NCBI GenBank assembly: GCA_963771175.1
Contig: CAVYSY010000025.1
Span: 64,001 to 128,000 of the forward strand
Direction of reading: 5' to 3'
DNA length: 64,000 nucleotides
From: an uncultured delta proteobacterium
GTDB lineage: Bacteria; Myxococcota; Myxococcia; Myxococcales; Myxococcaceae
Shown here: one piece after another, positions 1-64,000 of the stretch
Layout of the letters: each line of letters opens with the position of its first letter
Position numbering within the stretch: position 1 is the first letter of the stretch
Position numbers and translations under genes: made by a program
Notes under the pieces: generated by a model
Seen by the model: the letters and a program-made list of their open reading frames with translations, nothing else
Databases searched by the model: none
What the model was told of the DNA's origin: nothing

Positions 1-671
1 GGTCTCGCGCAGAACCTGACCGGCGAGCAGCTTCTCGATGACGCACTACGCGGCCCTCTTCCGCGCGGTGACGCAGGAGAAGGTCTTCCACTTCGAGCGA
101 CCTGTACGATGCACTGGCCGGACCTCCCGTCGGACGTGGAGATCGCCTACGCGCAGAGCGCGGCCTTCGTGGCGTGGCTGTCGGCGCAGCACGGGCCGGA
201 GGGCATGGGCCGGCTGGTGGACGCGGTGGGCGCGGGCCAGCCCTTCGAGCACGGCCTTCGGCAAGGCCTTCCAGATCCTCGCTGTGGGTGGAGGAGCTGG
301 CGTGGCGCGAGGGGCTGGCGGCGCGCTACGGCTGGCTGCCGCTGACGACGAGCACCTCGCTGCTGTGGCTCGGGGCGACGGGGCTGGTGGTGGCGGCGTA
401 CGTGCGGCGGCGGCAGCAGAAGGCCGTGAAGCTGGCGGAGATGGAGGAGCAGGAGGCCGCCGAGGAGGCAGCGATGCGCGCGGCCTTCGAGGCGGAGATG
501 GCCCAGCAGCAGCAGGAGCTGGCCGTCTCGCCCGTGCCGCAACCGGTGGACGCATCGGACGTGACGGACACGGCCTCCGCCGAATGGCCCGAGGGGCCCG
601 CCGCCCGAGGCGCGGAGTTCGAGGAGGATGAGGAAACACCGCCTCGTCCGACCAAGCCGACCCTGCACTGA
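1..671 (+). CDS. Peptidase MA-like (gluzincin-type) membrane protein, 3' part; frameshifted in this sequence
   Basis: Pieces in successive frames read coherently: GLAQNLTGE, THYAALFRAV, WPDLPSDVEIAYAQSAAFVAWL, then a TM helix (LLWLGATGLVVAAYV) and an acidic tail ending at TGA 671. The AYAQS..FV..L helix is typical of Peptidase_MA-type proteins. The catalytic HExxH motif is outside the window. Confidence 0.55.
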
Positions 672-845
672 GCAGGCGAGCCGCGGCCCGGTGGGAAAAG
701 ACGTTCCCACCCACGCGACCGCGGCACCCACTCGGGGCCAATCCGTCACCCTCCACGAAAAATCTACAGTCCGATGGAGGGCTCTCCGCACCGGGGAGCC
801 GAGCCAAACGACTGATTTCACTGTCCACTCACCGTGCTCGGGCGC

Positions 846-862
846 TGGCACACTGGCTTGCT
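846..862 (+). promoter_or_regulatory. Possible sigma-54 (-24/-12) promoter
   Basis: TGGCACACTGGCTTGCT lies ~33 nt upstream of ATG 895. It matches TGGCAC..TTGC, but the GG-GC spacing is 11 rather than 10, which could be an indel. Confidence 0.3.
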
Positions 863-894
863 TAAGACGGCGCCACGAGAACGGAGGACGGTGA

Positions 895-1416
895 ATGGCG
901 GAGAGAGCACGGCGGGCAGCGGGAGTGGCGAGGGTGTTCGAGGGGCAGCCCGAGCGGCTCGCGGCGGCATGGCGGCGGGTGCGCTACGCCGAGTCGAAGA
1001 AGAACGGAGCCCCGCCGCGCAACCAGTTGGACGGCGTGGTGGAGCCCTTCATCCGCGAGGTGGGTCGCAACCTCGAGGGCAAGGAGGGCAGCCCGTGGAG
1101 TCGGACGCGAGCCGTGCTGAGGCTGGTGCCGACGCGCGGAGTGCGCGCACTGCACGAGGAGTTCGCCTCGCTGCGCCGCTGCCTGGTGGATGCCGTGGAG
1201 GCGCTCGGCGGGGGTGACGCGGAGCGGGCGGTGGTGAACCGCGCGGTGGACGAGGCGGTGGACTCGGCGGTGGCGCTGCTGGAGCGCCTGGCCAACCCGC
1301 TCGCGCCCAGGCCGCGAGTGCCCTTCGCGGGCGTGGTGGTTCAACTTTTCGAGCGCGCATCGGGGTCGGCGCGGGTGAGGCCCACGACGGACGACGGCCG
1401 CGTGGCGGTGCATTGA
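895..1416 (+). CDS. Hypothetical all-helical protein, possibly RsbRD N-terminal-like
   Basis: 173-aa ORF with a GGAGG RBS and typical codon usage. The motifs EEFASLRR and VNRAVDEAV resemble RsbRD_N-type helices (inference). Confidence 0.7.
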   Translation: MAERARRAAGVARVFEGQPERLAAAWRRVRYAESKKNGAPPRNQLDGVVEPFIREVGRNLEGKEGSPWSRTRAVLRLVPTRGVRALHEEFASLRRCLVDAVEALGGGDAERAVVNRAVDEAVDSAVALLERLANPLAPRPRVPFAGVVVQLFERASGSARVRPTTDDGRVAVH

Positions 1417-1428
1417 GTTGAGGGGGGT

Positions 1429-1630
1429 GCCGACCCGTCCGGCTTGATGCCTCCAGTCACTGGGAGGCGTCCGAGGGCCCGGCGGTTGAAGGGGGCGCGC
1501 TGACGGGATGGGGGTCCCGAGGCGCGAAAAGGGGCGTGCTCCCGCCCGGGGGGACGGTGAGCGCGCAGGAGTGGCCGCAGGAAGCCGCGTGGTCGGGGGG
1601 CCACGTGCCTTGACGGCTGGACGGGTCGGC
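1429..1630 (+). ncRNA. Candidate structured non-coding RNA (~202 nt)
   Basis: A 16-bp closing stem pairs GCCGACCCGTCCGGCT (1429-1444) with GGCTGGACGGGTCGGC (1615-1630) and encloses several hairpins. The non-Watson-Crick pairs are G-U on the + strand. GTTGTTTT follows. Confidence 0.55.
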
Positions 1631-1642
1631 GTTGTTTTCCGG

Positions 1643-1683
1643 GGGCGGATGCGTACGTCAGTGCGCGTCCGCCCACGTCTTTT
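1643..1683 (+). terminator. Hairpin or terminator overlapping the duplicated polA stop codon
   Basis: GGGCGGATGCGTAC-gtca-GTGCGCGTCCGCCC forms a 14-bp stem with G-U pairs, followed by ACGTCTTTT. Confidence 0.5.
1656..1682. repeat. 27-bp direct repeat, copy 1 (att-like duplication of the polA 3' end)
   Basis: CGTCAGTGCGCGTCCGCCCACGTCTTT is identical to 3673-3699 and encodes KTWADAH-stop on the - strand. Confidence 0.95.
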
Positions 1684-1697
1684 CAGGCTTCCGCGCT

Positions 1698-2276
1698 TCA
1701 GGCCTCCCTGAACCTGGTGCCGGTAATCCCCGCGCTCTCCATGGCCCGTTTGACGCGCTCAGTGACGATGATGGCACCCGTCCACCCCCAAGGACGGCAG
1801 ATGCTGACGTCTCCCATGCTGGCCGGATCCACCTTCAATCCCCTGACATTCTGATACTTGCCGACCAGTTCCGGCTCCCCGTCCTCGGGCGTCCAGTGCA
1901 GCGCCGTTTCACACCGGGCGTCGTCGATGCACCGGATGATGTGCAAGGTGTTGAGGATGAAGTAGGGCTCCGTACGCCCTTCCACCTGAGCGGGAATGAA
2001 TTGGACCTCTTTTCCAAGCTCTAGCTGCTCGAAGAGAGAGACGACGCGCTCGGTCACCACGGGAGTGGCAAGCTCGGTCAGACTGAAATCCAGCGGGATG
2101 CCAGGATGGGCGATACCGAGGACAGGTCTTCCTTCCAGATGGAGAATCTTCCCTTTGTCGAACATCCAGGGGTCCAATCTTCTCCCATGCTCATCGACAT
2201 CCTTTTGATGCAACACCCAGCGACCCGGCACATCCATCTCGTCCCACAACTCGAAATAACGGAAAGGAGAGCTCAT
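1698..2276 (-). CDS. Imm11/DUF1629-family immunity protein
   Basis: 192-aa ORF (MSSPFRYFELWDEMDVPGRW..PLDFS..YFILN..IRCIDD..RPWGW..IIVTERVKRAME..GITG..F) directly downstream of the AHH toxin, with motifs typical of myxobacterial Imm11 proteins. Confidence 0.85.
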   Translation of the reverse strand: MSSPFRYFELWDEMDVPGRWVLHQKDVDEHGRRLDPWMFDKGKILHLEGRPVLGIAHPGIPLDFSLTELATPVVTERVVSLFEQLELGKEVQFIPAQVEGRTEPYFILNTLHIIRCIDDARCETALHWTPEDGEPELVGKYQNVRGLKVDPASMGDVSICRPWGWTGAIIVTERVKRAMESAGITGTRFREA

Positions 2277-3656
2277 GGCCTCTCGTGGCAAGTTTGTTGA
2301 GCTTCGAGCCGGACGTGCATACGTCACCAGCAATCCTGTCAAGAGCGTTGATCAGCCTTCTCCTACAGTCGAACTGGGCCTTGCAGTCCCCAAGTTCGGC
2401 TCGGAGGCGACTGAACACCTCTTCATGGTACTCCTTGGGATGTGGACCTACGTGACCTATGAGATAGATGATGTTCGCTGGATCATCGAGGCTCATGCCC
2501 GCTCGGGCGAAGAGAGTCTCGAAACGTGGGGTCCAAGGGCCACCGCTGGCATCTGATGTGTCGTTCTTGTTCGTGGCGAGATGATGACCCTTGGCATCCC
2601 CCTTGTCCGAGGCATCTCGGCACGCCCCCGTCGTCCGGGCGGAAGTGATTGCCGAGGCGACTGCGGAGACCGTCGCGTTCGCTGACACGCCCATGAGCAA
2701 CACCGTGCCATCCGCCACGTTGACGTGAGCACGTGCTCCAGCCCCGACCGTGAATCCTCCCCCAGCGCCGCCTCCGCCACCGAACGCGAAGCGCGGGGGC
2801 GAGAGGCGCGCCCACAGCCCTCCTTTGGGCACTTCCGGCAACCCCTTGGCCAGCTTCGCCCCCGCCACCGTCACCAGCACCCGCAGCCCCACTCCTCCCA
2901 TTGCCTTGCCCGAAGCGCTCGGCCACCGCCTCCAACTGCTCCTGTGTCCTCGCAGCCTCCGCCTCCCGGTACAGGTTCAGGCAGGCCAGCCCAACGTTGT
3001 AGAGTTCCGTCGCGGTGTAGGTCAGCAGACAGCCCCAGCGTCACTGCCGCGGCGAACGCCTTGGAGAACAGCGGCTCGGGCATAGCCCACGCCGCCATGT
3101 ACAGCATCATGGACAGGGCTATGGAATACGCGACCGTGGGAGAGCCTAGCAATTCCAAGGCTGCCTCGCGCACGCCCTCGTCCATGTAGCGTGGCGAGAG
3201 TTTGAGGGCCAGGAACCACCGGCTGTTCTCCAGGGAGGAAGGCAGCGGTATGGATGAAGGACCGTAGACTTCTACGTATCCCGCGTGGACACGCCTCTCC
3301 AGGTCCGAAGGCTGGGTGCTCGTTTGTGGCCCGCAGGCAATGCCTGTCGCGACCACACAGGCCGTCAGTCGCCTGGAGGGGCTCGACTCCGATAGCAGCC
3401 CAGGCGCCTGGAATACCAGCTCCATGGCCTTCACGAACACTCGCGCTTCCTCCACGGAGAACCGTGCCAGGGCCAGGTCCGGCCGGAGAGGTTTGAAGGT
3501 GAGCTTGAGCCCGTCACCGTGTGTGGAGCTGAAATGCTCGCGCACCGTCACGGGCTCCAACACCGAGAGGTGCCCTTCGACCGCGGGCGGAGTCGCTCGG
3601 GCTGGGAGCGGCACCAACAGCAGCAGGCAAAGGGCAAGGACAACGTGCGGAGACAT
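2191..3656 (-). CDS. Polymorphic toxin with a SitA5-like N-terminal region and a C-terminal AHH (HNH-fold) nuclease; frameshift near 3030
   Basis: ORFs 2871..3656 and 2191..2901 join into one protein. It has a signal peptide, YMAAWAMPEPLFSKAFAAAVT (PEP..K motif of SitA-type toxins) and AHH motifs GHHLATNKN and GHVGPHPKEYH. The true stop may be the ATGA overlap at 2273-2276. Confidence 0.8.
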
Positions 3657-3672
3657 CAGTCCTCCCTGAATG

Positions 3673-3699
3673 CGTCAGTGCGCGTCCGCCCACGTCTTT
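3673..3699. repeat. 27-bp direct repeat, copy 2 (functional polA 3' end)
   Basis: Identical to 1656-1682. Confidence 0.95.
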
Positions 3700-6386
3700 C
3701 CCGCCCCCACTTCCACCTTGAGGGGCACCTTGAGCTGCATCACCGCGGACATGCACCGCCGCGACAGCTCCTTGACGGTGTCCACCTCGGCGTCCGGCGA
3801 CTCGAAGAGGAGCTCGTCGTGCACCTGCAGCAGCATCCGCGTGCGCAGGCGCTGCTTCTCCAGCTCCGCCTGCACCGCCAGCATGGCCTTCTTGATGAGG
3901 TCCGCCGCCGTGCCCTGGATGGGCATGTTGATGGCGGCGCGCTCGGCGGCCTGCACCACCTGGCGGTTCTTCGCGTTCAGGTCCGCCATGGGCCGGCGCC
4001 GCCCGAAGAGCGTCTCCACGTAGCCCTTCGTGCGCGCCTCCTTCACCGTCTCGTCGAGGTAGCGCTTGATGCCCGCGTAGCGCGTGAAATAGCGCTCGAT
4101 GATGTCGCGCGCCTCCTCCTGCGGGATGTTGAGTCGCGTCGACAGCCCGTGCGGGCTCAGCCCGTAGGCGATGCCGAAGTTCACCGTCTTGGCCACCCGG
4201 CGCTGATCTCTCGTCACCTGGTCCGGCGCCACGCCGAAGATCTCCGCCGCCGTGCGGCTGTGGATGTCCTCGTCCTGGGCGAAGGCGTCGATGAGGACCG
4301 GGTCCTCGGCGATGTGCGCCAGCAGCCGCAGCTCGATCTGGCTGTAGTCCGCGGAGACGAGCTGGTGGCCCTCCTCGGCGATGAAGGCCCGGCGGATCTC
4401 CATGCCCAGCTCGGTGCGGATGGGGATGTTCTGCAGGTTCGGGTCCGACGAGGACAGCCGCCCGGTGGCCGTGGCCGCCTGGTGGTAGGTGGTGTGGATG
4501 CGCCCATCCCTCGCCACCAGGTCCGGCAGCGTGTCCAGGTAGGTGCTCTTGAGCTTGGACAGCGAGCGGTACTCGATGATGGCGCGCGGCAGCGGGTGGA
4601 TCTCCGCCAGCTTCTCCAGCACTTCCTGGTCCGTGGAGGGGCCCGTCTTGCCGCGCTTGAGGACCGGCAGCTCCAGCTTCTTGTAGAGCACCTCCGCGAG
4701 CTGCGGGTTGGAGCCCACGTTGAACTCGGTGCCCGCGAGGGTGTGAATCTCCTTCACCTTCAGCTCGCAGTCGGCGCCGACCTTCTCGGAGATCTCCCGG
4801 AGGACCCTCACGTCCAGCTTCACGCCGTACCCTTCCATGCGTGCCAGCAGCGGCACCAGTGGCAGCTCCAGCTCGCGCGCGAGCTGTGCCAGCTTCAGGG
4901 CCTCCAGCTCCTCCCACAGCCCGGGCGCCAGCCGCCGCGCCGCGTCCGCCCGGACCGCGTAGGCCAAGGCCACCTCCTGGGGCGAGAAGTCCTTCAGCGG
5001 TCGTGCCTTGCGTCCGCCGGTGGAGGGCAGCTCGGGCAGGTCCGCCTGGAGCCGCTCGCGGGTGAGGATGTCCAGGCCGTGGTCGCGCCGAGAGGCGTCC
5101 AGCAGGTAGCTGAGCAACTCGACGTCGTCCTCCCCTCCCCTCAGCCGGATGCCCTCGCGATCGAGCAGCAGCGTGAGGCTCTTGAGGTCATGCCCGCCCT
5201 TCTTCACGGACTCGTCCTCCAGCACGCCCCGGAGGGCCTCCTGGAAGTCCGCGGGCCGCACCTGCTCCACGCCCAGCCCCTCGTGGCTCAGCGGCACGTA
5301 GCGCGTGGTGCCGTCCTTCAGCGCCACGCCCAGACCCACCAGCGGCGCGGCGTAGGGCAGGCCCTCGTACGCGGGGATGAGCGTCACCGCCCCCGCCTCG
5401 CGCACCGCCTGGGCCAGCGCCTGGAGCGCCTCCTTCGTGGTGACGATCTCCGTCTCCAGGGTCAGCTTCGTGGGCTCCGTCGAGGGCCCCTTCGCGGACT
5501 CCGCCGTGGCTCCCTTCGCCGGCAGCTCCCGGAGCAGCGCGGAGAACTCCAGCTCGGTGAAGAGCTGACGGAGCTGCTCGTCCTTGAGGGGCTGGCGCTT
5601 CAGGTCCTCGACGGACACGTCCAGCTTCAGGTCCGTGCGGAACGTCACCAGGTCGCGCGCGCGCAGGAGGCTCTCGCGGTGCGACTCGATCGCCTCGCGC
5701 ATCTTCGGCTTCTTCACCTCGGAGACGCGCTCGAGCAGCGCGTCCACGCCGCCGAACTGGTGCAGCAGCTCCACCGCCGTCTTCGGGCCGATGCCCGGCA
5801 CCTTGGGGACGTTGTCCACCGCGTCGCCGATGAGCGACAGGTAGTCGCGCATCTGCGTGGGCTCGATGCCCAGCCGCGCCTTCACCTCGGCGGGGTCCGT
5901 GTAGCGCTCGTTCTGCGGATCGTAGAGGTGGACGTCGTCGTCCACGATCTGCACGAAGTCCTTGTCCCCGGTGACGACGAGGACGCAGAAGCCCTCGGCC
6001 TTGGCGCGCTTCGCGAGCGTGCCGATGACGTCATCCGCCTCCCAGCCGGCCACCTCCAGCACGGGGAGGTTGAGCCCCTCCACCACCCGGCGGATGTAGG
6101 GGAACTGCTGGGCCAGGTCCTCCGGCAGGGCCTCCCGGTTGGCCTTGTAGTTGGGATCGATCTTCTGGCGCTCGACGCGGCTCTCCTTGTCGAAGGCGAG
6201 CGCCACGTGCGTGGGATTCAGCTCCTTGAGCGCCTTGAGGACCTGCCGGGTGAAACCCAGGGTGGCGTTGGTGGGCACGCCCTGGCGGTTCGTGAGGGGA
6301 GGAATCGCGTGATAGGCGCGGAAGATGAAGCTGGAGGCGTCGATCAGGACGAGGCGGGGAGCGCCGCTGGAAGGGCTCGGGACCAT
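3675..6386 (-). CDS. polA: DNA polymerase I
   Basis: 903 aa with a 5'-3' exonuclease domain (LIDASSFIFRAYHA, EADDVIGTL) and polymerase motifs ADYSQIELR, AKTVNFGIAYG and LLQVHDEL. Confidence 0.98.
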   Translation of the reverse strand: MVPSPSSGAPRLVLIDASSFIFRAYHAIPPLTNRQGVPTNATLGFTRQVLKALKELNPTHVALAFDKESRVERQKIDPNYKANREALPEDLAQQFPYIRRVVEGLNLPVLEVAGWEADDVIGTLAKRAKAEGFCVLVVTGDKDFVQIVDDDVHLYDPQNERYTDPAEVKARLGIEPTQMRDYLSLIGDAVDNVPKVPGIGPKTAVELLHQFGGVDALLERVSEVKKPKMREAIESHRESLLRARDLVTFRTDLKLDVSVEDLKRQPLKDEQLRQLFTELEFSALLRELPAKGATAESAKGPSTEPTKLTLETEIVTTKEALQALAQAVREAGAVTLIPAYEGLPYAAPLVGLGVALKDGTTRYVPLSHEGLGVEQVRPADFQEALRGVLEDESVKKGGHDLKSLTLLLDREGIRLRGGEDDVELLSYLLDASRRDHGLDILTRERLQADLPELPSTGGRKARPLKDFSPQEVALAYAVRADAARRLAPGLWEELEALKLAQLARELELPLVPLLARMEGYGVKLDVRVLREISEKVGADCELKVKEIHTLAGTEFNVGSNPQLAEVLYKKLELPVLKRGKTGPSTDQEVLEKLAEIHPLPRAIIEYRSLSKLKSTYLDTLPDLVARDGRIHTTYHQAATATGRLSSSDPNLQNIPIRTELGMEIRRAFIAEEGHQLVSADYSQIELRLLAHIAEDPVLIDAFAQDEDIHSRTAAEIFGVAPDQVTRDQRRVAKTVNFGIAYGLSPHGLSTRLNIPQEEARDIIERYFTRYAGIKRYLDETVKEARTKGYVETLFGRRRPMADLNAKNRQVVQAAERAAINMPIQGTAADLIKKAMLAVQAELEKQRLRTRMLLQVHDELLFESPDAEVDTVKELSRRCMSAVMQLKVPLKVEVGAGKTWADAH

Positions 6387-6478
6387 AGGCTCCCGGCCTT
6401 AATCGAGCCTACCGCCCGCTGTCCATGCCGAGCCGCGACCCGGGAGCACCCTTCACCGCTCCCGGGGGACTCCGGACG

Positions 6479-8728
6479 TCAGCAGCCGTTCTCCTTCTTC
6501 ATCGCGGCCACCCGCGCATCGAGCCCATCGCCCGGGACGGCGTAGTCCAGCACGACGTCCAGATCCGCGCAGGTCGACGCCTCTTTGATGGCGGAGAGGC
6601 CACGGGTGGAGCACCGGCCCACCTGCGAGTTGAGGTCCGTGTTGCCCGCGTAGAAGCGGAAGCCCAGCTTCCAGATGCGGCAGGAGCGGCGCTTGTCCCC
6701 GCGATCATCCCAGTACTTGCCCCGGGTGATGGCGGCGGTGGCCATGTCGTGCTGGATGTTGCGCCGGTAGAAGGACGGCTTGGACTCGGCCAGGTCGCCC
6801 ATGAGCCGCTTGTCCACCTCCAGCGCCTCCAGCAGCGGCTCCTCGGCCTTCTCCACGTCCTCCTTCTGCAGGTAGCCCTGGCCGGTCTTGAAGAGCTGGT
6901 CCACGTTGTTCACTTCGGCGATCAGCTTGTCCGCATCGCTGTGGTACTGGGACAGCTCGTAATTGCCGCGCAGCCGCTGCAGGGTGGCGATCGCCTCGTT
7001 CCCGCGCCCACCGTGGTAGTCCATCATCGCGGCGACCATGAACTTGTTGGGGAGACGCTGCTTGAAGGCGGCCTCCACCTGCACCTTCGGATCCGGCGCC
7101 GCCTCGTCCACCATGAAGATGTCCGACACGGGGCACCGCCAGGGGGTGGCGTCGGGCATCACCCGGTGCCGGGCGTTGAGGAAGTCCAGGTAGAGCTTGT
7201 GCTTCGGCCGCCACTCGGTGCGACCCAGCCGCTTGTTCTTGTCGAGCACCAGGGTGTAGCCGATCGGCGGCTCCAGCTCCTCCTTGGTCATCTTCTGGCA
7301 GGCGTAGCCCATGTACTTCTCGCACTGGGGCACCGCGGTGCTCCACTGGCTGTCGCGCAGGTAGCGCTTGCAGTCGTCCTCCGCGCGCTTGATGACCTTC
7401 TCCACCGCCTCCAGCACCTTGGGCTTGGCCCGGCGGAAGTACGCGCTGTCCTTGGGGATCTTCCGGAAGAGATCCAACGCCTCCACTTCCTTGGAGCGCG
7501 CGAGCGCCTTCTCGCCCTGGACGAAGTTCTCCGCGGCCTCCTTCTCGACCTTGATGCGGCGCATGAGGGTGTTGGCCTCGGCGTGGATCGGATCGATGTC
7601 CAACGCCTGGGAGCAGGCCGCCTCGGCCTTCACCCAGTCGGGCTCGCCGCCCATCTCCGTGGAGGAGAAGGAGCGGCACTGGCTGAGCAGCTCCTGCACC
7701 TGCTCCGCCGGGGTCTGGGGCGGAGGAGCCTTCTGCGCCATCGGCTTTGTCCCCGCCACGCCACCACCGCCGCCACCGCTGACGCTCTTGACGATGCCCG
7801 CCACCAACAGCAGGCCGACCACGCTGGCGGCCACCACCAGCAGCTTCTTGCGCGAGGCCGGGATTCCCGCCGCTGGCGCCTCCGCCTCCGCCGCGCCGCC
7901 CGCACCGCGCCGGCCAGGCACATCACCGCGCCCGCCACGCACGGGCAGCCTGGAGGCCCCGCCACTCTCGAACACCAGCTCCACCATGCCGAATGTGACG
8001 ATGTCCCCCGGCTGCAGCACCACCTCCTCGGTGCCCACCGGCTCGCCATTCACGAGCGTGCCGTTGGCGCTGCCCAGATCGCGCAGGACCACGCCCGCGG
8101 GTGTGGCCTCCACCTCGGCGTGCTTGCGGCTCACCGAGTCGTCCTCGAGGACCACCGAGGCAGGCGCCAGACGGCCCACCACCAGCTTGCCCTTCACGGG
8201 GAACTTCTGGTTGGCCCAGGGGCCGGTGAGGCCCTGAGCACCGGGGGGCCGCCGCCCGTCGCTGGATCGCCCGCGGGGGCGGGCCGGGGACGCTTCGCCA
8301 GCGCCGCGGGGCCTCCCGCGCCCGGGGCCGGCCGCTTCATCGCGGGCATGGCCCGGGTGGCGCGCGGGTTGTCGCCCAGCTCCTCCGGCTCCTCGCTCGC
8401 GGGCTTCGCCGCCTTGCGCGCACCGAGGCAGAGGGACGAGCCGAGGCCTTGAGCCGCATCTCGTAGTCGCCCACCAGCACCTGGGACTTGGGCGTGAGCG
8501 GCGTCATGCCGGTGATGCGCTCACCGTCCACGAAGGTGCCGTTGGCGCTGCCCACGTCCTCCACCAGCACCTTGCCGCCCTCGTCGAAGAAGCGGGCGTG
8601 CCGGCGCGACACGCCGCCCTCGGCAAGGACCAGATCTTGGTGCCTTCCTGGCGGCCGATCTTCAGCTCACCGGAAAGCTCGTGCTCGCTCTCGCTGCCGT
8701 CGGGGTGACGGATGACCAGGGTCGCCAT
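6479..8728 (-). CDS. kilD: Membrane protein with two FHA domains and a Cys/TPR-like C-terminal region (KilD-like); frameshifted
   Basis: FHA motifs IGR..VSRRHA..DVGSANGTFVDG and VGR..SVSRKHA..DLGSANGTLVNG, then a TM helix (LLVVAASVVGLLLVAGIV). It lies between the CpaF ATPase gene and polA, as I recall for the M. xanthus kil cluster. Confidence 0.75.
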
Positions 8729-8735
8729 GACGACG

Positions 8736-10503
8736 TCACTCCTCGCGGAAGATGCTCATGTTGACGGGGATGCCCTGGCGCTGCAGGTCGTCGTAGAACT
8801 TGGGCACGAAGCCCGCTGGCCACGAAGCGGCCGCGCACCTTGCCCTCGTCCGTGAAGCCTTCCTGCTTGAAATAGAAGATGTCCTGGAGGGTGACGATGT
8901 CCACCTCCATGCCGGTGATCTCGGTGATGTAGCAGATCTTCCGCGTGCCGTCGGAGAAGCGGGTCTGCTGCACGATGATGTGGACGGCGCTGGCGATCTG
9001 CTCGCGGATGGCCTTCACCGGCAGCTCCATGCCGCTCATCAGCACCATCGTCTCCAGCCGGGCGATGGCGTCGCGCGGCGTGTTGGCGTGCAGCGTGGTG
9101 AGCGAGCCGTCGTGGCCGGTGTTCATCGCCTGGAGCATGTCCAGCGTCTCGCCCGCGCGGCACTCGCCGACGACGATGCGGTCCGGCCGCATGCGCAGGC
9201 AGTTCTTCACCAGGTCGCGGATGGTGATGGCGCCCTTGCCTTCGAGGTTGGGCGGGCGGCTCTCGAGCTGCACCCAGTGGTCCTGCGGGAGCTGGAGCTC
9301 GGCCGCGTCCTCGACGGTGACGATGCGCTCGTCGTCGGGGATGAAGGAGCTGAGGATGTTGAGCGTCGTCGTCTTGCCCGAGCCGGTGCCGCCGGAGATG
9401 ACGATGTTCTTGCGCGCCTTGACGCACATCTCCAGGAACTCGGCCATCTGCGCCGTGAGCGTCTTGTAGCGGATCAGGTCCTCGATCTTCAGCGTGTCCT
9501 TCTTGAACTTGCGGATGGTGATGCACGGGCCCTTGAGCGCCAGCGGCGGGATGATGGCGTTGACGCGGCTGCCGTCCTTGAGGCGGGCGTCCACCAGCGG
9601 GCTGGACTCGTCGATGCGCCGGCCGATGGGCGCGACGATGCGCTCGATGACGCCGAGCACCGCCTGGTTCGAGGAGAAGATCTTCTCGGAGAGGACGAGC
9701 TTGCCCTTGCGCTCGATGTAGATCTGGTTGGCGTGGTTCACCATGATCTCGCTGATCTCGTCGTCGCGAGGAACGCCTCGAGCGGCCCCAGGCCGAGCGC
9801 CTCGTTGAGCACGTCGGTGAGCAGCTCCTCGCGGTCGACGTCGTCCGGGAGCTCTCCGTCCGCCTCCATCTGGTCGATGATGTCGCGGATCGCCTTCTCG
9901 GTGCGCCGCCACAGCTCCTCGTCGCCGAGCCGGTCCATGTCCAGGCGGCGCAGGTCGAGGTACTCGATCAGCCGGTCGTGGATGTCCTTCTGGAGCCGGG
10001 CGTAGGCCTCGACGCGGGGGTCGCACGCGCTTCTTGTTCTTCGCCAGCGCCGAGGCCAGCGAGGCCGGCATGCGCGCGTCTGTGCTCTGCGCGGGCTCCT
10101 CGTGCGGCTCGTCCTCGTAGGCGCCCTCGCTCGCTCGCCGCCGTCGTCGTCGCCCTGGTCCTCCTCGTAGTCACTCCTCCTCGGGAGCAGCCGTGCGCGT
10201 CATGCTGGGCTCGGCCAGCGGCTCGACGTTGATGATGTAGTCGCCGACGTAGATCTTGTCGGTCGGCCGCAGCACCTGCGGCCCGGCGATCTTCTTGCCG
10301 TTCACGAAGGTGCCGTTGGTGGACTTCAGGTCCACGACGATGAACTTGCCGTCCTTGACGACGATCTGCGAGTGGTACTTGGAGACGTTGCCCTTCGCGA
10401 GGACGATGTCGTTACCAGCGAGGCGACCGATGGTGATCTCGTTCTTCTCGAACTCGATCTGCTCGGTACCGCCGCCCTTCTCCTCGAGCGTGACGAGAAA
10501 CAT
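8736..10503 (-). CDS. kilF: FHA-CpaF/TadA family secretion ATPase (KilF-like); frameshifted
   Basis: N-terminal FHA (ITIGR..VSKYH..STNGTFVNG), Walker A SGGTGSGKTT, LRMRPDRIVVGE, AMNTGHDGSLTTLHAN; ends NMSIFREE-stop at 8736. Confidence 0.88.
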
Positions 10504-10650
10504 GGCGCGGATGCTACCAAGCGCCTCCTCTACCTCAAAGAGGACGCGACGCGGCGGCCCACGCTTGCCCCCCAAAGCACCGAGGCCGGCGCCCATCCCC
10601 TGGGGGGACGAGGCCGGCCTCGAGGCCTGGAGCGCCGGAAGCGGGGGCGC

Positions 10651-12099
10651 TCAGTCGAAGATGTTGAAGTTCACCTCGCCGCGGGCCTGCTTGTAGCGGC
10701 TCTTCACGTCCTCGATGATCGTCCGGATCTTGTCCGAGTCCGGGTTGACGATGCGGGGCGTCACGAAGATGACCAGCTCGCGCTTGGTGGAGTCGAAGGC
10801 CCGGTTCTTGAAGAGCTCGCCGATGATGGGGATGTGGCCCAGGCCCGGCAGCTTGGAGATGGCCTTCTGCTCGTCGTGGCTGAAGACGCCCGAGAGCACG
10901 ATGGTCTCGCCGTGGCGCACGGTCACGTTGGTCTTCACCTTGCGGGTGCGGAAGCCGGGGATGGTCGACGAGCCACCGATGGACACGGCCACCGAGGTGT
11001 CGATCTCGGACGCCTCGGCCTCGATCTCCGTCTGGATGTTGCCGTTGCGGTCCGCGGTGGGGCGCAGGTTGAGGATGACGCCGTAGGGCTTGTACTCCAC
11101 GGTGAACTGGTTGGTGGTGATGAGGGGGATCGGCACCTCGCCGCCGGCGATGAACTCGGCCTTCTCACCGCTGGCGCACACCAGCTTGGGCTGGGCGAGC
11201 AGGCGGCCGTAGCCGTCGTTGGCCTGGAAGCCCACCGAGAACTCGGAGCCGCCGGAGATGTTGAGCCGGCCCGTGCCCTGGCCGAAGCTGCTGGGGAAGA
11301 GCTCCTGGTTGATGGTGGCCGTGGCCGCCACGCTGCCGGTGATGTCCGTGGGGTACTTGATGCCGTAGCGGTCCTTGCCGTTGCGGCGGATCTCCACGAA
11401 CTGCACCTCGGAGAGGATCATCCGCTTGATGCCGACGACGAGCAGGTTCTCCACCTTCTCGCCGATGGCCTTGGTGATGAGCTCGGCCTTCTGCAGGTCC
11501 TGCTGGCTCTCCACCGAGCCCTCCAGGAAGATGGTGGCGCCGACCACGTTCGCCTGCACGTTGTGCAGGCCCGCCTTCTGGAAGGCCGCGTTGAGGTTCT
11601 GCGCCACCAGCTTCTTGGCGTTGGGCGCGATCTTCACGAAGCTCTTCACGTTCGGGTAGAGCGACACCACCTGGTCGATGCGCTCCGCGTCCGCCGTGGT
11701 GTACGCCTGACCGTCCAGGTAGATGCGGTCGCCCACCATGCGCACGGTCACGCCCTCGATCTCGCCGAGCAGCTTCTTGATCTCGGCGATGACCTCGTTG
11801 GGGTCCTGCTTGCGCACGGTGACGAGGTAGCTGACGCGCTGGCCGGAGCTCTTCCAGACGAGCAGCGTCGTCTTGCCCTCGGACTGACCGATGATGAGGA
11901 TCTGGTTGTTCCCGATGATCTTCACGTCGGCGATGCTCGGGTCACCCAGCGCGATGCGCGTGATGCCGGGCACGGTGATCACCTTCTGGGTGCCGACGCC
12001 GAGGTTGATGGTGCTGCCGTCCTGGGCCCGCGCGGAGCCCGCGGCGAACAGGGTCAACAAGGCGCCGAGGGCGGCCACCTGCGTGAAGCGTCCAAGCAT
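10651..12099 (-). CDS. kilC: CpaC/RcpA-type secretin (KilC-like)
   Basis: Signal peptide, pilus-formation N-domain, BON-like domains and secretin motifs (LLAQPKL..SGEKAEFIAGGEVP, PGLGHIPIIGELFK, ELVIFVTP). Confidence 0.9.
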   Translation of the reverse strand: MLGRFTQVAALGALLTLFAAGSARAQDGSTINLGVGTQKVITVPGITRIALGDPSIADVKIIGNNQILIIGQSEGKTTLLVWKSSGQRVSYLVTVRKQDPNEVIAEIKKLLGEIEGVTVRMVGDRIYLDGQAYTTADAERIDQVVSLYPNVKSFVKIAPNAKKLVAQNLNAAFQKAGLHNVQANVVGATIFLEGSVESQQDLQKAELITKAIGEKVENLLVVGIKRMILSEVQFVEIRRNGKDRYGIKYPTDITGSVAATATINQELFPSSFGQGTGRLNISGGSEFSVGFQANDGYGRLLAQPKLVCASGEKAEFIAGGEVPIPLITTNQFTVEYKPYGVILNLRPTADRNGNIQTEIEAEASEIDTSVAVSIGGSSTIPGFRTRKVKTNVTVRHGETIVLSGVFSHDEQKAISKLPGLGHIPIIGELFKNRAFDSTKRELVIFVTPRIVNPDSDKIRTIIEDVKSRYKQARGEVNFNIFD

Positions 12100-12128
12100 C
12101 GTGAGAGTCCCTTCGCGTCGCATCCGCA

Positions 12129-12665
12129 CTACCCCAGTCTGTCGTGCTGCCACCACATGGCCCAGAAAGTCCCGAGTGCGATCGCCACACCATAAGGAAT
12201 GTGGCGTCGCGGCCCACTCGCCGCGCCTTCGTGTATCAGCCGTGCCTTCACGGCCCACCGCCGCACCCACTCCGCCAACGTCTCCCAGACGGCGCCGTGC
12301 CACAGCAGCGTCACCACCGCCTGCAGCGCGCCCACCAGCGAGATGAAGGCCGCCGCGGCCATCACCGCTGGAAAGCCCAACACCGCCCCCACCCCCGCCA
12401 TCAGCTTCACGTCACCCCACCCCATCTTCCCGCGCACCGCCGCCGGCACCAGCATCAGCGCCAGCCCCACCCCCGATACCACCCCGCTCACCAGCCCCGA
12501 CTCCAAATCCCCCACGCCCTCGGCCCACAGGCGCACGCCCAATGCCATCGTCACCAGCGGGTAGGTGACGACGTCGAGGATCTGGCGGCGCAGGACGTCG
12601 GTAGCCACCGAGATCACCAGCGCCACTCCCAGGGCGGTCCAGAGCGCGATGTGAGTGGAAGTCAT
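12129..12665 (-). CDS. kilA: A24-family prepilin peptidase (CpaA/TadV, KilA-like)
   Basis: Hydrophobic 178 aa with catalytic motifs ATD and MGWGDVKL, and C-terminal IPYGVAI. Confidence 0.9.
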   Translation of the reverse strand: MTSTHIALWTALGVALVISVATDVLRRQILDVVTYPLVTMALGVRLWAEGVGDLESGLVSGVVSGVGLALMLVPAAVRGKMGWGDVKLMAGVGAVLGFPAVMAAAAFISLVGALQAVVTLLWHGAVWETLAEWVRRWAVKARLIHEGAASGPRRHIPYGVAIALGTFWAMWWQHDRLG

Positions 12666-12773
12666 CGGGCGCCTGCCCTCGACGATCGGGGGCAGGTTTA
12701 GGGACTAAATCAGGGAGGGCCGCTCTCCGTCAATTGGCCAACAGCCCAACCCCCTGAAGTGGCGGAATCGCCC

Positions 12774-13724
12774 TCACTGGTAGGTGAGGCGCACCCGCTC
12801 GCTGCAGATGAAGAACTCGTCCCCGTCCTCGACCTTGCGGCGCTTGATGCGCTGCTTGTTGAACCAGGTGCCGTTGGAGGAGCCGAGGTCCTCGATGAAG
12901 AAGTCGTCGCCCTCGCGGACGATGACGGCGTGCTCGCGGGACACCTTGCCGGAGTGGATGACCAGGTCGCAGTGCTTGCCGCGGCCGATCACGAACCGGT
13001 CCTGGGTGATGACCCGGGGATCGGCATTGTCCACGGAGAGCACCAGCGCACCACCGGCCGACCCATCCATGGGCTCGTCGTCCATGGGCTGATCATCCAT
13101 GGGCTCGTCGTCCATGGGCTGATCATCCATGGGCTCGTCGTCCATGGGCTCGTCCTCGGCGTCCAGACCCATGCCGGCATCGTCGTCGTCGGGCAGCGGC
13201 TCCTCGTCGATCTCCTCGCGAGGCTCGTTGCTCTTGCCCTTGATGAGGCGCTCGAGCTCGGCGGCCGTCTCCAGCACGCGCTCGGCCACCTCGCGGCGGG
13301 CGGGATCATTGTCGAGCGAGTTGGCGGGAGCACGCTCCTCGGCGACGCGCGCCGAGGGACGCTGCGGCGCGGCAGCGGACGCCGGGGTGTGATCCTCACG
13401 GGAGAGAGGCGGCGCCTTGGAGGAGGCGGCCCCACCGGCGACGGGCTGCAACACGGGCGGAGCGCCCTTGCTGGCACCCACGGAAGGCCCGGAGGCGCGC
13501 GCGGCCGACGGGGCCGCTCCACCACCGGAAGCCACCACCGCCACCTCGGGCCTGCCCGTGCGCGCTACCTCGATGAAGCCGTTGAGGCGGGCGAACATGA
13601 ACAGCGCCTGATTGATGAGCGCGTCACGATCCGAGCCCATCTGCTGGGCCATGTCTTCGTAGGTCTCCCACAGGTGGTCGGCGATACCGACCTTGCGGGC
13701 AGGACGGGAGTTCTGGTCGATCAT
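12774..13724 (-). CDS. FHA-domain protein with a putative N-terminal ribbon-helix-helix and an acidic repeat linker
   Basis: C-terminal FHA (FVIGRG..VSREHA..DLGSSNGTWFN). The N-terminus RKVGIADHLWETYEDMAQQMGSDRDALINQAL has an RHH-like pattern. Confidence 0.85.
   Translation of the reverse strand: MIDQNSRPARKVGIADHLWETYEDMAQQMGSDRDALINQALFMFARLNGFIEVARTGRPEVAVVASGGGAAPSAARASGPSVGASKGAPPVLQPVAGGAASSKAPPLSREDHTPASAAAPQRPSARVAEERAPANSLDNDPARREVAERVLETAAELERLIKGKSNEPREEIDEEPLPDDDDAGMGLDAEDEPMDDEPMDDQPMDDEPMDDQPMDDEPMDGSAGGALVLSVDNADPRVITQDRFVIGRGKHCDLVIHSGKVSREHAVIVREGDDFFIEDLGSSNGTWFNKQRIKRRKVEDGDEFFICSERVRLTYQ
13066..13155. repeat. In-frame 15-bp tandem repeat x6, encoding D-D-(E/Q)-P-M units
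   Basis: Alternating units TCCATGGGCTCGTCG and TCCATGGGCTGATCA, giving a 30-bp higher-order unit. Confidence 0.95.
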
Positions 13725-13783
13725 CTCTTGACTCGCGGATCCAGGAGTCCCCGACCATAGCAGAGCGGTCCAGGGACGCGAAA

Positions 13784-15835
13784 TCACTGAAAGGGGAAGA
13801 CTCCCCGGCTGTTGTCGATGCTCGGGTCGACGGTCTGCATGCTCACCTGGAGCACGCCATCCGCCGAGGGGTAGGCGATGTAGGCATAGTCCGTGCCCCC
13901 CACCTCCGCCTGCACCACGGTTCCGGGCAGCTGGAAGAACTGGATCTCCTGAACGCTGGTGTCCACCGTCACCGCGAACGGGAAGTAGTGGGACAAGGTA
14001 TTCACCACGTAGCGATCCCCGCGCGCGATGTCCGTGGCCAGCCGGTTGGAGACGGTGATGCGCACCACCAGGCCCTCACTCGCCCCGGTGTAGCCAGCCG
14101 GGTGGAAGAAGTAGGGCCCGGTCCGCGAGTAGCTCTCACTCAAGGCCAGGCGCTGGATGAAGCCCTCGTTGCCGCTGGAGAGGACGAGCGGCCGGCTGCC
14201 CGCTGCCCGGACCTGGAAGCGCGTGTAGCCGGCGCACTCCGGCGGGATGGCGGTATTGGTCGTCAGGACGGTGGGCTGCTTGGGGTCGGTCGGCGTCTGC
14301 ACCGAGGCCACCACCAACTCCGTGTCACACGGCTGCCCCCCCACCCCCTCTGGGATGAGGATGATGAGGTCGGCGGGCTGGGCCACCTGCCCCGGGACAC
14401 TGAACTCAGAGGACGTCGTGTCGCCGCGCGCCAGGTTGTCCATTCCAGGCAGGAGGCCCTGGTACGTGAGCACGTACGTCTCGTTGGTCGTGACGCCGTT
14501 CGTCACCTCGGCGGTGACGTCGCCCGTGTCCCCCCGGTTGGTCCCCTGGGTGGTGATGAGCGAGACCTGCTGCTCGGCATCCTGGTCGTCGATGTCGAGC
14601 ACGCGCAACCCCACCGCATCGAAGAAGAGGAGCTGCCCACTGGAGAGCGGCACGATGCCCAGCAGGGCGAGGGTGCTCCCGATGGCGCTGACGCGCACGT
14701 GCGCCGACACCGACAGGCCCGTGGGCAGCCCGGAGCCCAACCGGATGGGCAGCATGTCGTAGAGGTACGTGGGGTTGTTCAGGCCGTCCCGGCTGGAGTC
14801 GTCCTTGAGCACCTTGCCCGTGTTGGCATCCACCGCCAGCACGCCCGTGGCGCACTCGGTCTGGCCACCGCCGCAGTTCGACGGATCGAGGACTCCATAG
14901 ATGCGGGCTCCAGCCACCAGCCTTTGGGGCACATCGACGAAGTCGTCGGTCGTGTCATCGTCGTTCGGGGGCGTGTTCACCCGCTGCGAGTAATCCACCG
15001 CCTCATGGGTGGCGAGCTGGAGCACCTGCTGTCCGCCGAAGTCCAACTCCATCACCGCGTTCGTCAGCGGGTTCACCTTGTAGGTCTTCCCCGGCTCGGC
15101 TCCGGCCGTGCTGCGCGTGGCCACGGCGAGCTGCCCCTCGGGAAGCACGAGCAGGGCACTCACGGCCACGTTGGCGGGCAACACCCCTTCCAGCCGCCGA
15201 ACCGGCCCCACCAGCGAGGCCCCGGCGAGGAGGTCCTGAGGCGCCGGCACCTGCAGCTCCCACAGCCAGGCCCCGGTGGTCTCCTGGGTGGTGTAGTAGA
15301 GCGTGCTCGAGCCGCCCTCCTGCTCGGGCCCCCGGGCCGCGAAGGCCGTCACCGGGCCCGCCGACGGGGCCGAATTGGTCGGGGTGAGCTCGTTCGTCAC
15401 CAGCTGCTTCACCTCGCGCAGGAACTTGCGCTCCGAGGCCACCACGGAGATGCGCGTCGAGCCATTGCTGCGCGCGTAGACGTAGGATCCCCCCACGTCA
15501 GCGCCAGTCGCGTCGTAGCGCACGTCGAGCGCGAGATCCTGGGGCCGCTCCAGCACTGGGATGGAGAGCGCCTCGAGCGGGTTGGGGGCGCGCAGATAGC
15601 CCCGCTCCGCCCCTTCCGCCTTGAGGTCCAGCACGCGCAGCTCGTTGCGGTCCATCGAGGTGACGAACAGCAGGTCCCCCTCCACCGGGTTCCCCTCCTC
15701 GTTCCGCTCGTCCCTCACCAGGACCACGTCGTAGGTCCCGGACAGCCCCGCCGCCGGGAGGCTCTCCTCCTCCGTGGTGCAGGCGAATACCAGCGCTCCG
15801 ACCACCACCATCAACGGCACGATGACGCGCTTCAC
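13784..15835 (-). CDS. Large lipoprotein, probably beta-rich or beta-propeller, unknown function
   Basis: GTG start overlaps the upstream stop (GTGA); lipobox VFAC; ~683 aa. Confidence 0.8.
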   Translation of the reverse strand: MKRVIVPLMVVVGALVFACTTEEESLPAAGLSGTYDVVLVRDERNEEGNPVEGDLLFVTSMDRNELRVLDLKAEGAERGYLRAPNPLEALSIPVLERPQDLALDVRYDATGADVGGSYVYARSNGSTRISVVASERKFLREVKQLVTNELTPTNSAPSAGPVTAFAARGPEQEGGSSTLYYTTQETTGAWLWELQVPAPQDLLAGASLVGPVRRLEGVLPANVAVSALLVLPEGQLAVATRSTAGAEPGKTYKVNPLTNAVMELDFGGQQVLQLATHEAVDYSQRVNTPPNDDDTTDDFVDVPQRLVAGARIYGVLDPSNCGGGQTECATGVLAVDANTGKVLKDDSSRDGLNNPTYLYDMLPIRLGSGLPTGLSVSAHVRVSAIGSTLALLGIVPLSSGQLLFFDAVGLRVLDIDDQDAEQQVSLITTQGTNRGDTGDVTAEVTNGVTTNETYVLTYQGLLPGMDNLARGDTTSSEFSVPGQVAQPADLIILIPEGVGGQPCDTELVVASVQTPTDPKQPTVLTTNTAIPPECAGYTRFQVRAAGSRPLVLSSGNEGFIQRLALSESYSRTGPYFFHPAGYTGASEGLVVRITVSNRLATDIARGDRYVVNTLSHYFPFAVTVDTSVQEIQFFQLPGTVVQAEVGGTDYAYIAYPSADGVLQVSMQTVDPSIDNSRGVFPFQ

Positions 15836-17241
15836 TGCTGAGCCTCCTGACACGAAACGGTCCCTTCCTTGTCCTGCCGTGCCCCGAGCCGGGCCACCAG
15901 CCGGGCCAGCTGCGGACTCTCAAGGTCCGGGATGTCGATCACCGAGACGCGTCCGTCGCCGAAGTTGCTGACGAAGATGCGAGCCGCGTTGCCTTGCTCC
16001 TGCACGGCGAGTCCGAAGGGCTGGGGTTCCAGAGCCCCGCGATCATCCTCCCCCACCGCCACCTGCGCCACGACCTGGCCCACGTCCGGATCATAGATGG
16101 CCACCACGCCGGCCGCGCTGCAGGACACCAGCACCAGCACACTGCGCGTCGGCCCGCGAGACACCAGCTTCACCTGGGTGGGGCCGTCCGGCATGGGCAC
16201 CGCGCCCACCAGCGACAAGGTGGGCAGTTCCGAGGTCGCCTCGTCACCCCGCACGTTCAGGACCACCAACGAGTCCGGCGAGCGCACGGCCAGGTACAAC
16301 CGCCGGACTCCCGACGCGTCGGCCTGTGTCAGCGCGAGGCCACGAGCGTCCCGGGCAGCGAAGCCCAGGTCCACCCCGGGGTCGATGATCCGGTTCAGGT
16401 TGTCCACGTTGTCCTTTTCCAGCACGCGCAGCAGGAACCGCCGGCCGGTGGCGTTCCGCACATTGCTGGAGAACCGACCGGAGACGAACAGGTACCGCTC
16501 ACCGATCGCCACCGAGTGGCTGCCGCCCACGGGCAGAGCGCCCGCGGTCAGCGGGCGGAAATCCGCGCTCGAGACGCTCGGCGTGCTGCCTTCCAGTTGG
16601 ACCAGGTACGACTGGAAATCGGCTCCCGAGCGGGCGGGCGAGTCCGCGGGGTCCACATGCGTCACGAACACCTTCCCCTCGTTGGAGACGGTGACGCCGA
16701 AGGGCGCGGGCGCGCGGGGCAGGTCATTCTGCTGCCCCGGCACGTCCTCGGTGAGAGACAGCGCGTCCTCGATGCAATTGTCCCGGCTCGGGCCCACGCA
16801 GGCCAGCCGCGTCGGCTCCGGGATGTCGATGTAGTGGAGGAAGTCACCGTCCGCGCGGGCGGGGACGAAGAGCCGGGGCGAGGCGTCCGGGCGCTCCCAG
16901 AGGGCCATCTCGCCGGCGTAGCTCTGGATATAGACGCGCGACTCCTCCGCGAGATTGAGCTGCTCGATTGGCAGCGGCTCCGTGTTGGTGGCCGCACCGA
17001 GGGCGGGCAGCTCATTCCCGCCGGCCCCTACCCGGTCCAGATCGACCGCCATGACGGTGCCCTGATCGAAACATCGATCGAAGTTGGCGCTCGCCACGTA
17101 GAGGATGCCGTTGGTGGAACCGGGAACGGCCCGGTGCACGAGACCGCTCGGGTAGACGAAGCGATCCGACGGCGCGGGCCGGGGGTTGGCTTCGTTGCAC
17201 GCGGTGACAAGGAGCGCGAGACAGAGGAAATGGGGGCGCAT
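15832..17241 (-). CDS. YncE/YVTN-like beta-propeller lipoprotein
   Basis: Lipobox VTAC; propeller-blade motifs LYVASANFD, PFGVTV..VFVTH and PFGLAV..IFVSNFGDGRVSVID. Confidence 0.8.
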   Translation of the reverse strand: MRPHFLCLALLVTACNEANPRPAPSDRFVYPSGLVHRAVPGSTNGILYVASANFDRCFDQGTVMAVDLDRVGAGGNELPALGAATNTEPLPIEQLNLAEESRVYIQSYAGEMALWERPDASPRLFVPARADGDFLHYIDIPEPTRLACVGPSRDNCIEDALSLTEDVPGQQNDLPRAPAPFGVTVSNEGKVFVTHVDPADSPARSGADFQSYLVQLEGSTPSVSSADFRPLTAGALPVGGSHSVAIGERYLFVSGRFSSNVRNATGRRFLLRVLEKDNVDNLNRIIDPGVDLGFAARDARGLALTQADASGVRRLYLAVRSPDSLVVLNVRGDEATSELPTLSLVGAVPMPDGPTQVKLVSRGPTRSVLVLVSCSAAGVVAIYDPDVGQVVAQVAVGEDDRGALEPQPFGLAVQEQGNAARIFVSNFGDGRVSVIDIPDLESPQLARLVARLGARQDKEGTVSCQEAQQ

Positions 17242-17372
17242 GGAAGGGGGGCGGAGTGTAGGAACCGCCCCAACGCCGGGCAACTACAAAGGGTCCCGGC
17301 TATTCCCTAGCCACCACATGCCCCCCTCCCCTTACATGCTCACTGCTCCGGACAGCAGCCCGGCGAGCGGGG

Positions 17373-19464
17373 TCAGGCCTCCGCCTGGATCTTCGAGAAG
17401 TCCGCCACCTGGTTGAACAGCGTGCCGATCTCCGTGAGGAGCCGGATGCGGTTCTCGCGCAGGTCCTTGTCCTCGGCCATCACCATCACCTTGTCGAAGA
17501 AGGTGTCGACGGTGGGCTTGAGGCCGGTGATCTCCTTGAGGGCGCCGGCGAAGTCGTCGGACTTCACCAGGTCGGCCACGCGGGCGCGCGCCTGGACGTA
17601 GGCGGAGTGGAGCTCGCGCTCGGCGTCGTCGGTGAGCCGCTGGGGATTCACCTCGCCGCGGGACACGTCCTTGCCCTGCTTCTCGACGATGTTGACCACG
17701 CGCTTGAAGGCACCGGCCAGCGGCGCGAAGTCCGCCCGGCCCACGATGCCGCCCAGGGCCTCCAGCCGCTTGCGCGCGGCCACCAGGTCGTCGAAGCCGG
17801 CCGACAGCACCGCCTCCACCACGTCCGTGCGGTGCTCCTCCATCCACAGCGCCTTGAGGCGGCCGCGGAAGAAGTCGAGCACCTGCTCGCGAGGCGCGGG
17901 CTCGCCGGCCTTGCGCTTCACGTTGGCGATCTTCGGCCCGAGCTGCTCCAGCGCCTCGTCCACCGCCTGGCGAGAGGGAGAAGCGGTAGCCCCGGCCCAG
18001 GATGATGCGGATGACGGCGAGGCACGCGCGCCGGAGGGCGAACGGGTCCGCCGCGCCGGTGGGCCCCTTGCCGATGGCGAAGATGCCGCACAGCGTGTCC
18101 AGCCGGTCCGCCAGGCCGATGAGCGCCCCGGGGTCCTGCGTGGGCAGCGCGTCCTCGGCGGTGCGCGGCAGGTAGTGCTCGAAGATGGCCAGGGCCACCG
18201 CCTCGGGCTCACCGCTGGCGCGGGCGTACTCGCGCCCCATCACGCCCTGGAGCTCGGGGAACTCGCCCACCATGCCGGTGACGAGGTCCGCCTTGGCCAG
18301 GGTGGCGGCGCGCTCGATGGTGGCCTTGTGAGCACCGTGGCCCGTCCACTCGGCCAGCTTCACGGCCAGCGCGCGGAAGCGCTCCACCTTCTCGGCGTAG
18401 CTGCCGAGCTGGCCCTGCCACACCACGCGCGCCAGCTTCTCCGTGCGCGCCTCGAGCGGCGTCTTGCGGTCCTCGTCGAAGAAGAAGCGTCCGTCGGCGA
18501 GGCGCGCGCGCAGCACGCGCTCGTAGCCGCGCAGGGAGAGCTTCTCGTCGCGCACCGGCGTGTTGGACACGGCGATGAAGCGCGGCAGCAGCTTGCCCTT
18601 GGCGTCCAGCACGGAGAAGTAGCGCTGGTGGCTCTTCATCTCCTGCACCAGCACCTCGGGAGGCAGGTCCAGGTGGCGCTCGTCGAAGCGTGCCCACCAC
18701 CGGGTTGGGCAGCTCCACCAGGTTGGTCACCTGGTCCACCAGGGACTCGTCCTCCATCAGCGTGCCGCCGGCCTGCGTGCGCCGCCGCGCGCACCTTCTC
18801 CAGCAACTGCGCGCGCCGCTTGGCGACGTCCGGCACCACGTGGGCCTTCTCCAGGGCCGCCTCGTAGTCCGAGGGCTTGGAGAGCTCGATGGCCGCGGGC
18901 GACAGGAAGCGGTGGCCGTACGTCGTCCGGCCGCTCTTCACGTCACCGAGCACCACCGGCAGCACCTCGCCGCCCAGCAGCGCCACCATCCACTGCACGG
19001 GCCGCGCGAAGGCCTGCTCCACGTCGCCCCAGCGCATCGTCTTGCGGAAGTTGATGCCGTGCACGGCCGTGTGGAGGACGTCCTTGAGGATGTCCGCCGC
19101 CGGGCGGCCCTTCTCCTCCACCTTGGCGCCCAGGTACTCGCCCTTGGGCGTCTGCACGCGCAGCAGCGCGTCCACCGACAGCTTCTGGCTCTCGGCGAAC
19201 TTCTCCGCCGCCTTGGTGGGCTTGCCGTCCGTGTCGAAGGCCGCCTTCGCGCTCGGGCCGAGCACCTCGCGGGTCATGTCCTCGCCCTTCTCCGCCACGT
19301 CCTTCACCAACACCGCCAGCCGGCGCGGCGTGCCGTAGGTGCGCACCTCGCCGTGCTTCAGCCGCGCCTCCGCGGCGCGCTCGGTGATGATGCGCTTGAG
19401 GTCCTCGAGCGCCGGGACGATGAAGGAGGCGGGGATCTCCTCGGCGCCGATCTCCAGGAGCAGG

Positions 19465-19475
<11 letters not shown>
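17373..19475 (-). CDS. glyS: Glycine-tRNA ligase beta subunit; frameshifted
   Basis: [63 protein letters not shown], spread across three frames. Confidence 0.95.
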
Positions 19476-20449
<974 letters not shown>

Positions 20450-20497
20450 GACGCCGAGGACCCTAGTGAGGGGGTCCGGGAGCGTCAAGGACAGCCG

Positions 20498-22648
20498 TCA
20501 CTGTTCTTGCCACAAGGGGAGATCCGACAACCGCACTGTCATCTCCGTCACCTGACCCGGCTTGATCGGGGCGGACAGCATGCGGCTGGCACCATCCGGA
20601 TCCACCACGCGCAACCGGTAGGTGTCCACGGGCAGCGCGACCTTCTTCAGCGGGGTGGTGCCGAGACGGTTGTCACCATCGAACACCGCGGCGCGTGGGG
20701 AGGTGTAGAGCGTGAGCCAGCCAAGCTGCGCCTTCGCCGCGCCCTTGGCGGTGCTCGTGTCGATCACCTCGGGCTCCGTGGGAGCCTCCGGCTCGGTGGC
20801 CGGCTTCACGGCGGCGACGGGCTTGGGCTCGGGGGCGGGCTTCGGCTCCGTCCCGGTCTTGGGCGCGGCAGTCACCTTCCGCGACTTCTTGGAGTCGACC
20901 TTGGTGGAATTGGTCTTGGACGGCGTCGAGGGCTCCGGCGAGGCCACCACGGGCTCTGGCGGCGTCTCGGGCTGAGGCGTGGGCTCCGGTGGCGGGGCCT
21001 CCGGCTGGGCGCTCGCGGTCGTCGGCGGAGGGGTCCGAGGCAACGCCAACGGCTCCGCCGGGGGCGGACCCTGAGGAACCGGCTCCCCCTTCAGCCCCTT
21101 CAGCTCCTTCACGGCGGTGGCGTACAGGGGGGTGAGCAGGGCCCGGGTCGGCGGGTAGTAGACGGCACCGCCGATGCCCGCGAGCAGCAGCACCAGGAAG
21201 ACCCATTTGCCCCAACCCGACCCCTCGCGCGGAGCGTCTGGCTGCTCCACGACCGCCCGGGAAGGACGGGTAGGCAGATCCTCCTCCTCCCCGAGCATGC
21301 GGTTGGCGCGGACGGCGGGAGCCCTGCGGACCGGCTGGGTCTTGTTGAGCGGATCCTCGTCCTCCTCCTCCGGCTCGGGGGCGACGGCGCGGACGGACGC
21401 GGCGCTCCTGGCGGGCGGAGGCCGGATGGGCGTGGCCTGGGAAGTGGGCCGGCGCGGAGGGGGAGCGGGAGCGGGCTTCGGCGCGGGCAGCGCGGGCTTC
21501 GGCGGCGGCGTCACCTGCCCCGAGGGCTTCGCGACGCGTGGAGTGCTCGCCGCGCCGGAGTTGGGGGAACGGCGACCCCGCTCGTTGGAGCTCTCCTTGT
21601 TGTCGGTCGCGGTGAACATCGCGGCGAACTGCCCGGTCGCGGACTCGTCGGGCTCGTTCGCGCTGTCCAGCAGCGCGCGCGTCTTCTGGATCTTGTCCTC
21701 GAAGAGCTGCCGCATCACCGCGGCCATCTGCTCCTCGTGGAAGAGCTCCGCCCCGCAGGCTGCCTCGATGGCGCGGGCCATCTCGCGTCCCGAGGCGAAG
21801 CGCTGCCCCGGCTCACGCGCCAGCGCGCGCAGCACCACGTCGGCCAGCGCCTTGGGGACGCGCGGGTTGATGCTCGAGGGCGAGGGCACCTCCCCCTCGG
21901 CGATCTTCAGCATCACCTCGCCCTCGTGGGCGCCGGAGAACAGTCGGCGGCCGCACAGCAGCTCGTGCAGGATGATGCCGGTGCAGAAGAGATCGCTGCG
22001 CCCGTCGAGCTCGGCGCCGTGGACCTGCTCGGGGGACATGTAGCCGGTGGTGCCCTTCACCATGCCCACCTGGGTCCGGCCGAGCCGGCCCTTGGCCTTG
22101 GCGATGCCGAAGTCGATCACCTTCACGTGGCCGTCGAAGGTGACCATCACGTTCTTCGGCGACACGTCGCGGTGGACCACCGGCCGGGGCTTGCCCGAGG
22201 CCTCGGTGAAGGAGTGCGCGTAGTGAAGCCCGAGGCACGCATCGCGCACCGCGCGGGCCGCGAAGCCCAGGGGCAGCGGGAACTGCTGCTTGTCGGCGGC
22301 CTTGTAGACCTGCTCCAGGTTCTGCCCGGCCAGGAACTCCATGGCCAGGTACAGCTCGCCGTCCTGGTCTCCGAGATCGAAGACCTGGCCGATGTTCGCG
22401 TGGGAGAGGGTGGCGGTGATGCGCGCCTCGTCCAGGAACATCTTGACGAACTGTTCGTCCTTCTGGACGTCCGGGAGGATCTGCTTCAGCGCGACGAACT
22501 TGCGGAAACCGCCAGGTCCCGCGGTGAAGGCGAGGAACAACTCCGCCATCCCGCCCATGGAGAGACGGGTGACCACCTCGTATTTGCCGATGCGGCGTCC
22601 CCTGTCGAAGTCGAGACCCGCGCTGCCCTGAGGCCCTTGGTTGGCCAT
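20498..22648 (-). CDS. Membrane Hanks-type Ser/Thr protein kinase with a C-terminal PEGA-like domain
   Basis: GGMAEL, VALKQI, HRDVSPKN, DFG, YMSPEQ; TM helix WVFLVLLLAGIGGAVYY; C-terminal LGTTPL motif. Confidence 0.93.
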   Translation of the reverse strand: MANQGPQGSAGLDFDRGRRIGKYEVVTRLSMGGMAELFLAFTAGPGGFRKFVALKQILPDVQKDEQFVKMFLDEARITATLSHANIGQVFDLGDQDGELYLAMEFLAGQNLEQVYKAADKQQFPLPLGFAARAVRDACLGLHYAHSFTEASGKPRPVVHRDVSPKNVMVTFDGHVKVIDFGIAKAKGRLGRTQVGMVKGTTGYMSPEQVHGAELDGRSDLFCTGIILHELLCGRRLFSGAHEGEVMLKIAEGEVPSPSSINPRVPKALADVVLRALAREPGQRFASGREMARAIEAACGAELFHEEQMAAVMRQLFEDKIQKTRALLDSANEPDESATGQFAAMFTATDNKESSNERGRRSPNSGAASTPRVAKPSGQVTPPPKPALPAPKPAPAPPPRRPTSQATPIRPPPARSAASVRAVAPEPEEEDEDPLNKTQPVRRAPAVRANRMLGEEEDLPTRPSRAVVEQPDAPREGSGWGKWVFLVLLLAGIGGAVYYPPTRALLTPLYATAVKELKGLKGEPVPQGPPPAEPLALPRTPPPTTASAQPEAPPPEPTPQPETPPEPVVASPEPSTPSKTNSTKVDSKKSRKVTAAPKTGTEPKPAPEPKPVAAVKPATEPEAPTEPEVIDTSTAKGAAKAQLGWLTLYTSPRAAVFDGDNRLGTTPLKKVALPVDTYRLRVVDPDGASRMLSAPIKPGQVTEMTVRLSDLPLWQEQ

Positions 22649-22693
22649 TGGCGGACATACTAGCCGGCGAGTCGGGCCCGGTCGACAGGCTGC

Positions 22694-23688
22694 TCAGGAG
22701 TTCTGCACCTTTATCTGGAGCCACCGGGGGAGCAGGCTGGCTACTTGGTCCCGGAAGGGCAGGCCCGTCACGGCGCCGAGGTGCTCCACCACCCGGGAGC
22801 CCACGGCGCAGGCGAAGGTGGCCAGGGCCTCCAGGTCCTCACGTGAGGCCCCCTCCAGCTCCGCGGCCCCCGCGTACCGCTGGGACAACCCGTAGAGGAA
22901 GGCCGCCATGAAGCCATCCCCCGCCCCGGTGGTGTCCACCACGCGGCTCCGAGGGGCCGGCACCCGCACCACCTCGCCCCGCCAGAGGAAGACGGCGCCC
23001 GCCTCGCCCCGCGTCACCACCGGCAGCGTCACGCCCAGCCCCGCGAGGTAGCGCAGCGCCTCCTCCGGCTCCGTCCGGCCGGTGGCGAAGGCCACCTCGT
23101 CTTCGGAGAGTTTGACCACCGTGCACCGGGGCAGCAGGAGCCCGAGCTGCTCGCGCAGCACCTCCGGGTCCGCCCACGCGTGGAGACGGAGGTTGGGATC
23201 GCAGCTCACGAGGCGGCCCGCCTCGCGCGCGGCCTCCACGGTGCGCTGCATGGCCGTCCGGGCCTCGGGCAGGTGCAGCGAGTTCGTCCCGAAGTGCACC
23301 ACCCGCGCGCTCCCGAGGAAGGCCGGGTCCACGTCGCTGCTCGCCCAGCAGGAGCTCGGCCGAGCGGGTGCGGAAGTACGTGAAGCTGCGCTCGCCGCGC
23401 TCATCGAGCGAGATGAAGACGAGCCCCGTCTTCGCCTCGGCTGTCTGGCGCATGTGGCTCACGTCCACGCCCTCGGAGGCGAGGCGCTCGCGCAGGAAGT
23501 GGCCGAACTCGTCCTCGCCCACCACGCCCACGTAGGCCGAGCGGCCCCCCAGCCGCGCCACGCCCCACGGAGACGTTGGCCAGGGAGCCGCCGACGCAGG
23601 GCATCCACCCCGTCACCTCGCGCACCCGCCGGCCGGACTCCGCCGGGAGGAAGTCCACCAACGACTCGCCCACGCACACCACGTTCAC
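22694..23688 (-). CDS. PfkB-family carbohydrate kinase (fructokinase-like); frameshifted
   Basis: VVCVGESLVDF, GGSLANV, VGEDEFG, DPNLR, VKLSEDE, DTTGAGDGF. Confidence 0.9.
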
Positions 23689-23712
23689 GCACAGCCTCCT
23701 GGACGCCGCCCG

Positions 23713-24447
23713 TCAGTCCAGCCCCACCTGGGCCATGAAGTCCACGCTCTTGAGGCGGCGACCGAGGTGGTGGGAGATGAAGACGTTGAGCACGCCACGC
23801 GCCCGGGCGCGGAGCTCGGCCGGCAGCGGCGTCCGCTGGCCCTCCTGGAGCGCCCGGAGCCCGGAGAGCAGCTCGGCGGGCACGGCCACCGCATCACGCG
23901 CCCGGAACGAGCAGGGCTCGCACACCGTGCCGCCATGACCCTGGTCGAAGCGCGGCCGCTCGCCCGGCGGGCCGCCACACAGCGCGCACGAGTCGAAGCG
24001 CGGCATCAACCCGGCATGGGCGAGCGCGTCCAGCTCGAAGGCCAGCAGCGAGGTGGGGCCTGCCTCCTTCGCGTCCAGCCTGCCCAGGTACGCCTCCAGC
24101 AGCGCGAAGAGCTCCGGGTGGGGCTCATGGTCGCGCGTCAGCTCGCGGCACAGCTCCACCGCGTAGAGGGCGCGAGCGATGAGGGGCAGGTCCCCGCGCG
24201 CCCCGTAGTAGCCGCCCACGATGTCGGCCGAGTCCAGGCGCACCGTGGAGCCGCGCGTCTCCACGAGCTGCACCCGCAGCCGCATGTAGGGCTCCAGCGC
24301 GCCGGCGAAGCGCCGCTTGCTCTTGCGGGCTCCAGCGGCGAAGGCCGTCAGCTTGCCGTGCTCGCGCGTGAGGAGCGTGACCATCCGGTCGGCTTCCCCG
24401 TAGTCCACCGTGGAGAGGACCAGCGCATCATCGACGAAACGCTCCAT
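23713..24447 (-). CDS. recO: DNA repair protein RecO
   Basis: YGEADRMVTLLTREHGK..AAGARKSKRRF; zinc-binding CALC..CEPC. Confidence 0.95.
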   Translation of the reverse strand: MERFVDDALVLSTVDYGEADRMVTLLTREHGKLTAFAAGARKSKRRFAGALEPYMRLRVQLVETRGSTVRLDSADIVGGYYGARGDLPLIARALYAVELCRELTRDHEPHPELFALLEAYLGRLDAKEAGPTSLLAFELDALAHAGLMPRFDSCALCGGPPGERPRFDQGHGGTVCEPCSFRARDAVAVPAELLSGLRALQEGQRTPLPAELRARARGVLNVFISHHLGRRLKSVDFMAQVGLD

Positions 24448-24456
24448 GGGTCCCCT

Positions 24457-24843
24457 TCAACGCACGAAGGGGTTGGGTGCCTTCCCGCTCATGACCAGGG
24501 CGGCGAACGCTCCCACCCCCAGCACGATCAGCACCACGGCCAGGGCCACCCAGGCTCGCTTGCGCCGCTCGCGCTCCAGCACCACCGGGCTCGGCTCCGG
24601 CGTCGCCTTGTCCACCTCCTCGTAGCGCAGCACCGCGTCTTCCGGCGCCAGCCCGATGACCGTGGCATAGGCGCGGATGTAGTTGAGCACGAAGACGCGC
24701 GAGGGCAGCCGCTCCACCTGCCCCTCCTCCAGGGCGGCGATGAGGCTCGGGGAGATCTTCGTCACGCGCGACACCTCGTCGCGGGACAGGCCACGCAGCT
24801 CGCGCTGCTGGGACAGGTACTTGCCGAATTCGACGTGGTCCAC
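24457..24843 (-). CDS. RodZ-like HTH protein with one TM helix
   Basis: FGKYLSQQRELRGLS..TKIS..IAALEEG..LP..FVLNYIRAYA (HTH_25 pattern) plus a C-terminal TM helix. Confidence 0.85.
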   Translation of the reverse strand: MDHVEFGKYLSQQRELRGLSRDEVSRVTKISPSLIAALEEGQVERLPSRVFVLNYIRAYATVIGLAPEDAVLRYEEVDKATPEPSPVVLERERRKRAWVALAVVLIVLGVGAFAALVMSGKAPNPFVR

Positions 24844-24861
24844 GGGGGTGGGACTTTCTGG

Positions 24862-25611
24862 TTACAAGGCCTCGAGCAACCTGCGGCAGTCGTCCTTGAG
24901 GGACTGGCTCTTCGCCTTGGCCTCGCAGACGGTGAAGCTCTGCCGCGCCTCCTCCATCTTTCCCATCTTCACCTGGCAGGCGCCCTCGCGCAGGTACGCG
25001 TCGGCGACGTCCGGGCAGGCCTCACGATAATGACCAAAGGAGCGGCACGCCTCGGAAATGTTGCCGGTCTCCTCATAGATGACACCCAGGTTCTTGTAGC
25101 CCAGGCAGAAGTTGGGGTTGGTGGTCACCGAGGCCTTGATGCTCTGCAGCGCGCGCTCCGTCTCGCCCTTCTTGTAGAGCGCCCACCCCAGGTTGCCCTG
25201 GGCGATGAACGGCGTGGGGTAGAGCATGTCGTTGAGGGCCGCCTCGTACAGCTTGATGGCCTCGTCGTAGCGGGTCTGGGACAGGTAGACGTTGGCCAGG
25301 TTCGTCTTGACCTCGGAGAAGCCCGGGCGCACCTCCAGCGCCTTGTTGTAGTGCTGGATGGCCTCCTCTGGCCGGTTGAAGGACAGGTGCAGGAGGATGC
25401 CGATTGCGTTGTGCGCCTCCGGGTAGTCCGGATCCAACTCGAGCGCCTTCTGGAACTCCTTGTAGGCCTGCTGCACGTTGCCGACCTGCTGGGCCTGGAT
25501 GCCGAGCTCGTAGTGGATCTCGGCACCGCGGCGCTCCTGCTCGGTGGGGACGTGCTTGCAGCCCGTCAGGGCGAGCGCGAGGAGCAAGGCGATGGAGAGG
25601 CGGCGGAGCAT
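24862..25611 (-). CDS. tgl: Social-motility TPR lipoprotein Tgl (PilQ pilotin, PilF/PilW-like)
   Basis: Lipobox LTGC, tandem TPRs, LYPTPFIAQGNLG, Cys-rich C-terminus; located near rpoC as I recall for M. xanthus. Confidence 0.9.
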   Translation of the reverse strand: MLRRLSIALLLALALTGCKHVPTEQERRGAEIHYELGIQAQQVGNVQQAYKEFQKALELDPDYPEAHNAIGILLHLSFNRPEEAIQHYNKALEVRPGFSEVKTNLANVYLSQTRYDEAIKLYEAALNDMLYPTPFIAQGNLGWALYKKGETERALQSIKASVTTNPNFCLGYKNLGVIYEETGNISEACRSFGHYREACPDVADAYLREGACQVKMGKMEEARQSFTVCEAKAKSQSLKDDCRRLLEAL

Positions 25612-25637
25612 GGTGGTGAGTCTCGTCGGGTGGGGGG

Positions 25638-26105
25638 TCAAAAAGAGGCCAGGAGGCGGCCCAGGTTCGTCGAAGCCGTGCGCTTCTCGTCGGCGCGGCT
25701 CTTGCCCACGCTCGGCACCAGCTTCGGATCCTTGAAGAAGACGGGCAATGTTTTCAGCAGCTCGTCCTGGCGGGCAGGAGGCAGGCCGCGGAAGTTCGCG
25801 TTGTCCATCATGAAGCCCATGGACTCCACGAAGCCGAGCGCCTCGGCCTCTTCCTGCTGGTACTCCTCGGGGCTCGCGTTGCGCCGGCCCGGCACGTACA
25901 CCGCGCAGTCCTGGGCCTCGGACAGGTACAGGTAGATGAAGACGGCGAAGCCGCCCGCGCCGCGCAGCCCCAGCACGAAGGCCTGCGCGGGCCCCGCCGG
26001 CTTGCCTGGGATGGCCAGGTGCGGCGAGTTGATGGACTGGTACAGCGCCATGACCTGATCCCGGCTCGCCGGCAGGCCACGAAACCTCTCGTCGATGGCG
26101 AACAC
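25638..26105 (-). CDS. Hypothetical protein upstream of tgl
   Basis: 155-aa ORF with good codon usage, overlapping or adjacent in an operon; motif EALGFVESMGFMMDN. Confidence 0.75.
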   Translation of the reverse strand: MFAIDERFRGLPASRDQVMALYQSINSPHLAIPGKPAGPAQAFVLGLRGAGGFAVFIYLYLSEAQDCAVYVPGRRNASPEEYQQEEAEALGFVESMGFMMDNANFRGLPPARQDELLKTLPVFFKDPKLVPSVGKSRADEKRTASTNLGRLLASF

Positions 26106-26124
26106 GTTGGGCGCTCCCCCCGCG

Positions 26125-26823
26125 CTACCGCGTGGTGAGGGTGAACTCCTCGGACTGGTCTTCCGTCTCCGCCGCGGTGCGCTGGAAGCGGAGAAGCGGA
26201 TTGTCGATCATCACGTTGCCGCCGCCCTCGTTGCCCTCGCCGATGATGACCTTGAACACATGCTGGGGAGATTCGCTCCGCCGCGAGCCGGCCGCCACTT
26301 TGTGCGCCATCATCAGCACCACGTTCTTGCCCGGCTGCAGGTAGCGGGTGATCTCCGCGATGACCTGCGCCTCGCTGTTGCGCAGCTTCCGCACCCACTT
26401 GGAGTTGATGTACAGGTCGATGTCGTACTCCGTCATACCCGGCACCGACTGCTCCGTCACGAGCCAGTAACGCCGGGTGATGCGCGCCGGGGCGGAGTCC
26501 GTCTGCGCGGGAGCCGGAGCCGGCGTCGCGGCGGGCACGGGGGCAGGAGCGGTCGCCTGGGCCGTGGTCGGCGCGGGAGCCGGAGCCGGGGCCACCGGAG
26601 CGGGAGCCGGAGTGGGCGCGGGAGGAGCGTTCACCATCTTGACGGCGTAGCCGGGGGCCGTGATGTGGACGTTGCCCTGTTCATCGATGCGGACGGAGGC
26701 GACCTTCTCGAACTTCTGGTTCGTCACGCCGTCGATGCGGACACCATTGAGGTACACCGAGCCGGCGAGGGCCGAGGCCGGAAGCAGGGCCGTGAGGACT
26801 AAGGCGAGGATGGAGCGGCGCAT
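26125..26823 (-). CDS. Secreted hypothetical protein with a Pro/Ala linker
   Basis: Signal peptide (..PASALA), two beta-rich domains separated by PAPA repeats, GGAG RBS. Confidence 0.75.
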   Translation of the reverse strand: MRRSILALVLTALLPASALAGSVYLNGVRIDGVTNQKFEKVASVRIDEQGNVHITAPGYAVKMVNAPPAPTPAPAPVAPAPAPAPTTAQATAPAPVPAATPAPAPAQTDSAPARITRRYWLVTEQSVPGMTEYDIDLYINSKWVRKLRNSEAQVIAEITRYLQPGKNVVLMMAHKVAAGSRRSESPQHVFKVIIGEGNEGGGNVMIDNPLLRFQRTAAETEDQSEEFTLTTR

Positions 26824-26925
26824 GGGGGACTCCTCGGGGGGAACAAAGCGATAGCGCACCCGTCCGGGGTGAACAAGCGCGCGTCACCGGAGACCGGGGC
26901 GGCCGCCAGGAAATTCAGCCGCTTG

Positions 26926-27627
26926 CTAGGGCGCCTTCTCCTCGGGCGCCTTTTCGAGGCCCTCCCGCTGGGCGAGCGCCCAATCGCCACCCAGGCCCTC
27001 CCCTTCCCGGAATCGCCTGAAATCACGGCGGACGAGGCGGGGATAGCGCCGGAAGGTGTCCAGCTCGCCGGCCTTCTTGGCCTGCCAGATGCGGGTGGGG
27101 CCGGCGTTGTAGGCCATGAGGGCCAGGTCGAGGTCATCGAAGCGGTCGTGCAGCTCCCGCAGGTAGCGGATGCCGAGGCGCACGCCCAGGGACGGATCCG
27201 ACGCCACCTCCTCGCGGGACAGGCGCAGGCCCTGCTTCTGCGCGAGGAAGTGCAGCGTGCTGGGCTTGATCTGCATCAGGCCCCGGGCGCCCTTCTCGGA
27301 GACGGCCTCCTCGGTGAAGTCCGACTCCACGTCGATGAGGGCCAGGATGAGCAGCGGATCATACCCCGCCCTTCCCGCCTCCTCGGCGATGGCCTGGACG
27401 ATCTGCCGACGCAGCGTGAGACCCAGGTCCGGAGCCCGCTTGGCCAGCACCGCGTCGATGAGGGCCGCGTCGGGCGGAGTCACCTCGAAACGCGAGGCCT
27501 CCACCACCCGAGGCACCTCGGGAGGAGCGAACAAGGGCACCGCGCGGGCGGACAACACCAGGGCGACCCCCGCCACGAGGGGCAGCTTTCCACACCCCGC
27601 CCCGAGCGAATGAAGCCAGCGGAACAA
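26926..27627 (-). CDS. Lytic transglycosylase (SLT domain)
   Basis: LALIDVESDF, GARGLMQI, YL..L, ALMAYNAGP. Start codon uncertain. Confidence 0.9.
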   Translation of the reverse strand: MFRWLHSLGAGCGKLPLVAGVALVLSARAVPLFAPPEVPRVVEASRFEVTPPDAALIDAVLAKRAPDLGLTLRRQIVQAIAEEAGRAGYDPLLILALIDVESDFTEEAVSEKGARGLMQIKPSTLHFLAQKQGLRLSREEVASDPSLGVRLGIRYLRELHDRFDDLDLALMAYNAGPTRIWQAKKAGELDTFRRYPRLVRRDFRRFREGEGLGGDWALAQREGLEKAPEEKAP

Positions 27628-27667
27628 CCCCTCCCCGCGGCGGCTGGTCGAGCCGGAGGGGGAGCGC

Positions 27668-28012
27668 TCACTTGCGCTGCCCCAGAGCGTCGATGCGCTC
27701 GGCCAATCGGCTCAGCCGCGCTTCGAGGTCCTGGATCTGCTCCCGGCGAGGAACCTTGAGGCTCAGGAGGGTGCGCCGCACACCCTCCTCCACGTTCTGC
27801 TCCAGATCCTTCCGGTGACCCGTGAGGCGCTCCGTCAGCAGCCGGGCCTGACGGATCATCTCCTCCTGGCTCCAACCGGCCAGCTCGGCCACGCGCTGCA
27901 CTGCACGGGTGGCCTCGTCCTCCGCGGTGGACACGGCCAGCAAGGCCTGGCTCCACACCCGCTCGAACGTCTCCGCCAGCGGGCGCTTCTGCGGGGTCTC
28001 TGGTCTGTCCAT
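27668..28012 (-). CDS. Phasin / PHA-granule-associated-like coiled-coil protein
   Basis: 114 aa helical; C-terminal VPRREQIQDLEARLSRLAERIDAL fits the PhaF/PhaI-type pattern. Confidence 0.7.
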   Translation of the reverse strand: MDRPETPQKRPLAETFERVWSQALLAVSTAEDEATRAVQRVAELAGWSQEEMIRQARLLTERLTGHRKDLEQNVEEGVRRTLLSLKVPRREQIQDLEARLSRLAERIDALGQRK

Positions 28013-28253
28013 ACGACGATCTCCAGCATGGCTCCCCGGACCCAACGGCCCGGAAAGTGGGGGTAAGGACAATCGAGGTAAGCACACCCCCCGATTGAAG
28101 GAAACGCCACCCGCGCTCGCCCGCCTGCTTCCTACATCCAATGCTGGATGCTCGCCCGGCAGCCCTCCGGGTCGACCTCCATGGTCCTGTCCGGATTAGT
28201 GCATTGCCGCGTCACCCGTCAAGCGGACAACCCGTGATGCCCCGGAAGCCCGC

Positions 28254-28289
28254 AAAAGAAAACCGCCGCCCCGGGGACCGGAGCGGCGG
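28254..28289 (-). terminator. Intrinsic terminator after rpoC
   Basis: GC stem CCGCCGC..GCGGCGG followed on the - strand by TTTTCTTTT. Confidence 0.8.
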
Positions 28290-28331
28290 CTCTCGAACTT
28301 CGAACGTCAGACCGTCAGGCCCTGGCGCGAA

Positions 28332-32551
<4,220 letters not shown>

Positions 32552-32655
32552 GTTGCCTCCGAAATTCTTTGAGCGCCTGAGCGCGGAATCGTTTCCGCCT
32601 ACCCGCCGGCGCCCGCCCACTCAGGGAGCGGACGCCGGGGGGCAGGCTCGCTGCC

Positions 32656-36883
<4,228 letters not shown>

Positions 36884-36960
36884 TCGAACTCCGGGGCGCA
36901 GCAATCTCGTGGCGGGGCGAGATTGGGTAACGCGCAGCGGCAGCGGGAAATTTAGAGATA

Positions 36961-37050
36961 CGGAAAGGGCAAAGCCGGCGCACCCTTTCCGGGCACGCCG
37001 GCCTGCTCATCCGGTCAGGAGGCGGCGGGAATTTCCCGAAACCCGCCGCC
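36961..37050 (-). promoter_or_regulatory. rplL-rpoB intergenic hairpins, possible attenuator
   Basis: Stem GGCGGCGGG..CCCGCCGCC (37021-37050), and a 12-bp stem at 36974-37002 followed by TTT on the - strand. Confidence 0.55.
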
Positions 37051-37067
37051 TACCCGAAACAGCGAAA

Positions 37068-37442
37068 TTACTTGATGTCGACCTTGGCGCCAGCCGCGGT
37101 GAGCTGGTCCTTGATCTTCTTGGCGTCGTCCTTGTTGACGCCCTCCTTGACGGTCTTGGGAGCGCCCTCGACCAGGTCCTTGGCCTCCTTCAGGCCCAGG
37201 CCGGTGATCGCGCGGATCTCCTTGATGACGTTGATCTTGTTCGCGCCGGCGTCGGCGAGGATGACGTTGAACTCCGTCTTCTCCTCGACCGGGGCGGCGG
37301 CGGCAGCGGCCGGGCCAGCAACGGCCACGGCGGCGGCGGCGGACACGCCCCACTTGTTCTCGAGCTGCTTCACGAGCTCGGCGGCCTCCATCACCGTCAG
37401 GGTGGAGAGCTGGTCAACAATAGCGTTCAGGTCAGCGGCCAT
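37068..37442 (-). CDS. rplL: 50S ribosomal protein L7/L12
   Basis: [34 protein letters not shown]. Confidence 0.98.
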
Positions 37443-37528
37443 TTCAATGTCCTTCGTTTTCTAACGGCCCGCTTCCACGAGGGAAGAAAAGGGCCAGAGG
37501 TTTGCGGTGGGTCTGCTTCTGGATTCGG

Positions 37529-38050
37529 TTACTCGGGCTTCTGCTTGTCCACGTTGGCCTGAAGCACGCGGGCCAGCTGGGAGCCGGGGGCCGCGATGGT
37601 GCGGACGAGCTTGCCAGCAGGCTGGGTAAGCATGCCGAGCAGCTGGGCGCGGAGTTCGGTCAGACCGGGCATCTTCGCCAGGGCCTTCACGCCCTCGACG
37701 TCGACGCGGCGGCCCTGCACGGACGCGCTGCGGACCTTGATGGTCTCGAGGTCCTTGATGAATTCCACGAGGATCTTCGCCGGGGCCACGACGTCGTCGT
37801 AGCTGATGGCGATAGCCACGGGCCCCACGAAGTCCTCGGCGATGACCTCCACCGGGGTACCCTTCGCGGCGCGCTTGGCCAGCGTGTTCTTCAGGACCTT
37901 GTAGTCCACCTTGCCGTCGCGAAACTTCTTGCGCAGCTTGGTGACCGTCTCCACGTTCAGCTTGGAAAACTCAGCGACGATCGCGGTTTCCGCCCGCGAA
38001 AACTTCTCGTTGAGCTCCTTGATGAGTTCTTCCTTCTCGCTCTTGATCAC
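37529..38050 (-). CDS. rplJ: 50S ribosomal protein L10
   Basis: GTG start after GAGGAGG; KLRKKFR..YKVLKNTLAKRA; 173 aa. Confidence 0.96.
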   Translation of the reverse strand: MIKSEKEELIKELNEKFSRAETAIVAEFSKLNVETVTKLRKKFRDGKVDYKVLKNTLAKRAAKGTPVEVIAEDFVGPVAIAISYDDVVAPAKILVEFIKDLETIKVRSASVQGRRVDVEGVKALAKMPGLTELRAQLLGMLTQPAGKLVRTIAAPGSQLARVLQANVDKQKPE

Positions 38051-38149
38051 TTGTTTCACCTCCTCACGACACCCGCCCGAGGGCGGGCTGGATTGCCTGG
38101 GCCACGCAAGTGGCAGAGCGAGAGGGAGCCCCGAGAGGCACCACACCGC

Positions 38150-38275
38150 ACCTCCAGTCTCGGCAGGGCGACTTTTAGAGTCGTTTGAACCCTGGGCAGT
38201 GCTCGTGTCTCCGACCGGTTGTCCGGTTGCCAACGGAGGGCACGAGTCCCACCCCGGGTCCCTGCTGTCTGGGAC
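38150..38275 (-). promoter_or_regulatory. L10 leader (rplJ autoregulatory RNA)
   Basis: The - strand has CCAGACAGCAGG...CCTGCCGAGACTGG, matching the L10-leader kink-turn pattern, upstream of rplJ. Confidence 0.7.
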
Positions 38276-38463
38276 CAGGGATGACTGAAGCGCCGGGCCT
38301 CATCGGCATGGCGCTTCGATTGCAAAGCCGGGGCGCTATACCCGCGGCTTCGCAAAACGTCCAGCAAATTATGACAGCGGGCGTCAAGAAGACGACGGGG
38401 CGGACCTCCACGAGAGAGGCCGCCCCCTGGCCTGAACTGACGACTCCTCTGCCCTACCCCTGA

Positions 38464-39177
38464 CTACCGGTGGCGGGCGAGGATCTCGTTGGTGTCGATC
38501 TTGATGCCCGGGCTCATGGTGGCGGAGATGGCCACGCCCTTGAGGTAGACGCCCTTGGCGGTGGCCGGCTTGAGCTTCATGACCAGGTCCACCAGGGTGT
38601 TGAAATTGTCCTGGAGCTTCTCAGGGGCGAAGGAGGCCTTGCCGAGCTTGGCGTGGATGATGCCCGCCTTCTCAGCGCGGAACTCCACCTTACCGCCCTT
38701 GGCCTCCCGGACAGCCTTGGCCACGTCCATGGTCACCGTGCCCACCTTCGGGTTGGGCATGAGGCCGCGGGGACCGAGCACCTTACCGAGGCGACCGACC
38801 ACGCCCATCATGTCCGGGGTGGCGATGACGGTGTCGAAATCGAGGAAGCCGCCCTCGATGCGCTTGGCCAGCTCGTCGGCGCCGACCACGTCGGCGCCAG
38901 CGCCCTCGGCCTCGGTGGCGCGCTCGCCCTTGGCGAACACGGCCACGCGCACCGTGGCACCAGTGCCGTGGGGAAGGACCACGGCGCCACGGACCATCTG
39001 GTCCGCGTGCTTCGGGTCCACGCCGAGGTTGAGCGCAACCTCGACGGTCTGATCGAACTTGGTGCCGCGGGCGGCCGTGGTCTCCTTCAGGAGAGCGAAG
39101 CCGTCGGCGATGGTGTAGCGCTTGTTGCGGTCCACCTTCGTGGAGGCGGCGCGGAACTTCTTACCGGTCTGAGGCAT
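38464..39177 (-). CDS. rplA: 50S ribosomal protein L1
   Basis: [37 protein letters not shown]. Confidence 0.98.
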
Positions 39178-39220
39178 GTGGAAAATCCTCTTTTAGGAAG
39201 GGATGGAGGGGTGGAGAAGG

Positions 39221-39664
39221 TCAGACGACGTCGATGCCCATGGAGCGCGCGGTGCCAGCGATGGTGCGCATGGCGGCCTCCAGAGAACCGGCGGTCGTGT
39301 CGTCGATCTTCTTCTTGGCGATCTCCTCGAGCTGCTTCTGAGTGATCTGCCCCACCTTCTCCTTGCCCGGCTTCTTGGCGCCCGAGCCCTTCTTCTTCTC
39401 GGTGTGCAGGCCCGCCGCCTTCTTGATGAGGACGGCCGCCGGCGGCGTCTTCAGGATGAAGGTGAAGGAGCGATCCGCATACACGGTGATGATCACCGGG
39501 ATGATCAGACCCTCCTTGGCCTCCGCCTGGGTCTTGGCGTTGAACTGCTTGCAGAACTCCATGATGTTCACGCCCTGCTGACCGAGCGCGGGGCCGATCG
39601 GAGGAGCGGGGTTCGCCTTACCGGCGGGAATCTGCAGCTTGACCTGTCCTGTGACCTTCTTCAT
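39221..39664 (-). CDS. rplK: 50S ribosomal protein L11
   Basis: [31 protein letters not shown]. Confidence 0.98.
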
Positions 39665-39766
39665 CGGCTGACGACTGCCTTTCGAGACGGTGGTTATGAC
39701 GGGCCGCTTGACGGGCGACCCTCCCACCCTGGGTATCCCCGGTCTCTAGAGGACCGGGGAAGACTG

Positions 39767-40309
39767 CTAGCCGGTGGTCTTCTCCACCTGCATGAAATCG
39801 AGTTCCACCGGAGTGGCGCGGCCGAAGATGCTCACGAGCACCTTCACGCGACCCTTCTCCGCGTTGACCTCTTCCACCGTACCATTGAAGTTGGCGAAGG
39901 GGCCGTCGATGACGCGGACGGTGTCTCCGTCGGAGAACTGCACCTTGGGCTTGGGCTTGAGCGTGCCCTCGGAGATCTGGGAGGTGAGCCGGGCCACCTC
40001 CTTGTCCGAGATGGGCGTGGGCTGCTCGTTCTGGGCCGCACCGGGGAAACCGGTGATCTTCGGCGTGTTCTTCACCAGGTGCCAGGAGCGATCATTCAGC
40101 TCCATCTGCACGAAGATGTAGCCCGGGAAGAACTTGCGCCGGGACGTCTTCTTCTCGCCCTTCACCATCTCGACGACCTGCTCCATCGGAATCAGGATTT
40201 CGCCGAACAGGTCCTGCAACCCCTCGAGACGGATCCGCTCCTCCAGGCTCTTCTTCGCCTGGTTCTCGAAGTTCGAATAGGTGTGGACCACGTACCATTT
40301 CATCGCCAT
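39767..40309 (-). CDS. nusG: Transcription factor NusG
   Basis: [20 protein letters not shown] motif [21 protein letters not shown]. Confidence 0.98.
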
Positions 40310-40752
40310 TACAGCTTCCCCCAGATGGCGGGTATCCACTCAACCATAAGGTTGTAGGCGAGAGTGTCGATGAAGAAGAGGAGGACGGCCGCCACCACGG
40401 AGGCGACGATGACCGCCACGGTCGACGCCTTGGTCTCCGCCCAGGAAGGCCAGGTGACCTTCATCAACTCGGAGGCGACCTCCAGCGAGAGGCCGTGCGT
40501 CTTGGGGTGCGCGTAGGCCGCCACCACCAGGCCCGCGGCCAGCAGGAAGCCCACCAAAGTGGAGACCTGCCAGTCGACGCCCTCGATGACGGTGGGATCG
40601 CTCCACCCTGCCCGAGCCCAGATGAGCCCGCAGACGTGCTCCAGGAAGAGCGCGAAGATGAGACCCGCGATGAGGTAGAAGATGACGACGAGCCGCTTCG
40701 GGTCCATGCCCGAACGATTCGCCTGCTGGCTGGCCTCGGATGCCGCTGCCAT
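40309..40752 (-). CDS. secE: Preprotein translocase SecE (3-TM form)
   Basis: [13 protein letters not shown] motif; three hydrophobic segments; between tRNA-Trp and nusG. Confidence 0.93.
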
Positions 40753-40790
40753 GGTTCCTCGCTGACTGAGCGCTACCTGGTACCGAAAAC

Positions 40791-40829
40791 ACAGGGACCC
40801 CCGGTACGGGGGGTACCGGGGGTCCCTGT
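40791..40829. terminator. Long perfect hairpin between tRNA-Trp and secE
   Basis: ACAGGGACCCCCGGTAC..GTACCGGGGGTCCCTGT, a 17-bp stem. Confidence 0.55.
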
Positions 40830-40839
40830 AACTAACAAC

Positions 40840-40915
40840 TGGCAGGCCAGGAGGGATTCGAACCCCCAACACGCGGATTTGGAGACCGCTGCTCTACCGT
40901 TGGAGCTACTGGCCT
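40840..40915 (-). tRNA. tRNA-Trp (CCA)
   Basis: 76-nt cloverleaf AGGCCAG..CTGGCCT-G-CCA; anticodon loop CT-CCA-AA. Confidence 0.96.
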
Positions 40916-40942
40916 AGAGAACACCCGACTACAACAACCGAA

Positions 40943-41107
40943 CTAGACCTTACCTTCCTTATGGACGGTATGCTTCCGGTCGCGGGGGCAGTACTTGCTC
41001 AGCTCGAGCTTGTCCTGGCTCTTCCGCTTGTTCTTGGTGGTGTAGTAGTTCCGCTCCTTGCACTGCGTGCACTCGAGCGAAATGATGCTGCGATTACCTC
41101 TGGGCAT
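40943..41107 (-). CDS. rpmG: 50S ribosomal protein L33 (not in the ORF track)
   Basis: Translated by hand: [54 protein letters not shown]. Confidence 0.96.
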
Positions 41108-41203
41108 GGCTTGACTCGATAGGCACGAGGGGAAAGCTGCTTAGCACAGCTCCCCCCTCGGGGTTAACCACCAGTTGAGGCAGGCGCGAGGCCCGCCCGC
41201 CAA

Positions 41204-42394
<1,191 letters not shown>

Positions 42395-42411
42395 AACGCT
42401 CCTCGAAAAAA

Positions 42412-42487
42412 TGGAGCCCTGAACCAGGATTGAACTGGTGACCTCATCCTTACCAAGGATGCGCTCTGCCAACTGAGCTATCAGGGC
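42412..42487 (-). tRNA. tRNA-Thr (GGT)
   Basis: 76-nt cloverleaf; anticodon arm CATCC-TT-GGT-AA-GGATG; CCA end encoded. Confidence 0.96.
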
Positions 42488-42509
42488 TTGTAGACTTGAC
42501 CACTACAAC

Positions 42510-42586
<77 letters not shown>

Positions 42587-42594
42587 ATTGCTAA

Positions 42595-42678
<84 letters not shown>

Positions 42679-42766
42679 GCAACGCTGTACTCAACTACCG
42701 CACTACCACTGCTTCTTCCTACTGCTTTTTTCGTCCCGGGCCCTCATCCGCGGCCCCGTCCTACTT

Positions 42767-42839
42767 GGCCGGCGGCGGGACTTGAACCCGCGACCTACTG
42801 ATTACAAATCAGTTGCTCTACCGACTGAGCTACACCGGC
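42767..42839 (-). tRNA. tRNA-Thr (TGT)
   Basis: Cloverleaf GCCGGTG..CGCCGGC; anticodon arm ACTGA-TT-TGT-AA-TCAGT; full CCA not encoded. Confidence 0.95.
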
Positions 42840-42968
42840 ATCCACTCCGGCTGCTTTCCCCCGACCTGCCCTGCCCGCCGCTCGGGGCCGTCAACCGCCC
42901 GTCCCCGTCGAGGCGCGCCCTTTTAGAAGTCCCCGCCGCCCATGTCAAGGAGTTTGATCCGGACGGGT

Positions 42969-43844
42969 TCAACTTCCGGCAACGGGACGCGCCCCCCGCT
43001 GCCTGGCGGCCTCATATAGCAGAATCGCCGCAGAAACGGACGCATTCAGGGAACCCACCTGACCGAGCATCGGAATCCCGAGCCGGAAGTCACAGTGCTT
43101 GAGGACGCCCTCGCGCACGCCTGCTCCCTCGGCCCCCACCACCACCGCCAACGGTCCGTCCAGTCGAGCCCTCCACAGGGGCTCGCTCGACTCGGGGTCC
43201 GCCGCGGCGATCCACACCCCAGCCTCCTTCAGCTCCTCCAACGTCCGGGAGAGGTTGACCACCCGCGCGATGGGACAGTGCTCCACCGCTCCCGCGGAGG
43301 CCTTGGCCACCACTCCCGTCACCGGCACCGCCCTGTCCTTGGCGATGACCACCCCGTGCGCCCCCAGCGCATGCGCCGAGCGGATGATGGCCCCGAAGTT
43401 GTGCGGGTCCTGGATGCCGTCCAACACCACCAGCAGCGGCGGGCGACCACTCTTCTCGGCCGCCGCCAGCAGGTCCGGCACGTCCACGTACTCGAAGCCG
43501 CGCAGCTCGGCGATGATGCCCTGGTGCACCCCGCCGTCCGCCATCGCGGCCAGGCGCTCCCGAGGCACCCGCTCCACCCGGATGCCCGAATCCTTCGCCC
43601 GACTGAAGATCTCGGCCGCGGCCTTCGCGGCGAGCTGCCCCTCGGCGGTGAAGAGGCGCTCCACCCGCTCCGCGTGCGCCCGCAGGGCCTCGAGGACCGG
43701 GTTCACCCCGTACACGTAGCGCTCGCGGTCTCCACCGCGCTCGCCGCCCCCTCGCTCGGTGCGCTCGCGGTCTCCACCGCGCCCACGCTCACCGCGCTCA
43801 CTGTTCCTGGGCTCACTGCTGCTGGGAGAACGCTGGCGCGCCAC
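42969..43844 (-). CDS. rlmB: 23S rRNA Gm2251 2'-O-methyltransferase (TrmH/SPOUT family)
   Basis: YGVNPVLEAL, HQGI, LDGIQDPHNFGAIIRSA, VGAEG, SLNASVS; low-complexity R/G/E N-terminal extension. Confidence 0.93.
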   Translation of the reverse strand: MARQRSPSSSEPRNSERGERGRGGDRERTERGGGERGGDRERYVYGVNPVLEALRAHAERVERLFTAEGQLAAKAAAEIFSRAKDSGIRVERVPRERLAAMADGGVHQGIIAELRGFEYVDVPDLLAAAEKSGRPPLLVVLDGIQDPHNFGAIIRSAHALGAHGVVIAKDRAVPVTGVVAKASAGAVEHCPIARVVNLSRTLEELKEAGVWIAAADPESSEPLWRARLDGPLAVVVGAEGAGVREGVLKHCDFRLGIPMLGQVGSLNASVSAAILLYEAARQRGARPVAGS

Positions 43845-43847
43845 GGT

Positions 43848-44297
43848 CTAGAGAACCTCGACGGGGATGGAGAAGGTCTTCTGCTGCCGGGAGCACAGCT
43901 TCTCCGAGCAGATGAAGAAGGTGAGCTTCGCGTCCAGCGTGCCCTTGCCGGCCGCCGGGGCCTTGAACGGCACCTCGAAGCGCGGATCCACGAACTGCTG
44001 CCCCGCCGCCTTCTTCGTCACCGAGTCCGCCAGCGCCAGCTTCTCCTTGGCCGGCGACACCTGCGTGCCCTTGAGCTCCAGCTTCAGCGGCGCCTCGTCG
44101 GACACGTGGGCACCCGACTTGCTCTTGATGGACAGCACGAACACGCCCTCCTCCCCGGCCTTCACCTTGGTGGAGGTGCCCTCGGTGCTCACCTCGTACA
44201 GGGTGGTGGGATCCACCTGCCCCTCGGCCTGGACCTGGGCGCTGGCGAAGGCCACCATCGCGGCGGCCAGGGAGGTAATGCGTCGGAAGTTCAGCAT
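43848..44297 (-). CDS. Secreted Ig-like protein with CxxxxC (DsbD N-terminal-like)
   Basis: Signal peptide; C-terminal FFICSEKLC. Confidence 0.7.
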   Translation of the reverse strand: MLNFRRITSLAAAMVAFASAQVQAEGQVDPTTLYEVSTEGTSTKVKAGEEGVFVLSIKSKSGAHVSDEAPLKLELKGTQVSPAKEKLALADSVTKKAAGQQFVDPRFEVPFKAPAAGKGTLDAKLTFFICSEKLCSRQQKTFSIPVEVL

Positions 44298-44368
44298 GCT
44301 CGATCTCCTCGGCGGGACTCGGGCCCACCCTATAACCGACCCTCTGACGCCCGGGGACCTCTTTCTGT

Positions 44369-45335
44369 TCACGGCCTCCCCGTGGAGGCCTTGGACGGGC
44401 GCTTCCGTCGGGTCGCCACCGGCTCCGGCTCCGGCAGCCCCACCTTTGGGCCACCGGCCGCCAGCTCCTCCGCTCGCTGGATGATGATGCCGGCCAGGTC
44501 CAACCCCGTGGCCGCCTCCATCTCCGGGAGAGCCGGGGAGCTGTTCACCTCGAACACCTTGGGCTGCCCCTCCGCACGTCCAGCAGGTCCACCGCCGCCA
44601 CCTCGAGCCCCACCAGCCTCGCGGTCCTCTCGCGCCGCCAGCCGCTGCGCATCGCGTCAGCTGCGATGCGCTCCAAGCGGGCGCCGCGGTTCAGGGTGTT
44701 GGAGAGCCGGCCCACCCGCGGCCGGCGCCGCACCGCCGCCACCGCCTGGCCGCCGACCACGAGCACCCGCACGTCCTGCCCCGTGCTTCTCCACGTACTG
44801 CTGGACGATCAGGTTGTGGCCCAGCCCGAGGATGGCCTCCAGCGCCGCCTCGAGCGACTGGAGGCTCTCGCACACCATCACCCCGCGCTTCTCCTGGCCC
44901 TGCAGCAGCTTCACCAGCACCGGCACGCCGCCCACCAGCCGCACCATCGCCTTGAGGTCGCCCGCGTCGCGCGCCATCACCGTGGCCGGGATGTCGATGC
45001 CGTGCGCCGAGAGCAGCTGCAGCGAGCGCATCTTGTTGCGCGACTGCGGCGATGGCCCGCGCCGTGTTCACGCTGCGGCACCCCGCGCATGGCGAACTGG
45101 TTCACCACCGCGAGGCCGTAGTTGGTGATGGACTGGGCGATGCGCGGGATGACCACGTCGCACGGGCGACAGCTTGCGGCGGTGGTAGTAGAGGTTCGCG
45201 CCGCTGCCCGTCGAGGTGCATCTCCACCCGCACCGGGTTGAGCACCCGCACCTGGTGCCCGCGCGCGCGCGCCGCCTCGACCAGACGCTGGGTGGACGGA
45301 ATGGAGGCGGAGCGCGAGAGGATGGTGATCTTCAT
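44369..45335 (-). CDS. RimK-family ATP-grasp ligase; frameshifted
   Basis: MKITILSR..STQRL, DVVIPRI, RNKMRSLQLL, PVLVKLLQG, RVLVVGG, EVNSSP. Confidence 0.88.
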
Positions 45336-45401
45336 GGGCGGCCAGGGCAGGCGCCGGAGACATAGCCCCGGCCCCTCACCACGTAAAGCCGCCCCCGAGG
45401 A

Positions 45402-46643
45402 CTACCGGCGCTGCACAGCGCGAACTTCGATATCCACCGGATCCAGCGGCGTGGAGTTCTTGATGCGCGTGCACAGGTCGCCCTTGAACTCGATCCCACT
45501 GAGCGCCACGTTCAGGCGCCAAGCGGTGTCACTCGCCTCGACGCGCTCCTTGTTGATGTAGACGACCACCAGGCTCTCGGACGACGGGAGCTGCTCCGGG
45601 GGGATCTCCAGCAGGCAGGGATTGGCCGGACCAACTCGCGCGCTGATCGCCGCCAGGGCCGCCGCCAGCTCGGCCTGGTTGCCCGCCTGATAGAACTGGC
45701 GACGGCACAGCTTGGCGCCCGTATCGCACGTGTCACCCGTGCCACAGTCCGCATCCACGGCGCACTCGCGCGGGAAACCACCCGCCGTGGCCATCGCGTT
45801 GAGCACCACCGTCCCCGCCCCGGTGGCCGTATCCGCGCCGAAGCCGATGACGATGGTGCGGATGTTCTTGGCCCTCAGTTCCTTCACCGCCGCCTCCGAA
45901 CCGGTCTGGTCGAGGCAGCCCAACTGGTTGTACGGCGCGTCCTTGCACAAATCGGCACCGCCCAGCGTGCAGGTGCAGGGCTTCGAGATGTCGAACTTGT
46001 CGTTGCAGTTGGGCAGACCGTCCGTCAGCAGCAGGACGATGTCCTCGCGCCCCTCCACCTGCAGCTCCGGCAGCGACCCCAAGTAGCTGAGGCTCTGGCT
46101 GGTCGGGGTTCCGCCATACGGCCGGCCCGGGCCTCCGTTGGGGATGCCCTGGATCGCCACGTTCACCAGCGAGGCCTGGGAAATCAGCGAGTCATCATCC
46201 TCCGCCGTGGGCAGCGCATTGCGCAGCTTGGTGGTCGCGATGCCACACCCCGTATCCGCCGCGGCGATCTCCGGGTAGGTCGCCAGTCCTATGCGCGCCA
46301 CGCGGCCGTTGGTGGAAAGGAAGGTGTCCATCGCGCCCTTCAGCGCCCGCCAGCGCGTGGGGCACGACGTCGGGCACTCAAAGTCGCCACTGCAGATGCT
46401 GCCATCGGAGAGCTTGCAGGCCGCAAGGCTCGGATTCAGCGGCTCCGTCATCGAGCCCGACGTGTCCACCAGCAGCATCAGGTTGGGCTTGAGGGCACGG
46501 GCCTCGATCCTCGTCTCCACCGTCGTCTGGGAGACGGCGAGCGGCTCCACCGGCTCGAAGTCATAGGTCTGGCAACCGGCGGCGAGAACACCACCAAGGG
46601 CACCCACCGCAAGGGAGAGCAAGAGGGTCAGTTTGGCGCGCAT
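45402..46643 (-). CDS. cglB: Adventurous gliding lipoprotein CglB (VWA adhesin)
   Basis: Lipobox AAGC followed by QTYDFEPVEPLA; MIDAS DTSGS, GGTPT, LLTDGLPNC; Cys-rich. Confidence 0.9.
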   Translation of the reverse strand: MRAKLTLLLSLAVGALGGVLAAGCQTYDFEPVEPLAVSQTTVETRIEARALKPNLMLLVDTSGSMTEPLNPSLAACKLSDGSICSGDFECPTSCPTRWRALKGAMDTFLSTNGRVARIGLATYPEIAAADTGCGIATTKLRNALPTAEDDDSLISQASLVNVAIQGIPNGGPGRPYGGTPTSQSLSYLGSLPELQVEGREDIVLLLTDGLPNCNDKFDISKPCTCTLGGADLCKDAPYNQLGCLDQTGSEAAVKELRAKNIRTIVIGFGADTATGAGTVVLNAMATAGGFPRECAVDADCGTGDTCDTGAKLCRRQFYQAGNQAELAAALAAISARVGPANPCLLEIPPEQLPSSESLVVVYINKERVEASDTAWRLNVALSGIEFKGDLCTRIKNSTPLDPVDIEVRAVQRR

Positions 46644-46769
46644 AGATTAGAAGTCGCTCCTCGAATTCGAGCGCGGGCTCACCCCGCGCTCACTAGGGAC
46701 CGGCCCCGAAAGTCCGCAGAGGATACCCTCCACGGCACGCCCACGGCCAGCCATCAACGCAACGCCTCC

Positions 46770-47162
46770 CTAGAGGGCGAGGGTGCGTGCACCTTCCGTC
46801 AGTCTCCACAAGGACGCGAGCCCCATCACCTCGTCCAGCGTCCCCTTCAGCTCGTCCGGCGCGTATCCACAGATTCTTACCGTGGTGTCGCACGCCACCA
46901 GCTTCGCCCCCAGCCCCCTCGCCTCCTCCAGCATCCGCGCCGGGGGTGGCACCCCGAGCCCCTCCGCCCTCGCACTCTCCGACAACTCCTTCTCGCTGTG
47001 CGGCAGCCCGAAACTCCCCCGCACCAGCGCTCGCAGCGCGTCGAAGGCGAAGACAAAATACACCTCGTCCCCCATCGCCGCCGCGGTGATTCCCATCGAG
47101 GCCGCCTGAAACGCGGGCTCGTATGTGGCGTGCTGCAGGAAGAAGAAGACGCGTCCAGCCAT
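46770..47162 (-). CDS. DsrE/DsrF-like family protein
   Basis: AAAMGDEVYFVFAF, GAKLVACDTT. Confidence 0.8.
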   Translation of the reverse strand: MAGRVFFFLQHATYEPAFQAASMGITAAAMGDEVYFVFAFDALRALVRGSFGLPHSEKELSESARAEGLGVPPPARMLEEARGLGAKLVACDTTVRICGYAPDELKGTLDEVMGLASLWRLTEGARTLAL

Positions 47163-47323
47163 GGCCGCGCGACATACCGGGCGCGCCCAACGACTTCAAC
47201 CCAACGCCGCTACACTTCAAGAATCCACCATCAACGAAAGACACCCGGGGTGCGTCGAATCCACGGTGAGCTCCGGCCTATAACCAGGGCCCGTCGAAGG
47301 TCCGCAACCGAGGGAGCTCCCCC

Positions 47324-47971
47324 ATGTCCATCTCCCGGCCGCTCGTCTCCGCCCGCTCCGCCCCGTCCGCTCGCGGGTGGGGTGCCCGCCTGTTGCCGCC
47401 GTGCGCGCTCGCCGCGCTGCTCCTCACGGGCCCCCACCAGGCCGGTGAGGCCGCCGCGGCCAGGATGGCGCTCTCGGCCCCCAGCGCTCCGCGGCCCCAG
47501 GGGACGCTGCACGAGGAGATCCTCCGTCTGCTCGACAGCTCCGAGTCCTTCCCCCGCGAGTCGGATTGGGCCCCGCTCGGTCCCGAGGTCCTCTCCGAGC
47601 TCACCGGGCTCGCCAGCAACCCCAAGGTCCCCGAGCCGCAGCGCACTCGCGCCGTCGCCGCCATGGCCGTGGTCGCCCATCCCGAGGCCACCCAGCGACT
47701 CCAGGACCTCGCGCGCAACCCGGCCACTCCCTCCTCCGTGCGCGCCGCCGCGGCCCTGGCGCTCAGTCACCGCGTGGGACTCGAGGCCATTCCCCTGCTC
47801 ACCCCCCTCCTCGACGACCGGAGCGAGCCCGTGCGCGCCGCCGCGGCCCAGACCCTCGGGCGCGTGGGCGGGGCCGAGGCCCGGCGCATCCTCGAGGAGC
47901 GGCTGCCTCTGGAGGAGAGCCGGGCCGTGCGCGAGGCCATCCAGCAGGGGTTGATCCACATCGAGCCATAG
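47324..47971 (+). CDS. Secreted HEAT-repeat protein
   Basis: Hydrophobic N-terminus; repeats VRAAAALAL and VRAAAAQTLG. Confidence 0.8.
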   Translation: MSISRPLVSARSAPSARGWGARLLPPCALAALLLTGPHQAGEAAAARMALSAPSAPRPQGTLHEEILRLLDSSESFPRESDWAPLGPEVLSELTGLASNPKVPEPQRTRAVAAMAVVAHPEATQRLQDLARNPATPSSVRAAAALALSHRVGLEAIPLLTPLLDDRSEPVRAAAAQTLGRVGGAEARRILEERLPLEESRAVREAIQQGLIHIEP

Positions 47972-48035
47972 AGGGGCTCGCCGGCTTCGAGCCGCGGCGC
48001 TCGCTTCAGGCCCTGGCTTTCGTTAGATGGGGGCC

Positions 48036-48731
48036 ATGCGCCCCACCGTGCTCCTCTTCGACATCGATGGCACCCTCGTCACCACCGGAGGTGCCGGTCG
48101 CCGCTCCATGGAGCGGGCCTTCGAGCGACTCCACGGCCGCCGCGATGCCTGTGACTCATTCAGCATGTCCGGCATGACCGACCGGGCCATCGTCCGCAAG
48201 GCGCTCGAGATCCTCGGCGCTCCCACCTCCCCCGAGGCCATCACCGCCGTCATCGATGCCTACCTCGCCGCCCTCGCCGAGGAGGTGCCCCGCGTCGATG
48301 ACCGCGACTACCGCCTCCACCCCGGCATGCGCGAGGCGGTCAACGCCGCCCACGAACGCAAGGGCTTCGCCGTGGGGCTCGGCACCGGCAACGTGCGCGA
48401 GGGTGCCCGCATCAAGCTCGAGCGCGTCCGCATCCACGACCGCTTCTCCTTCGGTGGCTTCGGCTGCGACTCCGAGGACCGCGTCGAGCTCATCCGCCAC
48501 GGCGCCAGGAGCGGCGCCGCCCAGCTCGGCGTCCCCGTCGAGGAGTGCCGCGTCGTCGTCATCGGCGATACCCCCAAGGACGTCGCCGCCGCCCAGGGCA
48601 TCGGCGCCACCTGCATCGGCGTCGGCACCGGCAACTTCACCCCCGAGGCCCTCCTCGCCTCCGGTGCGGACCACGCCTTCCCCGACCTCACCGCCAGTGA
48701 AGCGCTCGCCGTCCTGCTCGACGGGCGCTGA
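48036..48731 (+). CDS. HAD-family hydrolase
   Basis: Motif I LFDIDGTL, TGN, motif IV IGDTPKD. Confidence 0.92.
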   Translation: MRPTVLLFDIDGTLVTTGGAGRRSMERAFERLHGRRDACDSFSMSGMTDRAIVRKALEILGAPTSPEAITAVIDAYLAALAEEVPRVDDRDYRLHPGMREAVNAAHERKGFAVGLGTGNVREGARIKLERVRIHDRFSFGGFGCDSEDRVELIRHGARSGAAQLGVPVEECRVVVIGDTPKDVAAAQGIGATCIGVGTGNFTPEALLASGADHAFPDLTASEALAVLLDGR

Positions 48732-48812
48732 ACCGGGCTCTCTCTTCCGGCTCCCCCGCCCCGGGTGTGGTATCTCGGCCGTCCCGCCCCGGACCCGAGG
48801 AGGCCCCACCCC

Positions 48813-49904
48813 ATGTCGCTGTCCACCCTGGAAGCCTACGATCTCGTCCGTTTCGCCGAGGCCTTCGACTCCCGCCTCGCCGCCGCCGATGAGCTGCTCG
48901 CGGGCCGCTCGGGCCTGGAGCGCGAGAAGGAGTGGCTCGCCACCGCCCTCCAGATCGTCCGCACCGAGCGTGCCCCCGCCACCTCCATCCTGGAGAAGGT
49001 CCGCGACCTGCCCGAGCTCGAGGAGGTCCGCGAGGAGTTCGCCTTCACCCTCCAGAACGTCTGGGTCGACACCCTCGAGAAGCTCCACGCCGGCATCACC
49101 TTCTGCGCCAGCAGCCGCGCCCCCGTCATCGAGGCCCTCTTCCCCCACCTCAAGTTCCCCCAGCTCCGCCGCGCCTCCCGCGAGGCCCTCCAGGAGTTCG
49201 TCGCCAACTACGAGCGCCGGCTGAAGTCCTCCTACGTCTCCCGCATCCTCGCCCGCGACGACTTCTCCTTCGTCCGCCCCGTGCTGGAGCAGGTCGCCTC
49301 CACCTGGTCCCAGTGGCAGGCCTGCTTCGTCCCCGTCCAGCTCCCCCATGAGCAGGCCGCTCCCCTTCGTGCCGAGCTCATCTCCCTCGGCAAGAGGCTG
49401 GACCTCGCCCTCCGCCAGGCCCGGTGCCTCGCCGAGGCCGCCCTCGCTCCCATCCCGGATGCCTTCGAGAACGCCGGCCTCGCCGCCAAGCCGCGCAGGC
49501 GCGCCGCTCGCGGACTACCCTTCATGGAGGCCCCCGAGGCCAGCGTCGTCCCCGAGGAGGCCAGTGTCACCGAGGAGGTCGCCCCCCTCGCGAGCGACTC
49601 CGTCGAGCCCAGTGCCGCCGAGCTGGCGGAGCTCGCCGCGCTCTCGGAGCCGGGTTCCCCGGAGCTGGTCACCGAGGCCGCTCCCGAGGCGACTCCCGCC
49701 CCCGAAATGGCCGCCACCGCTCCCGAGGCCCAGCCAGCTCCCGAGCCTCCTCCCGCCGCCCCCGCCGCCGAGCCTCCTCCCGTCGAGCCCGCCGAGGCCT
49801 CGGCTTCGGAGACCCCTCCCGAGGCGAAGTCCGCGCCCAAGACGCCCTCCAAGCGAGGGCGCAAGAAGGCGGATTCCAAGTCCTCCTCCTCCGAATCCGT
49901 CTGA
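48813..49904 (+). CDS. Hypothetical helical protein with a disordered Pro/Ala/Glu tail and basic end
   Basis: Long ORF with typical codon usage; no family recognised. Confidence 0.75.
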   Translation: MSLSTLEAYDLVRFAEAFDSRLAAADELLAGRSGLEREKEWLATALQIVRTERAPATSILEKVRDLPELEEVREEFAFTLQNVWVDTLEKLHAGITFCASSRAPVIEALFPHLKFPQLRRASREALQEFVANYERRLKSSYVSRILARDDFSFVRPVLEQVASTWSQWQACFVPVQLPHEQAAPLRAELISLGKRLDLALRQARCLAEAALAPIPDAFENAGLAAKPRRRAARGLPFMEAPEASVVPEEASVTEEVAPLASDSVEPSAAELAELAALSEPGSPELVTEAAPEATPAPEMAATAPEAQPAPEPPPAAPAAEPPPVEPAEASASETPPEAKSAPKTPSKRGRKKADSKSSSSESV

Positions 49905-49941
49905 AGCAGGCCCCTCGGTCCACCGTTAAGAGGAATCGGCC

Positions 49942-52511
49942 ATGGCCGACGTCGCCCTCCCCATCGATCCGCTCCTGCCCGAGATCGTCGCCACCCTCCG
50001 TGGCGCGAAGTCGCTCGTGCTGGAGGCCCCTCCCGGCGCCGGCAAGACGACCCGCGTGCCCCGCGCCCTGCTCGAGGCCGGCATCGGCCAGGGCAAGGAG
50101 ATCGTCGTCCTCCAGCCCCGCCGCCTCGCCACCCGCCTCGCCGCCCAGCGCGTCGCCGAGGAGCTCGGCGAGCGCGTCGGCGAGACCGTCGGCTACCAGG
50201 TCCGCTTCGAGGACGTCCGCGGCCCCAAGACCCGCCTCTGCTTCGTCACCGAGGGCGTGCTCGGCCGCCGGCTCCTCTCCGACCCCACCCTCCGCGACGT
50301 CGGCGTCGTCGTGCTCGACGAGTTCCACGAGCGCCACCTCTCCGGCGACATCTCGCTCGCCCTCCTCCGCCGCCTCCAGCAGGGCCCCCGGCCCGACCTC
50401 AAGCTCGTGGTCATGTCCGCCACGCTCGACGCCGCGCCCATCGCCGCCTACCTCGGCGACTGCCCCTCCCTGCGCTCCGAGGGCCGCCGCTTCGACGTCG
50501 CCGTCGAGTACCTCCCCACCGCCGATGACCGCTACCTCGAGGCCCAGGTCGCTCTCCGCGCATCAAGCGGCTCCACGCCAAGGGCCTCGACGGCGACGTG
50601 CTCGTCTTCCTCCCCGGCGCCGGAGAAATCCGCCGCGCCAAGGACACCTGCGCCGAGTTCGCCGAGCGCCACGGGATCGAGCTGCTCCCCCTCCACGGCG
50701 ACCTGACCCCCGCCGAGCAGGACCGCGCCGTGCGCCGCAGCTCCCGGCGGAAGATCATCCTCTCCACCAACGTCGCGGAGACCTCCGTCACCATCGACGG
50801 GGTCGCCGCCGTCATCGATAGCGGTCTGGCCCGCGTGGCCTCGCACTCGCCCTGGTCCGGCCTGCCCATCCTCAAGCTCTCCAAGGTGAGCCGGGCCTCC
50901 GCCACCCAGCGCGCCGGCCGCGCCGGTCGTACCCGCTCCGGCCACTGCCTCCGCCTCTACACCCAGCACGACTTCGACGGCCGCCCCGAGCAGGACGCCC
51001 CCGAAATCCGCCGCATGGACCTGGCGGAGACCATCCTCGCCCTGCGCGCCTCGGGCGTGAAGGACCTCGCCTCCTTCCCCTTCTTCGAGCCGCCTCCCGC
51101 CGCTTCGCTCGACGCCGCGGAGACCCTGCTGCGCCGCCTGGGTGCCGTGGCCTCCGATGGCTCCGTGACGGACATCGGCCAGCGGCTCCTGCGCTTCCCC
51201 CTCCACCCGCGTCAGGCCCGCATCATCGTCGAGGGCGAGCGGCGCGGTGTGGGCGCGGACGCGGCGCTCCTCGCGGCCCTCGTGGGCGAGCGCGACATCC
51301 GTCGCGAGGCCCGCACCAACCTCTCGGGTCCGCATCGCGCCGCCGCCAACGTCGTCGCCGGGCCCTCGGATCTCCTGGAGCTGCTCGAGCGCTTCCGCGA
51401 CGCCGAGCGCGCCAACTTCTCCTCCGGCCGCGTCCAGTCACTCTCCCTGGAGTCGAGCGCCGTACAGGCCGTGGACCGGGTGCAGCGCCAGCTCCGGCGG
51501 GCCGTGCGCGAGCAGGGTCAGAAGCCCTCGCGACCCGAGGCCGTGGAACAGGCGCTGATGCTCAGTGTGCTCGCCGGCTATCCGGACCGGGTGGCCCGAC
51601 GCCGCCGGCCTCGCTCTCCCGAGCTGCTCCTCTTCGGCGGGGGCACCGCCCAGCTCTCCGAGGTCAGCGTCGTCCAGGAGCCCGAGCTCATGGTCGCCGT
51701 GGACGCCGAGGAGCGCCCCGGTCGCGGCGTCATCATCCGCCTCGCCAGCATGGTGGAGCCCGAGTGGCTCCTCGACCTGTACCCCGAGGCCCTGGAAGAG
51801 GTGGACGCCCTCCAGTGGAACGCCGACGCCAAGCGCGTCGAGCGCATCACCCGCCTGGCCTACGGCAACCTCGTCCTCGAGGAGACCCGCACGCCCGCCC
51901 CTCCCTCCGAAGAGGCCGCGCGCGTGCTCGTGGAGCAGGCCCTCGCCGCCGGTCCCGGCCGCTTCGCCGACCCCGAGGCCCTCCTGCATTGGCGCACCCG
52001 CGTCGCGCTGCTCGCCCAGGCGTTCCCCGAGGCCCACTTCCCCACCGTGGACGACGCCTTCATGCGCGACTCGCTCGCGTCCCTGTGCGCCGGGGCGCGG
52101 AGCTTCGCGGACCTCAACGGCGTGTCCCTGATCGACGCGCTCTACTCGCGCCTCACCTCCGAGCAGGCCCGCCTCCTGTCCAACCACGCCCCCGAGAAGG
52201 TCGCCCTCCCCGGCGGACGCACGGCCAAGGTCCACTACGAGCCCGGCAAGCCCCCTTGGGTCGAGTCCCGTCTCCAGGACTTCTTTGGTATGGCCCAGGG
52301 GCCCAGTGTGTGCGCCGGGCGCGTGCCGCTCGTGCTCCACCTGCTCGCGCCCAACATGCGCGCGGTGCAGGTCACCACGGACCTCGCCGGGTTCTGGGAG
52401 CGGCACTACCCCGCCCTCCGCAAGGAGCTGTGCCGCAAGTACCCGAGGCACAGCTGGCCCGAGGATCCACGCCATGCTCAGACGCCGGCCGAGCGTGGAC
52501 GGCGCATCTGA
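49942..52511 (+). CDS. hrpB: ATP-dependent RNA helicase HrpB; frameshift near 50555
   Basis: [39 protein letters not shown], and C-terminal RLQDFFG, DLAGFW, YPRHSWP. Confidence 0.95.
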
Positions 52512-52523
52512 GACGGCCCGGGG

Positions 52524-53000
52524 CTACAGCTTCTTGCGCATCTCCAGGTGGTCGATGCCGGCTTCCTGGAAGACCTCGCCCAGCGCCTCGTAGCCCTGCT
52601 TCTTGTAGAACTCGAGGGCGTAGAGCTGCGAGTGCAGCATGATGCCGTTCACGCTCCGCCGACGCGCCTCGTCCTCCAGCGTCGTCAACAGCAGCGCGCC
52701 CACCCGCGCCTTCCGGTGGGCCTTGAGCACCGCCATGCGGCCGATCTGCGCCCACGTCCCGGTCTCTCCGGGGGGCGGCTCCGGCAGCATCACCAGACGG
52801 CCCGTCCCGATGGCGTGCCCGCTCTGGAACGCCAGCACATGGTAGGCCTTCGCATCCTCGGCATCACGCTCGATGCCCTCGGGGACGTGCTGCTCCTCGA
52901 TGAACACCACCTCGCGGATGGCGAGCGCCTGAAACAGTTCAGCCTCACTCTTGATCTGAGCGATGGTGACCGGCGGTTGCGAATTCTCCGAGTTGGACAT
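52524..53000 (-). CDS. GNAT acetyltransferase (ElaA/YjcF-like)
   Basis: IREVVFIEEQ, IGTGRL, IGRMAV, FYKKQGY, EAGIDH. Confidence 0.92.
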   Translation of the reverse strand: MSNSENSQPPVTIAQIKSEAELFQALAIREVVFIEEQHVPEGIERDAEDAKAYHVLAFQSGHAIGTGRLVMLPEPPPGETGTWAQIGRMAVLKAHRKARVGALLLTTLEDEARRRSVNGIMLHSQLYALEFYKKQGYEALGEVFQEAGIDHLEMRKKL

Positions 53001-53080
53001 GGCTCAACCAAGGTACACAAAAGCCGCCGGGGCAGACAGACCAAAAGGCACGTCGACGTGTTAAGCGCCCTCTCGACGCG

Positions 53081-54241
53081 ATGCTTCCTGTCCAGGCCGC
53101 CGGACGGCTCCCCCTCATCGGCTTCTACGCCCTCTATTTCGGCACCGTGGGCATCGTCCTGCCCTTCCTCCCGGCCTACCTGGAATCCCTCGCACTCTCC
53201 GTCACCCAGATCGGCCTGCTGCTCGCCCTCGGTCCCCTGCTGGCCCTCGTCGCCCCCCACTTCTGGGGTCACCTCGCCGACAGCACTGGGCGTGCGAGCC
53301 GCGTCCTCTCCCTGCTCGCCCTGGGGGCCTGCGCGGGCTTCAGTCCCCTTCTCTTCGTCGACCGCTTCCCCGCCCTCGTCGCCACCTTCGTCGTCTACGG
53401 CTTCTTCGCCTCCTCCGTCACCCCCTTGGTGGACAGCCTCGCCCTCCAGCACGTCGCCCGGAACGGGGGCTCCTACGCCCACCTGCGCCTCTTCGGCTCG
53501 CTCGGCTTCGTGCTCTCCTCCTCCCTCTTCGGCCTCGCCGTGGACTCCGTGGGCCGCGCCACCGTGCGCGTCCCCTTCGTCCTCCTGGCCCTGCTCGCCC
53601 TCTGGAGCCTCACCCTCCGCGACGGCCCACGCCCCCCGGCCGAGCCCGTCCACCCCCTCGCCGGCTTCCAGCTCCTCGCCAACCGCGACCTGTGCTGGTT
53701 CCTCGCCGGCACCACCCTCCATTGGATCGCCCTCGCCCCCTACAACGGCACCTTCTCCATCTTCGTCGTGTCGCTCGGCCTGCCGCCCTCGGTGGTGGGT
53801 ATCTCCGCCGCGCTCGGGGTCGCCGCCGAGCTGGGGGTGATGTTCCTCTACCCCCGCGTGGCCGAGCGCATCACCCCCCGCCACCTCCTGGCCCTCGCCT
53901 TCGCCAGCAGTGCCCTGCGCTGGGCGGGCCTCGCCATGGCCACCTCGCCCACCGTCATCGCCGCCCTCTCGCTCCTGCACGGCATGTCCTTCGGCGCCTT
54001 CTACGTGGCCAGCGTCGCCTTCATGGCCCGCCGCGTCCCGCCCCACCTGCGCGCCTCCGGCCAGGCCCTCTTCGCCGCCATCACCTTCGGGCTCGGGGGC
54101 CTCGTGGGCTACTCCACCGCCGGGGCCGGCTACGACTGGCTCGGCGGCCACCGCCTCTTCGCCGTCGCCACCGGCCTCGAGCTGGTCGCCGCCGCCCTCG
54201 TCCTCCGCATCTCCCCCGAGGAGCCCGGCCGCCCGACGTGA
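53081..54241 (+). CDS. MFS transporter (MFS_1-like / nucleoside:H+ symporter-like)
   Basis: About 12 hydrophobic segments; LPFLP.YL, WGHLAD, YAHLRLFGSLGF, LHGMSFG. Confidence 0.9.
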   Translation: MLPVQAAGRLPLIGFYALYFGTVGIVLPFLPAYLESLALSVTQIGLLLALGPLLALVAPHFWGHLADSTGRASRVLSLLALGACAGFSPLLFVDRFPALVATFVVYGFFASSVTPLVDSLALQHVARNGGSYAHLRLFGSLGFVLSSSLFGLAVDSVGRATVRVPFVLLALLALWSLTLRDGPRPPAEPVHPLAGFQLLANRDLCWFLAGTTLHWIALAPYNGTFSIFVVSLGLPPSVVGISAALGVAAELGVMFLYPRVAERITPRHLLALAFASSALRWAGLAMATSPTVIAALSLLHGMSFGAFYVASVAFMARRVPPHLRASGQALFAAITFGLGGLVGYSTAGAGYDWLGGHRLFAVATGLELVAAALVLRISPEEPGRPT

Positions 54242-54255
54242 TAACCTGCGGCGCG

Positions 54256-55311
54256 ATGCGATCCGCCCTCCTCGCACTCCTCCTCTGCCTCATTTCCGTC
54301 CCCGCCGCCGCCCAGCCGGAGGTCTTCTTCGGACCCGGCAGCGACGTGCCCAACCTCAAGGAAGAGGACTTCGACCGCCGCTTCCTCAAGACGGGCCTGT
54401 ACCGCGCCCTCTCCCAGGGGACGAACGACCCGAACTGCGCCCAGCTCCTCGGCGGGCTGATGACGCTGCTCGGGGAGACCGCGCCCCTGCTCCACAAGCG
54501 CGACGAGAACTTCTACCTGGACCCCCAGCTCGTCCAGGCGCTCAACACGCAGCTCAGCACCCCGCGCTTCCAGGCCAACGCCTACCTCGTGGCCATGGTG
54601 CGGCGCGTGCTGATCGACCGCAAGCTGCCCCAGCCCTGGTTCCAGACCGCGGCCGACCTCGGGCCCCTCGTCCTCACCATCGACGTGGGCAAGCTGCGCT
54701 TCATCTCCGAGGGGCTCCAGCCCATCGACAGCTTCTTCCTCACCCTCCCCGCCCTGCGCGAGCGCTATGAAATCGAGGTCCGCCGCGCCAACGCCACCGC
54801 CGCCTCCTCCGCCGAGAAGACGTTCCGCGAGAACTACCTCGACCGGCAGGTGGCCTTCGGGAGCGTCGAGCTGATTGACGTGAAGCTGGAGAAGCCGAAG
54901 AAGAAGCCCAAGAAGCGCAAGGGCGAGTTCGTCGAGGAGGAGCCGCTCACCGCCGTGGCCCGGATGGCGTGGTACCCGCCCGACCCGAACGCCGGGCAGA
55001 TCAACATCTACGGCACGCCGACGAAGCGCCCCGTCGTCAACATCTCCGCGCGGCTCGCGCCCGAGCAGTACCTGGACCTGAGCCGCATCCCCAAGGGCAC
55101 CCGGCTGATGGTGCGCGGGCGCTTCTGGGCCTTCAAGAAGGCGGTGGAGGACGTGGAGATCCGCGACGCACTCATCTTCCAGGACCGCGACTGGTCCCAG
55201 GGCGCCCTGCTGGCGGACCCCAACGTCGTGGCCCGCTGCCCCGTCGCCGTCAACGACCTGATGGGCGGGGCGCCCGTGCAGCCGGGTGCCTTCGGCCAGC
55301 CGAGCCGCTAG
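54256..55311 (+). CDS. Secreted hypothetical protein
   Basis: Signal peptide MRSALLALLLCLISVPAAA; good codon usage. Confidence 0.75.
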   Translation: MRSALLALLLCLISVPAAAQPEVFFGPGSDVPNLKEEDFDRRFLKTGLYRALSQGTNDPNCAQLLGGLMTLLGETAPLLHKRDENFYLDPQLVQALNTQLSTPRFQANAYLVAMVRRVLIDRKLPQPWFQTAADLGPLVLTIDVGKLRFISEGLQPIDSFFLTLPALRERYEIEVRRANATAASSAEKTFRENYLDRQVAFGSVELIDVKLEKPKKKPKKRKGEFVEEEPLTAVARMAWYPPDPNAGQINIYGTPTKRPVVNISARLAPEQYLDLSRIPKGTRLMVRGRFWAFKKAVEDVEIRDALIFQDRDWSQGALLADPNVVARCPVAVNDLMGGAPVQPGAFGQPSR

Positions 55312-55383
55312 GGGCCCGCTCCGAACCCGGGCGGTCCTCCGCCTTTCCTGTATTTCCCGTGTTTCAGGGTAGAGTGCGCGCCC

Positions 55384-55914
55384 ATGCGCACCTGGTTCCC
55401 GCTGGCCGCCCTGCTCGTGGCGACTCCAGCCCTCGCCGAGCATTCCGTGTCGCTCGGGGCTTCCACCCTCCAAATCCGAGCCAACTTCGGCGTGTACCCC
55501 GTCCGAGTGCTCGCCGACGCGGGCTATGCCTACAAGACCGACCGCTGGCTGCTGGGCGGCGGCGTGCGACTGGCGACGCCCCAGGGCGGTGCGCCCGTGC
55601 CGCTCGAGGTCTACACGCGCGCCCTGCTCTCCGCCCACGTGGGCCCCTGGAGCCCCGCGCTGGGGCCCGAGCTCGGCTACAGCTTCCTCTCCGAGGTGGG
55701 CCCCCGCGAGAGCCAGCTCCCCCCCGACATCCTCGGGCTGGAGGCCAGGTACACCGGCCCCCTCTACGTCGCCGTCCACGCGGCGCCCCTCCGCTTCTCT
55801 TTCGGTCGGTTCACCGTCAGCGCGCTCGAGGTGAACCTCGGCACGCCCATCACCACGCCCGCCACCCTGCTGCGCCTGCAGGTGGGGCTCTTGAGCGCGG
55901 GGGTCCAGCTATGA
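55384..55914 (+). CDS. Putative small outer-membrane beta-strand protein (paralog A)
   Basis: Signal peptide; alternating hydrophobic strands; similar to 56930..57442. Confidence 0.7.
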   Translation: MRTWFPLAALLVATPALAEHSVSLGASTLQIRANFGVYPVRVLADAGYAYKTDRWLLGGGVRLATPQGGAPVPLEVYTRALLSAHVGPWSPALGPELGYSFLSEVGPRESQLPPDILGLEARYTGPLYVAVHAAPLRFSFGRFTVSALEVNLGTPITTPATLLRLQVGLLSAGVQL

Positions 55915-56933
55915 AGCGTCTCGCCCTGACCACCACCCTGCTGGCGGCGAGCGCCTGCGCCCCGACGAACCCCCTCCCCGACGCCGAGGCGTCGGCGCGC
56001 TCCCGGGACTTCGCCTCGGGAGTGCAGCAGACGCGGCTCATGGAGGACGTCACCGAGCTGGCCGAGGGCCATGTCGCGGACACGCCCTTCGACTGCCACC
56101 TCTTCAACTACCAGCTCATCTCGCTGAAGGATGCGGGCGTGCCCGTCTGCAACCTCAGCCGGGATCGGGCGCGGGACATGCTGCGCGAGCGCTTCGAGAA
56201 GCTCGGCCTGGAGGTGACGGTGGACCAGGGGGAGGACGAGCGCTTCCCCACCACCAACGTCATCGGCGAGCTGCGGGGCACCGAGCACCCCGAAGAGGTG
56301 GTGGTGGTGGCGGCGCACTACGACGCCTTCCACACGGGAGCGGATGACAACAGCACGGGCGTGGCGGCGATGCTGGAGCTGGCCCGGCTGGCGTCCGGCA
56401 AGCGCTTCGGGCGCACCGTGCGCTTCATCGGCTTCGACCACGAGGAGTTTGGCACCGTGGGCAGCGCCCGCTACGTGCGCACGCACTCCAACGAGCGGCT
56501 CGTCACCGCGCTCGTCTTCGACACCATTGGATACCGGGACGCGCGGCCCGACAGCCAGCAGGGGCTGCCCGGCGTGGAGACGCCCACCACTGGGGACTTC
56601 ATCGCCGTCATCGGCAACGACGACTCGCGCGCGCACGTGGAGGACGTGATGGAGCTCGCCCGGCACCTGGAGCAGGTGCCTCCGGCGCTGGGGGCCGTCG
56701 CCCCGGGCACCGGCCTCGGGCCTCTCTCCTTCCACCTGACCCGCAGCGACCACGCCTCCTTCTGGATGGTGGGGCTCGACGCCGTCTTCTTCACCGACAC
56801 CGCCGCCTTCCGCAACCCCCACTACCACAAGGACACCGACACGGTGTCCACGCTCGACCCCGAGTTCTTCGCGGGCGTCACCCGGCTCGCCGCCGGCGCC
56901 CTGTCCTACTGGGCGGAGGGTCCCCGGCCATGA
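55911..56933 (+). CDS. M28-family metallopeptidase lipoprotein
   Basis: Lipobox ASAC; AHYD, GADDNSTG, DHEEFG, FDTIG, RSDH, YH..TD; ATGA overlaps on both sides. Confidence 0.9.
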   Translation: MKRLALTTTLLAASACAPTNPLPDAEASARSRDFASGVQQTRLMEDVTELAEGHVADTPFDCHLFNYQLISLKDAGVPVCNLSRDRARDMLRERFEKLGLEVTVDQGEDERFPTTNVIGELRGTEHPEEVVVVAAHYDAFHTGADDNSTGVAAMLELARLASGKRFGRTVRFIGFDHEEFGTVGSARYVRTHSNERLVTALVFDTIGYRDARPDSQQGLPGVETPTTGDFIAVIGNDDSRAHVEDVMELARHLEQVPPALGAVAPGTGLGPLSFHLTRSDHASFWMVGLDAVFFTDTAAFRNPHYHKDTDTVSTLDPEFFAGVTRLAAGALSYWAEGPRP

Positions 56934-57442
56934 TGAACACCCTGCTCGTCCTTGGATTGCTGGGCGCCTCGCCCGCCGAGCCGCCTCCGGCCCACCAGTT
57001 CGACGTGTACCTGCGCTCGGGGCTGACGCTGTTCTCCTCGCCCGCGCGCACCCAGGGAGGCGCCGGCGGAGGGCTCGGCCTGCGCGACACCGTGAACGGG
57101 CGCTGGCTGCTCCAAGCGGACGTGAACGGGCTGATCGGCATGGGCTCCGCGCTGGAGGTGCGGCTGGGCGCGGGGGTGCAGCGCGAGGGCTCGTGGTCCC
57201 CCATGGCGAGCCTTCAGCTCTCCGGGCTGATCGGCCAGCAGCTCCGACTGCTCTCCCCCGAGTACCCCCGGGCCGCGCCCGCCGCGGCGGTGACCCTGGG
57301 CGTGGCGCTGGCTCCCGTGCGCTTCAACGTGGCGAACACCCGGGTGTCCGCGCTGGAGCTGAACGTGGGCGTGGGCCCCGATGTCTCGGGGCTCGGGCTG
57401 CGCTACGGCCTCACGCTGCTGGAGATCGGCGTGCCGCTCTGA
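56930..57442 (+). CDS. Putative small outer-membrane beta-strand protein (paralog B)
   Basis: Signal-like N-terminus; WSP, APVRF and VSALELNVG motifs shared with paralog A. Confidence 0.7.
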   Translation: MMNTLLVLGLLGASPAEPPPAHQFDVYLRSGLTLFSSPARTQGGAGGGLGLRDTVNGRWLLQADVNGLIGMGSALEVRLGAGVQREGSWSPMASLQLSGLIGQQLRLLSPEYPRAAPAAAVTLGVALAPVRFNVANTRVSALELNVGVGPDVSGLGLRYGLTLLEIGVPL

Positions 57443-57918
57443 GCGGGTGTTACCCGGCCGGGAGGCGCGCTCGGGGCCGGAGAGGCTCCGGGCGCGCTGC
57501 GCCACATGCGGCCGGCGGTGACGAAGAAGAAGAGGCAGAAGGTGCCGTTGAGATAGAGCCAGTGGTGGAAGAAGCGGCCCGACTGCTGCCACCACAGCAC
57601 CGTCAGGCTGAGGTTCATCACCACCACCAGCGCGAGGATGGCCAGCCCGAGCGCGATGCCGGCCCGCCGCCGAACCAGCAGCAGCACCACCGTCAGCGGG
57701 TTGAACACCGCCAGCGACGTCATGAAGGCGTTCCACACCAGAGGCACCGTGGTGCCGGGCAACAGCCCCTGCTGGTAGGACAGCGGCCCCTTGGTCACCA
57801 GATCGACCACGTGCGCGATGCTGCCCACGCTGAAGCCCAGGCAATAGATGACGAGCCAGATGCGCTCGGTGCGCCGGGAAGGAGCGCGGGGAGTCTCGAG
57901 GGTGGAGTCGGTGCTCAT
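57403..57918 (-). CDS. Small 4-TM membrane protein downstream of the NRPS
   Basis: Four hydrophobic segments; starts 13 nt after the NRPS stop on the same strand. Confidence 0.7.
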   Translation of the reverse strand: MSTDSTLETPRAPSRRTERIWLVIYCLGFSVGSIAHVVDLVTKGPLSYQQGLLPGTTVPLVWNAFMTSLAVFNPLTVVLLLVRRRAGIALGLAILALVVVMNLSLTVLWWQQSGRFFHHWLYLNGTFCLFFFVTAGRMWRSAPGASPAPSAPPGRVTPAQSGTPISSSVRP

Positions 57919-57931
57919 AGGAGTGGGGACG

Positions 57932-60900
57932 TCAGGCGAGGGAGGACTTGCCGGCGGGGGCCACGGATTCTACCTCGGCCCGCGCCCGCTCGAGGTGGAC
58001 GCGGAGGCGCTCGGCGACCTCCCGCACGTGGGGCATGCGGAGCATGGAGTCGTGGCTGCCAGGCACCTGCTCCACCTCCAGTGAGGCCAGCGAAGCCCAG
58101 CCCTGGGTCGGCGGTGCGAGCCGCGCCTCGCTGGCGGCCAGCAACACCACCCGCCCCCCGAAGGAGCCGGGCACGTAGCGCTCGACGGCGCGCAGGTTGC
58201 TCTCGAACACCCGGCGCAGGGCGTTCAGGTGCGGCCTTCCCGCCTCGGCCAGGGTGACGCCCGAGCGCCGCCCCAGCTCCAGCAGGAAGTCCAGCACCTC
58301 GTCGTCGCCCATGCGGGCCAGGGCCTCGTCCCCGAGCCCCAGCTCCACGCCAAACGTCTGGGCCGCCGCCCGGGCGAACACCACTCGCAGGCCCGCGGCC
58401 TCGTCACCGCCATGCCGAGGCACCGCGGACACCACGCCGGGTGCATAGGTATCCAGCAGCGCCAGCAGGGCCACCTGCTCGCCACGGGCCCGGAGCTGGC
58501 GCGCCATCTCGTAGGCCAGGGTGCCGCCCAGCGACCAGCCTCCGAGCAGGTAGGGGCCCTCGGGCTGCACGGAGCGGATGGCCTCCACGTAGAGCGCCGC
58601 CATTTCCTCCACCGTGCCCAGGGGCTGCTGGCCTTCCTCCGCGCCGCGCGCCTGCAGCCCGTAGAAGGGCTGCTCCGGGCCCAGCAGGCGGGACAGCTCG
58701 GCATAGGCCAGGGTGTTGCCGCCCGCCGGGTGCACGCAGAAGAAGGGGCGTCGGCCGTCGCGTCCGGGCTCCAGCCGCACCAGTGGCGACCAGGGACCGG
58801 CCTCCTGGCGCAGCAGGCGCGCCTGGAGCTCCACCGTCGGAGCCTGGAAGAGGGCCGCCAGTGGAAGGCCGCGCCCGGTGAGCTCGCGAATGGAGCGTCA
58901 TCAGCCGCACCGCCAACAGCGAGTGGCCCCCCAGCTCGAAGAAGTTGGAGTGGACGCCCACCGACTCGACGCCCAGCAACCGCTCCCAGAGACGGGCCAG
59001 TTGCAGCTCCAGCGCGTCCCTCGGAGCGACGAAGGGCTCGGCCGACCGGGTCGACAGTCCCTCCGGCGAGGGCAGGGCCTTCTGGTCCACCTTGCCGCTG
59101 GACGTGAGGGGCAGCGCCTCCAGCACCACGATGGCCGAGGGCACCATGTACTCCGGCAGCCGCTGCCTCAGGTGCGCGCGCAGGCGGGCCACCTCCACCG
59201 CCTGCCCCTCCCGCGCCACCACGTACGACACCAGCCGCTTGTCCCCGGCCTCCTGCCGCACCACCACCACGCACCCACCCACCGCCGGGTGCTCGCGCAG
59301 CACCGACTCCACCTCTCCCAGCTCGATTCGGAAGCCGCGCAGCTTCACCTGGAAGTCCACCCGCCCCAGGTACTCGAGCTGCCCGTCCGCGCGCCAACGC
59401 ACCCGGTCCCCCGTACGGTACAGCCGCGCTCCGGGCGTGACGCTGAAGGGGTGCGGCACGAAGCGCTCCGCCGTCAGCTCCGGCCTCTCCAGGTAGCCGC
59501 GCGCCAGGCCCACCCCGCCCACGTACAGCTCTCCCGGCACTCCCGCCGGCACCGGCTGCATCGCCCCGTCCAACACGTACACGTCCACGTTGGGCAGGGA
59601 CCGGCCGATCGTCAGGTGCTCCGGATCCACCTGACCACTCACCGTGGCGCAGACGGTGACCTCCGTGGGGCCGTACGCATCCAGCAACGTCCGGTCCTGG
59701 CTCCAGCGCCGCGCCACCTCGGGCGGGCACGCCTCTCCCGCGGTGACGAGGGTGCGCAGCTCCGGCAACCCCGCCGCCTCCATCACGCTCAGCACCGAGG
59801 GCGTGAGCGTGACGGACGTGACGCGCTCCTGCTTCAGCAGCGAGTGCAGGGGCTCACCCGGGAGCATCCGCTCCCGCGGCGCGAGCACCAGGCACGCGCC
59901 CGCCAGCAGCGTGGTGAACACCTCGCTCACCGAGGCATCGAAGGCAGGAGACGCGAACTGGAGGACGCGGTCCTCCTCCCCCACACCGAACCGCAGCGCG
60001 GAGGCCAGTGCGGTGTTGCACAAGCCCCGGTGCACCAGCAGCGTCCCCTTGGGCCGCCCCGTGCTCCCCGACGTATAGATGATGTACGCGAGGTTCTCCG
60101 GCGCGACCTCCACGGCCGGAGCCAGCGTGGGCTGCGCGGACAGCTCGGCTTCCAGCTTCTCCAGGTGCAGCACCGTGGCGGGCCGCTCCGGGAGGGCTTC
60201 CGCCAGGTGCTCGCGGCTCAGGAGCACCGAGGCTCCAGAGTCCTGGAGCATGTCGCCCAGGCGCTCGGGCGGATGCGCGGCATCGAGGGACAGGAAGGCC
60301 CCACCCGCCTTGAGGATGCCCAGCAGCGACACCACCGACTCGACCGAGCGCTCCAGCAGCACGCCCACGCGGGACTCGGGGCCCACCCCGTGCCGACGCA
60401 GCAGGTGCGCCAGCCGGTTGGCCCGCTCATCGAGCTCCCGATAGCTCAGCTCCACGCCCTCGAAGCGCAGCGCGGGCGCGTGTGGCGTGCGCTCCACCTG
60501 CGCCTCGAACAGGCGGTGGGCGCGGAGGTCCTCCGGCCTCAGTTCCTCGTGCGACCGGCCCCACTCCACCAGCACCCGCTGGCGCTCGGCCCCGGTCATC
60601 AGTGGCAGCAGTGCCACGGGTTGCTCCGGCCGCTCCACCGCCCCCTCCAGCAGCACCTTCAGGTGCCCCACCATCCTCTCCACCGTCTCGGGCTCGAAGA
60701 GGTCCGTGTTGTACTCGAAGCCTCCTTCCAGACCCCCCGCGTCCTCCGTCAGGAACAGGCTCAGGTCGAACTTCGCCGTCCCGCTGTCCACCTCCAGCGG
60801 CTCCAACGTCAGCCCCGGCTGCTTCAGCGCCTCCATCGGCGCGTTCTGCACCGCCAGCATCACCTGGAACAGCGGCGTGTGGCTCAGGCTGCGCGTCGGC

Positions 60901-63900
60901 TGGAGCTGCTCCACCAGCTTCTCGAAGGGCACTTCCTGGTGCTCGTACGCCTCCAGCGTCGTGTCCCTCACCTGCCTCAACAGCTCTCGGAACGACCGCC
61001 GGCGCTCCACCTTCGTGCGTACCACCAGCGTGTTGACGAAGAAGCCGATGAGTCCCTCCAGCTCGGTCCTCGTGCGCCCCGCCACCGGCGTGCCCACGCT
61101 CACCTCCTCCTGCCCCGCCCACCTCGCCAGCACCACCTGCCACCCCGCCATCCACACCATGAACGGCGTTGCCTTCTCCTCCTGGCCCAGCTTCTTCGCC
61201 CTCTCCACCAACTCCCCAGGCAGCCGGAAGCGCTTCACCGCGCCCCGGTACGTCTGCATCGCCGGCCTCGGCTTGTCCGTCGGCAGCTCCAGCAGCTCCG
61301 GCGCTCCCTTCAGCTTCCCGCGCCAGTACTCCACCTGCCTGTCCAGCGCCTCTCCCTGCAGGCGCCCTCGCTGCCACACCGCGTAGTCCACGTACTGCAC
61401 CGGCAGCGGCTCCACTCTCGGCGTCCTGCCCGCCTTCTCCGCCGCGTACAGCTCTCCCAGCTCCTTCACCAACACGCCCATCGACCAGCCGTCCGAGACG
61501 ATGTGGTGCATCGTCAGCAACAGCACCTGCTGGCCTCGTCCCACCTTCACCAGCGTCACCCGCAGCAGCGGCCCCTTCTCCAGATTGAACGGCCTCTGCG
61601 CCTCCTCTCTCACCAGCCGCCGCGCCTCCTCCTCCCGCTGGTCCTCCTCCACCTCCCGCAGGTCCATCACCGACAGCGGAAGACTCGCCTCCGGCCAGAG
61701 GACCTGCACCGGCTGGCCCGCCTCCATCCGGAACGTCGTCCTCAGCACCTCGTGCCTCCGCACCAGTGCCTCCAGACTCCGCTCCAGCGCCTCCTCCTCC
61801 AGCTCCCCCTCCACCCTCAGCGCCGCCGGCATGTTGTAGAGCGGGCTTCCCGGCTCCAGCTGGTCCAGGAACCACAGCCTCTGCTGCGCGAACGACAGCG
61901 GCAGCTCTCCCTCTCGCGACACCACCGGCAGCTTCTCCTGCTCCCTGCCCGTCGCCGCCTCCACCTTCTTCGCCAGCCCCTCCACCGTGGGCGCCTCGAA
62001 CAGCGTGCGCAGCGCCACCTCCACTCCCAGCTCCGCACGGATTCTCGACACCACCTGCGTCGCCAGCAGCGAGTGCCCTCCCATCCGGAAGAAGTCCTCT
62101 TCCGCTCCCACCTCCGCCACCTTCAGCACCTGGGCGAAGATGGCCGCCAAGGCCTGCTCCACGGACGTCCGCGGCGGGCGCGAGGACTGACGCTCCACCC
62201 CGCTCCCCTCCGGCGCGGGCAGCGCCTTCCGATCCACCTTGCCGTTGGACGTGAGCGGCAGCGCCTCCAGCACCACGATGGCCGAGGGCACCATGTACTC
62301 CGGCAGCCGCTGCTTCAGGTGCGCCCTCAGTCCGCCCACCTCCAGCGTCCGACCCTCTCGCGCCACCGCGTACGCCACCAGCCGCTTGTCTCCCGCCTCC
62401 TCCCTCACCACCACCACGCACGCCCCCACCTCCGGGTGGCCGCGCAGCGCCGACTCCACCTCTCCCAGCTCGATGCGGAAGCCGCGCACCTTCACCTGGA
62501 AGTCCACCCGGCCCAGGTACTCCAGGACGCCGTCCGTCCGCTGCCGCACCCGATCTCCCGTGCGGTACATGCGCGCCCCCGCGGGGCCGAAGGGATCGGG
62601 CAGGAAGCGCTCCGCCGTCAGCTCCGGCCGCAGGAGGTACCCGCGCGCCAGACCGTCTCCGGCCAGGTACAGCTCGCCCACCACGCCCACCGGCACCGGC
62701 TGCAGCCACGCGTCCAGCACATAGGCCCGCGTGTTGCTGAGCGGACGACCGATGGTCGGCACCTCGCGCCGCCCCACCAACGACCACGTGGAGTACGTCG
62801 TGTCCTCCGAGGGCCCATACAGGTTGTAGAGCCGCTCCACCGAGGGCAGCGCGTACACCTGTCGGGACAGCTCGGCCGGCAGCGCCTCACCCGCCAGATT
62901 CACCGTGCGCACCGAGGCCGGCACCGCCCCCAGCTTCAGGAGTTGCGCCATCGCCGACGGCACCGTGTTCACCAGCGTCACCTCGCTGGCCGGCGGCTGC
63001 TCGGCGAGCTGCAGCGCGTTGCGCACCACCACCACCCGGCCCCCGGTGGCCAGCGGCGCGAACACCTCGAACACCGACAGGTCGAAGTTGAGCGAGGTGC
63101 AGGCCAGCACGGACCTCAGCTCCTCGGCCGAGAAGGTGTCCCGCGCCCACTGCAGGAAGGCCACGGCGCTGCGGTGCGTGATGGCCACGCCCTTGGGCCG
63201 CCCCGTGCTCCCCGAGGTGTAGATGAGATAGGCGAGGTTCTCCGGGTGCTGCTCCACCGAGAGCGGCTCGGTCGACTCGCGGGCCAGCGCCTCGGCGTCC
63301 GTGTCCAGACACACCGGTCGCGCCGAGTGCTCGGGCAGCACGCCCAGCAGCGTCGAGTGCGCCACCAGTGCCGGCCCCTGCGCGTCCTCCAGCAGGAAGG
63401 CGAGGCGCTCGCGCGGGTAGGTCGGGTCCAGCGGCACGTAGGCTCCGCCCGCCTTGAGGATGCCCAGCATCCCCACCACCATGTCCACCGAGCGCTCGAC
63501 GCACAGGCCCACGCGCACCTCCGGCCCCACCCCGAGCGCCTTCAGCCGCCGCGCGAGCTGGTTGGCACGCGCCTCCAGCTCCCGATAGCTCAGCCGCTGA
63601 CCCTCGCCGCCCTCCACCGCGATGGCCTCCGGCGTGCGCTTCGCCTGAGCCTCGAACAGGTGGTGCATGCACGCCCGCCGCGGGAAGTCGGCCGTGTTCC
63701 GGTTCCACTCCACCAGCACCTGCTGGCGCTCGACCCCGGTCATCAGCGGCAGCAGCGCCACGGGTTGCTCCGGCCGCTCCACCGCCCCCTCCAGCAGCAC
63801 CTTCAGGTGCCCCACCATCCTCTCCACCGTCTCGGGCTCGAAGAGGTCCGTGTTGTACTCGAAGGCCCCTTCCAGGCCCCTCGCGTCCTCCGTCAGGAAC

Positions 63901-64000
63901 AGGCTCAGGTCGAACTTCGCCGTCCCGCTGTCCACCTCCAGCGGCTCCAGCGTCAGCCCCGGCTGCTTCAGCGCCTCCATCGGCGCGTTCTGCACCGCCA
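57932..64000 (-). CDS. Non-ribosomal peptide synthetase, C-terminal part: (C)-A-T-C-A-T-TE; frameshift near 58890; 5' end outside the window
   Basis: [11 protein letters not shown] twice, GGHSLL twice, HHIVSDGWS, and TE motif GWSLGG with terminal His (GSHDSM). Confidence 0.97.
59086..59375. repeat. NRPS inter-module repeat (A-domain C-terminal subdomain); other copy at 62233-62522
   Basis: Offset of 3147 nt; [23 protein letters not shown] through [24 protein letters not shown] is nearly identical at DNA level. Confidence 0.85.
60561..60856. repeat. NRPS inter-module near-identical repeat (C-domain end and linker); other copy at 63705-64000
   Basis: Offset of 3144 nt with only scattered substitutions. 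Confidence 0.9.

What the first reader, a model, noticed from the sequence alone, without database searches (positions are those of the whole stretch)
1656..3699. Minimal AHH-toxin/Imm11 cassette with no integrase, inserted at the polA stop codon with a perfect 27-bp duplication
Seen: CGTCAGTGCGCGTCCGCCCACGTCTTT occurs at 1656-1682 and 3673-3699. It encodes the last polA codons (KTWADAH-stop). Only a SitA5-like AHH nuclease toxin and its immunity gene lie between the copies, on more AT-rich DNA. Removing one copy plus the cassette restores polA with a 14-bp hairpin (1643-1674) that has the stop codon in its loop, so the target is a palindrome. Known: regenerating a gene's 3' end is the attL/attR signature of site-specific integration, and myxobacteria carry many dispersed polymorphic toxin loci used in kin discrimination. 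Inference: these two-gene identity cassettes may be mobile units inserted by a trans-acting recombinase at housekeeping-gene ends or terminators, where they would be expressed by read-through from polA. I know of no description of this dispersal mechanism.
Basis: partly seen in the sequence, partly recalled or inferred. Interest (0 to 1): 0.82.

Follow-up and report, generated by a model that had tools for sequence, protein, structure and literature searches.

The report
Toxin cassette splitting a shared gene end
In one group of soil myxobacteria, a toxin-immunity gene pair comes and goes at a spot where the end of the DNA polymerase I gene doubles as a transcription stop signal for the opposite strand, and the short flanking repeat most likely persists because each copy keeps one of the two jobs, not because a special enzyme spreads such cassettes around the genome.

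Summary
The 27-bp repeat is real. The polA end is filled with a toxin-immunity cassette in 12 of 19 related genomes, with an unrelated methyltransferase in 1, and is empty in 6. A contig about 99% identical to the window skips exactly the 2017 bp. The repeat is exactly the overlap of two functions: polA's last codons, and the 3' arm plus U-run of a terminator for the opposite-strand transcript. After insertion the copies divide these jobs and drift apart by 0-10 of 27 bases. No integrase sits in any filled allele, and no free attP or circle was seen. Only 1 of 60 other Imm11-type loci tested has a similar gene-end duplication (about 200 bp, unrelated sequence), so genome-wide dispersal by one trans-acting recombinase is not supported. 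Best reading: a recombinase-free islet at a hot spot, kept by selection, swapped and lost through host recombination. A site-specific integrase acting at the hairpin loop is not excluded. The toxins lack the SitA5 lipobox; 8 of 12 start codons overlap polA's stop. The scan's notes on other DNA showed no like finding.

The parts
3675..6386 (-). polA, DNA polymerase I (903 aa), ending KTWADAH-stop
3673..3699 (-). polA-side ('near') copy of the 27-bp repeat: last 25 nt of polA including the stop, plus 2 nt
2276..3656 (-). Polymorphic toxin gene: signal peptide without lipobox, SitA5-like middle region, C-terminal AHH nuclease; frameshifted in this assembly, probably by sequencing error; starts 18 nt after the polA stop; lower coordinate approximate
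1698..2279 (-). Imm11-family immunity gene (193 aa)
1683..1697 (-). 15-nt tandem echo of the immunity gene's last codons; present in 7 of 11 toxin alleles with a right end held, absent in one near-identical contig
1656..1682 (+). Far copy of the 27-bp repeat: loop, 3' arm and U-run of the terminator-like hairpin
1643..1674 (+). Terminator-like hairpin (14 pairs with two G-U, loop 4) followed by a U-run, for the transcript that converges on polA
1427..1635 (+). Conserved structured RNA candidate, closing stem 1429-1443/1616-1630, no Rfam match; ends approximate; flank, not part of the cassette
895..1416 (+). Conserved 173-aa gene of unknown function, convergent on polA; right-hand anchor of the site

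Best explanation
A recombinase-free islet at a bifunctional hot spot. In this genus the last 25 nt of polA also form the 3' arm and U-run of the terminator for the opposite-strand transcript (shown by sequence comparison; function inferred). An insert placed behind polA must leave polA its stop and give the terminator its arm back, so only insertions that duplicate the overlap survive (inferred). The first event was probably an illegitimate or short-homology crossover: the immunity gene's last codons resemble the polA codons just before the core (inferred). Afterwards the near copy keeps the coding job and the far copy the terminator job (shown). The cassette is then mostly inherited vertically, and toxin tips and immunity genes are exchanged, doubled, deleted or hit by IS elements (shown). 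It reached a second lineage with little or no flank, and it is lost cleanly by host recombination between the two copies or replaced by an empty allele (clean empties shown; route inferred). It is expressed by read-through from polA (inferred) and probably acts in killing of non-kin (inferred from family).
For: Both repeat ends equal the functional minima: the stop codon on one side, the end of the U-run on the other. Other Myxococcaceae genera have a separate plus-strand hairpin with U-run at the same place, outside polA, and none of the non-Archangium records has a toxin or a convincing second copy behind polA. Division of labour (with for G012): the near copy lost the AAA that gives the U-run in 8 of 13 filled alleles and in 0 of 6 empty ones; all 12 far copies held keep it, and 8 of 12 lost the stop codon. 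No tyrosine or ordinary site-specific integrase in the filled alleles; the extra DNA in G001 is IS21-type and another DDE IS. Toxin 5' trees follow host clades at shallow depth. The same toxin subfamily sits at other gene ends with only the stop codon shared with the empty site. The one other gene-end duplication is about 200 bp of unrelated sequence. Precedent: the E. coli H47 island encodes no recombinase and excises between its repeats; a perfect 46-bp repeat gave RecA-independent deletion (PMC5426353).
Against: Filled genomes are not one clade (AU p 0.011), and the flanks of clade C side with its empty relatives, not with the other filled clade, so the second gain was nearly flank-free, as an integrase would make it. 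Two unrelated cargoes have the same repeat boundary, and the boundary lies at the loop of a near-palindrome. The repeat is perfect in G000 and G011. A clean empty allele in a 99%-identical strain, which seems to hold a roughly 90%-identical toxin copy on another contig, suggests recent movement. The microhomology argument rests on reading junctions by eye. The near/far counts come from related genomes and are not independent.
Confidence: 0.55

Rival explanations
1. The repeats are attL/attR of a site-specific integrase, acting in trans or lost since. It crosses over at the hairpin loop, and the element supplies the 3' arm and U-run. The toxin cassette and the methyltransferase insert are minimal passengers or relics of larger islands.
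For: Single-core empty sites, including an exact 2017-bp skip. Two cargoes with the same boundary. All 11 toxin alleles with a right end held share one junction, as an element-internal sequence would. At least two gains without long flanks. The repeat ends at the loop of a near-palindrome, which recalls integrases that cross over in tRNA loops (recalled, not tested). The genome has six tyrosine-recombinase matches on other contigs.
Against: No integrase beside the site in 13 filled alleles, apart from a serine-recombinase element that has jumped into the G012 toxin gene itself. No further copy of the core in 41 genomes, in phages or plasmids or in viral contigs (0; 1 match, which is a phage's own polymerase end). 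Copies drift up to 10 of 27 apart. Left ends differ among alleles. A hairpin-improving base outside the core is shared by all 11 toxin alleles and G002 but not by the other 5 empties or G010; a crossover inside the core would not carry it.
Confidence: 0.25
2. Minimal-mobile-element behaviour: one old insertion, after which filled, empty and methyltransferase alleles replace each other by ordinary homologous recombination in the conserved flanks (polA end and the conserved RNA). The repeat is a passive scar, and nothing excises.
For: Variable content between two conserved anchors. The shared right junction and the shared base outside the core fit transfer with a short right flank ending in the conserved RNA. 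The X6 empty allele could be a re-import. The mechanism is documented in Neisseria (PMC3787668, passages).
Against: No donor-type tract was seen in the 200-nt bin of polA nearest its end, or beyond about 100 nt on the right, for clade C. G002's empty site carries the filled-type base, as clean excision predicts. It does not explain how the repeat first arose, twice.
Confidence: 0.17
3. Mis-assembly or chance repeat.
For: The assembly has many frameshifts, and 472 perfect repeats of this size and spacing exist in the genome.
Against: The same two-copy layout stands in 11 other genomes, and contigs of run X1 cover both junctions.
Confidence: 0.01

Closest known systems
Myxobacterial sitAI loci, SitA5 family (PMC8546572, passages; PMC5562445, passages; PMC10047993, passages)
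   Same: Two-gene toxin-immunity operon, AHH nuclease tip, weak match to the SitA5 escort model, many dispersed loci per genome, exchangeable toxin tips.
   Different: No lipobox cysteine after the signal peptide in the 12 polA-site toxins; escort score 62 against a cut-off of 160; not on an Mx-alpha prophage; flanked by a gene-end duplication that I did not find described.
E. coli H47 genomic island (PMC5426353: abstract, Introduction and one Results section read)
   Same: Small island carrying an antibacterial function, flanked by direct repeats, no recombinase of its own, empty sites exist.
   Different: H47 is 13 kb with long imperfect repeats and PCR-shown circles. Here 2 kb, 27 bp, no circle shown, and the repeat is an overlap of a coding end and a terminator.
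Minimal mobile elements of Neisseria (PMC3787668, passages; the original papers not read)
   Same: Different cassettes, or none, between the same two conserved anchors; no mobility genes.
   Different: Here a target duplication flanks the cassette, and no long recombination tracts were seen in the flanks.
Integrase-borne islands that restore the 3' end of a target gene (general knowledge; outlined in the Introduction of PMC5426353)
   Same: Direct repeats that regenerate a gene end; single-core empty site.
   Different: No integrase, no conserved att pair, no attP found.

Membership tests
SitA5 toxin family | C-terminal toxin domain (AHH nuclease among others) | tested here: met
   PF14412, E 1e-17
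SitA5 toxin family | Immunity gene directly downstream in one operon | tested here: met
   Imm11 gene abutting the toxin end
SitA5 toxin family | SitA5 escort domain above the curated cut-off (NF050093, 160 bits) | tested here: not met
   28 bits for the window fragment; 62 bits for the intact G011 allele, over the second half of the model only
SitA5 toxin family | Lipoprotein signal with lipobox cysteine | tested here: not met
   0 of 12 polA-site N-termini show a cysteine after the hydrophobic stretch; most end in an ARA/ARG-type motif. Read by eye, no signal predictor run. G000, G011 and G001 have a cysteine inside or before the hydrophobic stretch. Many toxins at other loci do show a lipobox-like cysteine.
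SitA5 toxin family | TraAB-dependent delivery by outer membrane exchange | not testable with these tools
   Needs competition assays
Integrase-driven island (attL/attR) | Direct repeats at both ends and single-core empty sites | tested here: met
Integrase-driven island (attL/attR) | Cognate integrase in or beside the element | tested here: not met
   13 filled alleles read; G012's and G011's contigs end early
Integrase-driven island (attL/attR) | Excised circle or free attP | tested here: inconclusive
   No back-joint in contigs of 4 runs (contigs drop rare forms); no attP
Integrase-driven island (attL/attR) | The same att core at other members of the cassette family | tested here: not met
Minimal mobile element | [quoted passage not shown] | tested here: met
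   toxin, double toxin, methyltransferase or empty between polA and the 173-aa gene
Minimal mobile element | Homologous-recombination tracts in the flanks | tested here: inconclusive
   One shared site in the first 100 nt on the right, none further out; few informative sites
Recombinase-free island (H47 type) | Excision between repeats without an island-encoded recombinase | not testable with these tools
   Only indirect: G002 and X6 empty alleles

The most novel reading that the evidence does not exclude
A host or phage recombinase acting in trans recognises the terminator hairpin that overlaps the polA stop, and pops integrase-free cassettes in and out of it. A strain could then gain or drop a self/non-self toxin in one step and have it translationally coupled to polA. 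The cargo is a non-lipidated SitA5-like toxin that would need another delivery route.
Probability: 0.17. Interest if true: 0.8.

Novelty: new variant of a known kind. Interest (0 to 1): 0.45.

Why it matters
How myxobacteria gain and lose their many self-identity toxin loci outside prophages is open. This site gives a clean natural series (empty, filled, doubled, other cargo, cleanly emptied again) that can be tested with PCR and a few mutants. It also shows a trap for genome readers: an insertion into an overlap of a coding end and a terminator leaves an att-like repeat without any integrase. If a trans-acting recombinase were found, it would be a new route for switching kin identity.

Tried and rejected
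General att-type dispersal: narrow-window scan, wide-window scan and ten close paralogues gave no repeat above the null except L154. L172p was dropped as two copies of another immunity gene's end in the wrong order for a target duplication. L160 (22 bp) lies in a repeated gene family and within the null (6 of 600 random pairs score 19 or more). A degenerate repeat at G000 C44 (L138) scored 83 against a shuffle maximum of 82: not counted. REP-type or other dispersed repeat: rejected, the core has two copies in the genome. tRNA or tmRNA target: none near; Rfam none. Metagenome scans for the hairpin and for the right junction found nothing. A degenerate pattern search over 11 genomes was uninformative. 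Empty-site search of 44 cassette windows against G000 found five windows (L149, L151, L154, L173 and a spurious second pairing counted within them) with both flanks adjacent, and none in the rest. No RNA holder was listed, so expression is untested. One origin with long-flank transfer was tested and not seen. The Vassallo 2019 PNAS and 2020 ISME J papers were not held; their text and supplements could already list this locus.

Full report
Observation. The 27-mer is at 1656-1682 and 3673-3699, identical, 2017 bp apart, and has no other copy within 4 mismatches in the genome. It holds the last codons and stop of polA. Between the copies, on polA's strand, lie an AHH nuclease toxin and an Imm11 gene at 62.6% GC against 69.4% genome-wide. 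The toxin's frameshifts are probably assembly errors: rpoB in the same window is split too, and contigs of four public runs differ by one base at two of these places, and two runs at the third.

The site across relatives. I read the polA end in 19 genomes: G000, all 17 same-genus handles and G024. Twelve carry the toxin cassette (G000, G001, G004, G006, G007, G009, G011, G012, G013, G014, G016, G017; G012's contig ends inside it). G014 has two cassettes in tandem, G009 an extra immunity gene, G004 an internal deletion, G001 two IS elements. G010 carries a 700-bp methyltransferase insert on the opposite strand between two copies of the same core. Six are empty, with one core inside the hairpin (G002, G003, G005, G008, G015, G024). 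In a pattern scan of species genomes (61 loci), every record with the toxin behind polA is titled Archangium (8 loci); this set overlaps the handles and is not added to the counts. Run X6 has an 18-kb contig about 99% identical to the window's flanks that skips 1655 to 3673 exactly, with 27 letters fitting both sides. A second contig of like depth holds a roughly 90%-identical toxin with an immunity-like gene in another setting. Runs X1, X2 and X3 hold pieces of the filled form.

What the repeat is. The hairpin folds fully only on the plus strand, with G-U pairs, and is followed there by a U-run. Upstream on that strand are a conserved 173-aa gene and a structured RNA candidate whose 16-pair closing stem has no broken pair in 25 sequences and uses G-U pairs that fix the plus strand. 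Other genera have a separate hairpin with U-run at this place, outside polA; here the terminator borrows polA's last codons. The 27 bp run from the end of the U-run to two bases past the stop, which is the stretch both functions need. After insertion the copies part ways. Near against far differ by 0, 0, 3, 4, 5, 6, 7, 8, 9, 9, 10, 10 bases in the 12 alleles with both ends. The near copy lost the AAA in 8 of 13 filled alleles and 0 of 6 empty ones; the far copy kept it in 12 of 12 and lost the stop codon in 8 of 12. These genomes are kin, so the counts overstate independence. The perfect match in this window reflects two copies that both kept the common state.

History. Host trees put filled genomes in two groups with empties between them; holding the 12 toxin-filled genomes and G002 together is rejected (AU p 0.011, quick tree). 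polA-site toxins form nearly one clade: 13 tips plus one G000 paralogue for the N-terminal part, with low support at the base. All 11 right ends held share one junction, so the cassettes have a common origin. The flanks of the second group side with its empty relatives: the transfer carried little flank. One hairpin base outside the core is shared by all 11 toxin alleles and by empty G002, not by the other five empties or G010. This suggests G002 lost the cassette cleanly and that a short right flank travelled with it; convergent change is possible too.

Is it a general mechanism? I scanned 51 windows around other Imm11-type genes: 9 of the 10 other loci of G000, and 42 windows from 40 regions covering 49 of the 57 matches in four complete genomes (3 were polA sites, 5 in G004 were not fetched; one further window was skipped as too short). 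Some of these loci lack a toxin. Against 600 random pairings only L154 stands as a target duplication: about 200 bp of the 3' end of a convergent gene, ending at its stop, unrelated to the polA core and mixed with gene fragments. Of ten close paralogues at other sites, nine could be tested and none has a repeat beyond chance. At one such site, empty in G000, the cassette shares only the stop codon with the empty form. Many of these cassettes do sit just behind a co-oriented host stop codon, which selection for read-through explains without an att site. No attP turned up in 41 genomes, phages, plasmids or viral contigs.

Mechanism. Best reading (0.55): a recombinase-free islet whose repeat is forced by the overlap, with host recombination doing the later gain, swap and loss. 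Rivals: a trans-acting or lost integrase crossing over at the loop (0.25); pure allele replacement through the flanks (0.17). Shown: repeat, polymorphism, second cargo, division of labour, lack of a local integrase, lack of the core elsewhere. Inferred: terminator function, read-through (toxin ATG overlaps the polA stop in 8 of 12 alleles), the first crossover, the route of loss, and a role in kin killing.

Comparison with what is known. sitAI loci are toxin-immunity operons, lipoproteins by definition, 25-80 per genome and often on mobile DNA (PMC8546572, passages; PMC10047993, passages; PMC5562445, passages). The polA-site toxins are built like SitA5 but fail two membership tests: escort score 62 against 160 and no lipobox (by eye). 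PMC12077131 (passages) treats T6SS-delivered AHH toxins and says nothing on such insertions in the passages seen. The closest mobility precedents are the recombinase-free H47 island (PMC5426353: abstract, Introduction, one Results section) and minimal mobile elements (PMC3787668, passages). Searches listed no description of this locus or of a polA-end site, judged from listings; the two main sitAI survey papers were not held, so novelty is provisional. The scan's own notes gave no like finding.

Verdict. New variant of a known kind; interest 0.45.

Noticed in passing
window 1427-1635 (+): Unannotated structured RNA candidate between the 173-aa gene and polA, conserved across Myxococcaceae: fold z -4.7, 16-pair closing stem intact in 25 of 25 sequences, 13 of 44 consensus pairs with changes on both sides, no Rfam match.
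   Followed up: partly
L138:2896-5740 (G000 C44), L035 end (G012 polA site), L144 end (G012): A large serine recombinase element (Resolvase, Recombinase, zinc ribbon, MerR-type HTH) sits at the same conserved codons of the toxin gene in G000 C44 and in G012's polA cassette; its end also appears at a third G012 contig end, whose junction I did not read. It may target these toxin genes. Two more distant copies are on G000 C32 and C39.
   Followed up: partly
L154 (G006:C1, about 12,988,000-12,991,000): Toxin-immunity cassette between a roughly 200-bp duplication of a convergent gene's 3' end; the displaced copy has a 39-bp deletion, and a short stretch beside the immunity gene looks like a group II intron reverse-transcriptase fragment (recalled, not tested).
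   Followed up: partly
window 3656-3600 (-) and L166, L171, L213-L222: A subfamily of SitA5-like toxins that seems to have an ordinary signal peptide and no lipobox cysteine, used at several gene-end sites.
   Followed up: partly
L134 (G000 C38), L146, L170: Toxin-immunity cassettes at the locus behind a gene ending GDAGDRLFGTR (uracil phosphoribosyltransferase-like, recalled), directly behind its stop in G000 and G008, with homologous loci in the five relatives searched.
   Followed up: no
L168 (G008:C1:4448500-4464500): Array of six same-strand immunity genes of this family plus one on the opposite strand.
   Followed up: no
L059: A Hyalangium record has about 1.2 kb extra between polA and the 173-aa gene, without toxin or second core.
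   Followed up: no
window, whole: Many single-base frameshifts in ordinary genes (1-671, rpoB), in line with an error-prone assembly.
   Followed up: partly
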